From positions 1 to 58,406 of the forward strand of contig CAZENF010000004.1 of assembly GCA_964513645.1 (NCBI GenBank): a stretch of 58,406 nt of DNA, read 5' to 3'. The DNA comes from an uncultured Candidatus Saccharibacteria bacterium (GTDB taxonomy: Bacteria; Patescibacteriota; Minisyncoccia; 2-02-FULL-40-12; GWA2-44-9). Positions 1-58,406 of the stretch are shown piece by piece. The notes below the pieces were generated by a model. It was not told the origin of the DNA. It did no database searches and saw only the letters and a program-made list of their open reading frames with translations. Position 1 is the first letter of the stretch; each line of letters starts with the position of its first letter. The translations under genes and the position numbers were made by a program.

Positions 1-2899
<2,899 letters not shown>

Positions 2900-2979
2900 C
2901 GATCTCTGAGTAATGTCCACGCAATTTCTTATTGTTGATTATTTTAATTTAATTACCCGCTAACATATGAGGCTTCTTT

Positions 2980-3118
2980 TAAGACAATTCTTTCTGCTGC
3001 AATTTTCATATTTGGGCTACGACTTTGATAAAATTTTTCGACATAGCACCGCTATGCCTCAAAATTTTATCTTCGTCTCGCATCAAATCTGAAAATTTCG
3101 CTACGAAAGATTATCTTA
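2980..3118 (-). other. ~139-nt imperfect long hairpin in the 23S 5' leader
   Basis: The left arm TAAGACAATTCTTTCTGCTGCAATTTTCATATTTG...GATAAAATTTTTCGACATAGC mirrors the right arm GCTATGCCTCAAAATTTTATC...CAAATCTGAAAATTTCGCTACGAAAGATTATCTTA. The centre is ACC at 3048-3050. Confidence 0.5.
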
Positions 3119-3164
3119 CAAGAAACCTATTTATAAATTTGCTTGCATTAACTGCCAGTGACTA

Positions 3165-3193
3165 ACTTTATTAAATCAGTCATCGAAAGTCAA
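3165..3193 (-). promoter_or_regulatory. Weak promoter candidate, TTGACT-17-TAAAGT
   Basis: rc 3188-3193 is TTGACT, followed by a 17-nt spacer and rc 3165-3170 TAAAGT. It lies downstream of the terminator and upstream of 23S. Confidence 0.25.
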
Positions 3194-3212
3194 TGTCTTA
3201 AAAATACCCTAT

Positions 3213-3240
3213 AAAAACGAAAAACCGCTCTAAGCGGCTC
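3213..3240 (-). terminator. Intrinsic terminator-like hairpin between map and 23S
   Basis: The minus strand reads GAGCCGCT-TAG-AGCGG followed by TTTTTCGTTTTT. An upstream AAGCGGCT (rc 3306-3313) can pair with the 5' arm instead. Confidence 0.6.
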
Positions 3241-3358
3241 TGATAATACGCCCACCCTCCTAATTTTTTTCAAAATTTAGGCGGGCAAGAAAAATGGACG
3301 TTTTCAGCCGCTTGTTTGTTTGGTTTTTATGTAAGTATTCATTTACTTTTGTAGCTGT

Positions 3359-3388
3359 ATTATAGCAAATCAGGTATCCACAAGTCAA
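3359..3388 (-). promoter_or_regulatory. Near-consensus sigma70-type promoter, TTGACT-18-TATAAT
   Basis: rc 3383-3388 is TTGACT, rc 3359-3364 is TATAAT, and the spacer is 18 nt. It starts 10 nt after the map stop codon and points toward 23S. Confidence 0.5.
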
Positions 3389-3397
3389 GAGGCTAAA

Positions 3398-4162
3398 TTA
3401 TAGGGCCGTCAGAACCTTTGGTCCTTTTTCTGTGATAGCAATTGTGTGTTCGAAATGGGCGGCAAGTGAACCGTCTTTGGTTTGAAAAACAAATCCATCC
3501 GGACCTTCTTTTGTCCGCCAGTTACCGGTCACAACCATCGGCTCAATCGCGATAACCATGCCGGGTTTAAGCGTTTCTCCTTCTCCGGCTTTGCCATAAT
3601 TAGGAACCTGAGGAGATTCGTGAAGTTCTTTACCTATTCCATGGCCGACCAGTTCTCTCACAACACCGAAACCGTTTTTCTCGATATGTTTTTGGATTGA
3701 TGAACCGATATCGCCCGTCTTCTTACCTGGTTTAGCTTCTTTTATTCCTATCTCGAGCGCCTCTCTCGTTATACGGATAAGTTTTTTCTTGAGCAAAGTT
3801 TTTTTATCTAATGATAACCCGCCTCCAACCAGAACTGTTACTGCGGAATCTGTGTTAAACCCCTTGAACAAAACTCCCATATCCAATTTTATAATGTCTC
3901 CTTTTTTTAATTCCCTCTCAGAAGGAACACCATGAACTATTTCGTCGTTAACTGAAGTACACAAGACTGCAGGGAAACCGTTATAATCTAAGAAAGCGGA
4001 CCTTGCTCCAAATTTAAAAACAAGCTCTTTGGCGAGCTTTTCTAAATCGAGAGTGGTAATGCCCGGTTTGGCCTTAGCAGATAATTCTTTTAGAATTTCT
4101 GCCAAGATCTTTCCGCCCTCACGCATTACTTCTATTTCTTTTTCCGATTTTATTTTTATCAT
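3398..4162 (-). CDS. map: Methionine aminopeptidase type I
   Basis: 254-aa ORF with the MetAP fold signature (...DEIVHG..., ...GHGIGKELHE..., ...IEPM...). It is the last gene of the spc-type cluster and overlaps adk by 4 nt. Confidence 0.9.
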   Translation of the reverse strand: MIKIKSEKEIEVMREGGKILAEILKELSAKAKPGITTLDLEKLAKELVFKFGARSAFLDYNGFPAVLCTSVNDEIVHGVPSERELKKGDIIKLDMGVLFKGFNTDSAVTVLVGGGLSLDKKTLLKKKLIRITREALEIGIKEAKPGKKTGDIGSSIQKHIEKNGFGVVRELVGHGIGKELHESPQVPNYGKAGEGETLKPGMVIAIEPMVVTGNWRTKEGPDGFVFQTKDGSLAAHFEHTIAITEKGPKVLTAL

Positions 4163-4839
4163 TCTTCGTTCAGTCCTTTTAATATATCTTCCTGAACCTC
4201 ATCTATCGCCTGTTCACCTTCCACTTCAACTATCTTGTATCCTCTTTCTTCCAAAAATGAAAGTATCGGCTGGGTCCGTCTTAAATAAACTTCGTATCTG
4301 ACTCCGATGGTTTCCGGAGTGTCGAGCTCGCGCTTCAAAAGCAGACTTCCATCCTTAGGACAGGTTGTAATATCTTTGAACATCGGGAAATCCGGTATTG
4401 TATGCCGGTTGGCCTGACAAATCCGGCGGCCTGAATTCCTTTTTATAGATTCTTCTTTGGTCAAATTTAAGTGAACAACTTTTACGTTATTTTTCCCGAA
4501 ATATTCCTCAAAAGCCGGAACCTCTTGTTCCGCTTCATACATCGTCCTTGGGTTACCACTTAAAACAACGCCGATGCCCTTATCAGCCATGTTCTTGATC
4601 TTTTCGAGAGTCCACTGAACGATAACTTCAGGCGTCATCAATTCTCCCGACTGCCATATTTTTTTCTCTCTCTTGATTATCTCGTCGTTAGGATCTGAAT
4701 TTTTAAATTTGTCTTCGATGACCTGGGATATCTCAAAATGGACCAAATTCAACTTCTCGGCCAACAATTCCGCCTGTGTCCCCTTTCCCGAACCCGGAGG
4801 CCCGATTAGAAGTATTGCCATTTTTTTGGTCAGTGCCAT
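4159..4839 (-). CDS. adk: Adenylate kinase
   Basis: P-loop LIGPPGSGKGTQ, a LID region with Cys residues, and position after secY. The start could instead be the internal MAILLIG. Confidence 0.9.
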   Translation of the reverse strand: MALTKKMAILLIGPPGSGKGTQAELLAEKLNLVHFEISQVIEDKFKNSDPNDEIIKREKKIWQSGELMTPEVIVQWTLEKIKNMADKGIGVVLSGNPRTMYEAEQEVPAFEEYFGKNNVKVVHLNLTKEESIKRNSGRRICQANRHTIPDFPMFKDITTCPKDGSLLLKRELDTPETIGVRYEVYLRRTQPILSFLEERGYKIVEVEGEQAIDEVQEDILKGLNEE

Positions 4840-4845
4840 GGTTAG

Positions 4846-4874
4846 TTTATAATAACATTTTTAATTAAAACCAA
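4846..4874 (-). promoter_or_regulatory. Promoter candidate TTGGTT-17-TATAAA, 6 nt before the adk ATG
   Basis: rc 4869-4874 is TTGGTT and rc 4846-4851 is TATAAA, followed by CTAACC and then ATG. This would make the mRNA leaderless. Confidence 0.3.
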
Positions 4875-4897
4875 AAAACCGCTTGGAAGCGGTTTTT
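4873..4897 (-). terminator. Intrinsic terminator after secY
   Basis: The minus strand reads AAAAACCGCTTCCAAGCGGTTTTTTGG, directly after the secY stop. Confidence 0.6.
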
Positions 4898-4909
4898 CTA
4901 TCCTCAAAA

Positions 4910-6169
4910 TTAATACTCGTACATCGAAAGCTGGGCATCAACCTGTTTCATTATTTCTATCGCCACAGAGACAACGATTAGAATCGAAGTGCCGCCGATA
5001 GTAAAGGCCTGGATACCGGTATAACCTTTTACAATGTTGGGCAAGATAGCAATGACGCCTAAGAATATCGCTCCGACAAGAGTAACTCGGTTCAGCAAAT
5101 GTGTCAGAAACTGGGCAGTCGAAGGACCGGGTCTGATGCCTGGAATATAACCTCCCTGTTTCTGGATATTTTCAGAAATAGAACCCGGGTCAAAAGTAAC
5201 TGCGGTATAGAAATAGGTAAAGACAACCACCAAAATAAAGTAAAATATCGAATACCAAAGATTCGATTGTAAAAATTCGTTAACTTTTATAGAAATTGCC
5301 GAAATGTAAGGGATGTGATAGGCAGCCAAGAAATTAACGACCATTCCCGGAAAAAGTAAAATCGATAAAGCAAAGATTATCGGAATAACACCGGCATTAT
5401 TGACCCTCATCGGAAGGTAGGTCGAAACTCCGCCGTAAACTTTTGAGCCCCTGATACGTCGGGCATAATTTATGGGAATATTTCTCTGGGCCTCGGAAAT
5501 ATAAATTACACCGACGATAACTGCCAGAGCAACAAGGATAAAAGCAACATAAGTGAAAAGTTGGTCGGCACTGTACGTGAAGGCGGCCTGCTTGATATTC
5601 GTCGGGAACCTCGCAACAATACCTGACAAGATAAGAAGCGAAACGCCATTGCCAAGATTTTTTTCAGTAATAAGCTCGCCAAGCCACATCAAAAACACGC
5701 TTCCGGCCGTAACCGTAGCAATCGTGGCTATCCAGTCGAGAGTGCTCAACTGCCCGATAACGCCCTGACGTGATAAGAGGGTTAAAAATCCAAAACTCTG
5801 AAGCATTGCCAACGGCACGGTGATAATTCTTGAATACTGATTGAATTTCGCCCTGCCAGCTTCGCCCTCATATTTATACATTTGTTCAAGCTGAGGAAAT
5901 ATCATGGTCAAAAGCTGCATAATAATAGATGAGGTGATATAAGGACCCAGGCCGAGCATTCCGATAGATAATGCGGTCAAAGAACCACCGGTGAAAGCGC
6001 TGACCAGACCGAAGAACTGGTTCTGGGCAAAAAATTCTCTTAAATGAGTAGCATCGACGGCCGGAATCGGAACATTGGAAATTATTCTGAAAACTAAAAG
6101 TAAAGACAGAATAAAAATAACTTTGTTCCTTAACTCGGGTCTTTTAAAAATTTGTAAGATCTTGTCCAT
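4910..6169 (-). CDS. secY: Preprotein translocase subunit SecY
   Basis: 419-aa polytopic membrane ORF in the canonical position after rplO. Confidence 0.93.
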   Translation of the reverse strand: MDKILQIFKRPELRNKVIFILSLLLVFRIISNVPIPAVDATHLREFFAQNQFFGLVSAFTGGSLTALSIGMLGLGPYITSSIIMQLLTMIFPQLEQMYKYEGEAGRAKFNQYSRIITVPLAMLQSFGFLTLLSRQGVIGQLSTLDWIATIATVTAGSVFLMWLGELITEKNLGNGVSLLILSGIVARFPTNIKQAAFTYSADQLFTYVAFILVALAVIVGVIYISEAQRNIPINYARRIRGSKVYGGVSTYLPMRVNNAGVIPIIFALSILLFPGMVVNFLAAYHIPYISAISIKVNEFLQSNLWYSIFYFILVVVFTYFYTAVTFDPGSISENIQKQGGYIPGIRPGPSTAQFLTHLLNRVTLVGAIFLGVIAILPNIVKGYTGIQAFTIGGTSILIVVSVAIEIMKQVDAQLSMYEY

Positions 6170-6176
6170 TAATATT

Positions 6177-6650
6177 TTACTTAATACTTCCTCCGGCCTT
6201 TGAAACCTTCATCTTAGCCTTTTTTGAAAATTCCAAACCTTGAAAATTTATCTTTCCTTTTATCTCACCGTCGCCCAAAACTTTCACCCTGTCTTTGGGA
6301 TCGGCTAAATAGCCCTTTTTATTTAACAATTCTGGATTAACAATTTCTTCTGTAGTGAATTGGTTAAAAAATCCCAAATTAAATACCGTCGGCTTTTCAT
6401 GCCTCAACTGGTAATAGCGATGCTTTTTATGCGCTCCTTTTCCGCCTGGCTTTTTTGAAGCTCCTCTATTCTTCGGAAAGAGTTGCCAAATTCGATTATC
6501 GCCGCCACGAAATCCAGCCTTAACCCCGGCTCCAGCGCGTGACTTTTGGCCTTTGGTTCCACCGCCGGATGAAAAACCTCTTTTTCCTCCGCGACCAACA
6601 CGCTTAATTGATTTCCGTAAAGTTTTTGGTTGTAATCTGCTTAAATCCAT
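6177..6650 (-). CDS. rplO: 50S ribosomal protein L15
   Basis: G/R/K-rich N-terminal region (GRGGKRGFSSGGGTKGQKSRAG) and operon position. Confidence 0.9.
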   Translation of the reverse strand: MDLSRLQPKTLRKSIKRVGRGGKRGFSSGGGTKGQKSRAGAGVKAGFRGGDNRIWQLFPKNRGASKKPGGKGAHKKHRYYQLRHEKPTVFNLGFFNQFTTEEIVNPELLNKKGYLADPKDRVKVLGDGEIKGKINFQGLEFSKKAKMKVSKAGGSIK

Positions 6651-6653
6651 GTT

Positions 6654-7253
6654 TTAAGATTTAGGATTTTGATTATTAGTACTGACTTGGGGTTTAACTC
6701 TTATTTTTTTCAAAGCCTCAAGAGTAGCTCGGGCGATATTTATCTTGTTGTTGGTCCTTTCGATAAGCTTACCGGTCAAACCTTTTAACCCCGCTAATTT
6801 AGCAACGACACGTACCGGACCGCCGGCCTTAACCCCGCCTTGAGCTGGTTTTAACAAAACTACTGCGCTGTGGAATTTTGATTCTACCTGATAAGGAATA
6901 GTTCCGCTAACTATTGGTACGGTGATGAGATTCTTTTTTGCACGGTTAAAAGCTTTTTGCATCGACTGGGCAACATCTATCCCCTTGCCGATACCGAAAC
7001 CGACTTTAGATTTGCCGTCGCCGATAACGATAGCTGTTCTGAAGCTAAAGCGTTTTCCGCCTTTAGTAACCCTGGTTACCCTGGCGATATCCAAAACTTT
7101 CTGATCGTATTCTGATTTGGCTTCCCGGGAACCGTCAAACTTGCGGCCGCCCCGCCTGTCTCCGCCCCCACGGCCACGTCTGAATCCGCCCTGTCCTTGT
7201 CCTCCGCCGAATGATCTCGCTCCAACTGAATTGTTTTGATTATTTTGTTCCAT
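6654..7253 (-). CDS. rpsE: 30S ribosomal protein S5 with a G/R-rich N-terminal extension
   Basis: Core VTRVTKGGKRFSF...GFGIGKG, sitting between rplR and rplO. Only 3 nt separate it from rplO, so there is no rpmD. Confidence 0.92.
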   Translation of the reverse strand: MEQNNQNNSVGARSFGGGQGQGGFRRGRGGGDRRGGRKFDGSREAKSEYDQKVLDIARVTRVTKGGKRFSFRTAIVIGDGKSKVGFGIGKGIDVAQSMQKAFNRAKKNLITVPIVSGTIPYQVESKFHSAVVLLKPAQGGVKAGGPVRVVAKLAGLKGLTGKLIERTNNKINIARATLEALKKIRVKPQVSTNNQNPKS

Positions 7254-7255
7254 AA

Positions 7256-7615
7256 TTAAAATTTAAGTCCACCAGCCCGTAAACCATCAGCTAATGACTT
7301 GACCCGGCCATGATATTTATAACCGCCGCGGTCAAAGATAACCTCGGTGATACCTGCTTCTTTTGCTCTTTTGGCCAAACCCTCGCCTATCTTCTGAGCA
7401 GATTCTGATTTTTTTGATTTTGAAGCAGATTTTTTTCCGGAATGAGCCTGACTGCTGACTATTGTTTTACCCGAAGAATCATCTACTAACTGGACAAAAA
7501 GGTATCTATTGCTTTTGAAGACGGAAACCCGGGGACGCTCTTTGGTGCCCAAAACTCTCGCCCGTACTCGCTTGTGACGCATTTTTCTGTTAAGTTTTTT
7601 CTTTTTGTTATTCAT
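7256..7615 (-). CDS. rplR: 50S ribosomal protein L18
   Basis: 119 aa with C-terminal DRGGYKYHGRVKSLADGLRAGGLKF. Confidence 0.92.
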   Translation of the reverse strand: MNNKKKKLNRKMRHKRVRARVLGTKERPRVSVFKSNRYLFVQLVDDSSGKTIVSSQAHSGKKSASKSKKSESAQKIGEGLAKRAKEAGITEVIFDRGGYKYHGRVKSLADGLRAGGLKF

Positions 7616-7625
7616 ATCATTAATT

Positions 7626-8165
7626 CTATGCTCCGGCTGTTGCCGCTTTCTTTCCGGCCTTTCTTATCAGAACCTCACCCGAATATTTTATACCGCTGCC
7701 TTTGTAGGGTTCAGGTAATCTTTTTGATTTTATTTCAGCTGCAAAGTGGCCGATAAGTTCTTTGTCTATACCGCTTATCTTAATTACGCTTTTTTCGATC
7801 TTAACAGTTAATCCGGCCGGAATAGCGATTGATATCGGGTGTGAATATCCTAAATTAAGTTCCAAATTATCTCCCTTAACATTGGCCTTATAGCCGACCC
7901 CTTCAAATTCCAATGCTTTTTCAAAACCTTCGGTAACACCTTTGACCATATTCGATAGCAAAGCCCGGGTTAATCCCCAAAGTGATCTTTCTGCACCATC
8001 CTTCAAAGAGACGGATAATTTGTCGCCTTCAACTGAAACATTAACCGAACTGTTTAATTTGAACCTCAACTCCCCTTTTGGACCTTTGACTGAAACCAAA
8101 CCACCGCTGACATCAACATCAACGCCTTTGGGAATTTGAATTATTTTTTTTCCGATTTTACTCAT
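7626..8165 (-). CDS. rplF: 50S ribosomal protein L6
   Basis: 179 aa starting MSKIGKKIIQIPKGVDV, plus the ...YKGSGIKY... motif. Confidence 0.92.
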   Translation of the reverse strand: MSKIGKKIIQIPKGVDVDVSGGLVSVKGPKGELRFKLNSSVNVSVEGDKLSVSLKDGAERSLWGLTRALLSNMVKGVTEGFEKALEFEGVGYKANVKGDNLELNLGYSHPISIAIPAGLTVKIEKSVIKISGIDKELIGHFAAEIKSKRLPEPYKGSGIKYSGEVLIRKAGKKAATAGA

Positions 8166-8269
8166 AATTGTTGATTATATTCGGCCTGCTGACCTAAGTA
8201 CTTCCTACGTTCACTCTGCTGAGTTCAGTACTCCTTCGCCACAGCTCAGTCGTCGCTCACGCTCGGTCG
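8166..8269 (-). other. GC-rich 104-nt spacer between rpsH and rplF
   Basis: Markedly more GC-rich than its flanks. It contains repeated AGTACT cores and the strings GTACTTCCTACG and AGTACTCCTTCGCC, which resemble parts of the TIR-element family. Confidence 0.4.
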
Positions 8270-8674
8270 CTACCAGATCTCAAACAACATTTCTCCGCCC
8301 AAACCTTGCTTCTTCGCATCCTTGGAACTCATCACGCCCTTGGAAGTAGAAATTATTCCTATCCCATACCCAGATCTGATGGACTTAAGCTCGCTCGCCT
8401 TTACATACATATGTCTCGACGGACGACTTATAAGTTTGAAACCGCTGATTGCCGGTGTCTTATCTTCGGCATATTTTAAGGAAACGAACAAATACTGTAT
8501 CTCGCTTTTTTTGCCCTTTTTCGTCCTTTTTTCAATATCGCTTATCATACCGCTGTCTTTTAAAATTTTAGCGATGCTAAACTTCATATTAGAAGCCGGA
8601 ACCGAAACATGCTCTTTGCCTACGGCTTGAGCATTCTTGATCTGTACTAACATGTCGCCTATTGGATAACTCAT
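8270..8674 (-). CDS. rpsH: 30S ribosomal protein S8
   Basis: 134 aa starting DMLVQIKNAQ and ending ...GGEMLFEIW. Confidence 0.92.
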   Translation of the reverse strand: MSYPIGDMLVQIKNAQAVGKEHVSVPASNMKFSIAKILKDSGMISDIEKRTKKGKKSEIQYLFVSLKYAEDKTPAISGFKLISRPSRHMYVKASELKSIRSGYGIGIISTSKGVMSSKDAKKQGLGGEMLFEIW

Positions 8675-8708
8675 GATGATTTATTTGGTGATTTTGATTC
8701 AAAAAAAC

Positions 8709-8894
8709 TTACCAGCTTGATTTCTTAACTCCCGGCAATAAACCCTGGCTAGCCAGCTCCCGGAAATGAATTCTGCACAAACCGAACCTTCTCATATATC
8801 CGCCTTTGCGGCCGCAAAGAAAACAGCGCCTAACAAGCCGGCTTGAGAATTTCGGCTTTTTATTTGAACGTGCAATTGTGCTTTTTTTCGCCAT
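8709..8894 (-). CDS. rpsN: 30S ribosomal protein S14, short zinc-type form
   Basis: 61 aa with [25 protein letters not shown]...LPGVKKSSW. Confidence 0.9.
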
Positions 8895-8906
8895 ATCTTC
8901 GATGTT

Positions 8907-9449
8907 TTATTTTTTAAACGGGAAGCCCATTAATTTTAACAGCTCCATTCCTTGTTCTTTGTTTTTTGCAGTTGTGACAACCGTTATCTCCAAACCGAAT
9001 ATATCCTTCAAACTTTCGTAATGTATCTCAGGAAAAATACTGTGTTCTTTGACACCAAAGTTTAAATTCCCATATTTATCAAAATTCTTAGGATCAATAC
9101 CCCTGAAATCCTTTGAACGCGGCAAGGCAACATGAATGAACCGGTCAAGAAAATCATACATTCTTTTACCTCGAAGTGTGGTCATAAGACCGATATTCAT
9201 TCCCTGCCTCGACTTGAAACCTGAAATTGACTGCTTTGCTTTTCTAAAAATCGGCTTTTGGCCCGACAAAAGACCAATATCGCGAATTATCTTCTCGATA
9301 AATTTGTCTTCCTTCGCTACACGCCCGATACCGACATTTATTACAACCTTGGTTATCCTCGGTACGGCCATAACGTTCTCAATGCCAAACTTCTTCTGCA
9401 TCGCAGGGAGGACATCTTTTCTGTATTTTGTTAATAAATTTACAGACAT
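8907..9449 (-). CDS. rplE: 50S ribosomal protein L5
   Basis: 180 aa, operon position, and the NFGVKEHSIFPEI motif. Confidence 0.92.
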   Translation of the reverse strand: MSVNLLTKYRKDVLPAMQKKFGIENVMAVPRITKVVINVGIGRVAKEDKFIEKIIRDIGLLSGQKPIFRKAKQSISGFKSRQGMNIGLMTTLRGKRMYDFLDRFIHVALPRSKDFRGIDPKNFDKYGNLNFGVKEHSIFPEIHYESLKDIFGLEITVVTTAKNKEQGMELLKLMGFPFKK

Positions 9450-9452
9450 ATA

Positions 9453-9758
9453 TTATACTTCACTTTTACACTTTTTACAAATTCTTATTTTATTCTCGCT
9501 CTCGAACTTAAATCCGATCCTGGTCTGTTTTCCGCAAGCTTTGCAAACCAGAGCGACAGAAGAAACTGAAACAGCCCGTTCTTTTGAAACAACCTGGCCT
9601 TTCTGTCCCTGTTGTTTGGCCCGCAAATGTTTTTTGACCAAATTTAAACCTTCAACCACAACCTTGTCCTGGTCAAACAGAACCTTTGTTATCTTTCCCT
9701 TCTTGCCCCTGTCTTTACCGTTAAGCATTATTACATTGTCATTTTTCTTTAATTTCAT
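9453..9758 (-). CDS. rplX: 50S ribosomal protein L24
   Basis: 101 aa with KOW-like KKNDNVIMLNGKDRGKKGKI and a Cys-containing C-terminal region. Confidence 0.9.
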   Translation of the reverse strand: MKLKKNDNVIMLNGKDRGKKGKITKVLFDQDKVVVEGLNLVKKHLRAKQQGQKGQVVSKERAVSVSSVALVCKACGKQTRIGFKFESENKIRICKKCKSEV

Positions 9759-9763
9759 AAATT

Positions 9764-10132
9764 TTAGACCAATTCTTCCGCTAAAGAAGCTATCGTATTA
9801 AAACCTTTTTCTTTAATTTCGCGCGGTATCGGACCGAATATTCTACCGCCTTTTGGTTCGGTACCACCTTCGAGAATAACGACGGCATTGTCGTCAAACC
9901 TAATGTAAGTACCGTCTTTGCGTCGATAAGGATTTCTCTGTCTGACAACCACAGCTTTTAGGACATCTTTCTTTTTAACTACTTTTCTCGGTTCGGCTAC
10001 TTTTACCGAAACTACGACGATATCTCCAAGCTGGGCGTATCGCCGGCGCGAACCTCCAAGCACTTTGAAAACACCGACCTTTTTGGCTCCGGTATTGTCT
10101 GCCACGGTTACAATTGAACGAAGTTGAAGCAT
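9764..10132 (-). CDS. rplN: 50S ribosomal protein L14
   Basis: 122 aa starting MLQLRSIVTVADNTGAKK. Confidence 0.95.
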   Translation of the reverse strand: MLQLRSIVTVADNTGAKKVGVFKVLGGSRRRYAQLGDIVVVSVKVAEPRKVVKKKDVLKAVVVRQRNPYRRKDGTYIRFDDNAVVILEGGTEPKGGRIFGPIPREIKEKGFNTIASLAEELV

Positions 10133-10147
10133 ATTATTGTTTTATAA

Positions 10148-10399
10148 TTAATCGGCCTTGCCGGTAATCTTCCATCTTTTACCTTTCGACATTGGCCTTG
10201 TTTCCTCGATAAAAACTTTGTCTCCGGTATGATAGTGGTTATCAGGATTTTCGGCTTTAAAACCTTTGCTGACTTTGAAATATTTTTTATACTTTCGGTG
10301 TTTCTTGAGCCTTAAAATTTCAACCACAGCAGTTTTCTGCATTTTATCGGAAACAACCACGCCCTTCAGAACTCTGGTTTTTTTATTATTTGATTCCAT
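10148..10399 (-). CDS. rpsQ: 30S ribosomal protein S17
   Basis: 83 aa with [16 protein letters not shown] and operon position. Confidence 0.9.
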
Positions 10400-10400
10400 G

Positions 10401-10589
10401 TTATTTTTTTGTTGATTTAAGCTCGGTCAAAACCCGGGCAATGTCTTTTTTTAATTTTTTGAGCTGGCTTGTATCTTTAACCTTATTGTCAGCCATATCA
10501 AAATTAAGCTTCAAAAGTTTTGTCTTCATCTCGGTCAATAAGTGATTAAGATCATCTTTTGTTCTGTTGTGTAGATCTGCTGGTTTCAT
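10401..10589 (-). CDS. rpmC: 50S ribosomal protein L29
   Basis: Coiled-coil L29-like sequence. I place the start at MKPADL (ATG 10589; MTMKPADL at 10595 is possible). The ORF-track start at 10631 reads into the structured spacer. Confidence 0.85.
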
Positions 10590-10595
10590 GGTCAT

Positions 10596-10744
10596 CGAGG
10601 GACCCATTAGGTCGCCCGCGAGGGGCCCCATTGTCTAACTCCCTATCTTACTGGCTCCCTCCAGACCGAGCCCTAAGTCTTTATGGGCTCAGGTCTCGAG
10701 AGAGGGACAATGGGGACACGCGTAGGCGACCAAGAGGATCGATG
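10596..10744 (-). other. ~149-nt GC-rich nested-palindrome insert between rplP and rpmC
   Basis: Outer arms are CATCGAGGGACCCATTAGGTCGCCCGCGAGGGGCCCCATTGTC and GACAATGGGGACACGCGTAGGCGACCAAGAGGATCGATG. The inner hairpin is TCCCTCCAGACCGAGCCC-TAAGTCTTTAT-GGGCTCAGGTCTCGAGAGAGGGA. Confidence 0.7.
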
Positions 10745-11152
10745 TTAATGTCTTTTAATTACTCTGGTTTTAATTGGCAATTTATGTCCGGCCATTCTCA
10801 ATGCTTCTTCAGCTGTACCTTCCGAAACACCATCTATTTCAAATATGACGCGGCCAAGTTCTATTGGAACCACGAAGTGAGAAAGTCCACCTTTTCCGCC
10901 GCCCATACCCACTTCGGCGCTCTTAGCTGTTCGAGGTTTATCCGGAAAAACGCGTATCCAAATTTTACCGCCGCGCTGAAAGTATCTGGCCAAAACCTTA
11001 CGGGCAGATTCGAGCTGATTCGATTTAACCCATGAAGCTTCGGTGGCTTTAAGTCCGTAGCTGCCAAAGCTAAGCTCGGTGCCTCTCTTGGCCCGCGTTC
11101 TTAACCTTCCTTTATGAACCTTTGAATGTTGTATTCTTGCTGGTTGAAGCAT
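10745..11152 (-). CDS. rplP: 50S ribosomal protein L16
   Basis: 135 aa starting MLQPARIQHSKVHKGR. Confidence 0.95.
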   Translation of the reverse strand: MLQPARIQHSKVHKGRLRTRAKRGTELSFGSYGLKATEASWVKSNQLESARKVLARYFQRGGKIWIRVFPDKPRTAKSAEVGMGGGKGGLSHFVVPIELGRVIFEIDGVSEGTAEEALRMAGHKLPIKTRVIKRH

Positions 11153-11166
11153 ATTAGTTTGAAAAA

Positions 11167-11802
11167 TTATTCGAACTTTTCTCCTTTATATATCCAAACT
11201 TTAATTCCAATCGTACCATATGTCGTATGCGCCGTGGCTTTTGCGTAATCGATATCGGCCCGCAATGTTTGGAGCGGCAAGCTTCCCTCTTCCAAATGTT
11301 CCGACCTTGCTATTTCGGCTCCGTCGAGTCTTCCACCCATCATAAGTTTTGCGCCTTTAACTTGCTTATTAGATATTATTTTGGCCAAGGTTTGTTTTAA
11401 TATTCTTCGGAAAGGGATCCTTTTCTCCACCTGTTCAGCCATTGATTCAGCCATTATCTTGGCCGAGGCTTCAGGATTTTTTATTTCTTGGATCTCAAGC
11501 CGAACACTGACCTTTTTCTTAAGAATATTCTGTATCTGAACTCTTAATTCTTCGACGCCGGTTCCGCCTTTACCTATGAGAAAGCCAGGTCTTGAAGTAT
11601 AGATGATAACATTTAAAGCATTGGCGCCTCTTTCAAACTCTATCCTATCGATGCCCATATTTTTGAGTTTCTTGTCAAGAAAAGCTCTGGCCTTCAGGTC
11701 GTCTTTGAGGTAACTCTGGTATTTGCGGCCACCAAACCAACGGGATGCCCAATCCTTATTAATACCGGTTCGTAATGAAGTTGGTGATATTTTTTGTCCC
11801 AT
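11167..11802 (-). CDS. rpsC: 30S ribosomal protein S3
   Basis: 211 aa starting MGQKISPTSLRTGINKDW, with a KH domain. Confidence 0.95.
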   Translation of the reverse strand: MGQKISPTSLRTGINKDWASRWFGGRKYQSYLKDDLKARAFLDKKLKNMGIDRIEFERGANALNVIIYTSRPGFLIGKGGTGVEELRVQIQNILKKKVSVRLEIQEIKNPEASAKIMAESMAEQVEKRIPFRRILKQTLAKIISNKQVKGAKLMMGGRLDGAEIARSEHLEEGSLPLQTLRADIDYAKATAHTTYGTIGIKVWIYKGEKFE

Positions 11803-11806
11803 GGTT

Positions 11807-12340
11807 TTAAACCACTTTTCTTTGGAATAATTTTTTACCGAAATTGCCCAATATACCTTTCGAGCCGATCTCTCTTTTTACTTCGTGCCGCCCTTGGCGA
11901 GCCTCGCCGCTGGCGGGCTTCTTTGTCTCGTGGGTCTTTGTCTCGTGAACATGCTCTTCGGCAGCTTCTTTTTTAACTTTTTTCTTTTCCATTCTCAAAC
12001 CCGGAGTTCTTTCATCCAAAACTAATTTGATATGGCTTGTTTTTTTCTGGACAGGTTCAGCTCTGCCAAAACCTTTGGCACGGAATCTTTTTAATTTAAT
12101 TCCCTCATCAACGATAAGTTCTTTGATATAAAGATTATCTTTCACCATATTAAAGTTATTTTCCGCATTAGCAATAGCAGAATTTATAAGCTTTTTAAGC
12201 GGTTCTGACGGACGACGGACATAAAACTCAAGCTGGTTAAGAGCTTCGGTAACATTCTTGCCTTTAACCAAACCGGCCACAGCCCGAACTTTTCTCGGGG
12301 CAAGACGTAAGTTATTTAATTTTGCGGTTACTTCTGCCAT
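11807..12340 (-). CDS. rplV: 50S ribosomal protein L22 with a charged C-terminal extension
   Basis: 177 aa. The L22 core is followed by a ~60-aa K/E-rich tail. Confidence 0.9.
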   Translation of the reverse strand: MAEVTAKLNNLRLAPRKVRAVAGLVKGKNVTEALNQLEFYVRRPSEPLKKLINSAIANAENNFNMVKDNLYIKELIVDEGIKLKRFRAKGFGRAEPVQKKTSHIKLVLDERTPGLRMEKKKVKKEAAEEHVHETKTHETKKPASGEARQGRHEVKREIGSKGILGNFGKKLFQRKVV

Positions 12341-12345
12341 AAAAT

Positions 12346-12696
12346 TTATTTTTTAGCTTCACCTTCAGCCGGTACTGCTTTGGCGGCCTGGGCTACTTCT
12401 ATTTCTTTTTGTTTTTGGGCTGCCTCAAGTTCTCTCTGCATTCTTCCACCATGTCTTACGAACTTACGAGTATGTGAAAATTCTCCTAACTTATGGCCGA
12501 CCATATCTTCAGTGACTAAAACGGGAATATGCACCCGGCCGTTGTGAACACCAAAGGTATAACCGATCATTTCAGGAACTATCGTACACGCGCGTGACCA
12601 TGTCTTAATAACAGTCTTATCTCCCGCTTTAAGCTTGGCTATCTTTTTCAAAAGCCTTTCATCTACGTATGGACCCTTTTTAAGTGATCTGCTCAT
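12346..12696 (-). CDS. rpsS: 30S ribosomal protein S19 with a C-terminal extension
   Basis: Starts [12 protein letters not shown] and contains ...[13 protein letters not shown]. It has about 25 extra C-terminal residues. Confidence 0.93.
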
Positions 12697-12699
12697 GGT

Positions 12700-13524
12700 T
12701 TATTTTATTCTTCTTCTCATTATAAATTTACCCGATTTCTTTTTTCTGTTTCTTGTCTTATGACCTCCAGTAATTTTACCCTGGGCTGTCTTAGGCCTTC
12801 GGGTTCCTCTGCCTTGTCTGCCTTCTCCTCCGCCGTACGGATGGTCAACCGGGTTCTTAACGCTACCGCGAACTTTCGGTCTTCGGCCGAGCCAGCGCGA
12901 ACGTCCAGCCTTACCCAAAATAACTGAACTATGTTCGCTATTTGAAACTTGTCCGATCGAAGCATAACAATCTTCGGAAACCATTCTTATTTCTGATGAA
13001 GGCATAACCAGCTGAACATGACCCCGATCTGAAGCCAATACTGTTGCGCCTGAACCGGCTGAACGGACTATTTTGCCGCCCTGTCCAGGGAATAATTCTA
13101 TATTATGCACAATCATGCCTTGAGGTATGTTCTTGAGCTTCATTCTGTTCCCCGCTTTAAGCTGGCCTTTTTCTGAAGTGATTATCGTTTCCCCGGTCTT
13201 TAATTCTTGAGGAGCAATTATATATCTTTTTTCACCGTCGGCATAATGTAATCTCGCTATTCTTGAAGTTCGGTTCGGATCATATTCAAGAGCGGCAACA
13301 TAAGCTGGAATATTGAATTTATCCTGCCTGAAATCTATCTCGCGGAATAATCTCTTGGCGCCGCCGCCGCGATAATGACTAGTAACCCGGCCTTTATTAT
13401 TGCGGCCAAAAGCACGTTTATTAAAACGAGTCAGATTCTTCAAGGGTTCGGCTTTTGAAAGCTTAGAAAAATCATAGCCTGTCATTTCTCTCCTTGATGG
13501 TGTTGTTGGGTTATACGATTTCAT
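12700..13524 (-). CDS. rplB: 50S ribosomal protein L2
   Basis: 274 aa with ...VKNPVDHPYGGGEGR.... Confidence 0.95.
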   Translation of the reverse strand: MKSYNPTTPSRREMTGYDFSKLSKAEPLKNLTRFNKRAFGRNNKGRVTSHYRGGGAKRLFREIDFRQDKFNIPAYVAALEYDPNRTSRIARLHYADGEKRYIIAPQELKTGETIITSEKGQLKAGNRMKLKNIPQGMIVHNIELFPGQGGKIVRSAGSGATVLASDRGHVQLVMPSSEIRMVSEDCYASIGQVSNSEHSSVILGKAGRSRWLGRRPKVRGSVKNPVDHPYGGGEGRQGRGTRRPKTAQGKITGGHKTRNRKKKSGKFIMRRRIK

Positions 13525-13532
13525 AGTTTAAA

Positions 13533-13955
13533 TTATGGCTTAGCTTGGCCAATAGCATATCCTTCCTTAAGAACAACGACGGCTTTTTTAAAACCTGATC
13601 TTTCTCCAGGGTGTCTTCCGAAATCTCTTCGCTTTTCCGGCATATTCAGGATCTTTACGGTCTTAACTTTAACATTAAAAAGCTTTGAAACTTCTTTTTT
13701 TATTTCTGATTTGTTGGCGTCCTTTTCGACACTAAAAGTGTAGTGGTTAAAAGAATTACCCAAAGAAGATTTTTCGCTGACATAAAACCCTTTCAGGATC
13801 TTGTGGGCACCGTGGCTTCCGACGCCGGAAAAAGAATCGCTACCTTGACCAGAAGATTTTTCTTCTGAAGTTTCCGAAGATGTTTCTTCCTTTTGAACAT
13901 CCCTTAATTCTTTGCTATCAGTGTTTTTAGTTTTCTTGAACGGGTTTAATTTCAT
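13533..13955 (-). CDS. rplW: 50S ribosomal protein L23 with a ~45-aa S/E-rich N-terminal extension
   Basis: The C-terminal ~95 aa are L23-like (KSEIKKEVSKLFNVKVKTVKILN), and the gene sits between rplD and rplB. Confidence 0.85.
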   Translation of the reverse strand: MKLNPFKKTKNTDSKELRDVQKEETSSETSEEKSSGQGSDSFSGVGSHGAHKILKGFYVSEKSSLGNSFNHYTFSVEKDANKSEIKKEVSKLFNVKVKTVKILNMPEKRRDFGRHPGERSGFKKAVVVLKEGYAIGQAKP

Positions 13956-13957
13956 GA

Positions 13958-14602
13958 TTATTGGTTAAACGTTCTGCTGATAACTTCAACAGCATCCTTC
14001 ATTAATAAAAGATTTTTTCTGGCTATTACATCCAGTGCATTAAGGTTCCGAGCCTCCATTACATCCACTTTGGGCAAATTTCTCGTAACTCTTTCTACCG
14101 TATCCCCCATTTTATGGCCGGTTATGACAAGCAGGCTTCCATGTTTTGAAGGCAACAGGTCTGATAATTTATTTAAAACGCTGGACATTTGTTTTGTTTT
14201 CCAATTCTCGAGCTTTATCTCATCAAGAACTAAAAGTTCTTTGTCGCGAGACTTGGAAGACAAAGCAACAAACAAAGCTTTACGGGCCATTTTTTTATTT
14301 ATATCTTTTTTGAAATTTCTTTCTTTGCGGGGACCAAAAGTTGTCCCGCCGCCCTTCCAAATAGGTGAACGAATAGAACCATGACGAGCACGTCCGGTAC
14401 CTTTCTGGCGCCACGGTTTTTTACCGCCTCCTCTGACCTCTCCTCTGTCTTTGGTATGAGCAAGGTTTTGTCTTTTATTGGACATCTGAGAAGTAACAAC
14501 CTGGTACAATAGATCCTTGTTCATCGGCACGTCAAAAACATCTTCAGGTAAGGTTACCTTGCCGACTTTTTCCGCCTCCTGATTGTACATTGGATATTCC
14601 AT
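13958..14602 (-). CDS. rplD: 50S ribosomal protein L4
   Basis: 214 aa with GGGKKPWRQKGTGRARHGSIRSPIWKGGG. Confidence 0.95.
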   Translation of the reverse strand: MEYPMYNQEAEKVGKVTLPEDVFDVPMNKDLLYQVVTSQMSNKRQNLAHTKDRGEVRGGGKKPWRQKGTGRARHGSIRSPIWKGGGTTFGPRKERNFKKDINKKMARKALFVALSSKSRDKELLVLDEIKLENWKTKQMSSVLNKLSDLLPSKHGSLLVITGHKMGDTVERVTRNLPKVDVMEARNLNALDVIARKNLLLMKDAVEVISRTFNQ

Positions 14603-15210
14603 TATTGTGTTTGAATCAGAACCAGCCCTCCCTTGTTGCCGGGCACAGCTCCTTTTATCGCCAAGAGGTTATTTTCAGTATCAACAACGACTACCTTTAA
14701 CCCACGGACGGTCAATTTATCGTTGCCCATCCTGCCAGGCATTCTTAAACCTTTCAAAGTATGTTGAGGGAAACGTTGGCCGATCGAACCGGCATGGCGC
14801 TGAACGGAACGATGACCATGGCTTCTGGGCATACCATGAAAACCATGTCTCTTAACTACTCCCTGAAAACCTTTACCCTTGGTCACGCCACTAACCTTAA
14901 CGGCGTCACCGGGAGCAAAGGTTGAAACATCTATTTTATCACCAACTTTTTTATCACCAGCTTCTACTCTGAATTCTTTTAAGACCGTGAAATTGCCTAA
15001 GTTTTTAAAATGGCCTTTCTGGGCCTTAGCGATATTTTTTTCTTTTCTAACGCCGAAACCAACCTGAACTGATTCATATTTATCTTTTTCTTTATTTTTA
15101 ACCTGAACAACCGTGTTTGGTTCCGCTTCAATAACTGTCACAGGAATGACATCGCCGTTTTCACCATAAACTTGGGACATACCTAATTTTTTTCCGATTA
15201 TATATGCCAT
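14602..15210 (-). CDS. rplC: 50S ribosomal protein L3
   Basis: Starts MAYIIGKKLGMSQVY and contains ...GKGFQGVVKRHGF. I place the start at ATG 15210. The ORF-track TTG at 15222 adds 4 codons. Confidence 0.93.
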   Translation of the reverse strand: MAYIIGKKLGMSQVYGENGDVIPVTVIEAEPNTVVQVKNKEKDKYESVQVGFGVRKEKNIAKAQKGHFKNLGNFTVLKEFRVEAGDKKVGDKIDVSTFAPGDAVKVSGVTKGKGFQGVVKRHGFHGMPRSHGHRSVQRHAGSIGQRFPQHTLKGLRMPGRMGNDKLTVRGLKVVVVDTENNLLAIKGAVPGNKGGLVLIQTQ

Positions 15211-15219
15211 AATTACAAA

Positions 15220-15245
15220 CAAAAAACCCAGATTAGCTGGGCTTA
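15220..15245 (-). terminator. Terminator/attenuator-like hairpin 17 nt upstream of rplC
   Basis: The minus strand reads AAGCCCAGCTAATCTGGGTTTTTTGTTTG, then AATT and ATG. Confidence 0.45.
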
Positions 15246-15327
15246 ACCATGCTAAACTTATTATTTTCTAAACTATTTTGGTTTTGTATTTAAAACCAAT
15301 ATTTCTTAACAATTAAGATATATTCTC

Positions 15328-15406
15328 GAAGGTATTTTTAGAAACCGTTTTGCCAAATGTTCTCACTTCCGTGAACTTTTCTGGCAATTGCCGGATAAAT
15401 ACCTTT
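15328..15406 (-). other. ~79-nt hairpin element in the rpsJ-rplC spacer
   Basis: Arms AAGGTATTT (15329-15337) and AAATACCTT (15397-15405) enclose the GGCAATTGCC palindrome and the GTTCTCAC..GTGAAC stem. Confidence 0.45.
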
Positions 15407-15466
15407 TCAAATTACTACCTTATTCCCCCGCACATAATAATTATATGCGAGGAGTAAAGTAATAAA

Positions 15467-15796
15467 TTACATCTTAACCTCAATATCGACTCCCGCAGGT
15501 AAGTTCAGATTCATCAGGGAATCGATAATCTTCGGGGTTGGTGATGGAACATCAATTATTCTCTTATGTGTCCTCATCTCGAACTGTTCTCTGGAATTTT
15601 TATCAATGAAAGTCGAGCGATTCACAGTATATTTATGTATCTCTGTCGGCAACGGAATAGGTCCGGTCGGTTTCCCGCCGTAACGCTCTATCGTTTCAAC
15701 TATCTGCTGGGCCGACTTATCGATTATCTTGTTATCATAGGCCCGCAGTTTGATACGAATCTTCTGGTTTAAATCTTTGTCTTTTTTCGTTGCCAT
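15467..15796 (-). CDS. rpsJ: 30S ribosomal protein S10
   Basis: Starts [21 protein letters not shown]. Start placed at ATG 15796; the ORF-track TTG at 15811 lies inside the upstream hairpin. Confidence 0.93.
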
Positions 15797-15810
15797 GTTG
15801 CCAAAGAACA

Positions 15811-15840
15811 ATTAAGCATCCTCCTCCAAGGATGCTTAAT
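15811..15840 (-). other. 11-bp hairpin between tuf and rpsJ with a GGAGGA loop
   Basis: The sense strand reads AUUAAGCAUCC-UUGGAGGA-GGAUGCUUAAU, then UGUUCUUUGGCAAC and AUG. Confidence 0.5.
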
Positions 15841-15844
15841 TTAT

Positions 15845-17047
15845 TTATGCGTGGATCTTTGTTACGACTCCTGCGCCGACAGTTTTACCACCCTCACGGA
15901 TAGCAAATCTCTGTTTTTCCTGCATAGCGATAGGAGCGATTAATTTAACTTTCAAATTAGCGGTATCACCCGGCATAACCATTTCAACATTGGCCGGAAG
16001 CATCACTTCACCGGTAACATCAGTGGTTCGGAAGTAAAATTGAGGTTTATATCCCTTGAAGAATGGGGTATGCCTGCCGCCTTCTTCTTTGGTCAAAACA
16101 TAGATCTCTGCATCGAATTCCGTGTGGGGAGTGATTGAACCAGGTTTAGCAAGAACCTGTCCGCGTTCAATGTCTTCTTTCTTTACACCTCTCAAAAGTA
16201 TACCGGCATTGTCTCCGGCCATGCCTTCGTCAAGTGATTTATTGAACATTTCAATACCGGTAACAACGGTTTTCGCAGTAGGTTTAATACCGACTATCTC
16301 AACTTCTTCGTTTACCTTAACAATTCCTCTTTCGATACGACCAGTAACAACCGTACCGCGGCCTTCGATTGAAAAGATATCTTCGATAGGCATCAGGAAT
16401 GGCTTGTCGGTTTCACGAACCGGGTCCGGAACGTAATTGTCGAGCTGGTCAATAAGTTCTTTGACTTTTTTGGCCCATTCATCGTCTTTTGATTTGGCTT
16501 CGAGAGCTTTCAAGCCCGAACCGCGGATTATCGGAGTTTTGTCTCCGGGAAACTGATATTTATTCAAAAGTTCGCGGATCTCGGTTTCAACGAGGTCAAT
16601 CATTTCCGGGTCATCAACCTGGTCTACTTTGTTCAAGAAAACAAGAAGATAAGGCACGCCGACCTGGCGGGCAAGAAGAATATGTTCACGGGTTTGAGGC
16701 ATTGGACCGTCCGAAGCGGCAACCACCAAAACAGCCGCATCCATTTGAGCGGCGCCAGTGATCATGTTCTTGATATAATCCTGGTGACCAGGAGCATCGA
16801 CGTGAGCGTAGTGTCTCTTAGGTGTTTCATACTCCGAGTGGTGCAAAGCAATGGTAATACCACGTGCTCTTTCTTCTGGAGCATTGTCGATCTGATCGAC
16901 GGCTTCAACACGGGCAGTATAACCTTCGTCTTTAAAAAGATTCAAAGTATGCAAAATTGCCGCGGTTAGAGTTGTTTTACCGTGGTCAACGTGACCGATT
17001 GTGCCGACATTCAAGTGCGGCTTAGATCTTTCGAATTTTCCTGCCAT
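15845..17047 (-). CDS. tuf: Elongation factor Tu
   Basis: 400 aa with [14 protein letters not shown] and NKVD motifs. Confidence 0.98.
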
Positions 17048-17166
17048 TTGGCTGTCTTGTAGCTTGTAGCATAGTAGATTTTAGGACAAACCTAAAAGGC
17101 TAAAGGGCTAAAAAGCTACACTATTTAGTTTAATAATACGTAAGTTCTATTTTAATCTAAAGCTCC

Positions 17167-17469
17167 CTATTCGTCAACCCCGAACCTTGATAACCCTTTC
17201 TCTTCCATTTCTATCTGGCTTTTAAGAGCGAGTATCTCTTTATTGAGTCTTTCTAAGATTTCAGTCTCACGCTCGAGATAATTTTGGTTAGTACCGGCAA
17301 CGGAACCATTAGCCGATTGGTGTATTTTGACTGGTTTTTCCTCAATCTTATCCGCAACCATATCCTTATAAGCATTGTAGCCAAGGACCACAAAGGACGG
17401 TTCGCCATTTTCCATGACCAAAACCGCAGTTGAGGTTTTGATGAGTTTTTTTATCTCTGAAATATCCAT
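17167..17469 (-). CDS. Phd/YefM-like antitoxin-domain protein with a coiled-coil tail
   Basis: The N-terminal AVLVMENGEPSFVVLGYNAYKDM resembles the Phd/YefM fold signature. No toxin partner is visible. Confidence 0.45.
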   Translation of the reverse strand: MDISEIKKLIKTSTAVLVMENGEPSFVVLGYNAYKDMVADKIEEKPVKIHQSANGSVAGTNQNYLERETEILERLNKEILALKSQIEMEEKGLSRFGVDE

Positions 17470-17537
17470 AACTTGGTCATATTATTAAAAATTCCTAAAA
17501 AATGCAAACCATTCATTCCGCCTTCATCATTTCTCAT
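17451..17537 (-). CDS. Possible 28-aa small ORF with a strong SD
   Basis: GAGGAGG lies 7 nt before the ATG, and the ORF encodes MRNDEGGMNGLHFLGIFNNMTKLWIFQR*. It overlaps the start of the Phd-like gene by 19 nt. Confidence 0.2.
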   Translation of the reverse strand: MRNDEGGMNGLHFLGIFNNMTKLWIFQR

Positions 17538-17762
17538 CCCTTCGCCTCCTCAACAAATATCTCTCTATTTATTATGTTGTTATGCTCATACCGGAGCTGT
17601 AACAACTATTATTCCGACAAAAATTTAGCATCCGTTCTTCCTTTCAGGATTTTCCGGCTAAATTTTTGTGAATCGGAATAATTTAATAAATAGCTCCTAT
17701 TTGTAGTGACTCGGCTCATTGGATTTGAAACGATGATAGCTGCGCTTTGATTTAAAATAGAT

Positions 17763-17790
17763 AAAACGAAAGACCGCTGGGAAGCGGTCT
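17763..17790 (-). terminator. Intrinsic terminator after the 17833-18147 gene
   Basis: The minus strand reads AGACCGCTTCCCAGCGGTCTTTCGTTTT. Confidence 0.65.
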
Positions 17791-17832
17791 GATGGGATAG
17801 TCGGCTCGACATTTGACGACAGCTGGCCATAG

Positions 17833-18147
17833 CTACGGGATCTCTACGCCTAATTCTGACAAAAGGTGATTCTTGAGGTCGGTGATCTTCCAGTTTGCTT
17901 TTGGTGGTTCAGGCAGAGGAAGTGTTTGGTCACGCTCCCATTTCATTACCACCAAAACACAGCACCTGGCAGTTTCGGCGACGGCTTCAGCATCATAATA
18001 AGTATGGTCCCATGTCGCCGAAGCCATGGTTCTCTTGGATTTTTCAACGACTCCCTTGAGATGTTCTTTCATCTGTTCGGTATTTCCGGTTGGTCCCTCA
18101 TAGTCAAGCTTCTCCAGCCATTTCTTAAGGTCGTTAAATGATGCCAT
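17833..18147 (-). CDS. Hypothetical 104-aa protein
   Basis: A clean ORF preceded by SD AGGAGGTG (rc 18153-18160) and a consensus promoter, and followed by a terminator. I recognise no family. Confidence 0.7.
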   Translation of the reverse strand: MASFNDLKKWLEKLDYEGPTGNTEQMKEHLKGVVEKSKRTMASATWDHTYYDAEAVAETARCCVLVVMKWERDQTLPLPEPPKANWKITDLKNHLLSELGVEIP

Positions 18148-18179
18148 TTGCCACCTCCTATATTTATATTATATATTAA

Positions 18180-18208
18180 ATTATACTCTTTTTAAATGAT
18201 TTTGTCAA
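18180..18208 (-). promoter_or_regulatory. Perfect-consensus promoter, TTGACA-17-TATAAT
   Basis: rc 18203-18208 is TTGACA, rc 18180-18185 is TATAAT, and the spacer is exactly 17 nt. Confidence 0.7.
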
Positions 18209-18289
18209 GATAGATAAGGCGAGATCGTATCTAATTTTTTATCTCTATCCGCAGGCAAAGAGATGGTTAAAGAACTATGCCAGATTTAT

Positions 18290-18357
18290 CCGATAATGCA
18301 CGAGGTCGAGCGCTCGCCGAAGGCGAGAGGCAAGCGAGGTTTACTTGTGATTATCGG
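18290..18357. other. 68-nt hairpin element downstream of fusA
   Basis: Arms CCGATAATGCAC and GTGATTATCGG enclose a GC-rich interior containing CTCGCC-GAAG-GCGAG. Confidence 0.45.
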
Positions 18358-18431
18358 TCAACAAATCCAGGTCTATATTCGAAGACATCGAAGTAGACGA
18401 GGACCGGAAAGAAATTAGGTATGGCTGAGTG

Positions 18432-20537
18432 CTATTTTTTACCTTCGATTATTTGCTGGGCAACGTTAGCCGGAACCGGCTCGTAATGATCAAATTCCAT
18501 CGTAAATGTTCCCCGGCCTTCAGTCAGCGATCTTAGAGTCGTCGCATAGCCGAACATTTCAGACAAAGGAACTTTAGAATCAACGACCTTCAAACCGAGA
18601 GTGCCTCGGTCGCTTAGGTTGTTTATCTGTCCCCTGCGTGAAGCCAAGTCACCGGTTGTTTCACCCATGAATTTTTCAGGCGTGATTATATCAAGTTTCA
18701 TTATCGGTTCAAGTAAGACCAATTTAGCCCGTTTTGAAGCTTCTTGCAATGCCATGGCACCGGCGATCTTGAAAGCAATTTCTGAAGAGTCGACTTCGTG
18801 GTAAGAACCGTCGTAAAGAGTAACCTTGATGTCCACTAACGGAAATCCGGCAAGAACACCTTTGTCCAAAGCCTCCCGGACGCCCTTTTCGGTCGGATTG
18901 ATAAATTCTTCAGGAACCACGCCGCCTTTGATAGCATTAACAAATTCAAAACCCTTGCCCCTTTCGAGCGGCTCCACTCTCAACCAAACATGGCCATATT
19001 GACCACGACCGCCTGATTGACGAATATATTTGCCTTCGGCCTGGGCTTCCTGGGTAATTGTTTCTTTATAAGCAACCTGCGGCCGACCGACATTAACGTT
19101 TACACCAAATTCACGCCTCATACGGTCAACAATAATATCCAAATGTAACTCGCCCATTCCGGAGATTATGGTCTCGGCTGTTTCTTGATCAGTCTTTATT
19201 CTGAAGGTCGGATCCTCATCCGAAAGTTTCCTCAAAGCGATAGACATTTTTTCCTGGTCAGCTTTGGTCTTAGGTTCGATTCTCAATGAAATAACTGGTT
19301 CCGGAACATCAATACCCTCGAGAACTATCGGGTTGGCCGGATCACAAAGCGTGTCTCCAGTTTTAGTATCTTTCAAACCTACTGTCGCCGCGATATTACC
19401 AGCATAAATATCTTTTATCTCTTCACGCTGGTTGGCATGCAAACGGACTATACGGCTGATGCGTTCCTGATTACCAGTACGGGTATTCAAAACATAAGAA
19501 CCAGACGAAAGTTTACCTGAATAAACCCTGAAAAAGGTGAGCGAACCGACAAAAGGATCGGTCGCAGTTTTGAAAGCCAAAGCGGCGAACGGAACATTGT
19601 CACTCGGCAAAACCTCTTTCTCCTGATTCGTTTTCTGGTCAATGCCTTTTGTCGGAGGGATATCGAGCGGTGAAGGCAAATAGTAAACTACAGCATCGAG
19701 CACAAGCTGGATGCCTTTGTTCTTCAGAGCCGAACCGCAAAAAACTGGAAAAAGTTTGTTTTCGATAGTTGCCTTGCGGATTATTTTTCTCAATCTTTCT
19801 GTTGAAATTTCTTTGCCGTCGAGATATTCAGCCATTGCATCATCATCTTGTTCAACGATTTTTTCGATTGCAGCAGTCCTTTCTTCTTTTGCTTTTTCGA
19901 CCAAATGAGCAGGGAGCTCGCCTTTTACCACCTTTTCGCCTTTATCCCCCTCAAAGGTGTAATAGGTCATGGTCAAAAGGTCAACAATTCCCTTGTGCTG
20001 ATCCTCATGACCGTCGGGTATTTGAAGCTTAACCGCGTTCGGGGATAATCTTTCAAGGATAGACTGGAAAGAGCGGTCAAAAGATGCACCCAAGCGGTCG
20101 AGTTTGTTAACAAAACAAATACGCGGAACCTGATAGTCATCGGCATAGCGCCAGTTTGTTTCTGACTGAGGCTCAACACCGGCCACACCGTCAAAAACAA
20201 CAACTGCGCCGTCCAAAACCCTTAACGAGCGTTTAACTTCAATGGTGAAATCAATGTGCCCCGGAGTATCGATTATATTGAACTTAACCTTCTCGGTATT
20301 TTTATCCTTAGCATCGGTCGGAGACCAATAAGCAGTCGTGGCGGCAGCAGTAATGGTAATTCCTCTCTCACGTTCCTGTTCCATCCAATCCATAACCGTA
20401 TCTCCTTCGTGAACTTCTCCTATCTTATGTGAAATTCCGGTATAAAAAAGGATCCTCTCCGAGGTTGTTGTTTTTCCGGCATCAATATGAGCAATAACAC
20501 CGATATTCCTAATTTTCTCGATTGGATAATCTGCCAT
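18432..20537 (-). CDS. fusA: Elongation factor G
   Basis: 701 aa with AHIDAGKTT and DTPGH motifs. Confidence 0.98.
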
Positions 20538-20580
20538 GTGAAATTTGTCTATGAGCGTAGCGAGTAGCTACAAATGAGCT

Positions 20581-20656
20581 ATCCCGTACGAAGTAGCCTC
20601 GCCGAGGTCCCCTTAAGGACTCGTGCCAAAGGCACGAGCGAGACTTCGTACGGGAT
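20581..20656. repeat. TIR hairpin element, copy 1 (76 nt)
   Basis: ATCCCGTACGAAGT (20581-20594) and ACTTCGTACGGGAT (20643-20656) form a perfect 14-bp inverted repeat. The interior folds as a CTCGC/GCGAG stem plus two hairpins. Confidence 0.85.
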
Positions 20657-20695
20657 TACTTTTTTATAATCAATTACTTCGTTCTTGAATAAAAA

Positions 20696-21163
20696 CTACC
20701 ACGCAAAATGAGCAAAGGCCTTGTTGGCCTCAGCCATACGATGAACATCATTTCTTTTCTTAACGGCATTTCCGGTATTGTTCGAGGCATTAATTAATTC
20801 TTCGGCTAACTTTTCGCTCATTGGTTTGCCTTTTTGAGAACGGGCCGCTTCAATTATCCAACGCAAGGCGAGGGCAGTCTTTCTTTCAGGCCTGACTTCG
20901 ACTGGGACCTGGTAGTTTGCACCGCCGATCCGGCGGGAACGCAGCTCCATCTGAGGAGTGACATTGTTCATGGCTTTTTCAAAAATTTCTAAAGCCGGCT
21001 TTTCAGTTTTCTTTTCAATGATGTCAAAAGCATCGTAAGTAACTCTCAAGGCCACGGCCTTTTTGCCGCTTTGCATAATGTAATTGATAAGTTTGGCGAT
21101 CAAAAGATTCGAATATTTAATATCCGGTTCGATTTGGGCTCTTTTTTTGACTGGACGACGCAT
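20696..21163 (-). CDS. rpsG: 30S ribosomal protein S7
   Basis: 155 aa ending ...NKAFAHFAW. Confidence 0.95.
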
Positions 21164-21181
21164 AGTTTAAAGTATTTAAAA

Positions 21182-21592
21182 TTATTTAGGCCTTTTGGCT
21201 CCGTATTTAGAACGTTCCTGTCTTCTTCCTTCAACACCGGTAGAATCCAATACACCTCTAACTATATGATATCTTATACCAGGCAAATCTTTAACCCTGC
21301 CTCCGCGGAGCATAACCACGGAGTGTTCTTGTAAATTATGCCCGACACCGGGAATATAAGCAGTTACTTCCATACCGTTGGTTAAACGGACCCTGGCAAC
21401 TTTTCTCAAGGCCGAGTTAGGTTTCTTAGGAGTCATCGTTTTTACCTGAAGACAAACTCCCCTCTTAAACGAAGAAGGATAATATTTCGGGCGGTTCTGC
21501 AAAGTATTGAAACCGAACTCCAAAGCCGGCGACTTTGTTTTCGCTCTGGTAACTTTCCGAGGCTTCTTTAGTAATTGTCTGAATGTAGGCAT
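21182..21592 (-). CDS. rpsL: 30S ribosomal protein S12
   Basis: 136 aa with [10 protein letters not shown] and ...[15 protein letters not shown].... Confidence 0.97.
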
Positions 21593-21618
21593 ATAAAAAG
21601 ACCTTGAAGGTCGTGGTC

Positions 21619-21648
21619 AGTATATCAGATGAATGTATAAATTGTCAA
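21619..21648 (-). promoter_or_regulatory. Promoter candidate for rpsL, TTGACA-18-TATACT
   Basis: rc 21643-21648 is TTGACA and rc 21619-21624 is TATACT. It lies directly after the upstream gene's stop. Confidence 0.5.
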
Positions 21649-21649
21649 T

Positions 21650-22270
21650 TTAACCGGTGAGGCCAGTAACGAGGTGGAATATCCAAAATATAAGCGGGGA
21701 AGCGAAGAACATAAAGACTATCAAAAACACCGGAAATATGAATAAGGTATTTTTATATAAAAAAGTTTTGAAGGAGTCGAACTTGGGAGGCAAAAGAGTC
21801 ATCAACAGCCAGTGCCCATCAAGCGGCGGAACTGGAAACATATTAAATACCGCCAAGGAAAGATTTAAAAGAACTATCCTTGAAAAAAGGTCAACAACAG
21901 AAGCGGAGCCGATAAAGCCTTCGGCAAAACGCAAGGTAAACCCGAAAAGAAGCGCTAAAACGAGATTTGAAGCAGGGCCGGCAAGGGCAACCTTAACAGG
22001 ACCATACTTTCTGTCATCGAGATTGTTAGGATTATAAGGAACCGGTTTGGCATAACCAAAAGCAAAACCTGTGGCCATATAAAGAATGAACGGCAAAATT
22101 ATCGAACCAAAAAGATCCAGGTGTTTTAAGGGATTCAAGCTCAAACGGCCAAGGTCTTTGGCCGTTGTATCACCTAAAGAATTTGCCATTAGGCCGTGAG
22201 AAACCTCGTGTATTGTAACAGAATATAGAATGACTATTATGTAGAAAATAGGTAGTATTAAAGTCTCCAT
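21650..22270 (-). CDS. Site-2 protease family (M50) membrane metalloprotease
   Basis: HEVSHG plus NMFPVPPLDG in a polytopic protein. I place the start at METLIL (ATG 22270). The ORF-track extension to 22423 reads through repeat copy 2. Confidence 0.8.
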   Translation of the reverse strand: METLILPIFYIIVILYSVTIHEVSHGLMANSLGDTTAKDLGRLSLNPLKHLDLFGSIILPFILYMATGFAFGYAKPVPYNPNNLDDRKYGPVKVALAGPASNLVLALLFGFTLRFAEGFIGSASVVDLFSRIVLLNLSLAVFNMFPVPPLDGHWLLMTLLPPKFDSFKTFLYKNTLFIFPVFLIVFMFFASPLIFWIFHLVTGLTG

Positions 22271-22344
22271 CCTGTACGAAGTAGCCTCCGCCGAGGTCTC
22301 TAAAGAGACTCGCGACTTCGTCGCGAGCGAGACTTCGTACGGGA
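22269..22344. repeat. TIR hairpin element, copy 2 (76 nt)
   Basis: Arms are ATCCTGTACGAAGT and ACTTCGTACGGGA. It has the same architecture as copy 1, with compensatory changes in both internal hairpins. Confidence 0.85.
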
Positions 22345-22351
22345 CCAGTAC

Positions 22352-22380
22352 TTGAAATGTTAGCAAGTTTGATGTAGAAT
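22352..22380 (+). promoter_or_regulatory. Promoter candidate TTGAAA-17-TAGAAT toward rpmB
   Basis: 22352-22357 is TTGAAA and 22375-22380 is TAGAAT. A mirror-image candidate, TTTACA-17-TAACAT, sits on the minus strand at 22357-22385. Confidence 0.4.
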
Positions 22381-22432
22381 GTAAAACACAAATTAAATAC
22401 GTATTGACTAACATCGACCCCAAATATTTCTA

Positions 22433-22484
22433 ACAGATAATCTTATCGGCTACGGTCGTTACGGCGACCGGCCGATTATCTGTT
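22433..22484 (+). promoter_or_regulatory. rpmB leader hairpin 1 (52 nt)
   Basis: Arms AACAGATAATC and GATTATCTGTT form a perfect 11-bp stem. Inside are the CGGCT/GGCCG and GGTCG/CGACC stems. Confidence 0.5.
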
Positions 22485-22487
22485 ACC

Positions 22488-22598
22488 GATGAATTCTGGT
22501 AAAGAAGCAAATCTCTACAGAGAGCAATCTCGGCTAAAGCTCAAGATGCACTACGAGACGGAAGCAACAAGGCAGGGACTTCTTTACCAAAATTCATC
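22488..22598 (+). promoter_or_regulatory. rpmB leader hairpin 2 (111 nt)
   Basis: The 20-nt arms GATGAATTCTGGTAAAGAAG and CTTCTTTACCAAAATTCATC match at 19 of 20 positions. Confidence 0.5.
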
Positions 22599-22626
22599 TG
22601 AAATATGTTGTGGCCCCTCGACGTAA

Positions 22627-22812
22627 ATGGCTACACGTTGTCCAAATTGCGGCAAAAAACCGACGATGGTCACAACTCGCAAGCTTTTGCGTGGTCATTA
22701 TAATCCGACCTCACGCTCAAGGCGCTACCCCAATCTCCAATGGGCTAAAATAGGCGGTGAAAGGATAAAGATTTGCACTGATTGCATCAAGACTCTACAT
22801 AAGGCACAATAG
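22627..22812 (+). CDS. rpmB: 50S ribosomal protein L28, zinc-ribbon form
   Basis: 61 aa with CPNCGKKP...RRYPNLQ...ICTDCIK, matching the L28 pattern (N-terminal CxxC-GK, PNLQ, C-terminal CxxC). Confidence 0.6.
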   Translation: MATRCPNCGKKPTMVTTRKLLRGHYNPTSRSRRYPNLQWAKIGGERIKICTDCIKTLHKAQ

Positions 22813-22816
22813 GAGA

Positions 22817-23272
22817 ATGGAAAAGACTCCTTCTCTCGAGATATACAACCTCGAAACCCTCAGCGCCCAGAGCAAAATGAGATATATTTTGGAAATTTTT
22901 GATTTGGGGAAAGACAAAGAGAAGAATAATGAAAGAAAAGAAAAATTCATGGACCTAATAAGACAGTATCGCGAGTTAGCAACCCAAAAAAATAAAAAAA
23001 CCAAAGAAATGATATACGGTTCAGACACGGAAAGGAAAAAAGTACACGACAAGATAATGGATATTATAATCAAAATGTCCATGTCTGTAGGACTTTCAGA
23101 AGACCAGAGAAGGTTAACAGAATACCTCGCTAACAACCGTGATGAGGTAGAAATGATGATAAAAGGATACTTTATGGTTAGCGCCCCGGTTACAGTTAAC
23201 TCAAGTGAGTATTTAAAAATGAAAGAGCAATTAAATGCTCTCGGCAGCAATACAGGACCCGAAGAAGAATAG
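22817..23272 (+). CDS. Hypothetical K/E-rich 151-aa protein
   Basis: ORF begins 5 nt after rpmB. The antisense ORF at 22795-23367 is considered spurious. Confidence 0.5.
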   Translation: MEKTPSLEIYNLETLSAQSKMRYILEIFDLGKDKEKNNERKEKFMDLIRQYRELATQKNKKTKEMIYGSDTERKKVHDKIMDIIIKMSMSVGLSEDQRRLTEYLANNRDEVEMMIKGYFMVSAPVTVNSSEYLKMKEQLNALGSNTGPEEE

Positions 23273-23286
23273 ATTAGGTTAATTCT

Positions 23287-23357
23287 CGGACCGTCGGATA
23301 ATGGTAGTCCGTACCCTTGGGGTGGGTATAGCCCGAGTTCGATTCTCGGCGGTCCGA
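23287..23357 (+). tRNA. tRNA-Pro (GGG)
   Basis: Cloverleaf: acceptor CGGACCG/CGGTCCG, D stem GGAT/GTCC, anticodon stem TACCC/GGGTA with loop TTGGGGT, T arm CCGAG-TTCGATT-CTCGG, discriminator A. No CCA is encoded. Confidence 0.85.
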
Positions 23358-23363
23358 CATTCA

Positions 23364-23399
23364 TCACCTAAAAACCGCTTTCAAGCGGTTTTTAGGTGA
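23364..23399. terminator. Bidirectional terminator hairpin
   Basis: TCACCTAAAAACCGC-TTTCAA-GCGGTTTTTAGGTGA. Confidence 0.7.
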
Positions 23400-23568
23400 T
23401 CCCTCTGATATTCGCTAAGGCTTTAGCAATTTACCAAAGATGGATGTTCGCAATGTAATCTGTCAGAATCCGAGAGGTTTCATCAAAATTACAAGATTTA
23501 GAACTTCCGGGTATAATTATTTGTCCTAAAGCTTGGGCAAAAACAGAAGGACTAATTTGATTATAGCA

Positions 23569-24042
23569 TTAAATCTCGTCCTCAGCGTAGTAGAAGTGGA
23601 TATCCGGTCTGGAATAATTAAAAAGTTCTTTACTGCTAAAAAATATAGCTATTTCCCTCTTGGCGGCCTTCAAATCTTCAGACGAATGGATGATGTTGTT
23701 GGAAACGGACATACCGAAATCCCCTCTTATTGTCCCGGCCGAAGCATTTTTACCGTCGGTCGGTCCGCAAATCGCCCGCACAACCTTAACAACTTCCAGA
23801 CCTTCCAGGACAACGAGTATCACCGGCAATGATTTCATAAACTTCTTGAGCTTGGGCAAAAAATGCTTACCTTTGTGTTGAGCGTAATGCCTGTCCAGCA
23901 ATAAATCCGACATTTTTATCATTTTCACACCCACTGGCCGGATACCTTTTCTCTCGAACCGATGTAAAATTTCACCGACCAATCCGCGGTGGACCGCATC
24001 GGGTTTTAAAATCACAAGCGTACGTTCTTTAATTTTTGCCAT
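23569..24042 (-). CDS. ndk: Nucleoside diphosphate kinase
   Basis: RTLVILKPDAV and ...NIIHSSED motifs. Confidence 0.92.
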   Translation of the reverse strand: MAKIKERTLVILKPDAVHRGLVGEILHRFERKGIRPVGVKMIKMSDLLLDRHYAQHKGKHFLPKLKKFMKSLPVILVVLEGLEVVKVVRAICGPTDGKNASAGTIRGDFGMSVSNNIIHSSEDLKAAKREIAIFFSSKELFNYSRPDIHFYYAEDEI

Positions 24043-24043
24043 A

Positions 24044-24883
24044 TTATTGTTTTAAAATTTTATAATTAATCCCGTCACTTATCAGCTTGATCTCGCCCCC
24101 GGAAACATTCTGATAATACTTTATACCATAATCATCGAGTAATTTCAAAACATCTCCCGACTCACCAGATATTATTGCAGTTCGCGGATTTACTGCAGAA
24201 ATAAATTCTTCGGGCATTTTTGAACCTGAAAAATATATAACATCGGATTTTATATCCGTGCCGTTCATGATCATCGAGCGTTCTGACAAAGGGCTCATGT
24301 TCCCGCTTATCATTAGTCTTAGAGATTTATAAAACAGCATCAGGCCGATATTCGCATTGCCTTTTTTATCAGTTCCTGCATCAAAAGAACCAGAAGAATA
24401 AACAACCTTAAGAGAGAGGTCACCGACATCTATTGTTTTGCCGGCGAGGGCTTCTGTCGTTCTTATTTTATTTTTAGTAATCAGGTCCTGCCAAGATTTG
24501 GATTGAGGTGAATCATCGGAATTCTTGGCTTCAAGAATATCGCCTGCTCGATACCGATTAAGAACACTAATCAAACCTCCCAGGTGAATATGGTCGGTAA
24601 CCACAACCAAGTCGATAGTTTTGTCATAAAAGGGCATTAATTCACCTAATTTTTGTAATATCGTATTGTCATTCCCGCCGTCTATAAGAATGTGGGTTCC
24701 TTTGGGAGTTTCGATAAAAACACTCCCTTGCCCAAGACTAATGAAATATATTTTAAGCAGTCCGTCTTTTTGACTGAAAACGCTGTTCAAAGAATAAGAA
24801 AAAACCACTAAGCAAAGAACTGCTATCAAATGCTTCATTGAAAGATTTTTTGGCTGCATTGAGCTTAAATAACATAAATTCAT
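24044..24883 (-). CDS. Secreted MBL-fold (ComEC C-terminal-like) hydrolase
   Basis: LKIYFISLGQGSVFIETPKGTHILIDGG...VVVTDHIHLGG, with an N-terminal signal/TM segment. Confidence 0.7.
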   Translation of the reverse strand: MNLCYLSSMQPKNLSMKHLIAVLCLVVFSYSLNSVFSQKDGLLKIYFISLGQGSVFIETPKGTHILIDGGNDNTILQKLGELMPFYDKTIDLVVVTDHIHLGGLISVLNRYRAGDILEAKNSDDSPQSKSWQDLITKNKIRTTEALAGKTIDVGDLSLKVVYSSGSFDAGTDKKGNANIGLMLFYKSLRLMISGNMSPLSERSMIMNGTDIKSDVIYFSGSKMPEEFISAVNPRTAIISGESGDVLKLLDDYGIKYYQNVSGGEIKLISDGINYKILKQ

Positions 24884-24884
24884 G

Positions 24885-24911
24885 AAAAAATAAAAGCCGC
24901 TTTTGGCGGCT
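24885..24911 (-). terminator. Intrinsic terminator
   Basis: The minus strand reads AGCCGCCAAAAGCGGCTTTTATTTTTTC. Confidence 0.6.
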
Positions 24912-24913
24912 GG

Positions 24914-25702
24914 TTATTTACAGGTCTGAGAAATTTCCGGAAAACTTTCAAACTCTCCCGTAAAATGATTAAAGACAAATGAACTGTTCCATTCAAAACA
25001 ATGTAAAGGCCTGGCAAAATCTGTTTTTTCATAGCTCACAGATTTAGGAACATCTTTGGTTCTATAAATACAGGTCCGGAACTGCAAAGAAATATTGTGC
25101 CCAATACCCTGTTCGTAAAAAGCACTGCCCGGATGATCAACGATATAAAGCTGGGGATATTTGGGTTTTTTCTGTCCGTATAAGAGTTCAGTATCAGTAG
25201 CAAATGAACCACGTACTTTATTCCAACGGTAACCGTAAAACCTGGACCTGCCCGGGACAGTCGAATAAACCGGGTCCGGATCATAAGAATCGAGTGTCCA
25301 TTCCGGAAAATTAAATGGTACGTTGTCGTATGTTCTCGGATAAACTACGTCATAATAAAATCGAACATCTCCGTCGACAAGTTGCGACGAAAAATCACAA
25401 CCCTTGATGAATTGGACAAATACATATTTTTCAAGCTCGGTTGTTGAATTAGTTGTATATCTGGCAAAAAAACGCGTTCCATAATTATCTCCTTCACTGA
25501 TATTTATTTTGTAATTTTCTACAATATATTCGACCGTCTTCAAACTACAAGTCCGAGTAATATGGCAATTGGTATTCGTAAATACCGAAATTTTGTGATC
25601 GAGAATTGTCAGGAGACTTTCCTGTGCTTTAATACAAAAACTTAAAAGCAAGACAAAAATCAGAGCAGAGATTATTACCCTCACCTGATCCTCTTTTCCC
25701 AA
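24914..25702 (-). CDS. Hypothetical secreted Cys-containing protein
   Basis: 262-aa ORF with a signal-like N-terminus (VIISALIFVLLLSFCIKAQE). It overlaps the upstream ORF by 22 nt. Confidence 0.6.
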   Translation of the reverse strand: MGKEDQVRVIISALIFVLLLSFCIKAQESLLTILDHKISVFTNTNCHITRTCSLKTVEYIVENYKINISEGDNYGTRFFARYTTNSTTELEKYVFVQFIKGCDFSSQLVDGDVRFYYDVVYPRTYDNVPFNFPEWTLDSYDPDPVYSTVPGRSRFYGYRWNKVRGSFATDTELLYGQKKPKYPQLYIVDHPGSAFYEQGIGHNISLQFRTCIYRTKDVPKSVSYEKTDFARPLHCFEWNSSFVFNHFTGEFESFPEISQTCK

Positions 25703-26265
25703 TCACCGGGAATATATTTTTTTACTTTCTGACCTTCGATCCCCATTACCGGTCCGTTCAGTTCAAAAACCGTTTTACGTCCGACTTTTACTTTCACCCA
25801 CTGGCTACCGTTAGAGTATCCCGATTCCTGACGACGAAATTGAATAGAAAAATTTTCACTCTGATATTGCATCTGAAGCCAGCGTGAGAAGGGATGGCTG
25901 CCGCGGTCAATTATCTTAGAATCAGGGTTCTTGTCCACGAATTGCATACATTTCAAAGCAAGACCGGACATTTTAAATTGCTGTTGGTCGAATTCTTCTT
26001 TTTCGGCCTCCACTTTTTTAAGTTCTGTCCAAGTTTTTTCTCTTTCGGCCAATATGGCTAAATATTTTTGGTTGAGCTTTTTCAGTTCTTCTTCCGAGAT
26101 ACCAACTTCTTTTAGTTTGCTCAGTCTGACATTAATTGATGCTTTAATAACCTCCGGATCAGATATTTTAGCAAGTATTTTACCTATATAATCGTTGGAG
26201 ACTAAAAGAGTGGCAGACCGGATGAGACAAAAAGCTGAAGCGTCACGGCCGGATATAGTTCCCAA
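25681..26265 (-). CDS. Hypothetical 194-aa protein (TTG start)
   Basis: ORF with a central coiled-coil. I recognise no family. Confidence 0.5.
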   Translation of the reverse strand: MGTISGRDASAFCLIRSATLLVSNDYIGKILAKISDPEVIKASINVRLSKLKEVGISEEELKKLNQKYLAILAEREKTWTELKKVEAEKEEFDQQQFKMSGLALKCMQFVDKNPDSKIIDRGSHPFSRWLQMQYQSENFSIQFRRQESGYSNGSQWVKVKVGRKTVFELNGPVMGIEGQKVKKYIPGDWEKRIR

Positions 26266-26301
26266 AATTCACCTGTTTTTTTATGAACTGGACACAAGTT
26301 A

Positions 26302-27648
26302 TCAAAATGTGGCTAAATATTCAACTATGTTTAGTTGGTAGGTTGTTATCGCCCAGGCAACGTATCCGAATATTTGTCCGGCCGATCGGGACAAAAGGCC
26401 GGCTAAACCGGTAACAAATCCGGCCAGCATTGCCGCCGGAACAAAAGGCAGTATAAGGATATTCGCCGGTAAAGCTACGGCCGAGAACTGGTTAAAATAA
26501 TATATAAGCAAAGGCAGTACAACAATCTGGGCGGAAACGGTCATTAAAACAAGTTCTTTCAGACCACCTATATCCGGAACTTTATTTAATTTTGATTCAA
26601 GTTGAGGATAAATATAAATCAAACCCAGGACCGCGGCGAATGAGAGCTGGAAGCCGACGTCAAAAACCAAAACATAAGGATTGAACCAGACCATCAATCC
26701 TCCGGCAAGAATTATTGAATTTTTCTGGTCATAAAGACGCCCATAGGCGTTGGCTGACAATAATATGAGTCCCATAACCGACGCTCTGACCACCGAAGCT
26801 GATGCGCCGGTCAAGATGGTAAACAAAATTATCATCAGAACTGTGATCCAGAAAGCTGTCCGCCGCCGGAAGAGCCAAACCAGGCCTAAAAGCAAAAACT
26901 CTGACAAAATTGTAATATTATAACCCGAGATGGCAAGAACATGGGTCGTACTCGTTTTATTAAAATCATTCTGCAGGTCTTTCGGGATATTCTGCCTCGA
27001 ACCCAGTAAAATCCCGTTAACAAACGAGGCATTCGGTTCGGGTAGCGAATTATCTATCGATGCTTCGAAGCTTTGTTTAATTTCGAAAATCTTTCGGTAA
27101 ACGTGGATTTTATACTTATCACTCAAACCAGGATTAAATTCACTTCCGCTGATACCAGGATAGGACATTATGGTCCTTACACCTTCCTTTTTTAAATAAG
27201 TTATATAATCAAAATTATCAAAATTTTTAGGCAACTGGATCTTCCCTTCAAGTCTAAGAAGGTCGCCAAACTGACGTTCAGGATAAGCTCCAGTGGTCAC
27301 TAAGATGTTATCTCCTTCGTCAGTCCGGAGGATAAATTTCATTTTATTGCCGTCGGACTCGGGTTCATTGTTAATATAGCCATTAACAACAATGTTCCGG
27401 CCGGCCATATTTTCCAACCCGCTCCGATACGAACTGACTTGATCGAAACGGGCAATTCCGACAGCAAATGAAAGTAAAATAAACCCTGATAAGATAAAAT
27501 ATTTATTCTTAGCCGAAATTACGAACAGAGATATCCCTGCCAGAGTTAAAAACAAAACAACCGATAATGAGATTGGGAACAGTGAAGTAACAAAAACCCC
27601 GCCAAGAAACGAGGCTATTAAGTAAAAGAATATCTGGGATTTATGCAC
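26302..27648 (-). CDS. comEC: ComEC/Rec2 competence channel, N-terminal and membrane domains only
   Basis: 448-aa polytopic protein with a ComEC-like core (...TSTTHVLAISGYNITIL...) and no MBL domain. Confidence 0.8.
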   Translation of the reverse strand: MHKSQIFFYLIASFLGGVFVTSLFPISLSVVLFLTLAGISLFVISAKNKYFILSGFILLSFAVGIARFDQVSSYRSGLENMAGRNIVVNGYINNEPESDGNKMKFILRTDEGDNILVTTGAYPERQFGDLLRLEGKIQLPKNFDNFDYITYLKKEGVRTIMSYPGISGSEFNPGLSDKYKIHVYRKIFEIKQSFEASIDNSLPEPNASFVNGILLGSRQNIPKDLQNDFNKTSTTHVLAISGYNITILSEFLLLGLVWLFRRRTAFWITVLMIILFTILTGASASVVRASVMGLILLSANAYGRLYDQKNSIILAGGLMVWFNPYVLVFDVGFQLSFAAVLGLIYIYPQLESKLNKVPDIGGLKELVLMTVSAQIVVLPLLIYYFNQFSAVALPANILILPFVPAAMLAGFVTGLAGLLSRSAGQIFGYVAWAITTYQLNIVEYLATF

Positions 27649-27786
27649 GCGGGAACCTTAGCAGAATTTAATAAATTTAAAAAGGCCTTTTAGGCCTTTC
27701 GTAATTCGACTAAACCTTTCAAATCAAGACGAACCACCTAAAAGATACTTTATAGATTATAATTTTTTATTCGATTAAAGCAACCT

Positions 27787-27820
27787 AAACAGAAAGGCGG
27801 GATCACCCGCCTTTCTGTTT
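27787..27820 (-). terminator. Strong hairpin terminator after the RNR gene
   Basis: AAACAGAAAGGCGGG-ATCA-CCCGCCTTTCTGTTT, with a 14-15 bp stem. Confidence 0.7.
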
Positions 27821-27873
27821 ATTAAATTGACCATAATTTAAGCTATATCCTATCTCCCATAAATTAGCCGTGC

Positions 27874-27971
27874 GTTTAGTCAAGTTCGAGGCGCAGCCGA
27901 GGAGCGAACTGAGTCATAGTAAAACTATGATGAAGGAGCACTGCAGGCCGCAACGAAGAAATTGACTAAAC
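27874..27971. promoter_or_regulatory. 98-nt imperfect palindrome carrying the conserved TCATAGT-N3-ACTATGA core
   Basis: Arms are GTTTAGTCAA and TTGACTAAAC. The core CTGAGTCATAGTAAAACTATGATGAAG (27909-27935) recurs at 52236-52261. Confidence 0.55.
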
Positions 27972-28023
27972 CCTTGTGGCTTGCTGTGAGCTTCATTCTT
28001 TAAGAAGCCCGGCAAGCGCACAG

Positions 28024-30903
28024 CTAATTACACACTCCGGTTGTGGTAAAGCAATTCGGACACGAATAACACGAGCCAGCGCGAATCATCAGCGAACCGC
28101 AATTGACACAAGCTGGGGCGCTCGCCTCGCCCGCCTCGCTGAAGACGCGAGTCGAGGTTGGGCTGTAGCTATGGCGAAGCGGGTCAGCATTGGTCACTAC
28201 GGTCGTTTCAACATATTGATGTTGATTAGCAGATGCCAGAACTGGTTCATTTTTTTCAGACTGAACAGAAATATCGCCATTTGAGTTATAAGCACCCACT
28301 TGAGTAGCTGGCCCGAAGATTTCCTCACGGTCTTTTTCATTGAGATATCTCATACCGACATAGCGGAAAATATAATCCATTATTGACTTAGCTGTCGGAA
28401 TATCTGGGTTGTTAGTGAATCCAGCCGGTTCAAAACGAACATCTTTAAATTTCCTGACCAAGGTTTTAAGCGGCACACCAGATTGCAAACACATCGAAAC
28501 CAAAGTTGCGATCGTATCAAAAAGTCCGGAGATAGTACTTCCTTCTTTGGCAGTAGTGATAAATGTTTCACCAGGCTGTTTACTGTCCGGATAAAACCCG
28601 ACAGTAAGATAGCTCTCGAAACCACCTACCGAAAACTTGTGGGTTATCGAGGGCCGTTCGTCCGGAAGTTTAACCCTTGTATAGCCATTGGTCTTTTCAA
28701 CTAATTTTTCGTCCTTTGAAGTATTAAGCGGTTGAATAGATTTGCACCCATCTCGGTAAACAGCGATTGCCTTAAGGCCTAACTTCCAGCCCTGAACAAA
28801 AACATCCTTAATGTCTTCACGGGTAGCGTCATTCGGCAGATTAACCGTTTTGGAGATCGCACCTGAAATGAACGGCTGAGCGGCAGCCATCATTTTAACA
28901 TGGCCCATGTAATGGATACTGCGTATTCCGTTAGCAGCTTTGAAAGAACAATCAAATATCGGCAGATCTTCTTCGAGTAAATGGGGGGCGCCTTCAATGG
29001 TTTCATTTTCTAAAAGGTATTCGGAAATATTTCCGATCTGTTCCTCGGAATAACCCAATTTTTGAAGTGCTTTCTTAACTTGGTTATTTACTAATTTAAG
29101 AGTGCCGCCGCCGACAAGTTTTTTGTATTTAACTAAGGCCAATTCGGGTTCTACTCCGGTAGTATCACAATCCATAAGAAAAGCGATTGTTCCGGTCGGA
29201 GCCAAGACCGTCACCTGTGAATTCCGAATCCCGTATTTCTTGCCTAAAGTAAGAGCATCGTTCCAAACTATTCTTGAATAATTTAATAACTCATCATCTT
29301 CGGTCGAAAGTTTAACCGACTTGCGGTAAAGTCTTTCAGCTTCTTCGGTATGCTTTTCTATTACGCCCAGCATCGGTTCCTTGTTAAGCTGATAACCATT
29401 AAACGGCCCTTTTATATCGGCGATAAGAGCCGACATCCGATAAGCCTCTCCGCACATAAGTGAGGTCAGTTGCCCCGCAACCGCCCTGCCCTTTTCCGAA
29501 TCATAAGGCAAACCCAGAACCATCAACAAGGAACCGAGGTTGGCATAACCAAGCCCTAATTCCCTGAAATTATGTGCATTAGTACCGATCTTTTCTGTCG
29601 GATAAGAAGAATTATCAACAACAATATCTTGAGCCAAGATCATAGTGTCAACCGCTTTACGGTAAAGATCGGCATCGATTCGGCCGTCTTCATTCAAAAA
29701 TTTTAGTAAATTAAGCGAAGCTAAATTACAGGCGCTGTTGTCGAGATGCATGTATTCTGAACATGGATTAGAGGCATTGATACGGCCGGTATTAGGACAG
29801 GTATGCCAGTCATTGATAGTCGTATCGTATTGAACTCCCGGATCGGCGCTTTCCCAGGCAGCATCCGCCATCCAATCCATAACTTCCCGAGCTCTCACCC
29901 TTTCCATCGCTTCTCCACTGGTGACAGCTTTAAGATTCCAAAGAGAGTCATTTTCAACCGCACGCATAAAGTCATTGGTTACCCTGACCGAATTATTGGC
30001 ATTCTGGTAAGGAAGCAAGGTATAGGGGTCAAAAATATCCGCTTCAATAGAATCTTTTATTCCCGACTGAGCCAAAGCTTTGGTCATGTCTTCGATTATT
30101 TTTTTACAGTAAATAAAATTCTTAACATCCGGATGGTCGACATTCAGAACCACCATCTTGGCTGCCCGCCTGGTTGTGCCACCTGAACGAATAGAATTAG
30201 CAACACCGTCAGCGCCCTTCATGAACGAGACCGGCCCTGAAGAATAGCCACCTTTAGATAAGGGTTCGCGCGATGATCTTAATTTTGAAAGATTTGTTCC
30301 TGAACCTGAACCGTATTTGAATATCCAGCCCTCATCCCGATACCAATCAAGAATAGACTGCATATTGTCTTCAACGGCAAGAATGAAACAGGCGCTACAT
30401 TGGGGTTTGGCATGAACCCCGACATTGAACCAAACCGGGCTGTTGAACGCGGCATACTGGTTTATAAGTATCCATTTCAGATCGAGGGAGAAATTTTCAG
30501 CATCCTCGGCAGAAGCAAAATATCCGTCTTTCAATCCCCATTTAGTGATAGTGTTCGAAACCCTGTCTACCATTTCCCGGGCGCTATACTCTCTGTCCGA
30601 TGAATTAAGCTGGCCGCGGAAATACTTCGAAGCAACTATATCTGTTGCGGTCTGGGTCCAAAATGCCGGAACCTCAACACCGTTCTGTTCAAAAACAACA
30701 GTCCCGTCGCCCTTAGTTATCCTGGCACTTCTTTTTTCCCATTCGATCTCGTCATAAGGATGTCCGGTACCGAACAGTCTCGGCCAGACAAAACCTGTTT
30801 TATGTAATCCGTTACCGGGAACAGCATCTTCTATCGTACTCTCGTAATCCATCGGTTCATATTCGACCGTCTGAAGTTGCTTGCGCTGGTAGTTCTGTTC
30901 CAT
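28024..30903 (-). CDS. nrdJ: Class II (adenosylcobalamin-dependent) ribonucleotide reductase
   Basis: 959 aa with active-site ASNPCSEY...ACNLASLNL and a C-terminal CVNCGS...CYSCPNC zinc-ribbon tail. Confidence 0.9.
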   Translation of the reverse strand: MEQNYQRKQLQTVEYEPMDYESTIEDAVPGNGLHKTGFVWPRLFGTGHPYDEIEWEKRSARITKGDGTVVFEQNGVEVPAFWTQTATDIVASKYFRGQLNSSDREYSAREMVDRVSNTITKWGLKDGYFASAEDAENFSLDLKWILINQYAAFNSPVWFNVGVHAKPQCSACFILAVEDNMQSILDWYRDEGWIFKYGSGSGTNLSKLRSSREPLSKGGYSSGPVSFMKGADGVANSIRSGGTTRRAAKMVVLNVDHPDVKNFIYCKKIIEDMTKALAQSGIKDSIEADIFDPYTLLPYQNANNSVRVTNDFMRAVENDSLWNLKAVTSGEAMERVRAREVMDWMADAAWESADPGVQYDTTINDWHTCPNTGRINASNPCSEYMHLDNSACNLASLNLLKFLNEDGRIDADLYRKAVDTMILAQDIVVDNSSYPTEKIGTNAHNFRELGLGYANLGSLLMVLGLPYDSEKGRAVAGQLTSLMCGEAYRMSALIADIKGPFNGYQLNKEPMLGVIEKHTEEAERLYRKSVKLSTEDDELLNYSRIVWNDALTLGKKYGIRNSQVTVLAPTGTIAFLMDCDTTGVEPELALVKYKKLVGGGTLKLVNNQVKKALQKLGYSEEQIGNISEYLLENETIEGAPHLLEEDLPIFDCSFKAANGIRSIHYMGHVKMMAAAQPFISGAISKTVNLPNDATREDIKDVFVQGWKLGLKAIAVYRDGCKSIQPLNTSKDEKLVEKTNGYTRVKLPDERPSITHKFSVGGFESYLTVGFYPDSKQPGETFITTAKEGSTISGLFDTIATLVSMCLQSGVPLKTLVRKFKDVRFEPAGFTNNPDIPTAKSIMDYIFRYVGMRYLNEKDREEIFGPATQVGAYNSNGDISVQSEKNEPVLASANQHQYVETTVVTNADPLRHSYSPTSTRVFSEAGEASAPACVNCGSLMIRAGSCYSCPNCFTTTGVCN

Positions 30904-31123
30904 AAATATTAATTTAATTTATTAATGTATAATTAAAAATAATTTTTGACAATAGACCCCGCTAAGGCGGGTAAAATTGCCTTCTAAAGAAGTTTTAAGC
31001 CCGCTTAAAAGCGGACTTTATTCAGCTTGAGTGTCTTATTGTTAAACATACACTCATTAATTTTATTCTAACTCCACTACAAACTTTTTCAAGACTAAAA
31101 AAAGTGGATAAGTAGAAAAATTT

Positions 31124-31156
31124 AATAAAATAACCGCATTTTGCGGTTATTTTATT
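31124..31156 (-). terminator. Terminator after ftsZ
   Basis: AATAAAATAACCGC-ATTTT-GCGGTTATTTTATT. Confidence 0.65.
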
Positions 31157-31162
31157 AATAGT

Positions 31163-32332
31163 TTATTTCATTTTCCTACGTATGAATGCTGGGATGTCAA
31201 AATCCTCTTCCATTGCGGTCGGGTCAACGAATTCCTTGACCGAACCGTTGCCGTTTCCATTGTTCTGATGCTGGTGAGATACTACGGGATTAATTACGGG
31301 TGCTCTTTTTTCCGGTTGGTTATCAAAAAGATTGGGTCTTTGCTGGAGAATAGCCGGCCTTGGTTGAACAGCATGGCCGTTGTTAAATCCAGTGGCTACG
31401 ACGGTAATTTTTATTTCCCCTCTTTTAAGTTTATCGTCCAAAACAGCGCCGAATATGACTTTGGCATCTGGGTCAATATGTTCTGTGATTATCCGTGCCG
31501 CTTCATTTATTTCCGCCATTGCCAGGTCTGTTCCGCCGGATACATTGAACAAAACACCTTTAGCACCGTCGATCGAAACTTCAAGCAACGGAGAATTAAT
31601 AGCCATCTTGGCCGCTTCTATCGCCCTATCTTCTCCGGTTGCACGACCGATACCCATCAAGGCAGAACCCGAATTCGCCATCACTGCCTTAACATCGGCA
31701 AAGTCAACGTTAATTATTCCGGGAATAGTTATAAGGTCAGAAATTCCTTGAACACCTTGTCTCAAAACATCATCAACGATCGCAAAAGATTCAAGTAACG
31801 GAGTTTTACGGTCAATTATAGAAAGAAGTCTGTCGTTGGGAATTGTTATCAAAGCGTCGACTTTTTCACGTAAAGCATGCCATCCGTCTTCGGCAATTCT
31901 CATTCTTTGAGCGCCCTCGAACATAAACGGCTTAGTGACGACACCGACAGTAAGAGCGCCGACGTCTTTGGCAATTTCAGCGACTATCGGTGCGGCACCT
32001 GTACCGGTACCTCCGCCAAGACCGCAGGTTATAAAAACCATATCCGAACCTTTGAGAGCGGTGCTTATTTCTTCTTTGGTATCTATCGCCGCCTGTTTGC
32101 CGATATCAGGATTCATCCCCGCCCCTAATCCTTTTGTTAAACTTTTACCGATATGAATCTTGGTCGGAGCATTAGTGTTGTGCAAAGATTGGGCATCCGT
32201 ATTAACCGCAATAAACTCAACGCCATGTATCCTGGCCTCGATCATTCTTGCCAGAGCGTTTCCGCCGCCGCCGCCACAACCGACAACTTTTATCCTGGCA
32301 AATGTTTCAAATAGTGGTTTTATCTGAGCCAT
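31163..32332 (-). CDS. ftsZ: Cell division protein FtsZ
   Basis: Tubulin signature [10 protein letters not shown]. Confidence 0.97.
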
Positions 32333-32437
32333 AATTTATCTTGTATTTATCACAAAAAAAATTAACTAGCAAATTTTTACGCTAATTATGTGGATAACTT
32401 GTTTATAAAGAGATTCGGCCTAATAGACCCCTTGATA

Positions 32438-33682
32438 TTAAGGCATAAAATTCTTAAGCCAATCGGTCATTTTTTTGAAAGATTCATTCGAATTTCCTCC
32501 GCCCGAACCCTTAGTATTGTAACCTCCATCTTCCTGTTCCATTCCCCACATAACCGCACCCATGGCCACAGAAAATGCTGGATCATCAACAACTTCGGCC
32601 ATGCCCTCAAAGTGAACTGACCTTGCTATTTTGACGGGTAAACGGAGCTTTTCTTTCGCCAGTAGCGCCAGGCCTGGCAAATTTACCCCGCCGCCCGAAA
32701 GAACCACACCAGCCGGCAGAATCCCAACCTTAGAAATTTTCTTCAGCTCATTATTAACAATATCAAATAATTCATGGGCTCTGGCATCGATAACCCGGAT
32801 TATCTGTTTCTTGGGTATTATATATTCCTGTTCTCCAACTAACTCTGAAAGATCAACATCCCCTCTCTTACGCTTATCATCGGCCTCGGAAGTAGAGCCA
32901 TGTTCGAGTTTTATTCTTTCCGCAACATCCAAGGATGTCCGGAGTAAAACCGCGAGATCATTCGTAATGTGGCGTGAACCTATCGGCAATATCGAACTCC
33001 GAAGAAGATCAGCTTCTTCAAAAACAGTCATACTCGAAGTTCCTCCGCCGAAATCAATATTAATTACACCGTACTCTTTCTGGTTCTTATCGAGGACGGA
33101 CAAAGAAGAAGCTATAGGAGCATAAACCCGGCCAATCACTTCAATATTATTTTCTTCAACGCATTTAACAATATTCCTTAGATAAGGAGAGAGTCCGTCT
33201 ACTATCAAAACATCGGCTTCGAGTCGGACGCCTTTCATGCCTAACGGGTTTTTAACATATTCGGTGCCGTCTACGATAAAATTCCTTGGGATGACATGGA
33301 TTATTTCTCTGTTCGGCGGCAGACTGACCACGGAAGCGGCTTTGATAACTCGATCGATATCGCTTTGGGTAATTTCATTATCCGGTCTTGAAACAGCGAT
33401 CACACCCCGCGACATCTGAGTATTAATATGCAGGCCGCTGATGGCAAGATAAGCTTTTTTTATCGGGAAGCTAGCCATGGCTTCGGCCCTTTGTGAAGCT
33501 GAGCGCACATTATCTATTGTTTCCTCCATATCAACCACGATACCGCGCCGCAAACCATTAGACGGGCCGCTTCCCCAGCCGATTATTTGAGGTCTTGAAT
33601 TATCACCCTCCACCTTGGCGACAACTATCTTAACTTGAGAATTGCCTATATCAATTCCTGTAATTATATGGGGTCTGGGCAT
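32438..33682 (-). CDS. ftsA: Cell division protein FtsA
   Basis: 414-aa actin-like ATPase (GIDIGNSQVK, DFGGGTS) immediately upstream of ftsZ. Confidence 0.9.
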   Translation of the reverse strand: MPRPHIITGIDIGNSQVKIVVAKVEGDNSRPQIIGWGSGPSNGLRRGIVVDMEETIDNVRSASQRAEAMASFPIKKAYLAISGLHINTQMSRGVIAVSRPDNEITQSDIDRVIKAASVVSLPPNREIIHVIPRNFIVDGTEYVKNPLGMKGVRLEADVLIVDGLSPYLRNIVKCVEENNIEVIGRVYAPIASSLSVLDKNQKEYGVINIDFGGGTSSMTVFEEADLLRSSILPIGSRHITNDLAVLLRTSLDVAERIKLEHGSTSEADDKRKRGDVDLSELVGEQEYIIPKKQIIRVIDARAHELFDIVNNELKKISKVGILPAGVVLSGGGVNLPGLALLAKEKLRLPVKIARSVHFEGMAEVVDDPAFSVAMGAVMWGMEQEDGGYNTKGSGGGNSNESFKKMTDWLKNFMP

Positions 33683-33689
33683 TAAAATT

Positions 33690-34163
33690 TTATTTATTCA
33701 ATGAGGTTAATATTTTGTCTTCTAATTCAAGCATTTTCTTTTCTTCGGCCTTTGATGTTTCATGGTCATATCCTATCAAATGCAAAAAACCATGCGCAGT
33801 CAGGCGTGCAAGTTTTCTTTCTATATCTATATTTTCCCTCTTTGCCTCTTTTTTTGCAAATGGCAGACAGATGAACACATCGCCCAAGTCACCAACTTTG
33901 GTCTTGGGATCATGAATTTCTTTTTTTTCTGCCATCGGAAAGGATAAAACGTCGGTGACCCTATCTTTGTGCCGGTATTTATTGTTCAAACTTCTTATCT
34001 TCCGTCCTTCTACTAAGCTGACGCTGACCTGTATATTTTTATTACGAAGTCCGGTCGTTTTTACAACGGAATTTAAAACTTTCTCAAAAAACCTTGAAGA
34101 ATATTTTTTGTCAGAGGTCGAATTTTGAAAAACTATCTCCATATTGTGCATTGATTTTATCAT
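33690..34163 (-). CDS. ybeY: rRNA maturation endoribonuclease YbeY
   Basis: HGFLHLIGYDHE metal-binding motif. Confidence 0.9.
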   Translation of the reverse strand: MIKSMHNMEIVFQNSTSDKKYSSRFFEKVLNSVVKTTGLRNKNIQVSVSLVEGRKIRSLNNKYRHKDRVTDVLSFPMAEKKEIHDPKTKVGDLGDVFICLPFAKKEAKRENIDIERKLARLTAHGFLHLIGYDHETSKAEEKKMLELEDKILTSLNK

Positions 34164-34183
34164 AGAAATAAAAAAACTACCAT

Positions 34184-34495
34184 TTAGGTAGCTTCGTCAC
34201 GAAAAGCGTTGTGATGAAGAGTGAGAATATTTTTCTTTAAAGATGGGTCTCCGGAAAATAGTCTATTCACAACCTCGGTTCTTAACTTAAGTTCCGCAAT
34301 AGGCGCTAAAAATTCTTTATTATTAAGAGCTCTTGTCAGGTCTTTTTTATCCAGCCCGATCAACTCAGCCGCTTCAGATTTATTTATCCCGATATGCCTC
34401 ATTAAAAGAGCTATTTCTTCACCTTTTAAGTGGCGATTAAGTATCAGCATCTCGGAAAGGCCGATCCGGCTCTCGTGATGTTTTGTGTCTGTCAT
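34184..34495 (-). CDS. Hypothetical HTH-containing 103-aa protein
   Basis: HTH-like segment INKSEAAELIGLDKKDLTRAL. Confidence 0.5.
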   Translation of the reverse strand: MTDTKHHESRIGLSEMLILNRHLKGEEIALLMRHIGINKSEAAELIGLDKKDLTRALNNKEFLAPIAELKLRTEVVNRLFSGDPSLKKNILTLHHNAFRDEAT

Positions 34496-34536
34496 TTACC
34501 CCCTCTTCAATTCCGGTTAATAATAAAGTATTTTTA

Positions 34537-34585
34537 AAGAATTGTCAAAATAACCGGGTTTAACCCGGTTATTTTGACAATTCTT
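34537..34585 (-). terminator. 22-bp perfect palindrome overlapping the yqeY stop
   Basis: AAGAATTGTCAAAATAACCGGG-TTTAA-CCCGGTTATTTTGACAATTCTT. The right arm encodes the last codons (...EELSK*). Confidence 0.6.
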
Positions 34586-35060
34586 CTTTAACTAATTTAC
34601 TTACAAGTTGGCCGTCCGCTTTACCTTTAACTTTGGCCATTACAGCACCTATGACCTTACCCATATCTTTGGGACTGGAGGCTCCGGTCTGAGAAATCGC
34701 TTTTCTAACCTCTGCCCTTATATCATCTTCGGACATCTGTTCCGGCATGTACGTCATTAATATATCTATCTCGGCTTTTTCCTTGGCCGCCAGTTCCGGC
34801 CGGCCGCCTTTCTCGTATTGTTCTATTGAATCTCGTCTTTTTTTCATTTCAGAACTTAGAACTTCGATAATCTCTTCGTCGTTTATTTTACTTTCTTCTT
34901 CAAGCTTAGTCGCATCCGGTTGAGACTTGCTAAGCTTTGTCCTTTTCTCAAGTTCTCTTGTTTTAATTGCGCTTAAAACCAAACTCAAAACCATCCGCTT
35001 TTCGGAATTACCCGACTTGAGAGCTTCTTTAACGTCACTACTAAGTTTTTCTTTTAACAT
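34569..35060 (-). CDS. GatB/YqeY domain protein
   Basis: 163 aa starting LKEKLSSDVKEALKSG, with a YqeY-like helical repeat. Confidence 0.75.
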   Translation of the reverse strand: MLKEKLSSDVKEALKSGNSEKRMVLSLVLSAIKTRELEKRTKLSKSQPDATKLEEESKINDEEIIEVLSSEMKKRRDSIEQYEKGGRPELAAKEKAEIDILMTYMPEQMSEDDIRAEVRKAISQTGASSPKDMGKVIGAVMAKVKGKADGQLVSKLVKEELSK

Positions 35061-35072
35061 TATCGGATTATA

Positions 35073-35339
35073 CTACAGATTAAGTTCCTGTTTAAGTTTG
35101 CGCTTCTCTTCTTCGAAAGTATCATCATCATATTTGCCGAGCTTCTCAAGCTTCTTGCGCAGATGACTTAAATGCATGCCCATAATTGCGGCGTTCTTCT
35201 CTTTTCTCTCGGTTACATTCTTGGCCCGGTATTGTGATTTTTTTGCCTTAACCAAAACCCCGCTTTGCTGGACAAAACGGTTGAACCGGCGCATTAAGCT
35301 ACCGATAGATTCATTTGGTTTTCTTTTTACTTCAACCAT
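35073..35339 (-). CDS. rpsU: 30S ribosomal protein S21
   Basis: Starts MVEVKRKPNESIGSLMRRFNRFVQQSG. Start placed at ATG 35339, 6 nt after SD AAGGAGG (rc 35346-35352). The ORF-track start at 35378 reads into a hairpin. Confidence 0.88.
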   Translation of the reverse strand: MVEVKRKPNESIGSLMRRFNRFVQQSGVLVKAKKSQYRAKNVTERKEKNAAIMGMHLSHLRKKLEKLGKYDDDTFEEEKRKLKQELNL

Positions 35340-35353
35340 AAATAACCTCCTTT

Positions 35354-35557
35354 CAAATTTGTCCGCGAGGATTTGCAATCCTTGCAGACGAGCGGGTACA
35401 AATTTGAGGACCCCGCACCATCTGGGCTCAAAGTATGTGCTATCACATTACTTTAGCCGTAAGGCGGCTATCGCCTTTTTACCTTCTGAAATATATAACC
35501 TTGATTCCAGATGGTGCGGGGTAAGGTGCCGTAGCGAATCGCTACGCTCTTCGACGG
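35354..35557 (-). promoter_or_regulatory. ~200-nt multi-hairpin rpsU leader
   Basis: Three units. The first is 35354-35406 (CAAATTTGTCCGC.../...GCGGGTACAAATTTG). The second is 35411-35521, bounded by a perfect 15-bp inverted repeat (CCCCGCACCATCTGG/CCAGATGGTGCGGGG). The third is 35527-35558 (GGTGCCGTAGCGAATCGCTACG...GACGGCTACC). Confidence 0.6.
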
Positions 35558-35914
35558 CTACCTTACTATCTTCGGTCCCAGTCTCCTGCCTCCCAATAAA
35601 TGAATATGTAAATGAGGGACTAATTTGCCACCGTACTCTCCTTCGTTGATTATCAAACGATAACCCTTTTCGGCCATATTCATCTGATGAGCAACTTTGT
35701 GGGCAACGATCAACGCCCGGCCTAACAGCCCGTCATTATCACCCTCCATAAAATCTTCAAGGGAGGTAAAATGTTTGACCGGTACTATCAGTAAATGAAT
35801 AGGAGCCTGGGGATTAATGTCTTTAAGAACTATAAACTCCTTGTCTTTGTAGACCGTGTCGCTTTTAATCTCGCCTGCTACGATTTTACAAAATACATCG
35901 TCAATCATTCTCAT
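35558..35914 (-). CDS. HIT family hydrolase
   Basis: Histidine triad HLHIHLLGG. Confidence 0.9.
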   Translation of the reverse strand: MRMIDDVFCKIVAGEIKSDTVYKDKEFIVLKDINPQAPIHLLIVPVKHFTSLEDFMEGDNDGLLGRALIVAHKVAHQMNMAEKGYRLIINEGEYGGKLVPHLHIHLLGGRRLGPKIVR

Positions 35915-35920
35915 CGAGAG

Positions 35921-37204
35921 TTATTTCTTCAACCTCTTCTTAATTTCGTCTACAACTTTTGTCAAAAGTACTGTTTCTTGTATTCCTGTATCCATCTCTC
36001 GAATTATTATTGTACTCTCGAGGGCTTCTTTCTGACCGAATATCAAAGTGTATTTTACCCCTAACCGGTGTGCAATACGAAGCTGGGATTTAATACTGTC
36101 GCGTCCAAAAGATGATTTAACCTCGACTCCGGCCTTGCGCAAGTTTTCGAATAGAACCAGACTTTTCCTCTTGGCGGCATCTCCAAGTTGGGCGAGAAAA
36201 ACTTTGGGCTTAATTCCGATTTCCGGAACCGAAGCATTCTTTTCTTTCAAAGCCAGGATAACCCTCTCCAATCCCATCGCCCATCCGGCGGCAGGAGTTT
36301 TAGGTCCGCCCAAAAAATCTATCAGCCGATCATAGCGGCCGCCCGAAAGAATAGCCGTCTGTGCCCCTGAACCTTCTTCAGGTAAGAATTCAAAAACCGT
36401 CCTGGTGTAATAATCCAATCCCCTGATGAGGTGAGGATTCAAGATATAAGGCGTCTTGGTCTCATCAAGGAATTCAAGAACTTTCTTGAAATGGTTTTTA
36501 CACTCATCGTCGAGAAAATCTACGATCGGCGGAGCATCTTTAGCCACTTCTTTGCAGCCTTCCTCTTTGCAATCAAGCATTTTTAGAACATTTTTCTTAT
36601 ACCTTACCTTACACTGGGGACAAACTTTTTTAAGACGATTCTTGTAAAAATCCTTCAGCGCTCTAAGATAAGCCGGCCGACAGGAAGCGTCACCCATACT
36701 GTTTATATGAACGTTGTAATTATCCAAACCGACAGAATCAAGTATCCGGCAAGCAAGAAATATCAATTCAGCATCAACAACTTCGGTTGCATCTCCTATC
36801 GTTTCAAGTCCCAATTGGTGGAACTGCCGGTAGCGGCCCTGCTGGGGCTGGTCATGGCGGAACATAGGCGCAACGTAATAAAGTTTGACGGGATGAGGCC
36901 GAACATTCATCCCATTCTCAAGATAAGCTCTGACAACTGGAGCGGTGCCTTCAGGACGCAAGGCCAGATCGTCCCCGCCACGAGTTTTAAAGGCATACAT
37001 TTCTTTATCGATAATATCCGTACCTTCTCCGACCGAACGCATAAAAAGCTCGGAAGATTCAACTATCGGTGTTTCTATTTTTTCGAAACTATAATCCTGG
37101 ATCAATGATTCGGCTTTCTTTAAAAGATAATGCCAATATTTCTGGTCTTCCGGCAGAATATCGTGCATTCCTTTTGGCGCTTGTAGTTGTTTTGATTTTG
37201 ACAT
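35921..37204 (-). CDS. hisS: Histidyl-tRNA synthetase
   Basis: 427-aa class II aaRS with LRPEGTAPVVR and GGRYD motifs. Confidence 0.93.
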   Translation of the reverse strand: MSKSKQLQAPKGMHDILPEDQKYWHYLLKKAESLIQDYSFEKIETPIVESSELFMRSVGEGTDIIDKEMYAFKTRGGDDLALRPEGTAPVVRAYLENGMNVRPHPVKLYYVAPMFRHDQPQQGRYRQFHQLGLETIGDATEVVDAELIFLACRILDSVGLDNYNVHINSMGDASCRPAYLRALKDFYKNRLKKVCPQCKVRYKKNVLKMLDCKEEGCKEVAKDAPPIVDFLDDECKNHFKKVLEFLDETKTPYILNPHLIRGLDYYTRTVFEFLPEEGSGAQTAILSGGRYDRLIDFLGGPKTPAAGWAMGLERVILALKEKNASVPEIGIKPKVFLAQLGDAAKRKSLVLFENLRKAGVEVKSSFGRDSIKSQLRIAHRLGVKYTLIFGQKEALESTIIIREMDTGIQETVLLTKVVDEIKKRLKK

Positions 37205-37205
37205 T

Positions 37206-37853
37206 TTAATAATTAACTCTTGGGATAACTTTTAAATCTTGGAAGGGCCATAATCTGACAAAAGCCCGGCCGGTTATATTGCCTGACGGGACAGGACCCC
37301 AGCGGCGTGAATCGGAACTTTGAAGCCGATTGTCACCCATTACGAAAAACTCATTCCCGCCAAGTTTTAATTTCATATCGCCGAGGGTTTGTTGACCATT
37401 GGAAAGATATTTTTCATCAAGCAAGAGACCCTTAGAGTCTTGACCGTTAAAAACAGTTACTTTGTTATCCTTGACCTCGACCGTCTCATTGGGCAGGCCG
37501 ATTATTCTTTTTATATAGAACTGGCTTGGATTCTCGGGATACCGAAAAACGATCACATCCCCTCTTTCCGGCTGTTCAAACCTATAGGTTATCTCGTCGA
37601 TAAGGATGTAATCCCCATCCTGAAAATTGTTCTCCATTGATGCCCCTTTGACGAAGAACGGCTGGACAAGATAATACCTTACCGGAACAATTATGACAAG
37701 ACATATCGCAACGAGCTTAATCGTCTCCCAGATGAAAAGCCAAACTTCGCTTTTTCTTGACCTATCGTGTCCGTCGTTCGGATTTGCTTGCTGTTCTTGA
37801 ACCGCATTCGGACTGGTATTTATTGAATTCAGCACATCCTGTTCTTTAAGCAT
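37206..37853 (-). CDS. lepB: Signal peptidase I
   Basis: GASMENNF (catalytic Ser region) and GDNRLQSSDSR. Confidence 0.9.
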   Translation of the reverse strand: MLKEQDVLNSINTSPNAVQEQQANPNDGHDRSRKSEVWLFIWETIKLVAICLVIIVPVRYYLVQPFFVKGASMENNFQDGDYILIDEITYRFEQPERGDVIVFRYPENPSQFYIKRIIGLPNETVEVKDNKVTVFNGQDSKGLLLDEKYLSNGQQTLGDMKLKLGGNEFFVMGDNRLQSSDSRRWGPVPSGNITGRAFVRLWPFQDLKVIPRVNY

Positions 37854-37908
37854 TCAGATATGATAGCATGGTTTTTCGGTTAATTCAACAAAATAAAAAG
37901 ACCGTTCT

Positions 37909-38040
37909 TCAGCGGTCTTTTTTAAGATTTCTTATTAATCTCATTACCCTATTGCCTAAGATATATTTTTCACCACCCGCAATATTCATAGCAGCTGAAT
38001 ATAAAACTGCGAATGACAGGAGGCCGAACATAAGCTTCAT
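37909..38040 (-). CDS. Possible 43-aa small membrane/secreted peptide
   Basis: Encodes MKLMFGLLSFAVLYSAAMNIAGGEKYILGNRVMRLIRNLKKDR, followed at once by the hairpin AAGACCGCTGAAGAACGGTCTTTTT (37897-37925). Confidence 0.3.
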   Translation of the reverse strand: MKLMFGLLSFAVLYSAAMNIAGGEKYILGNRVMRLIRNLKKDR

Positions 38041-38052
38041 TTTATTGTCACA

Positions 38053-38081
38053 TTGAAAAAGAAAGAAACTAGATATAGAAT
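38053..38081 (+). promoter_or_regulatory. Promoter TTGAAA-17-TAGAAT, 6 nt upstream of the pth ATG
   Basis: 38053-38058 is TTGAAA and 38076-38081 is TAGAAT, followed by GACAGA and ATG at 38088. Confidence 0.5.
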
Positions 38082-38087
38082 GACAGA

Positions 38088-38660
38088 ATGAATACAAAAA
38101 TCAAACTAATTATCGGCATCGGCAATCCTGATGAAGAATATCAAGGAACGCGGCATAATGTCGGATTTATGTTCGTTGACCATATCGCCAAAAAGAACGA
38201 CTGCGATGATTTCGAATTTAACAAAAAACTGAACACTCTGACCGCTAAAGGCAAGATCGAAGGTTCGAGTTTGGTCCTCGCCAAACCTCAGACATATGTG
38301 AACAAAACTGGTGAAGCAGCAGCTAAGTTAAAAAATTTCTATAAAGTTAAGCCAGAACAGATACTGGTCATCCAGGATGACCTTGATGTGCCGTTCGGTA
38401 ATACCAAAATTTCATTCGACAAGAACTCGGGTGGCCACAAAGGCGTTGAATCAATAATGAAGGCTCTGAAAACTAAAAAGTTCTACCGCCTTCGGATAGG
38501 TCTTGCCAAACCGGCTCTTCAAAAAGCCCGCCAACAGTCGGATAAAAAACGTGATGAATTTGTGGTAAAAATGGTCCTCTCAAAGTTCTCCCCCGCCGAG
38601 CAGGATGAACTTAAGAAGATATTCAAAGAAGGGTACGAAAAAATACTACATTTAATATAA
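38088..38660 (+). CDS. pth: Peptidyl-tRNA hydrolase
   Basis: LIIGIGNPDEEYQGTRHNVGF. Confidence 0.93.
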   Translation: MNTKIKLIIGIGNPDEEYQGTRHNVGFMFVDHIAKKNDCDDFEFNKKLNTLTAKGKIEGSSLVLAKPQTYVNKTGEAAAKLKNFYKVKPEQILVIQDDLDVPFGNTKISFDKNSGGHKGVESIMKALKTKKFYRLRIGLAKPALQKARQQSDKKRDEFVVKMVLSKFSPAEQDELKKIFKEGYEKILHLI

Positions 38661-38671
38661 ATGACCGGCTG

Positions 38672-39064
38672 TTAGCCGGCCATTTTCTTTAAGACCTTGA
38701 AAAAGCTTTTTGGAGAATCCGCCAGATCGTCCATCTCTTGGGCTTCTTCTTTGTTGATTATGTGAATTATTTTGTTGCATTTCATCAATTCACAAAGAAA
38801 AAATAGCGCGCCCAAATCAAACTTTGAACCGACACTTTTTTCGTCATACCAGACATGGACCTCATCGGCTTCGAACATTGCCCGCAAATTCGTTTTGCAA
38901 ATATTGTATCCGCTAGTCGGATCAGCCTGCTTCGTATCTCTCGGCGGCCAGTGAACTTTATATCCCCTACCCTCGAGAACAGAAACATAAGCTGATAGGC
39001 CGAACATTACAGAAGAATCGGCATTTCTGACGGGACAGATAATAAAAACTCTTTTAGCCGTAAT
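38672..39064 (-). CDS. Nucleoside 2-deoxyribosyltransferase-like protein, start codon unclear
   Basis: The ORF-track start (ATG 39007) cuts off an in-frame conserved-looking N-terminus, ITAKRVFIICPVRNADSSV. That frame is open back to the TGA at 39065-39067 and has no ATG, GTG or TTG. Confidence 0.5.
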   Translation of the reverse strand: MTAKRVFIICPVRNADSSVMFGLSAYVSVLEGRGYKVHWPPRDTKQADPTSGYNICKTNLRAMFEADEVHVWYDEKSVGSKFDLGALFFLCELMKCNKIIHIINKEEAQEMDDLADSPKSFFKVLKKMAG

Positions 39065-39185
39065 TCACCTGAATGGTAAAAGACCTGAAGGGATTATGCC
39101 AAAATGATCTTATCAAATCAATTCCTTGCCCATAGAAACTTTTGTGTTAAACTGTGTCCACGCAGCTTGATAACTTAATAAACCG

Positions 39186-39827
39186 ATGAATTCAGGTAAA
39201 ACCAAGTCCCCATTTCACCACATAACAAACTGCCTGAACCCCAAGTATCATCCGGCTGAACCAAATTTTGAGTCCATGGTCATGCTCCAGGATTGGTTTA
39301 AAAATAATGGGTATAGTCATCACGAATATGAGTCAAATAAACTTATTCGTGTCGCCCAGCTTTGCGAATTTGGCGGTGTAATGTGGAAAACTCCGTTCGG
39401 ATATGGTGATACTGAAAAAGCCTGCGGCACATGGGCCTTATGCCCGGTTTGCCACGAAGTTATGATGTGCGGATATAATGATAACACGGGTCTTGGACCA
39501 AAACGTTGTGATAAATGCCGATGCCTGCTTCGCCTGCAGGACTATTTTCAACCCATATATAAAGGCGGCTTTGGCTGCCCAGAAGAAAATTACTGCCGTG
39601 AACACAAAATGATCCACCACCCTGAAACAATGGTCAAGATTAGAAATGCCGCTATGCTCGCCTTAGCCAGAGAAAAATCAATGAATGTAGATGTCTTAGT
39701 TAAAGAATTACAAAGAGCACTTCCAAATGTATTAAAAGATAACTTACTTTCAATGATCTGGTCAGAAAGAGACCGTTGGGGATTAGATTTTGATAAAGAT
39801 TGGAAAATATTTAAATTAGATAACTAA
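39186..39827 (+). CDS. Hypothetical Cys-rich 213-aa protein
   Basis: CPVCHEVMMCGYNDNTGLGPKRCDKCRC plus further Cys/His residues. I recognise no family. Confidence 0.6.
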   Translation: MNSGKTKSPFHHITNCLNPKYHPAEPNFESMVMLQDWFKNNGYSHHEYESNKLIRVAQLCEFGGVMWKTPFGYGDTEKACGTWALCPVCHEVMMCGYNDNTGLGPKRCDKCRCLLRLQDYFQPIYKGGFGCPEENYCREHKMIHHPETMVKIRNAAMLALAREKSMNVDVLVKELQRALPNVLKDNLLSMIWSERDRWGLDFDKDWKIFKLDN

Positions 39828-39850
39828 AACCCCGCAGATGCGGGGTTTTT
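39827..39850. terminator. Bidirectional terminator
   Basis: AAAACCCCGCAGATGCGGGGTTTT between convergent genes. Confidence 0.75.
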
Positions 39851-39871
39851 AATTTTATTATTTTTAGAATT

Positions 39872-41893
39872 TTACTTGACCAGAAATTTTGCGATAAGGA
39901 GAGCGACAATGTTAGCTACCTTGATCATGGGATTGATAGCAGGTCCGGCGGTGTCCTTGTAAGGATCCCCTACCGTGTCTCCTGTCACTGCTGCTTTATG
40001 GGCGTCGGAACCTTTGCCGCCATAATTACCCTCTTCGATATATTTCTTGGCATTGTCCCAAGCCGCACCACCAGAAGTCATCGAAATAGCTACGAATAAT
40101 CCGGTAATTATCACTCCCACCAAAAGTCCGCCCAACGCCTGTGGTCCGAGCAGAAATCCGATAGCTATCGGGAATACGATCGGAATAAGCGCCGGCAGTA
40201 TCATTTCTTTTATCGCAGCCCGGGTAACAATATCAACCGCGTTGCCGTAATCCGGCTTTTCCATGCCCTGCATAATGCCAGGCATTTCTTTGAACTGTCT
40301 CCTGACCTCATCCACAACCGCCGCACCGGTCCGGGCAACCGCTTCCATCGCCATTGAACCGAAAAGATACGGCATCATTCCGCCCACAAACAATCCTATC
40401 AAAACTCGAGGATCCTGAAGTTCAAAAAATAACTGACTACCCAAGCTTGAAAGTTCTTGAATATAAGCGCTAAACAAAACCATCGCCGCAAGTCCGGCTG
40501 AAGCGATAGCGTAACCTTTGGTCACCGCTTTGGTCGTATTACCAACCGCATCCAAAGCATCGGTCACCTCTCTGACAGAGTCAGGCAAGTGTGACATTTC
40601 AGCGATCCCGCCCGCGTTATCAGTTATCGGACCGAAGGCATCGATGGCAACAACAATTCCGGCCAGTGAAAGCATGCTCATCGTCGCTAAAGCAATTCCA
40701 TAAAGACCGATGACATAAAAAGCAAGATAAATACCCAGACAAATGACAACAATCGGCAAAGCAGTGGCCTGCATCGAGACGGCCAAACCGGCAATAATAT
40801 TTGTGCCATGGCCGGTGGTAGAAGCTTTGGCGATAGTCTGGACCGGACGGAATTTTTTAGAAGTATAAAAATCAGTTATCAGAACCATTAGCGCGGTTAC
40901 ACCGATACCGATCATCATCGCCCAGAAAACATCCATCCGGTTAACTAAGCCGTTAGATAATTTATCGAGGTCACGGATATAGGTGAGCTTGTTTACCATG
41001 TAATAGAAAATGCCGGCCAGAACAACGGCTGTCACGGCCAGACCTTTATAAAGAGCGTTCATTATTCCGCCCATAATACCCTCGCCCAGACGAACAAACA
41101 AAGAACCGATTATCGAAGCGACCACGGCCGAAGCGCCGATTATCAAAGGCAAAATGGTATAGCCCGGTTCGGAAGGAATAAGTAAACTGCCGAGCAGCAT
41201 AACAGAAACAGCAGAAACAACATAAGTTTCAAAAAGATCGGCCGCCATACCCGCATCATCACCAACTTCATCCCCAACCAAATCAGCAATGACTGCGGGA
41301 TTTCTCGGATCATCTTCAGGAATTCCGGCTTCAATCTTACCAACAAGATCCGCTCCGACATCGGCACCCTTGGTGAAAATTCCACCGCCCAAACGGGCAA
41401 AAACAGAAATAAGAGAAGAACCAAAACCCAAACCAATGAGGGCTTTGACATCTTTGGTTACCCAGTAGAAGAATGTGACCGAGATGAGGGCGAGACCGAC
41501 GACGAAGAAACCTGTCACCGCGCCGCCTTTATAAGCCAGGCCAAAAGCTTCAGCGAGACCTTTTTTAGCTTCCTCGGCAACTCGGACGTTCGCCCGAACC
41601 GCAACCATCATTCCGACATAACCGGCTGCAGCTGAAGCGATCGCACCCAATAAAAATCCAATGGCAATGGTTTTGCCAAGCCCGACAAACAATATTGCCG
41701 CAACCACAATACCAACGGCAAAAACGGTCGTGTTCTGACGTTTAAGATATGCTTCGGCGCCTTCCTGTATCGCCTTCTGTATCGACTGCATTTTTTCATC
41801 GCCGGTCGATTTATTTAATATCTGCCAGATCAGGAAAGCTCCGTAGGCAAGTGATGCCACGCCCGCTCCGATCGGCAACCAGAGAATATTCAT
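39872..41893 (-). CDS. hppA: Membrane-bound proton/sodium-translocating pyrophosphatase
   Basis: [20 protein letters not shown] and [19 protein letters not shown] motifs. Start placed at MNILW (ATG 41893). The ORF-track start at 41908 lies inside repeat copy 3. Confidence 0.93.
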
Positions 41894-42010
41894 CCCGTAC
41901 GAACTCATATGCTACGCATATTATGGTCAAACGTTTGACAATAATATAACCAGCGATGAGCTAAATTAATATTATTTTTGCAAACCCGTCAGGGTGAGTT
42001 CGTACGGGAT
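41892..42010. repeat. TIR hairpin element, copy 3 (119 nt)
   Basis: Arms are ATCCCGTACGAACT and AGTTCGTACGGGAT. The interior contains GGTCAAACGTTTGACA. Confidence 0.8.
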
Positions 42011-42151
42011 TCACCCCATTCGAACCACATCAGCTCACAGGCAGCTTCCTTTCATCAGATCTGCTAATTAGATTGGTAACTTAAAAACAACAAAATAAAG
42101 GATACTATAATTATCCCGGGGATTCAACTGTTAAGCCCTGTGGGGTCTTTG

Positions 42152-43225
42152 TTAATCTTTGTCTTCTGAATGTGGACCCTCGACTAAATGCGTGTCTATT
42201 TCTAGAGATTGCCCCGTAATTTTAAATACGTCTTTATCTACCTTTTTAAACTCTTTGGCTGCATTATTGTAAAAATTTACAGTTGTACCAAGGTGTCCTC
42301 CTAGTTTTTTAAAATAATCATCATAACTTTGGAGGTGTTTACCTAAGGATTCTACATTTTTTCGTATTTCTTTTGCAGACTCTTCAATTTGCAATGCTCG
42401 CAAGCCCTGAAGTACGGTTTGCAAATATGCCAGAAAGGAGGTTGGTGAAACTATTATTACATGTTTTTTAAATGCATAATCGACAAGATTCTCCTTAGCG
42501 GCTCCTGTTTGAGTTGTCAATAAATCATAATAAATTGCTTCGTGCGGAATAAACATGAAGGCGAAATCCATAGTCCCCTCGTCAGTTTTTACATACTTTG
42601 ATGTTTCATCGATTCTCTTTTTGAGATCTTCTCTGAATACTTTTTCAAGACGTTCCCTCTCCAACGGATCAGTTTCATCACTTGCTCGATTATAATTTTC
42701 GAGAGAATACTTTGAATCTATAGGAATAATCTTGTCTTTAACAAATACAACCGCATCAACAATAGTTCCATCTTTGAAAGAATACTGCATCTGATAGTTT
42801 TCCGGCGGAAGAACGTTGTCTAGAATAGTTTTCAAATAGTATTCGCCGAGAATACCTCTCCGCTTGGGGTTCTCAAGCATTTTTTGAAATCCTTGTATCT
42901 GGTTTGCAAAACCAGACATCTGTTTTCCTGCTTCTTCAACCCGTGTCACCTTTTCTGTAATGTTGGTTAATTCCCTAATAAATTGATCGCCGAGCTTTTT
43001 AGATTCCGAGAGTTGGTTGCGAATGGAATCAGTAGAAACTCGGTTTGCTTCACTAAGCTTTAAATCTAATACCTTTGCCATATCAGACAGCCTCTGATCA
43101 AACAGCAGTATCGATTGATCGGGTTCTTGTTTGGGCTTTGGTTTTAATTGAATCCAAATAATCAAAAAAATACCCGCTAAAACTAGGATTCCAAATATAG
43201 AAATTAAAATTATCGGCAATTCCAT
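42152..43225 (-). CDS. rmuC: DNA recombination protein RmuC
   Basis: 357 aa with an N-terminal TM segment, a coiled-coil and a RmuC-like C-terminal region. Confidence 0.8.
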   Translation of the reverse strand: MELPIILISIFGILVLAGIFLIIWIQLKPKPKQEPDQSILLFDQRLSDMAKVLDLKLSEANRVSTDSIRNQLSESKKLGDQFIRELTNITEKVTRVEEAGKQMSGFANQIQGFQKMLENPKRRGILGEYYLKTILDNVLPPENYQMQYSFKDGTIVDAVVFVKDKIIPIDSKYSLENYNRASDETDPLERERLEKVFREDLKKRIDETSKYVKTDEGTMDFAFMFIPHEAIYYDLLTTQTGAAKENLVDYAFKKHVIIVSPTSFLAYLQTVLQGLRALQIEESAKEIRKNVESLGKHLQSYDDYFKKLGGHLGTTVNFYNNAAKEFKKVDKDVFKITGQSLEIDTHLVEGPHSEDKD

Positions 43226-43227
43226 AA

Positions 43228-43467
43228 CTATTTTTTATTATTTTCGGAGTTTAAATATTCCGAAACAAGCTGAGATAGTTTTTCGTGATGTTCCTTCTGG
43301 CTTTTAATTGTTGTAGCCATTTCATCTAAACGCTTATGTAGTGCCAAGTAATCATTGTTACCATTCTGCATATGCCGGCGGGATTTAAGCATCAGATAAA
43401 TATTGATGCCGAGCATGCTCAAAACCGCCAAACTAACCAATGATATTAGAACATAAAAAGGATTCAT
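43228..43467 (-). CDS. Small membrane protein (79 aa)
   Basis: One N-terminal TM helix. It lies 2 nt upstream of rmuC. Confidence 0.6.
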   Translation of the reverse strand: MNPFYVLISLVSLAVLSMLGINIYLMLKSRRHMQNGNNDYLALHKRLDEMATTIKSQKEHHEKLSQLVSEYLNSENNKK

Positions 43468-43577
43468 CCCGTACGAAGTAGCCCTTGCAGGGTCCGAAGG
43501 TCAAATGATTGACATTCATATCCGGGCAAGAACCCCATTATTATCCCGACTGAAGTTTTTACTACTTCGTACGGGAT
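43466..43577. repeat. TIR hairpin element, copy 4 (112 nt)
   Basis: Arms are ATCCCGTACGAAGT and ACTTCGTACGGGAT. There is an extra internal TIR-like ATCCCGACTGAAGT at 43543-43556, and the interior contains GGTCAAATGATTGACA. Confidence 0.85.
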
Positions 43578-43594
43578 TTACTTCCATTAGAGTA

Positions 43595-43623
43595 AATCTA
43601 TCATTAAAAAAACATGTTTTCAA
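43595..43623 (-). promoter_or_regulatory. Promoter candidate TTGAAA-17-TAGATT just upstream of copy 4
   Basis: rc 43618-43623 is TTGAAA and rc 43595-43600 is TAGATT. Confidence 0.45.
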
Positions 43624-43626
43624 TTA

Positions 43627-43648
43627 AAAACGGCTTATGCCGTTTTTT
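43627..43648. terminator. Terminator after the tRNA locus
   Basis: AAAAACGGCTTATGCCGTTTTT. Confidence 0.7.
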
Positions 43649-43654
43649 AATTTG

Positions 43655-43924
43655 TGGACCCTACTGAGCTCGAACCGGTTACCTCCACATTGTCCCGATA
43701 AATCATGATGGGCCGCAAGTGGACCGTAGGAGACTCGAACTCCTGACCTCCTCATTGCAAATGAGGCGCTCTACCAACTGAGCTAACGGCCCATCATGAT
43801 TTATCAAGGATCCTCGACTTCATTACCCTAATTTTAAATTGTAAGTCGGGACAAATGTGGCGCTCCTCGCCCGACTGAACAATGTCAGTCGTTCGGGCGG
43901 GTACCAACTAAGCTAAGAGCCACC
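43655..43924 (-). other. Outer tRNA-Ala-like shell, disrupted or intron-like, enclosing tRNA-Ala
   Basis: rc 43902-43924 corresponds to tRNA positions 1-21. Next is a 36-nt hairpin (43866-43901). Then GAGC-G-CCACA-TTTG (43852-43865) corresponds to positions 22-35. A 159-nt insert follows (43693-43851). Finally CAATGTGGAGGTAACCGGTTCGAGCTCAGTAGGGTCCA (43655-43692) corresponds to positions 36-73. Confidence 0.55.
43720..43792 (-). tRNA. tRNA-Ala (UGC)
   Basis: The rc reads GGGCCGT-TA-GCTC-AGTTGGTA-GAGC-G-CCTCA-TTTGCAA-TGAGG-AGGTC-AGGAG-TTCGAGT-CTCCT-ACGGTCC-A. The G3:U70 pair is present. Confidence 0.9.
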
Positions 43925-44004
43925 AGAATTATGGAACCCCTTCATTTTATTCTTATTTTCTGTTATATTTTACCACAGATTTTTAACATTAGAAAGAGGC
44001 TCGA

Positions 44005-44358
44005 ATGATAACGGTGACCGAGAAAGCGGCTGAAAACATACGTGAAATAATGAAAAATGAAGACAAAGAACCCGAAAAAGTTCACTTGCGAATATTTGTA
44101 CAGGGTGGCGGATGTTCCGGTTTTCAATATGGATTAATGATTGATGAAAATGGCAAGAATGCTGCAGACCAAGAATTTGAATCGACGGGTATCCGATTAC
44201 TTGTTGATCCTATCAGTATCCGTTATGTCGACGGAGCAGAAATTTATTTTAACGAAACTCACAACGGGATTGCGATTAAAAACCCCAATGCCACTTCGAC
44301 CTGCGGCTGCGGACAATCTTTCAACAATGATGATCCGCCAAAAGATGACTGTCACTGA
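44005..44358 (+). CDS. IscA/ErpA-type Fe-S cluster insertion protein, copy 1
   Basis: MITVTEKAAENI...GGGCSGFQY...STCGCGQSF, with SD AAGAGG upstream. Confidence 0.88.
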   Translation: MITVTEKAAENIREIMKNEDKEPEKVHLRIFVQGGGCSGFQYGLMIDENGKNAADQEFESTGIRLLVDPISIRYVDGAEIYFNETHNGIAIKNPNATSTCGCGQSFNNDDPPKDDCH

Positions 44359-44674
44359 AAAAGCGGCAGTCCGCTTAAAACAAATACTGGCCCGAAACCA
44401 GCCCAATAATCCTGAAGCGGGAATACGCATCTCCGTCAGGGCCGGCGGCTGTTCCGGTTTCATATACTCTCCCCTTTCCTCTGAATCCAAGCCAAGCAAA
44501 TATGACAAAGTATTTGAATCCAAAGGAGTCAGGATATTCGTTGATCCTAAAACCCTGGTCATCGTCAAAGGCACGGAAATTGATCACGGCGACAATCTTC
44601 TCGAAAGTTTTATTTTCAACAACCCTAATGCAAAGAATTCTTGCGGTTGTGGAACCTCGTTTGAGTTAAAGTAA
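44345..44674 (+). CDS. IscA/ErpA-type Fe-S cluster insertion protein, copy 2
   Basis: MTVTEKAAVRL...AGGCSGFIY...NSCGCGTSF. The start overlaps copy 1 by 14 nt in another frame. The ORF-track start at 44141 is an out-of-frame overlap artefact. Confidence 0.8.
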   Translation: MTVTEKAAVRLKQILARNQPNNPEAGIRISVRAGGCSGFIYSPLSSESKPSKYDKVFESKGVRIFVDPKTLVIVKGTEIDHGDNLLESFIFNNPNAKNSCGCGTSFELK

Positions 44675-44699
44675 AATCCCCTTTATGGGGGATTTTTTT
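44674..44699 (+). terminator. Intrinsic terminator
   Basis: AAATCCCCTTTATGGGGGATTTTTTT. Confidence 0.7.
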
Positions 44700-44726
44700 G
44701 TTTAAAAAACTTTAAATCATAGCCGT

Positions 44727-45338
44727 CTAATGAGGTAGGCCAGGCAAAGAAGAAGGACTCGGCGAAGGTGACTTAATATAACTATTAGGATTCAACCTGC
44801 CCGGTCCTAGCGGATTATATCCGTTCTGAACCTCTTCTCCGTCCAAAAAACCGTCACCGTCGGTATCTTTATTATTCGGATCGGTGCCATATCTTAATTC
44901 CTCCACATCCGGCAAACCATCGTTATCACTGTCTTTTAAAGGTTGAGCTATATCAGTCGGAATAGATTTGATCTTAAACAATCCTGGCAAACCGATCTTA
45001 ACCGCCAGTGGTTCAAAAGCCGGTTCAATGTAAGGAGAAACATACTTTACGTATTGAGGGAAATAATTAACGATAACAAAATAGCCGCCGATAATGGCAA
45101 GAAACAGTACAAACAGAGCCATGAATATTGTTCCGAATATCTTGAAAAACTTGGAAGATGCGCCAGGAGGATTATCTCTTTTTGAGATCAATTCAAAAGC
45201 TTTTTCAATATTTTTAACCGAATAGCCGGCGTTAAGCAAAACCTGTCTTACCGTGGCTTCATCTATGGCCATATCCCTTGAGTGCGTTATATAATCTGCT
45301 ATTTGCTGAGTAGAAACATACATAAACACATTATACAT
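44727..45338 (-). CDS. Membrane-anchored protein with thrombospondin-type-3-like Ca-binding repeats
   Basis: One TM helix, then DSDNDGLPDVEE...DPNNKDTDGDGFLDGEE. Confidence 0.6.
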   Translation of the reverse strand: MYNVFMYVSTQQIADYITHSRDMAIDEATVRQVLLNAGYSVKNIEKAFELISKRDNPPGASSKFFKIFGTIFMALFVLFLAIIGGYFVIVNYFPQYVKYVSPYIEPAFEPLAVKIGLPGLFKIKSIPTDIAQPLKDSDNDGLPDVEELRYGTDPNNKDTDGDGFLDGEEVQNGYNPLGPGRLNPNSYIKSPSPSPSSLPGLPH

Positions 45339-45430
45339 CCGATATCATTCTTTTATTATCCACTACTCAAAATAAAGAAAAAATAAAATTGATAAATATC
45401 AGAAAAAGTGCTATCTTATATGAGTAATTT

Positions 45431-45502
45431 GGGTGCGTAGTTCAGTGGTAGAACGCGTTCCTGATAAGAACGAGGCCGTAGGTCCGATTCCTACCGCACC
45501 CA
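45431..45502 (+). tRNA. tRNA-Ile (GAU)
   Basis: GGGTGCG-TA-GTTC-AGTGGTA-GAAC-G-CGTTC-CTGATAA-GAACG-AGGCC-GTAGG-TCCGATT-CCTAC-CGCACCC-A. The T-loop reads TCC rather than TTC. Confidence 0.85.
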
Positions 45503-45518
45503 CAAAAAAGGAGCTTTT

Positions 45519-47279
45519 TCAGCTCCTTAGCAGATCTTCAGCTATCTTATCCGAGATACTTTCAATATTCTCTGGCGTAAATTTAAGAAAGCGCCGGACC
45601 ATAGCCAAGGCTGTCTTGTTGGTATCACCTTCGGAAGACATGGAAATGACCCGACGGACAGTTTTCTCTATCTCAAAAAGTGAATCGTCAAAAATAAGCC
45701 GAGTCAGAAGTTCATTCAACTTGGTTCGGTTCTTCTTCAAAGCCGCCAGACAGCTCTCCATCGCGTAAATTTCCATCATACAGTCGCTCAAGCCGAGCAG
45801 GACCACTTGGTGTTTTTCGAGGCCGAAATTAAATTTCTCGTAGGCCAGGCCAGCCGACAACAGCACTACATTCTTGACGCTGTTCAGGCGGTTAAACAGC
45901 TTATCAATAAGCTCTTCGGGTTCAGCTTGAATCGAGACCGACATTGCCGCGTTGCTTATTTTCTTGATCTCGGAAAGGAGCGGAAGAGAACCTCCCATTG
46001 CCTTCTTTAAGAGCATCCCAACGACCAAAAGTCGGTTTATCTCGTTAGTACCCTCAAATATTCGATTTATCCTTGAGTCGCGGTAGTGTCTTTCCGGTGC
46101 ACCTTCACAAAAACCTGAACCGCCATGAACCTGGACATTCTCGTCGACAATATAGTCCAAAGATTCGCTACAAAAAACCTTGACCAATGAACATTCGATG
46201 GCAAATTCTTCGATCGCTTTCAGAACCGCCTTGGAATCATTGGTATCGACGGCATGAGCCGCATCCTGAAGGTAGCCAGCAGTCCGATAGACAACCGACT
46301 CCATCGCGTAGTTCTTAGCCGCCATTTTGGCAAGTTTGAGCCTGATGGCTCCGAAACTTGAAATAGAATGGCCGAACTGTTTCCTATATTGCGAATATTG
46401 GACCGACTCTTGAAGCGCAGCTCGGCCTCCGCCCAAACAGGCTGCACCAAGCTTGAACCGGCCAAGATTCAAAATATTGACCGCAATCTTGAAACCTTTA
46501 CCAAGCTCGCCTAAAACATTTTGTTCCGGAACTACGACGTTATCAAAAGATACTGGAGCAGTAGAAGATCCACGGATGCCCATTTTATGTTCTTCGGCAC
46601 CGACATTAACTGCCAGCCAATTTCTTTCGACCAAAAACGCGGTTAAACCATAGTCTTTAACTTGAGCAAAGACCGTAAACAAGTCGGCAAAGCCGCCATT
46701 AGTAACGAATATCTTGCTGCCGTTCAAGATATAAAAATCATCATGTTTTGTAGCAACGGTTTTGACCGAATTGGCATCCGAGCCGGCGCCGGTTTCAGTC
46801 AGACAGTAAGCGGCAACCCACTCCCCATTCGTAAGTTTGGGTAAATATCTTTTTTTCTGTTCTTCCGTGCCGAAAAATCTTAAAGGCAATGTTCCGATAC
46901 CGGTATGGGCTAAGAAAGTGCAAGCAAAGGAACCTTGCTTAGAAATTTCTTCAGCCACAATAGCTGCCGCTACCGGCCCAAGATTAGCACCACCATAATC
47001 TTCAGGTATCTCTACACCCAAAAAGCCTAATTCGGCAAGGTTTTTAAGCAGACTTCTCTGGAAGCACAGATCCTTTGATTCAATAAGCTTAACCGCCTCG
47101 TCAGTAGTGATAGTTTTAGCGACGACCTCTCGGATGGTATCCCTTATCATCCTTTGCTCTTCGGTCAGATCATTGACCGTGAAAATATCAGCCAATTGAA
47201 CTGCCGGAAGTATAAATTCTCCGCCCTTTGAAGCCATTTCTTTCACCTTGTTAAGGTCCGTGTATCCGATACTTAACAA
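45519..47279 (-). CDS. Long-form acyl-CoA dehydrogenase family protein
   Basis: 586 aa with ACAD-like blocks (...AAYCLTETGAGSDA..., ...QVHGGSGFCEGAPERHYRDSRINRIFEGTNEI...) and a ~150-aa C-terminal extension. The start may be the internal MASKGG. Confidence 0.8.
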   Translation of the reverse strand: MLSIGYTDLNKVKEMASKGGEFILPAVQLADIFTVNDLTEEQRMIRDTIREVVAKTITTDEAVKLIESKDLCFQRSLLKNLAELGFLGVEIPEDYGGANLGPVAAAIVAEEISKQGSFACTFLAHTGIGTLPLRFFGTEEQKKRYLPKLTNGEWVAAYCLTETGAGSDANSVKTVATKHDDFYILNGSKIFVTNGGFADLFTVFAQVKDYGLTAFLVERNWLAVNVGAEEHKMGIRGSSTAPVSFDNVVVPEQNVLGELGKGFKIAVNILNLGRFKLGAACLGGGRAALQESVQYSQYRKQFGHSISSFGAIRLKLAKMAAKNYAMESVVYRTAGYLQDAAHAVDTNDSKAVLKAIEEFAIECSLVKVFCSESLDYIVDENVQVHGGSGFCEGAPERHYRDSRINRIFEGTNEINRLLVVGMLLKKAMGGSLPLLSEIKKISNAAMSVSIQAEPEELIDKLFNRLNSVKNVVLLSAGLAYEKFNFGLEKHQVVLLGLSDCMMEIYAMESCLAALKKNRTKLNELLTRLIFDDSLFEIEKTVRRVISMSSEGDTNKTALAMVRRFLKFTPENIESISDKIAEDLLRS

Positions 47280-47301
47280 TATATAAATTCATACGTCAAG
47301 C

Positions 47302-47330
47302 TTGTCAAGATTTAATTCCTATGTTAAACT
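47302..47330 (+). promoter_or_regulatory. Promoter candidate TTGTCA-17-TAAACT
   Basis: 47302-47307 and 47325-47330, upstream of the UDG-like gene. Confidence 0.45.
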
Positions 47331-47354
47331 ACAGCATTGGTTTAATCTTGAAAT

Positions 47355-47903
47355 ATGGCCAACGAGCTTCAACAAGTTAATAAGGGGCTCAAGAAAAAAT
47401 TCTCAACTAAAAAGCTGATCTTCGGCCAGGGTTTTGACGGAGCAAAAGTTGTCTTTGTGACCGACCCGCCGACCAGTAAAGAAGAAGAAGCCAACAAACC
47501 GATCACCGGCAGCTCGGAAAAAATACTCAACAAACTTCTCAAAAATATCGGCATTAACAAAAGCCGGATATATATAACCAATGTCGTAAAATACACCGTT
47601 CCAGGCCGGGTCCACACCCTTAAAGAGATCAAATCTTCTGTCCCGTTCCTGAAAGAAGAGATAAAAAGCATCCAGCCCCAGATCGTTGTAACCCTCGGCA
47701 CAACGGCTCTAAATGGCATCGGATTGCGCCAGCCTCTGGTCAATATCCGCGGCCGAGTCTTCAACTTCGGAAGCTACGAACTCCTGCCTACCTACCACCC
47801 TGATAATGTATTAAAAGACCCAAGCTTGCAGATGTATCTCGAAGCTGATTTTCTCAAATTAAAACAGCTTCTAAAAACCAAAAGAGAAGAGGTCGCCAAC
47901 TAA
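47355..47903 (+). CDS. Uracil-DNA glycosylase superfamily protein, family 4-like with an atypical motif A
   Basis: VVFVTDPPTSKEEEANKPITGSSEKILNKLL aligns to the family-4 GEAPG..E..G.PFVG.AG block, and HPDNVL is at motif B. Confidence 0.65.
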   Translation: MANELQQVNKGLKKKFSTKKLIFGQGFDGAKVVFVTDPPTSKEEEANKPITGSSEKILNKLLKNIGINKSRIYITNVVKYTVPGRVHTLKEIKSSVPFLKEEIKSIQPQIVVTLGTTALNGIGLRQPLVNIRGRVFNFGSYELLPTYHPDNVLKDPSLQMYLEADFLKLKQLLKTKREEVAN

Positions 47904-47927
47904 AAATAATCCCGCCAGCCGGCGGGA

Positions 47928-48920
47928 TTATTTTTTTCTCTTAAATACTTTCCTGACCGCTTCTTTGATAGAGTTGACTCCCATCCCGAAATGTTCGAGA
48001 AGCTCATTCATTTCACCGGATTCACCAAAACGGTCGTGAACTCCGATGAATTCCTGGGGCACGGGATGATTGCGCGAGAGACATTCAGCCACGACCGAGC
48101 CCAATCCCCCGTTGACCTGATGTTCCTCGACAGAAACAACCGCATTGCATTTCTTAGCCGCTTCGGAGATAGTTTTTTCATCTAAGGGTTTAATGGTGTG
48201 AGAATTTACAACCATGCAGTCTATTTTTTCATCACGGTAAAGTTCCTCGGCTGCAACTAAAGCATTATATAAAAGTATTCCGCAGCCGATTATAGCGACA
48301 TCCGAACCGTCACGGAAAACTTCCGCCCGGCCGACCTCAAACGGCGTCTGAGGGGTGGTGAAGACCCAAGACTTTTCACGGCCGACGCGAAGATATGACG
48401 GCTTGCCGTTGAAGGCGATGGCAATCGTTGCTTTTTGAGCTTCAACCGCATCACACGGCACGATAACATTCATCCGAGGCTGAACTCTCATTAAGGCGAC
48501 ATCTTCGAGTTGCTGATGGGTCGCACCGTCAGGCCCGACAGAAATTCCGGCATGACAGCCAATAACTTTGACCGGAACATTGTTAAGAGAGATAGTGGTA
48601 CGTATCTGCTCATTGTTCCGTCCAGGACTAAACGCGGCATAGGAAGTGATAAAAGGAATTTTGCCGCAATTGGCCATACCTGAGGCGACGGTTGCTAAGT
48701 TCTGTTCTGCCACGCCCATCTGGATAAACCGAGCCGGGAATTTTTCCGCAAACCAATGAGTTCTTGTTGATTCGGTCAGGTCGGCGCACAAAGCCACGAC
48801 CCGTTCGTCCTTCTCTCCCGCTTCAACCAAACCCTTCCCGTAACCATCACGGGTCGGAACCATTTGGATATTCTTTTTATCTATCAGATTGTCGACTAAA
48901 TTAGCGTCTTTATTGAGCAT
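47928..48920 (-). CDS. Transketolase, C-terminal (pyrimidine-binding) subunit
   Basis: 330 aa; ...FIQMGVAEQN... is typical of the split-transketolase B subunit. Confidence 0.88.
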   Translation of the reverse strand: MLNKDANLVDNLIDKKNIQMVPTRDGYGKGLVEAGEKDERVVALCADLTESTRTHWFAEKFPARFIQMGVAEQNLATVASGMANCGKIPFITSYAAFSPGRNNEQIRTTISLNNVPVKVIGCHAGISVGPDGATHQQLEDVALMRVQPRMNVIVPCDAVEAQKATIAIAFNGKPSYLRVGREKSWVFTTPQTPFEVGRAEVFRDGSDVAIIGCGILLYNALVAAEELYRDEKIDCMVVNSHTIKPLDEKTISEAAKKCNAVVSVEEHQVNGGLGSVVAECLSRNHPVPQEFIGVHDRFGESGEMNELLEHFGMGVNSIKEAVRKVFKRKK

Positions 48921-48992
48921 TATTTTTTACTAATTTTTGGCCACCAGTTTCCTGATAGCCAATTTTAATAAATAATTAAGCGCGCATAGTTA

Positions 48993-49253
48993 TTATTTGC
49001 ACATCCCACAGCCGCCGCACTTGCAATCATCACCGTGACCGCAGCCGCACATCTCACAACAACCGCAGAATTTAGTCATATACATCAAAACTCCGAGGAT
49101 AACTACATCTTTAAAGAAGTGTTCGCTATCCATCCATAAAAATGTCTGCTTAAAAGCCGATGCCCACCAGAATCCTACAGCTGAAACCCAGAGTAAAACA
49201 AGCATGACCTTAATGGCTGTGTGGTGAGGACATTTACATTTTCCCTCCATCAT
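48993..49253 (-). CDS. Small 2-TM protein with Cys-rich termini
   Basis: N-terminus MMEGKCKCPHH, two hydrophobic helices, and a C-terminal CGCCEMCGCGHGDDCKCGGCGMCK. Confidence 0.6.
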   Translation of the reverse strand: MMEGKCKCPHHTAIKVMLVLLWVSAVGFWWASAFKQTFLWMDSEHFFKDVVILGVLMYMTKFCGCCEMCGCGHGDDCKCGGCGMCK

Positions 49254-49306
49254 ATCTTCATACCCCCTTTCTTTTAAATTTTTAAAAAATAAACCTATCT
49301 CTTCAT

Positions 49307-49849
49307 CTATTTTTCGTTAAATCTGCCTAATCTCTGAAGGATACCGTGGTGGCCCGCTTCTTCCAGGGTCTTTATCAGATACTTTCTGTCAAAAAATCTT
49401 AAGATATCGAACCGGCTGACCACCCCGATGAGTTTTTTGTTCTCATCTATTACCAATATCGGATTGACGCGGTGGTGCTGGATGAATTCCTTGGCCAGGT
49501 CATCAAGCCTGACCTCCGGTCCGACCACAAGCGGGTCTTCATTCATAATGTCCCTGACCCTTATCATCTCCACTCTTTCGAATTGTTCTTTTAAAATATT
49601 CTCGTCGGCTTTTTTGCTGTAAATATCCTCGAGAATATTTAAGAGCGCCGGCAAATGCGTAGCATAACTCTGGCTGACCATATCGTAAGCCGTAACCAGT
49701 CCCAAAAGCATCCCGTCGTCATTCACTACCGGAAAACCATCAAAATTATGCTGTTCAAAAAGATCAGTTACTTTGTCCAAAACATCGTCCGGATGAAGGA
49801 CAGAGACCTTTTTGGTCATTATGTCTTTTACTTTTACAAGTTCGCTCAT
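49307..49849 (-). CDS. CBS domain pair protein
   Basis: 180 aa with two CBS-like repeats (IMTKKVSVLHPDD..., IMNEDPLVVGPEV...). Confidence 0.8.
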   Translation of the reverse strand: MSELVKVKDIMTKKVSVLHPDDVLDKVTDLFEQHNFDGFPVVNDDGMLLGLVTAYDMVSQSYATHLPALLNILEDIYSKKADENILKEQFERVEMIRVRDIMNEDPLVVGPEVRLDDLAKEFIQHHRVNPILVIDENKKLIGVVSRFDILRFFDRKYLIKTLEEAGHHGILQRLGRFNEK

Positions 49850-49878
49850 GTTCTATTTATTATACCACATCTATCCCA

Positions 49879-50772
49879 CTATTCGTGTTCAGACCTTATC
49901 TTCCCGCCTAAAGTCCTAAGTCGGGCAAGCATTTCCTTGCCTTGAGTGGCTTTGTCTTTAAAAACATCGGTCGGGCCGGAACCGGGCGGATTGCCATGCC
50001 AACGGTAATCGAACTCTATTTCAGGTATCCCCTTTCCTGGAATTGTGTGAGCAAGGATAAGCGTCGGTTTTTCATATATTGTCCGCGCTTCTTCGGTCGC
50101 ATCCACGAATTGTTCCAGATTGTGGCCGTCTATTTCCAAAACATGCCAGTTAAAGGCCTCGTATTTTGCTTTAAGAGATTCGAGGGGCATAATGTTTTCG
50201 GTCATGCCGTCTATCTGGATATTGTTCCGGTCGAGAATTCCGACAAGATTGTTGAGTTTGTATTTTCCGGCAAAAAGAACCGACTCCCAGATATTTCCGG
50301 CATCATGTTCGCCATCCGACATTATGCAGTAGACTCGGTTTTTCTTTCCGTCCATCATATGCGCATAGGCGATGCCGCAGGCCTGGCCCAGACCCGAACC
50401 CAAAGGCCCGGAGGTTGTTTCAACTCCCGGCAGACGTTCACGTTCAGGATGCCCCTGAAGACGTGAACCAAATTTTCTCAAAGTTTTAAGTTCTTCTATC
50501 GGAAAATAGCCGGCTTGAGCCATCGACACATATCTTATCGGCGTAATATGGCCATTGGAAAGTATCAGCCAGTCGCGCTCCGGCCATGAAGTGTTCTTAG
50601 GGTCGTGTTTTAAAACATGGAAATAAAGCGCCGTAAAAATATCAGCCATCCCTAACGGCCCGGCCGTGTGGCCTGAACCGGCAGCCATTAATTCCTCTAT
50701 CAAAAGTTGTCTGGCCTCATTGGCCTTTATTTCGAGTTCTTTAATTTTATCATCATGTATATACTGTGACAT
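49879..50772 (-). CDS. Transketolase, N-terminal (TPP-binding) subunit
   Basis: GSGHTAGPLGMADI..., ...SDGEHDAGNIWE.... Confidence 0.9.
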   Translation of the reverse strand: MSQYIHDDKIKELEIKANEARQLLIEELMAAGSGHTAGPLGMADIFTALYFHVLKHDPKNTSWPERDWLILSNGHITPIRYVSMAQAGYFPIEELKTLRKFGSRLQGHPERERLPGVETTSGPLGSGLGQACGIAYAHMMDGKKNRVYCIMSDGEHDAGNIWESVLFAGKYKLNNLVGILDRNNIQIDGMTENIMPLESLKAKYEAFNWHVLEIDGHNLEQFVDATEEARTIYEKPTLILAHTIPGKGIPEIEFDYRWHGNPPGSGPTDVFKDKATQGKEMLARLRTLGGKIRSEHE

Positions 50773-50795
50773 TGTTTTAATTTTGTCATCGCCTG

Positions 50796-50854
50796 CCCCG
50801 TACCAAGCCCGCCCCTTTTCTTAATGGCGGCCAGCGGAAAAGCTTGGTGTGGGG
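50796..50854. repeat. Diverged TIR-family-like hairpin (59 nt)
   Basis: Arms CCCCGTACCAAGC and GCTTGGTGTGGGG form 13 bp, including two G.T pairs. The interior contains CCGCC..GGCGG. Confidence 0.5.
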
Positions 50855-50867
50855 TGGATGTGTTGGC

Positions 50868-51098
50868 TCATAAAAATACCAGTGCCGCAAGCGATATCAC
50901 TCCGGCCACAAATCCCAATCCTGCCGCCATCATGTAGCCACGGAAATGCTTCATCTCGTCAGTTTCAGCAACAACATTTCTCTGTATCTTGGTCGTCAGG
51001 ATTCCAGCAATCAGGAATATCTGCATAAAGAATAACGAGAAGGAAGCTACTATCGTAAAGGTTATTATCGGCTGAAAAATTATCCTTATAAATCCCAC
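50868..51098 (-). CDS. Small membrane protein (76 aa)
   Basis: Two hydrophobic helices. It sits between gap and the transketolase N subunit. Confidence 0.5.
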   Translation of the reverse strand: MGFIRIIFQPIITFTIVASFSLFFMQIFLIAGILTTKIQRNVVAETDEMKHFRGYMMAAGLGFVAGVISLAALVFL

Positions 51099-51106
51099 TT
51101 TTTAAA

Positions 51107-52141
51107 TTATAAAAGTTTCGAAACCTTGATCACATGTTCAACCAGAGTATTCGTATAACCAAACTCATTGTCATACCAGGAAAAAACTGCGCACATATCG
51201 CCGTCAACGACCCGGGTCAAACTGAGGTCTATCACGGCCGCATGTGGATCACCGACAATATCGGATGAAACAATCTGGTCTGAAGTGGTCTTGAGTATCC
51301 CCTTCCAACGCTCTTCAGTTTCTGATTCTTTAAAAATATTATTTATTTCTTCAACGCTTAAAGATTTTTCTAAAAGCATGACCAGACATGACAAGGAACC
51401 GGTTATGACCGGAACGCGCATTGAAGCCCCATCGAATTTGCCGGCCAAAGGTTTGACCGCTCTCGTTGTCGCAATAGCTGCACCCGTCCAGGATGGAGAA
51501 ATATTCGCAGCTGCCGAACGGCCCCGACGCATGTCCTTACCCTTAACCGGCCCGTCGATAAGATTCTGGGTGGCAGTATAGCCATGAGTGGTCGAAAGGA
51601 ATGCCTTTTTAACCCCGACTTTTTCTGAAAGTATTTGCATGACCGGTGAAACAGAATTAGTGGTGCAGGAACCGTTGGAGGATATAGAACAAGTTTTGAG
51701 ATCATCTTCGTTCACGCCCATTAAGACAGTCTTAGCATCCGGACCGTCCTCGTCTTTGGCCGGAGCGGTAATGACTACACGCTTCGCACCGGCGGTTTTA
51801 TGAACCTGGGCTTTTTCATAACTGTCAAAAATTCCCGTCGCTTCAACGACTATTTCAACGCCTAAAGCTCCCCAGGGCAACATTGTCGGTTCTTTTTCTT
51901 GAATAAATAAAATATCATGGCCGTCAACGATAAGGTGCTTTTTACCTTCGATGTCTTTGGTCTCTATCGTTTTGTCGTAACGGCCGTAAGCTGAATCGTA
52001 TTTAAGCAAATAAGCCAAGTTCTCTATGTCCCCCAGATCATTTATGGCAACTACTTCGAGTTCTTTTTTTGTCAGAGCTAATTTAAGGAAAGCTCGTCCT
52101 ATCCGGCCAAAGCCATTAATGGCGACTTTTGTTTTTTTCAT
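51107..52141 (-). CDS. gap: Glyceraldehyde-3-phosphate dehydrogenase
   Basis: INGFGRIGR and SCTTN motifs. Start placed at MKKTKV (ATG 52141), 10 nt after SD GGAGGG (rc 52152-52157). Confidence 0.93.
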   Translation of the reverse strand: MKKTKVAINGFGRIGRAFLKLALTKKELEVVAINDLGDIENLAYLLKYDSAYGRYDKTIETKDIEGKKHLIVDGHDILFIQEKEPTMLPWGALGVEIVVEATGIFDSYEKAQVHKTAGAKRVVITAPAKDEDGPDAKTVLMGVNEDDLKTCSISSNGSCTTNSVSPVMQILSEKVGVKKAFLSTTHGYTATQNLIDGPVKGKDMRRGRSAAANISPSWTGAAIATTRAVKPLAGKFDGASMRVPVITGSLSCLVMLLEKSLSVEEINNIFKESETEERWKGILKTTSDQIVSSDIVGDPHAAVIDLSLTRVVDGDMCAVFSWYDNEFGYTNTLVEHVIKVSKLL

Positions 52142-52235
52142 ACCTTGTTCGCCCTCCACTTCCGCCAGCTGGCGGATTGAGTGGTACGGGCCTTTCAGGT
52201 TTGGCCAATATTTTCGTTAAAAATTCCGTTCCTCC

Positions 52236-52261
52236 CTCATCATAGTTATACTATGACTCAG
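52236..52261. promoter_or_regulatory. Second copy of the TCATAGT-N3-ACTATGA motif, in the gap upstream region
   Basis: CTCATCATAGTTATACTATGACTCAG is nearly identical to the rc of 27909-27935. Confidence 0.55.
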
Positions 52262-52385
52262 TCCGGTACTCATTTTTGCCTCAATCTTGGCTCAAACGAC
52301 CTAAGTTCTGACTATACTTATGTATTTTATCAAAAACAAAAGCCCTGAAGCAAAGAGCTTATAAACACTTGCGGAAAGGATATTT

Positions 52386-52802
52386 CTATTTTTCCAACAA
52401 ATCCAGAAGATATGTCAGTTCGAGATTAGACATTGAATCAATTTTAGAATACAGCTCTTTTATATATTCGTCGTCTTGGGGGTATTTTTTCATCTCTTCT
52501 CTGATCTTTGCCAAATAGCTATCCTGCCCGATGACAAACCCTTCTCTTCTTAAAGAAGCGGCAAATACGGACAAAAACCCAGGATCATCATTTTTGATGA
52601 CTTTGTCCTGCCAAGTTCTGACCTCATCCTTACCTTCTCCCGTGATCTGCTGTTCCTTGAATTTAACCCCATTTTTAAGAGCTCCTTCGTATAATTCCTT
52701 GAGGTTTGACCTTAACCCAATTTCGGTAAAATTAAGGAAATTTTTTTCAGTATCAACGACTGCCAGCAATTCTCTTTTTTTATTTTTAATTTCAACCTTC
52801 AT
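52386..52802 (-). CDS. Hypothetical 138-aa protein
   Basis: ORF begins 1 nt after the upstream metallopeptidase-like gene. I recognise no family. Confidence 0.5.
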   Translation of the reverse strand: MKVEIKNKKRELLAVVDTEKNFLNFTEIGLRSNLKELYEGALKNGVKFKEQQITGEGKDEVRTWQDKVIKNDDPGFLSVFAASLRREGFVIGQDSYLAKIREEMKKYPQDDEYIKELYSKIDSMSNLELTYLLDLLEK

Positions 52803-52803
52803 A

Positions 52804-53604
52804 TCATTTATTTAAATTATCTGTCCAAATATCACCCACTATGCTTAGTCGTTTATTCAAATTATCCATCAAATCATAATTCGGATCATTCTTGTGAACT
52901 ACCCCGTCAACGAGCTGAAAGTCTTTAATATTTAGGGTTGTTGGATCGGTAAAATAGGCCGAGCAAACTTCGGCCCAATATTCGTGATCAATCGTAACTC
53001 CATTGACATGCTTCGCTATCAAGGATTCGATATAAGGCGATAAATACCTGTCAGATGAACGAACCCTTTCTCTCAAATCCATAAAGAGCTTATCTTTATC
53101 CGACTGTTTTAGCTCGTTATCGGTTGAAAAATCATTCCCATGACCGATCTCGTGGGCTAAAATGCCTAAAACTTCTTCCCGTCCGATATTTTTTAAGTTT
53201 TCCGCATTGAATTCTATTTTCCCTGAAAACGGACGATATTCCGCATCTGCCTGTTCGTCCAAACTTGGCACCACCTCTATGGCGCTGACCTGGCCGGTAG
53301 CCCAATTAGCAGGTAGACTTTCAAGATATTTCCTTATAACGTCAGCTTTCAAAGTCCCGTCCTTGCATTCCATATCTTCCACTTTTTCTAATTTGAATTT
53401 TTCTTTTTCAATATACCCGGCGGCTTTTGCGCCCTCGAGAGCTCCGAAACCAGCCGATAATATCATTCCTGTCAGGACAAATTCTTTCATTAATTCTTTT
53501 ATCTTTTTCAATTTATCCTGTTTTTCTGTTTCAGGATTAAAATGAACCTTTTCATTTTCAGGTTCTTGGACAGGTAATTTTTCTTCTGATATTTCGAATC
53601 CCAT
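52804..53604 (-). CDS. Membrane-anchored HExxH zincin-like metallopeptidase
   Basis: HEIGHGNDF plus a downstream EYWAE, with one TM segment. The arrangement recalls M34/ATLF-like zincins; that comparison is from memory. Confidence 0.45.
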   Translation of the reverse strand: MGFEISEEKLPVQEPENEKVHFNPETEKQDKLKKIKELMKEFVLTGMILSAGFGALEGAKAAGYIEKEKFKLEKVEDMECKDGTLKADVIRKYLESLPANWATGQVSAIEVVPSLDEQADAEYRPFSGKIEFNAENLKNIGREEVLGILAHEIGHGNDFSTDNELKQSDKDKLFMDLRERVRSSDRYLSPYIESLIAKHVNGVTIDHEYWAEVCSAYFTDPTTLNIKDFQLVDGVVHKNDPNYDLMDNLNKRLSIVGDIWTDNLNK

Positions 53605-53606
53605 AG

Positions 53607-54239
53607 TTAATATTTTAATCTAAATGATTTCCTATGTATATCACATGGTCCCAGAGCAGTAAGACGAACTTGATGGAATTTGGTCCCATAACCTTTATGT
53701 TTTTCAAATCCATAGCCGGGATATTTACAAGCATACCGAGCCATAATTCTATCCCGGTAAACTTTGGCGATTATCGAAGCGCAGGCAATCGCAAAGACCT
53801 TCCTGTCCCCTTTTACAATTGCCTGTTGTTCTAATTTAAGGCCATTAATTTTGGTCTTGCCGTCAACCAACACAATGCTTTTTAAATTTAAATTCGGTTT
53901 TAATTTCTCTACAGATCTCTTCATTGCCATCCGAGCGGCATTGTAGATATTGAGCTTATCGATAGTTTTGGGCTGCGCCAAGGCCAGAGCATAAACAAGG
54001 TCTTTCTCTTTCAGAAGTTCGGCTGAAAATATTTCTCTTTGCTTGGCTTGTAAAAGTTTTGAATCTCTGACCTTTCTAAGCTTCTGGTGAACTTTTTTAT
54101 AGAATTGATTCGTCATCGCTACTGCGCAAACCACTACCGGTCCAGCCAGACAGCCCATCCCGACCTCATCTACAGCATAAATCAACCGGTAATCATCGGC
54201 GAATAATTTTTTTTCTAAAGTTTTGTTAGGTAATTTCAT
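53607..54239 (-). CDS. rnhB: Ribonuclease HII
   Basis: VDEVGMGCLAGPVVV and ...DSKLL... motifs. Confidence 0.9.
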   Translation of the reverse strand: MKLPNKTLEKKLFADDYRLIYAVDEVGMGCLAGPVVVCAVAMTNQFYKKVHQKLRKVRDSKLLQAKQREIFSAELLKEKDLVYALALAQPKTIDKLNIYNAARMAMKRSVEKLKPNLNLKSIVLVDGKTKINGLKLEQQAIVKGDRKVFAIACASIIAKVYRDRIMARYACKYPGYGFEKHKGYGTKFHQVRLTALGPCDIHRKSFRLKY

Positions 54240-54709
54240 TTAATTAATTCGTATAAAGCAATGCCGGTTGCTACTGAAACGTTTAAGGATTCCTTCTTAC
54301 CATACATCGGTATAAAAATTTTACTATCACAATATTTTAAAATTTTAGGACTTATACCCTTAACTTCGTTCCCTACCACAAGTGCCATAGAAAAATCTGG
54401 TTTGAATTTAAAAATATCTTTAGCGTCTTTGACTTGTTCCAATCCGATAATCTTAATTTTTGTCTGCCGACTGATGGATTGATTTTTAATTTGAATCAAA
54501 CATTTCCATGTTTGTTTATAATACTCCCACACAACATAATTTTCAGCTCCGAGGGAAGTTTTGGCGATTTTGGAGTGAGGAGGAATCGGAGTAATGCCGC
54601 ACAAATAAATTTTCGATACCCCGGCCGAATCAGCGGTACGGAAAATAGAGCCGACATTTTCACGACTGCGGATATTATCCAGGACCAAATATATTTTCCT
54701 ATTTTTCAT
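54236..54709 (-). CDS. SpoU/TrmH family RNA 2'-O-methyltransferase
   Basis: LVLDNIRSRENVGSIFRTADSAG...LNVSVATGIALYE. Confidence 0.85.
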   Translation of the reverse strand: MKNRKIYLVLDNIRSRENVGSIFRTADSAGVSKIYLCGITPIPPHSKIAKTSLGAENYVVWEYYKQTWKCLIQIKNQSISRQTKIKIIGLEQVKDAKDIFKFKPDFSMALVVGNEVKGISPKILKYCDSKIFIPMYGKKESLNVSVATGIALYELIK

Positions 54710-54832
54710 TAACTAAATCTATCTTGAACCTGAATATTTATCAAATTTAGAGATTAGGGCCACCGGCTTGATTTTTGTCTAAATATTAGGTAATATATTT
54801 GACAATAAGTCCAGTGGAGAAGATCTTTCAAA

Positions 54833-55687
54833 ATGAGGCCGAAACTCCTGCTATTGAGCTTTTTGGCGCTATTCGTGTCTGTGATGCCGGCAATAGCCCA
54901 ACATGAAATTCCTTTACCAAACGAGGGTTCAGAAAGAAAATTTGAGTTCGGTTTTTCGGAAAACCTGATTGGTTCAAGTTTCAAAGCTCCGGAGAATGTT
55001 ACACCGTCCGGCCACCCTACGCTTTACACAGGTTTTTCGTTAAGAAAAATTCCGGGAGATATTAAACTTAATTTTGAATCCAGTTATGCCGATTACAGGA
55101 ATATGCTCATCTCTTCAAGTGGTCATTATCAGTTATTCAAAAAAGGTATGACGTCTACCCGGCTCGGATTTAATTACTTTTATTCCGGAAACAGAGAAAA
55201 GCTTTTCTCTCAATCCTCTCCCCCGATTGAGGCCTGGGGTTACAATCACAGGCACAGTTTGCTGTTTGAAACTTCAGAAAAAATATCTTTCAATTTCATC
55301 AATTTCGGATTTTCATTTCTGACAGGAGAAACTTTGTTAATAGAAAAAGAGAAACTTTACAGTAACGGCCGTCAGCTAAATATCGAATTCGATGATGTTT
55401 ATACTACCCAAGTTTTTCCCAATGAAATGCGACCCCTTGTCGGACTTGGAAGTTCTGTTGACCTGAAGTTTAGGAACATTAAAGCATCCGCCCAGTACCA
55501 AAGAATGACCGTTATTCGTAATTCTACCCGACTGATGCCTGACAATCCTTATCTTCTGGAAGCAGAGACGGAATATTTTCCGTCAAAACACTACGGTTTT
55601 GGAGTGAAATACACAAATAGTAATGCTTACAAGGGTGCGCCGGTTCATCCCGAAGGATTGGCTGTTAAATTTTTATTCAGGTTTTAA
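54833..55687 (+). CDS. Secreted beta-rich protein ending in an OMP-like C-terminal Phe
   Basis: Signal peptide MRPKLLLLSFLALFVSVMPAIAQ, alternating hydrophobic pattern, and a C-terminal GLAVKFLFRF. Confidence 0.55.
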   Translation: MRPKLLLLSFLALFVSVMPAIAQHEIPLPNEGSERKFEFGFSENLIGSSFKAPENVTPSGHPTLYTGFSLRKIPGDIKLNFESSYADYRNMLISSSGHYQLFKKGMTSTRLGFNYFYSGNREKLFSQSSPPIEAWGYNHRHSLLFETSEKISFNFINFGFSFLTGETLLIEKEKLYSNGRQLNIEFDDVYTTQVFPNEMRPLVGLGSSVDLKFRNIKASAQYQRMTVIRNSTRLMPDNPYLLEAETEYFPSKHYGFGVKYTNSNAYKGAPVHPEGLAVKFLFRF

Positions 55688-55691
55688 AATT

Positions 55692-55716
55692 AAAACCCCG
55701 CATGTGCGGGGTTTTT
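55692..55716. terminator. Bidirectional terminator
   Basis: AAAACCCCGCATGTGCGGGGTTTTT. This is nearly identical to the terminator at 39827-39850. Confidence 0.75.
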
Positions 55717-55719
55717 AGT

Positions 55720-56793
55720 TCATTCGATGGCTAAAATGGTGTTGACCAAACCCATCATCGTCGAAGAACTTGTTTCAGGCAAGTTATTGGGATAAAGACG
55801 CTGATTAAAATCACCTTTGTAATCAAGCCAGCTTTGAACCAGAATGAACTCCTGATTCCGGAGACCGAGGATATTTTGGACCCGCTGGGCCTCGATCAAC
55901 GCTCCGTTAACAGCCGACTGGCTTGAATCGCCATGTCCGCCGATCAGAATAACTCCGAAAGGTATGCCGTGGTTACGGCAAAAATTTCTCAATTCCCGGA
56001 TATCTCCACTAAAATCGATGTTTGTGTATCCGGGGTCAAAATCAAGATGGAAAAACGGCAAATGGACACCCTTGGACTCGAGAGTATCTATTGAATTCTC
56101 TATCAGACCAGCGCTTAGGTAAGGATAGGGTTCGATCAATCCGACCTGTACCGCCGGATCATATGCATGAACCTGGTCAATGTAATATTTTACAAATTCA
56201 GCCGCCATGTCCATCGTGTAATCACAATGTTTGCTCGTATCGAATCCCTGTTGATTGGGTAAACCGGAAGCAAAGGGCTCATCCATTCCGATAAAACTCA
56301 ATTCCCCACCGGATGACCTGACACTACTGATAGCGCCGAGTGCCGCCGAAACCGCATCATCGGGTGGCCGGCCGCAATTAAAAGACTTGACCGCTCCCGC
56401 CTCCATTCCTATCCTGATTCCCTTGTTGTTCAACCAGCGGAACGCCCCCTCGGGAACAATTTGGTTAAAATTACCCAAAGTATTCAGTCCGCAAATAGTA
56501 CATTGCCCTGGCCGAAGCATATAATCGTAGAACTTGAACGCTGTGATCTTAGAACGGGCCTGTGACCATTGGTCAGGCTTGGTGAAGAGATCAAGAAAAT
56601 CTCCGGAAGTCACATTGGGAGTAACCCAGACCTCCTGATTTGATCTACCCGGACCCAATCCGCTCGGTGAGGTCGTAGAAGCGACGGATTTAACGAAATT
56701 GCACCCGCAAAACATAAACAGAACAATACATGCAATTAAGCCAAAAAGGACTGTCTTAAGCATCTTTACCCTTTCAAAGAACATTTGTTTCAC
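55720..56793 (-). CDS. Hypothetical lipoprotein/secreted protein, possibly a TIM-barrel hydrolase
   Basis: Signal sequence plus Cys (LFMFCGCNF). The GMDEPF and GLIEPYPY motifs hint at a glycoside-hydrolase-like pair of acidic residues; this is weak. Confidence 0.45.
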   Translation of the reverse strand: MKQMFFERVKMLKTVLFGLIACIVLFMFCGCNFVKSVASTTSPSGLGPGRSNQEVWVTPNVTSGDFLDLFTKPDQWSQARSKITAFKFYDYMLRPGQCTICGLNTLGNFNQIVPEGAFRWLNNKGIRIGMEAGAVKSFNCGRPPDDAVSAALGAISSVRSSGGELSFIGMDEPFASGLPNQQGFDTSKHCDYTMDMAAEFVKYYIDQVHAYDPAVQVGLIEPYPYLSAGLIENSIDTLESKGVHLPFFHLDFDPGYTNIDFSGDIRELRNFCRNHGIPFGVILIGGHGDSSQSAVNGALIEAQRVQNILGLRNQEFILVQSWLDYKGDFNQRLYPNNLPETSSSTMMGLVNTILAIE

Positions 56794-56817
56794 ATAATAT
56801 AATATATTTTTACAAAT

Positions 56818-57660
56818 TTGTCAATTTTAGAAAAACTTAAGAAGTATTATAATAAGATCTATATGAACAACAATTATAAATATCTTGTCTGGTCGGCGAA
56901 TGCGGTCTTAGTGGCATTGTTTATTTACATCATTGCCATTACTAATCAGACCTTAAATACCGCGACAACAACCAACACCATTTCTTTCAACGGTGAAGGT
57001 AAGGTCAGCGCCATTCCGAATATCGCAGAGGTCGGCTTTTCAATAGTTACCGAGGCAGCCACCTCCAAAGCCGCGCAGGATTCTAACTCGGCTAAATCCC
57101 AGAAGATAGTTAACTTTCTCAAACAACAAAGCGTGTCCGACAAAGATGTTAAGACTTCCGGCTATAATGTTTACCCTCAATACAGCAACACATATAAGCC
57201 CTGTCCCGTTATTGAAAATAGCGGCGTCCAGACCATGATGGCGCCTGCTTATCCGTGCGACACCGGTACTCAAAAAATAACCGGTTATCAGGTTACGCAG
57301 TCGTTTGATATTAAGGTCCGCGACCTGAATAATGTCGGAAGTATTCTCGATGGCTTGGTTGCCCAAGGCGCAAACCAAGTTAATAATCTCGGTTTTCAAA
57401 TCGAGAACCAGGAGCAATTAAAAGACCGGGCCAGACAAATGGCAATTCAAGATGCTGATCAAAAAGCTAAAACCCTTCAGAGTCAATTAAATATCCGCTT
57501 GGGCAAGGTTATTAATTTTTCAGAATCCGGCAACGGTTATCCCTATCCTTACATGCTTGAAGCTAAGACTATGGGGAGCAGAGATTCAACCGCACCTTCT
57601 GTTCCGACCGGAGAGAACGAGATAACAGTAGACGTAACGGTAACATACCAAATCAGATAA
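56818..57660 (+). CDS. SIMPL/DUF541 family protein
   Basis: ITGYQVTQSFDIKVRDLNNVGSILDGLV...ARQMAIQDADQKAKTLQ. TTG start, or ATG at 56863. Confidence 0.75.
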   Translation: MSILEKLKKYYNKIYMNNNYKYLVWSANAVLVALFIYIIAITNQTLNTATTTNTISFNGEGKVSAIPNIAEVGFSIVTEAATSKAAQDSNSAKSQKIVNFLKQQSVSDKDVKTSGYNVYPQYSNTYKPCPVIENSGVQTMMAPAYPCDTGTQKITGYQVTQSFDIKVRDLNNVGSILDGLVAQGANQVNNLGFQIENQEQLKDRARQMAIQDADQKAKTLQSQLNIRLGKVINFSESGNGYPYPYMLEAKTMGSRDSTAPSVPTGENEITVDVTVTYQIR

Positions 57661-57715
57661 GAAGTAGCGTCTAAACAAAAGGCGCTATTATAGCGCCCGG
57701 ACACTTCCCAAACTT

Positions 57716-57738
57716 AAAATCCCGCTTAGCGGGATTTT
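57716..57738. terminator. Bidirectional terminator between the SIMPL gene and the 16S 3' end
   Basis: AAAATCCCGCTTAGCGGGATTTT. A second hairpin, GGCGCTATTATAGCGCC, lies at 57681-57697. Confidence 0.7.
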
Positions 57739-57974
57739 AAGTTTCTCAACTTTATATAGCTTCCCAGTATTGCCTTTTGACAGAAATTTTTATTCGAGCT
57801 GTCATAGAATTCCGATTTAGCCTTCGGATCAGGCATCAGAATTAATTCCGATATCGACTTCATTTTTTTGAAAGTGTTTAGAGTATAGACGTGAAAAAGT
57901 AGAAAATACTTCTTCCCGTTTTTCGCCTCCACACTTTAAATCCTTTCGTGCATCCAAGAAAAATCTTGAATAGA

Positions 57975-58406
57975 AAGGAGGTGATCCAAGAGCAGCTTCC
58001 GCTACCCTTGCCTTGTTACGACTTAGTTCCTGTCATCGAGCTTACCGTGTCCCTACATATAAAATAGGTCTTCAGGTATTCCCGACTCCCTTAACTTGAC
58101 GGGCAGTGAGTCCAAAATTCGAGAACGTATTCACCGCTGCGTTCTGATCAGCGATTACTAGCAATTCCGGCTTCAAGAAGGCAAGTTGCAGCCTTCTATC
58201 CGAACTGAGGGTGCTTTTGATGGGATTAGCTCCACCTCGCGGTTTGGCAACCCATTGTGACACCCATTGTATCATGTGTGTAGCCCAGGACATCAAAGGG
58301 CCACGCTGACTTGACGTCATCCCCACCTTCCTCCTTCTTACGAAGGCAGTCTCGTCTGACACGTATAACAGACGATAGGGGTTGCGCTCGTTAATCCACT
58401 TAAGGA
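57975..58406 (-). rRNA. rrs: 16S rRNA, 3' ~430 nt; the 5' part runs off the window end
   Basis: The rc ends ...AAGTCGTAACAAGGCAAGGGTAGCGGAAGCTGCTCTTGGATCACCTCCTTT. Also present are CGGTGAATACGTTC and the GGGGATGACGTCAAGTCAGC block. Confidence 0.95.

Follow-up and report, generated by a model that had tools for sequence, protein, structure and literature searches.

In the 58,406-nucleotide stretch of DNA analysed here (the window), a 159-nt insert on the minus strand (43693–43851) separates nucleotide 35 of an outer tRNA-Ala(UGC) gene precisely from nucleotide 36, and carries a complete second tRNA-Ala(UGC) within it. The sequences suggest, with a probability of about 0.7, that the insert is a selfish mobile DNA element that invades tRNA genes and brings a replacement tRNA along, and that the outer gene is a relic. 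Sequence comparison establishes the anatomy of the element, its recurrence, the cognate cargo, the intact state of the inner copies and the decay of the outer ones, and an association with a GIY-YIG gene. In the literature searched, no description of nested bacterial tRNA genes or of such an element was found, in line with an earlier note on this DNA, which knew of no bacterial tRNA nested in another.

The inner tRNA-Ala(UGC) lies at 43720–43792(-) (Rfam tRNA model, 72.5 bits, E = 6e-14), with a span of 43719–43792(-) according to ARAGORN. The pairs of its acceptor, anticodon and T stems are all standard, G3:U70 is present, and the tRNA is presumed to be functional. The outer copy is distributed over three segments of the same strand. 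Positions 1–21, TGGCTCT-TA-GCTT-AGTTGGTA, are found at 43902–43922(-) in the register that ARAGORN assigns to the spliced outer sequence, and show 85% identity to the inner D-arm region over 20 nt in a repeat search. Positions 22–35, GAGC-G-CCACA-TTTG, are located at 43852–43865(-) with 93% identity to the inner gene over 14 nt, and this 5' part stops at the insertion point after G35. Positions 36–73, CAA-TGTGG-AGGTA-ACCGG-TTCGAGC-TCAGT-AGGGTCC-A, occupy 43655–43692(-) and were recognised by their likeness to the inner gene; the identity had been put at about 71%, and the repeat search gives 72% over 39 nt (43654–43692 versus 43719–43757). The same sequence type as in this 3' half is present in ordinary tRNA-Ala genes of 14 Patescibacteria. 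When a 36-nt hairpin in the D loop and the 159-nt insert are taken out, the outer sequence matches the inner tRNA in 61 of 76 aligned columns (z = 12 versus shuffles), no random 75-mer from the window comes near that alignment score, and ARAGORN calls the spliced sequence a tRNA-Ala(UGC). The nested arrangement described in the earlier note is borne out by ARAGORN, Rfam and this alignment.

As for the state of the outer copy, its anticodon stem (CCACA/TGTGG) still pairs 5/5 and differs from that of the inner gene by a compensated exchange at 29:41, as had been noted from the letters. The doubts raised about its function have to be revised. The acceptor arms were described as unpaired, which results from a register that is off by two; in the ARAGORN register, starting at 43922, TGGCTCT/AGGGTCC pairs 6/7, including G3:U70, so that damage to the acceptor stem is slight. 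In the T stem, which was thought to be weak, 4/5 positions pair. Altogether, the window outer copy has two stem mismatches and the D-loop insert. The heptamer GGATCCT at 43807–43813, offered as a cryptic partner for the 3' acceptor strand, is instead part of a palindrome, TCGAGGATCCTCGA, that characterises the element family described below. The D-loop insert (43866–43901(-), 36 nt, stem core CCCGA/TCGGG) is indeed a hairpin, with a folding energy of -10.8 kcal/mol (z = -3.5), and may be a single-hairpin relative of the element. No second copy of it with up to 3 mismatches is present in the window, and CCCG...CGGG hairpins show a weak excess only. Directly after the relic 3' half there is a terminator-like hairpin followed by a T run (43626–43647(-)); although the site was called on the plus strand, its stem is symmetric and the minus strand likewise has a T run behind it. 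No consensus sigma-70 promoter was found within the insert. The neighbouring open reading frames encode RmuC, a 79-aa protein, and HesB/IscA-like proteins. The rRNAs are bacterial.

The insert starts with TCCCGA (43846–43851(-)), a hexamer that nearly all related loci have next to their 5' tRNA half, and ends with TCGGGA (43693–43698(-)), in keeping with the TCGG(G/A)A that directly precedes the 3' tRNA half in all of them. These ends pair with each other beside the outer anticodon stem. Read from the sequence, the junction consists of a 4x3 internal loop (UUUG/CAA) and then a helix of 6 bp. Removal of the 159 nt in the sequence gives back the 7-nt loop TTTGCAA, as had been claimed. Between the ends there are two hairpins. 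Hairpin 1 (43816–43847(-), GACTT...AAGTC, 32 nt) is defined by the DNA fold of the window copy and by the pairing in the family, and contains no ORF. A central motif, TCGAGGATCCTTGA plus TAA (43801–43817(-)), forms the junction between the hairpin feet; it has one mismatch to the consensus TCGAGGATCCTCGATAA, and is the sole such site in the window. Hairpin 2 is closed by the 5' arm GATAAATCATGATGGGCCG (43787–43805(-)) and the 3' arm CGGCCCATCATGATTTATC (43697–43715(-)), which form a 19-nt perfect inverted repeat with covariation in the family, and the final six bases of the 5' arm are the first six bases of the inner tRNA. The helix that was reported to clamp the inner tRNA is real and perfect, but measures 19 bp rather than 18 and takes in six tRNA bases rather than five. 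Of the 159 nt, 73 are tRNA. No Rfam family matches the insert even at E = 10 (43300–44100 searched). A GIY-YIG ORF, such as full-length relatives carry, is absent from the entire 58-kb window including the hairpin 1 loop, which makes the window copy a non-autonomous member of the family.

The family framework consists, in order, of TCCCGA, hairpin 1, TCGAGGATCCTCGA, TAA, hairpin 2, TTA, and TCGGGA. The window has the ends TCCCGA and TCGG(G/A)A, the central motif TCGAGGATYCTCGATAA between two covarying hairpins, and, as cargo, a complete inner tRNA-Ala(UGC) within an outer tRNA-Ala(UGC) of the same kind. Membership in a mobile-element family accounts for the TCCCGA/TCGGGA ends, the GGATCC motif and the clamp. 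A 22-base family pattern, for which the chance expectation in the window is 1.6e-6, matches the window, 24 further tRNA-containing loci from species-representative genomes, almost all labelled Patescibacteria, and about 35 additional metagenome contigs; in total, about 60 other loci of uncultured ultra-small (CPR) bacteria show the same arrangement. The elements measure 0.16–0.45 kb. The cargo of hairpin 2 is a complete tRNA whose kind always matches that of the split gene, and seven kinds are represented (Ala-UGC, Ala-CGC, Cys, Ser, Ile, Thr, and Lys). Excision of the insert restores a 7-nt anticodon loop in 16/16 loci examined. In all 31 distinct family sequences hairpin 1 closes at its ends, with a mean of 7.9 Watson-Crick pairs versus 1.3 in shuffled sequences. 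For hairpin 2, 97.5% of cells are paired (33–46% in slid controls) with a covariation score of 0.70 versus 0.145 for shuffles; the sequence of the helix varies freely among loci while the pairing is kept.

The framework is its own reverse complement when read from the sequence, with hairpin feet of the type TCC(N)CGA...TCG(N)GGA and two feet meeting at GGA|TCC. In two loci (L242 and L324) the element is reversed relative to the tRNA, yet the cargo points in the same direction as the split gene. Because of the dyad symmetry, the same motifs would appear in the transcript of either strand, and orientation cannot exclude a role at the RNA level. The left flank usually ends in G (TTTG, TTCG, CTG, TTG, ACG, CTGG), with exceptions, and CPR copies have no target duplication. 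In Bacteroidales genomes, cargo-less copies of ~165 nt occur in multiple copies in intergenic DNA, outside tRNA genes. The 120 matches to an initial 16-base pattern were mostly due to chance, and real only in Patescibacteria and Bacteroidales; matches to the longer pattern in Chitinophaga, Terriglobia, Lachnospiraceae and others lack the hairpins and are likewise taken as chance. Two pattern matches in viral contigs have no tRNA inside, and L085 and L144 have no match to the Rfam group I intron model (Intron_gpI) at the gathering threshold. A comparison of synteny gave no close counterpart of the window: among 80 rmuC loci in species-representative genomes (<=67% identity), none has tRNA-Ala(UGC) upstream; the closest RmuC proteins among 5.8 billion have 67–68% identity and a different gene neighbourhood in which the locus is absent; no record of the exact window RmuC protein was found; and no empty-site/filled-site pair of close relatives was found.

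Inner and outer copies differ in their state of preservation. All 272 stem pairs are standard in the inner copies, versus about 241 of 272 in the outer copies, and inner tRNAs are intact in every locus, whereas outer copies range from perfect (6/16) to badly decayed. Stem defects are present in 10/16 outer copies, and ARAGORN no longer recognises 4 of 14 after splicing. Relic copies often hold extra elements or hairpins in their D and T loops. In the relatives, relic D loops contain comparable GC-rich hairpins (L087, L246, L257) or cargo-less elements (L218, L227), and L137 and L218 are nested three deep. Intact inner copies, outer decay and the accumulation of insertions in relics favour the first reading offered in the earlier note, that of a colonised tRNA gene rescued by a nested copy. 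Compensated differences between inner and outer pairs occur in the window (29:41), in L094 (6:67 and the first T-stem pair) and in L234 (four acceptor pairs), from which it follows that the copies were once separate functional genes; on this sequence criterion, the cargo tRNA is imported. The outer copy of L237 matches the inner lineage of L085, which implies that replacement would have been serial. In two metagenome loci (L276 and L301) the inner and outer 3' halves are identical. No clear gradient of inner/outer identity away from the junction was seen, and there is hence no direct sign of co-conversion.

Full-length copies encode a single-domain GIY-YIG protein of 81–83 aa in the loop of hairpin 1. 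These ORFs match PF01541 only (E = 1e-12 to 8e-18), the nearest solved structures in the PDB are UPF0213 proteins, and no DNA-binding domain is present. In related loci, 27 GIY-YIG ORFs have the central motif downstream at a distance of no more than 120 nt, and autonomous relatives have GIY-YIG as their sole ORF. Enzymes of the GIY-YIG type hydrolyse DNA and do not by themselves join strands, so the chemistry of insertion is not accounted for by the nuclease of the element.

Based on these observations, a course of events can be proposed in which the window element (43693–43851(-)), an ORF-less and dyad-symmetric two-hairpin unit, would have inactivated the resident tRNA-Ala(UGC) gene, with the cargo tRNA-Ala(UGC) in the hairpin 2 loop taking over its function. 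Since the cargo would replace the interrupted tRNA, insertion would be tolerated and the element would be hard to lose. Autonomous copies would be mobilised by their own single-domain GIY-YIG nuclease, while the window copy would depend on a nuclease supplied in trans. In analogy to the Ssn nucleases, the enzyme would be predicted to recognise the hairpin feet in single-stranded DNA. Spread between genomes probably would take place by homology-dependent repair or recombination with the conserved tRNA halves as arms, which would explain the missing target-site duplication. Transcription would start at the promoter of the relic gene, read through the inner tRNA and stop at the terminator (43626–43647), and normal tRNA end-processing would release the inner tRNA, with hairpin 2 serving as a putative leader-trailer helix. 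The relic would then decay and collect further hairpin insertions, including the 36-nt D-loop hairpin. A bolder proposal, which we consider rather improbable, is that the cargo tRNA specifies the target, either by homology or as a nucleic-acid guide for the GIY-YIG nuclease. Such a role would account for the invariably cognate pairing of cargo and target in all seven tRNA kinds, and for a cargo that keeps to the orientation of the target in reversed elements.

Among other explanations, the one that best survives, although unlikely, is that a domesticated element has become immobile here, with hairpin 2 and the relic halves acting as a scaffold that controls the release of tRNA-Ala. The 19-bp perfect leader-trailer helix competes with the acceptor stem, the nuclease gene is absent from the window copy, and the unit lies between a promoter-poor upstream region and a terminator, all of which would suit a host adaptation. 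Against this, no indication of regulation was found, a helix free to vary in sequence with its pairing kept is what a structural requirement of the element predicts, and decay of the relic, here and elsewhere, suggests neglect over function. The RNase III-type processing scaffold considered in the earlier note may capture the role of hairpin 2 at the transcript level, but gives no account of how the arrangement originated.

Somewhat less likely is an intron-like insert, removed from RNA such that one transcript yields both the inner and the outer tRNA-Ala through a putative bacterial cut-and-ligate pathway, with the TCCCGA/TCGGGA helix holding the exon ends together. The pairing of the insert ends beside the outer anticodon stem and the 7-nt loop restored in 16/16 loci agree with this explanation, as do the six perfect outer copies among 16, the acceptance of the spliced window outer copy by ARAGORN, and its retention of 6/7 acceptor pairs and G3:U70, as expected of a spliced intron. 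A spliced intron, however, does not need a second host tRNA, and every copy in a live tRNA gene has one. Moreover, stem defects in 10/16 outer copies, the 4/14 that are unrecognisable as tRNAs, and the D-loop and T-loop insertions that accumulate in relics speak against it. Archaeal-type introns have a bulge-helix-bulge at the splice sites, with two 3-nt bulges separated by a 4-bp helix; the junction here is a symmetric 4x3 internal loop instead. Rfam gives no group I or other ribozyme match for 43300–44100 with E up to 10, and the same element is multi-copy in intergenic Bacteroidales DNA. The intron-like arrangement suggested earlier is thus unlikely in view of the missing group I signal, the missing bulge-helix-bulge, and the several relatives whose outer copies are no longer tRNAs.

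It is very improbable that the insert is the remnant of an integrase-type island or prophage in tRNA-Ala that has lost everything between its attachment sites. Targeting of tRNA genes is common among integrative elements, as is duplication of a portion of the tRNA, and a diverged 3' half is indeed found downstream, but the order is 5' half, complete gene, and 3' half rather than complete gene and then 3' repeat. Furthermore, no integrase is present, the neighbours being rmuC and hesB/iscA-type genes, the autonomous relatives carry a GIY-YIG gene only, and a 159-nt insert with a conserved two-hairpin framework contrasts with cargo on the kilobase scale. Finally, an origin without a mobile element, be it by local rearrangement or duplication of tRNA-Ala or by chimeric assembly, has next to no likelihood in spite of the identical inner and outer 3' halves in L276 and L301: it is effectively refuted by the fact that about 60 independent assemblies, representing many lineages and seven tRNA kinds, share the framework and the exact point of insertion, inner and outer copies usually differ by compensated substitutions that point to separate functional genes, and a chimera cannot make conserved, covarying hairpins.

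Two routes by which DNA enters essential tRNA genes without harm are known, self-splicing introns and integrases that rebuild the 3' end. A mobile element with a replacement tRNA would constitute a third, in which a whole spare gene is carried inside. If so, CPR tRNA genes would be repeatedly replaced by horizontally imported copies, with nested gene fossils recording the order of invasions, and genome annotation would have to deal with tRNA halves, nested genes and pseudo-tRNAs full of hairpins, which pipelines now ignore or miscall. An 81-aa nuclease with defined hairpin sites would, like Ssn, be a compact candidate for site-specific DNA tools, and a clear, frequent target would be available for studying the biology of single-domain GIY-YIG proteins. 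Should the cargo also specify the target, the element would be a naturally programmable gene-replacing cassette, in which a changed cargo would direct it to another tRNA gene.

Islands and prophages with tyrosine integrases restore their target tRNA genes with a carried 3' part. As for the element described here, they enter an essential, conserved tRNA gene without killing the host and bring replacement sequence, but the element carries a whole tRNA gene in the anticodon loop, leaves both old halves as relics, and has a size of 0.16–0.45 kb without an integrase. The IS200/IS605 and REP/BIME (RAYT) systems are similar with respect to subterminal hairpins, the absence of target duplication (in CPR copies), short non-autonomous hairpin derivatives, and hairpin pairs that form larger units. 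The enzyme differs, being a GIY-YIG hydrolase rather than an HUH/Y1 transposase, and the framework is dyad-symmetric; no Y1 HUH transposase (TnpA) is present in the autonomous relatives, where GIY-YIG is the only ORF. Group I introns occur in the anticodon loops of bacterial tRNAs, and some bacterial group I introns in general carry homing endonuclease genes (PMC3984707); they share with the element the insertion site and a likely homology-dependent spread. Unlike these introns, the element has no ribozyme core in Rfam, and its neutrality comes from the spare gene rather than self-splicing. An intron of this type would leave a functional host tRNA with conserved exons; of the outer copies here, 6/16 are perfect and the rest damaged.

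The closest enzymatic parallel is found in the Ssn nucleases and their NTS/SRM hairpin repeats (Chenal et al. 2025, PMC11893778), whose insertion-sequence-like layout is noted by the authors themselves. Both systems have a GIY-YIG protein that is very small and consists of a single domain (Neisseria, 94 aa; the element, 81–83 aa), with hairpin-forming repeats on either side of its gene and further hairpin copies without an ORF dispersed through the genome, and the stems share a TCCCG...CGGGA core (NTS = CGTCATTCCCGCGMAVGCGGGAATCYRG; PMC11893778). Searching the window with the SRM pattern as published gave 0 matches (shuffled mean 0.13), and where Ssn proteins are defined by a length of ~90 aa and the CDD family cd10448, the ORFs of the element are known by their PF01541 match only. 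The main text of PMC11893778 does not mention tRNA, and thus no tRNA targeting, cargo, nesting or two-hairpin unit. A survey of insertions in the rRNA genes of CPR bacteria reports that none of the inserts with GIY-YIG proteins is a group I or group II intron, and that most of them are situated at the tips or bases of stem-loops (PMC11270868). That study covers rRNA only, without mention of tRNA, but the host group is the same as for the element, and the GIY-YIG-bearing rRNA inserts may belong to the same element family.

The layout of the nested locus agrees with its earlier description: on the minus strand, an intact tRNA-Ala(UGC) (43720–43792) lies within a 159-nt insert (43693–43851) that splits a second, outer tRNA-Ala-like gene. 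The flanks follow the proposed order, with identities of 72% (39 nt), 85% (20 nt) and 93% (14 nt). When joined after removal of the insert and of a 36-nt D-loop hairpin (43866–43901), they match the inner tRNA in 61 of 76 columns, twelve standard deviations over shuffles, and random 75-mers of the window fall far below. As had been proposed, the spliced outer sequence was passed through ARAGORN, which calls it tRNA-Ala(UGC). ARAGORN places the first base of the gene at 43922, two positions on from the start assumed in the earlier note. The acceptor arms, held there not to pair, become TGGCTCT/AGGGTCC, in which six of seven positions pair, G3:U70 (the alanine identity pair) among them. The outer tRNA-Ala is therefore only lightly damaged, with T opposite C at 1:72, a single mismatch in the T stem and the hairpin in the D loop. 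The helix said to clamp the inner tRNA exists, but as a perfect inverted repeat of 19 bp rather than 18 bp, and the insert folds with z = -8 relative to shuffles. Transcription would pass from the relic 5′ half to the inner tRNA, and stop at a terminator-like hairpin (43626–43647).

When relatives are compared, the resemblance of the flanks to tRNA halves recurs, and tRNA-Ala genes are nested in other loci too. A pattern of the outer 3′ half matched 14 Patescibacteria loci, five of which contain tRNA-Ala within tRNA-Ala (L085, L087, L090, L093 and L094; such labels denote related loci in other genomes or metagenome contigs). Four of the five share the insert ends TCCCGA and TCGGGA and the motif TCGAGGATYCTCGATAA; the insert of L093 is of another type. 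The more specific combination of TCGAGGATYCTCGATAA and the right end (chance expectation in the window 1.6e-6) retrieved, from species-representative genomes, another 24 loci that enclose a complete tRNA, the cargo being Ala-UGC (11), Ala-CGC (5), Cys-GCA (5), Ser-GGA, Ile-GAU and Lys-CUU (1 each). Metagenomes gave 45 distinct nested tRNAs, about nine of them duplicates of the genome set, and added one Thr-CGU cargo. In all cases, TCGGGA is followed by the 3′ part of a tRNA of the same kind, and wherever the contig extends far enough, the 5′ part stops exactly at the insertion point, followed by TCCCGA. The element follows G35 in alanine genes, G34 in Cys and Ser genes, and position 26 in the Ile gene. 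In L242 and L324, the element is opposite to the tRNA in orientation and the cargo is still co-oriented with the split gene, which fits a need for transcription from the old gene's promoter. The reversed element in these two loci (1940–2130 in L242) occupies tRNA-Lys(CUU) at 26/27, and the D loop of the split gene holds two hairpin inserts.

The framework of the element reads TCCCGA, hairpin 1, TCGAGGATCCTCGA, TAA, the tRNA-bearing hairpin 2, TTA, TCGGGA, and is identical to its reverse complement. On folding, the first half of the central motif is the pairing partner of TCCCGA and the second half that of TCGGGA. The element is therefore a pair of adjoining hairpins whose feet are similar and meet at the GGATCC centre. 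The ends of hairpin 1 close in 31 of 31 distinct sequences, with a mean of 7.9 Watson-Crick pairs against 1.3 in shuffles. For hairpin 2, 97.5% of cells are paired (slid controls, 33–46%), the covariation score is 0.70 compared with 0.145 in shuffles, and both partners change in every one of the nine variable pairs. In longer copies, hairpin 1 has in its loop an ORF of 81–83 aa whose sole match is to the catalytic domain of GIY-YIG proteins (E = 1e-12 to 8e-18), and 27 GIY-YIG ORFs in the fetched loci have the central motif ≤120 nt downstream. No GIY-YIG ORF was found in the window, and the window copy therefore cannot be autonomous. A variant layout occurs in L140 (minus strand, ~1440–2080), where a complete tRNA-Ala(GGC) and a terminator precede a GIY-YIG gene that stands by itself, with a 12-nt anticodon-arm fragment, a cargo-less element and a duplicate tRNA 3′ half next in order.

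Acceptor, anticodon and T stems of inner and outer copies were compared pair by pair in 16 loci. All 272 stem pairs are standard in the inner tRNAs, against ~241 of 272 in the outer copies, of which six are perfect and the others have one to many defects; 4 of 14 spliced outer copies are not recognised as tRNA. Further insertions are found in outer-copy D or T loops, either cargo-less copies of the element (L144, L218, L227, L255, L274) or GC-rich hairpins like that of the window (L087, L174, L246, L257). Two loci are nested three deep (L137, 6990–7685; L218, minus strand, 2780–3260), with an intact tRNA at the innermost level only. In L218, the D loop of each of the two outer levels holds a cargo-less element, and one 3′ half, together with its right end, is apparently lost. 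This gradient from intact inner to decaying outer copies is the prediction of relaxed selection on the latter. Inner/outer differences are usually compensated, as in the anticodon stem of the window (CCTCA/TGAGG inside, CCACA/TGTGG outside), at 6:67 and the first T-stem pair in L094, and at four acceptor pairs in L234. Both copies were therefore once working tRNAs with separate histories, and the element thus brought the inner copy with it. The L237 outer copy and the L085 inner copy form one lineage, which suggests that cargo turns into a resident gene and is itself invaded later.

Of the readings put forward in the earlier note, that of a colonised tRNA gene rescued by a nested copy is favoured by the intact inner tRNAs, the decaying outer copies and the extra insertions. 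Domestication as a processing scaffold is conceivable for the ORF-less window copy, but nothing observed requires it, and we consider it rather unlikely. An intron-like insert, spliced at the RNA level, would explain why the anticodon loop is restored exactly and why some outer copies are still good, but leaves the spare tRNA, the dead outer copies and the extra insertions unaccounted for; the locus has neither a ribozyme nor a bulge-helix-bulge signature, and this reading is improbable. Gene content and size rule against an integrase-type island, which is very improbable, and a local duplication or assembly error is scarcely credible, since neither could produce the same covarying framework in ~60 independent assemblies.

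Copies also occur outside the CPR bacteria. Many cargo-less copies, ~165 nt long, lie in the intergenic DNA of several Bacteroidales metagenome genomes, where they are embedded in short runs of 7-nt repeats resembling target duplications. In L178, L228, L248 and L239, the tandem units flank the element on both sides and are locus-specific (TAATTTG, TTCGGAG, TAGTTGG and TTATTGA), as though successive rounds of insertion and excision had multiplied a 7-bp target duplication. In its base form, the element thus seems to be a small mobile repeat of general type, with tRNA carriage as a specialisation that is found in CPR bacteria. In the Bacteroidales locus L240 (~2290–2540), the element lies 3′ of a gene's stop codon, and beyond it is a diverged second copy of ~50 nt of the gene's 3′ end, coding ...VEG(K/R)LVK.EK.VFE*; the logic of replacement plus relic may extend to a protein-coding gene.

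As for the setting, the window belongs to a member of the Patescibacteria (CPR), and three tRNAs were identified in it (ARAGORN, Rfam), including the inner tRNA-Ala(UGC); this gene and tRNA-Ile(GAU) are on opposite strands, neither within an rRNA operon. One end of the window has a 23S gene (1–2899, 2899 nt for model positions 1–2621) and the opposite end the 3′ portion of a 16S gene (57974–58406), 55 kb away. The 23S gene has an unclassified insertion of roughly 280 nt, for which a group I match was not reported. The nearest proteins to RmuC are from Paceibacteria/Parcubacteria-type metagenome genomes. Two related minus-strand leaders of ~115 nt (41892–42010 and 43466–43577), one upstream of the pyrophosphatase gene and the other upstream of the small-ORF/rmuC operon, match nothing in Rfam. 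In both, AATCCCGTACGAA, ~100 nt upstream, pairs with TTCGTACGGGATGAAT, which contains the start codon, and the central palindrome is TGTCAAACGTTTGACC or TGTCAATCATTTGACC; they could represent an operator common to the two, or a switch in the 5′ UTR that hides the start codon. The 10-mer CCCGACTGAA is shared exactly by the rmuC-operon leader (43545–43554), where it is part of a small TCCCG...CGGGA hairpin, and the D-loop hairpin (43870–43879), and was possibly left behind by single-hairpin relatives of the element.

The loci show a recurrent element that is always in a cognate tRNA gene, carries an intact copy, is linked to a GIY-YIG gene and leaves decaying relics. It is probably a selfish DNA element, with a cargo that makes the insertion harmless. 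Target duplication is absent in CPR copies and tRNA halves are conserved on both sides, which fits spread by homology-dependent repair or recombination; the initiating cut would come from a nuclease. No Rfam 15 family matches the element, and full-text literature searches gave no account of it, nor of bacterial tRNA genes nested in one another. GIY-YIG genes in non-intron rRNA inserts are noted in a survey of insertions in the rRNA genes of CPR bacteria (PMC11270868), with no mention of tRNA, and the same silence on tRNA applies to the paper on the closest studied proteins, the Ssn nucleases (PMC11893778). These single-domain GIY-YIG enzymes of ~94 aa bind single-stranded DNA at a hairpin repeat and cleave it a few nucleotides upstream, and their genes are flanked by such hairpins (PMC11893778). 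The window contains no match to the published Ssn repeat pattern, and the nearest solved structures to the element's GIY-YIG ORF are UPF0213 proteins; the stem core of the Ssn hairpin, TCCCG...CGGGA, resembles the hairpin feet of the element. We place the element with two known kinds, target-restoring elements that target tRNA genes and GIY-YIG-associated hairpin repeats, and regard kinship with Ssn as a lead rather than a membership.
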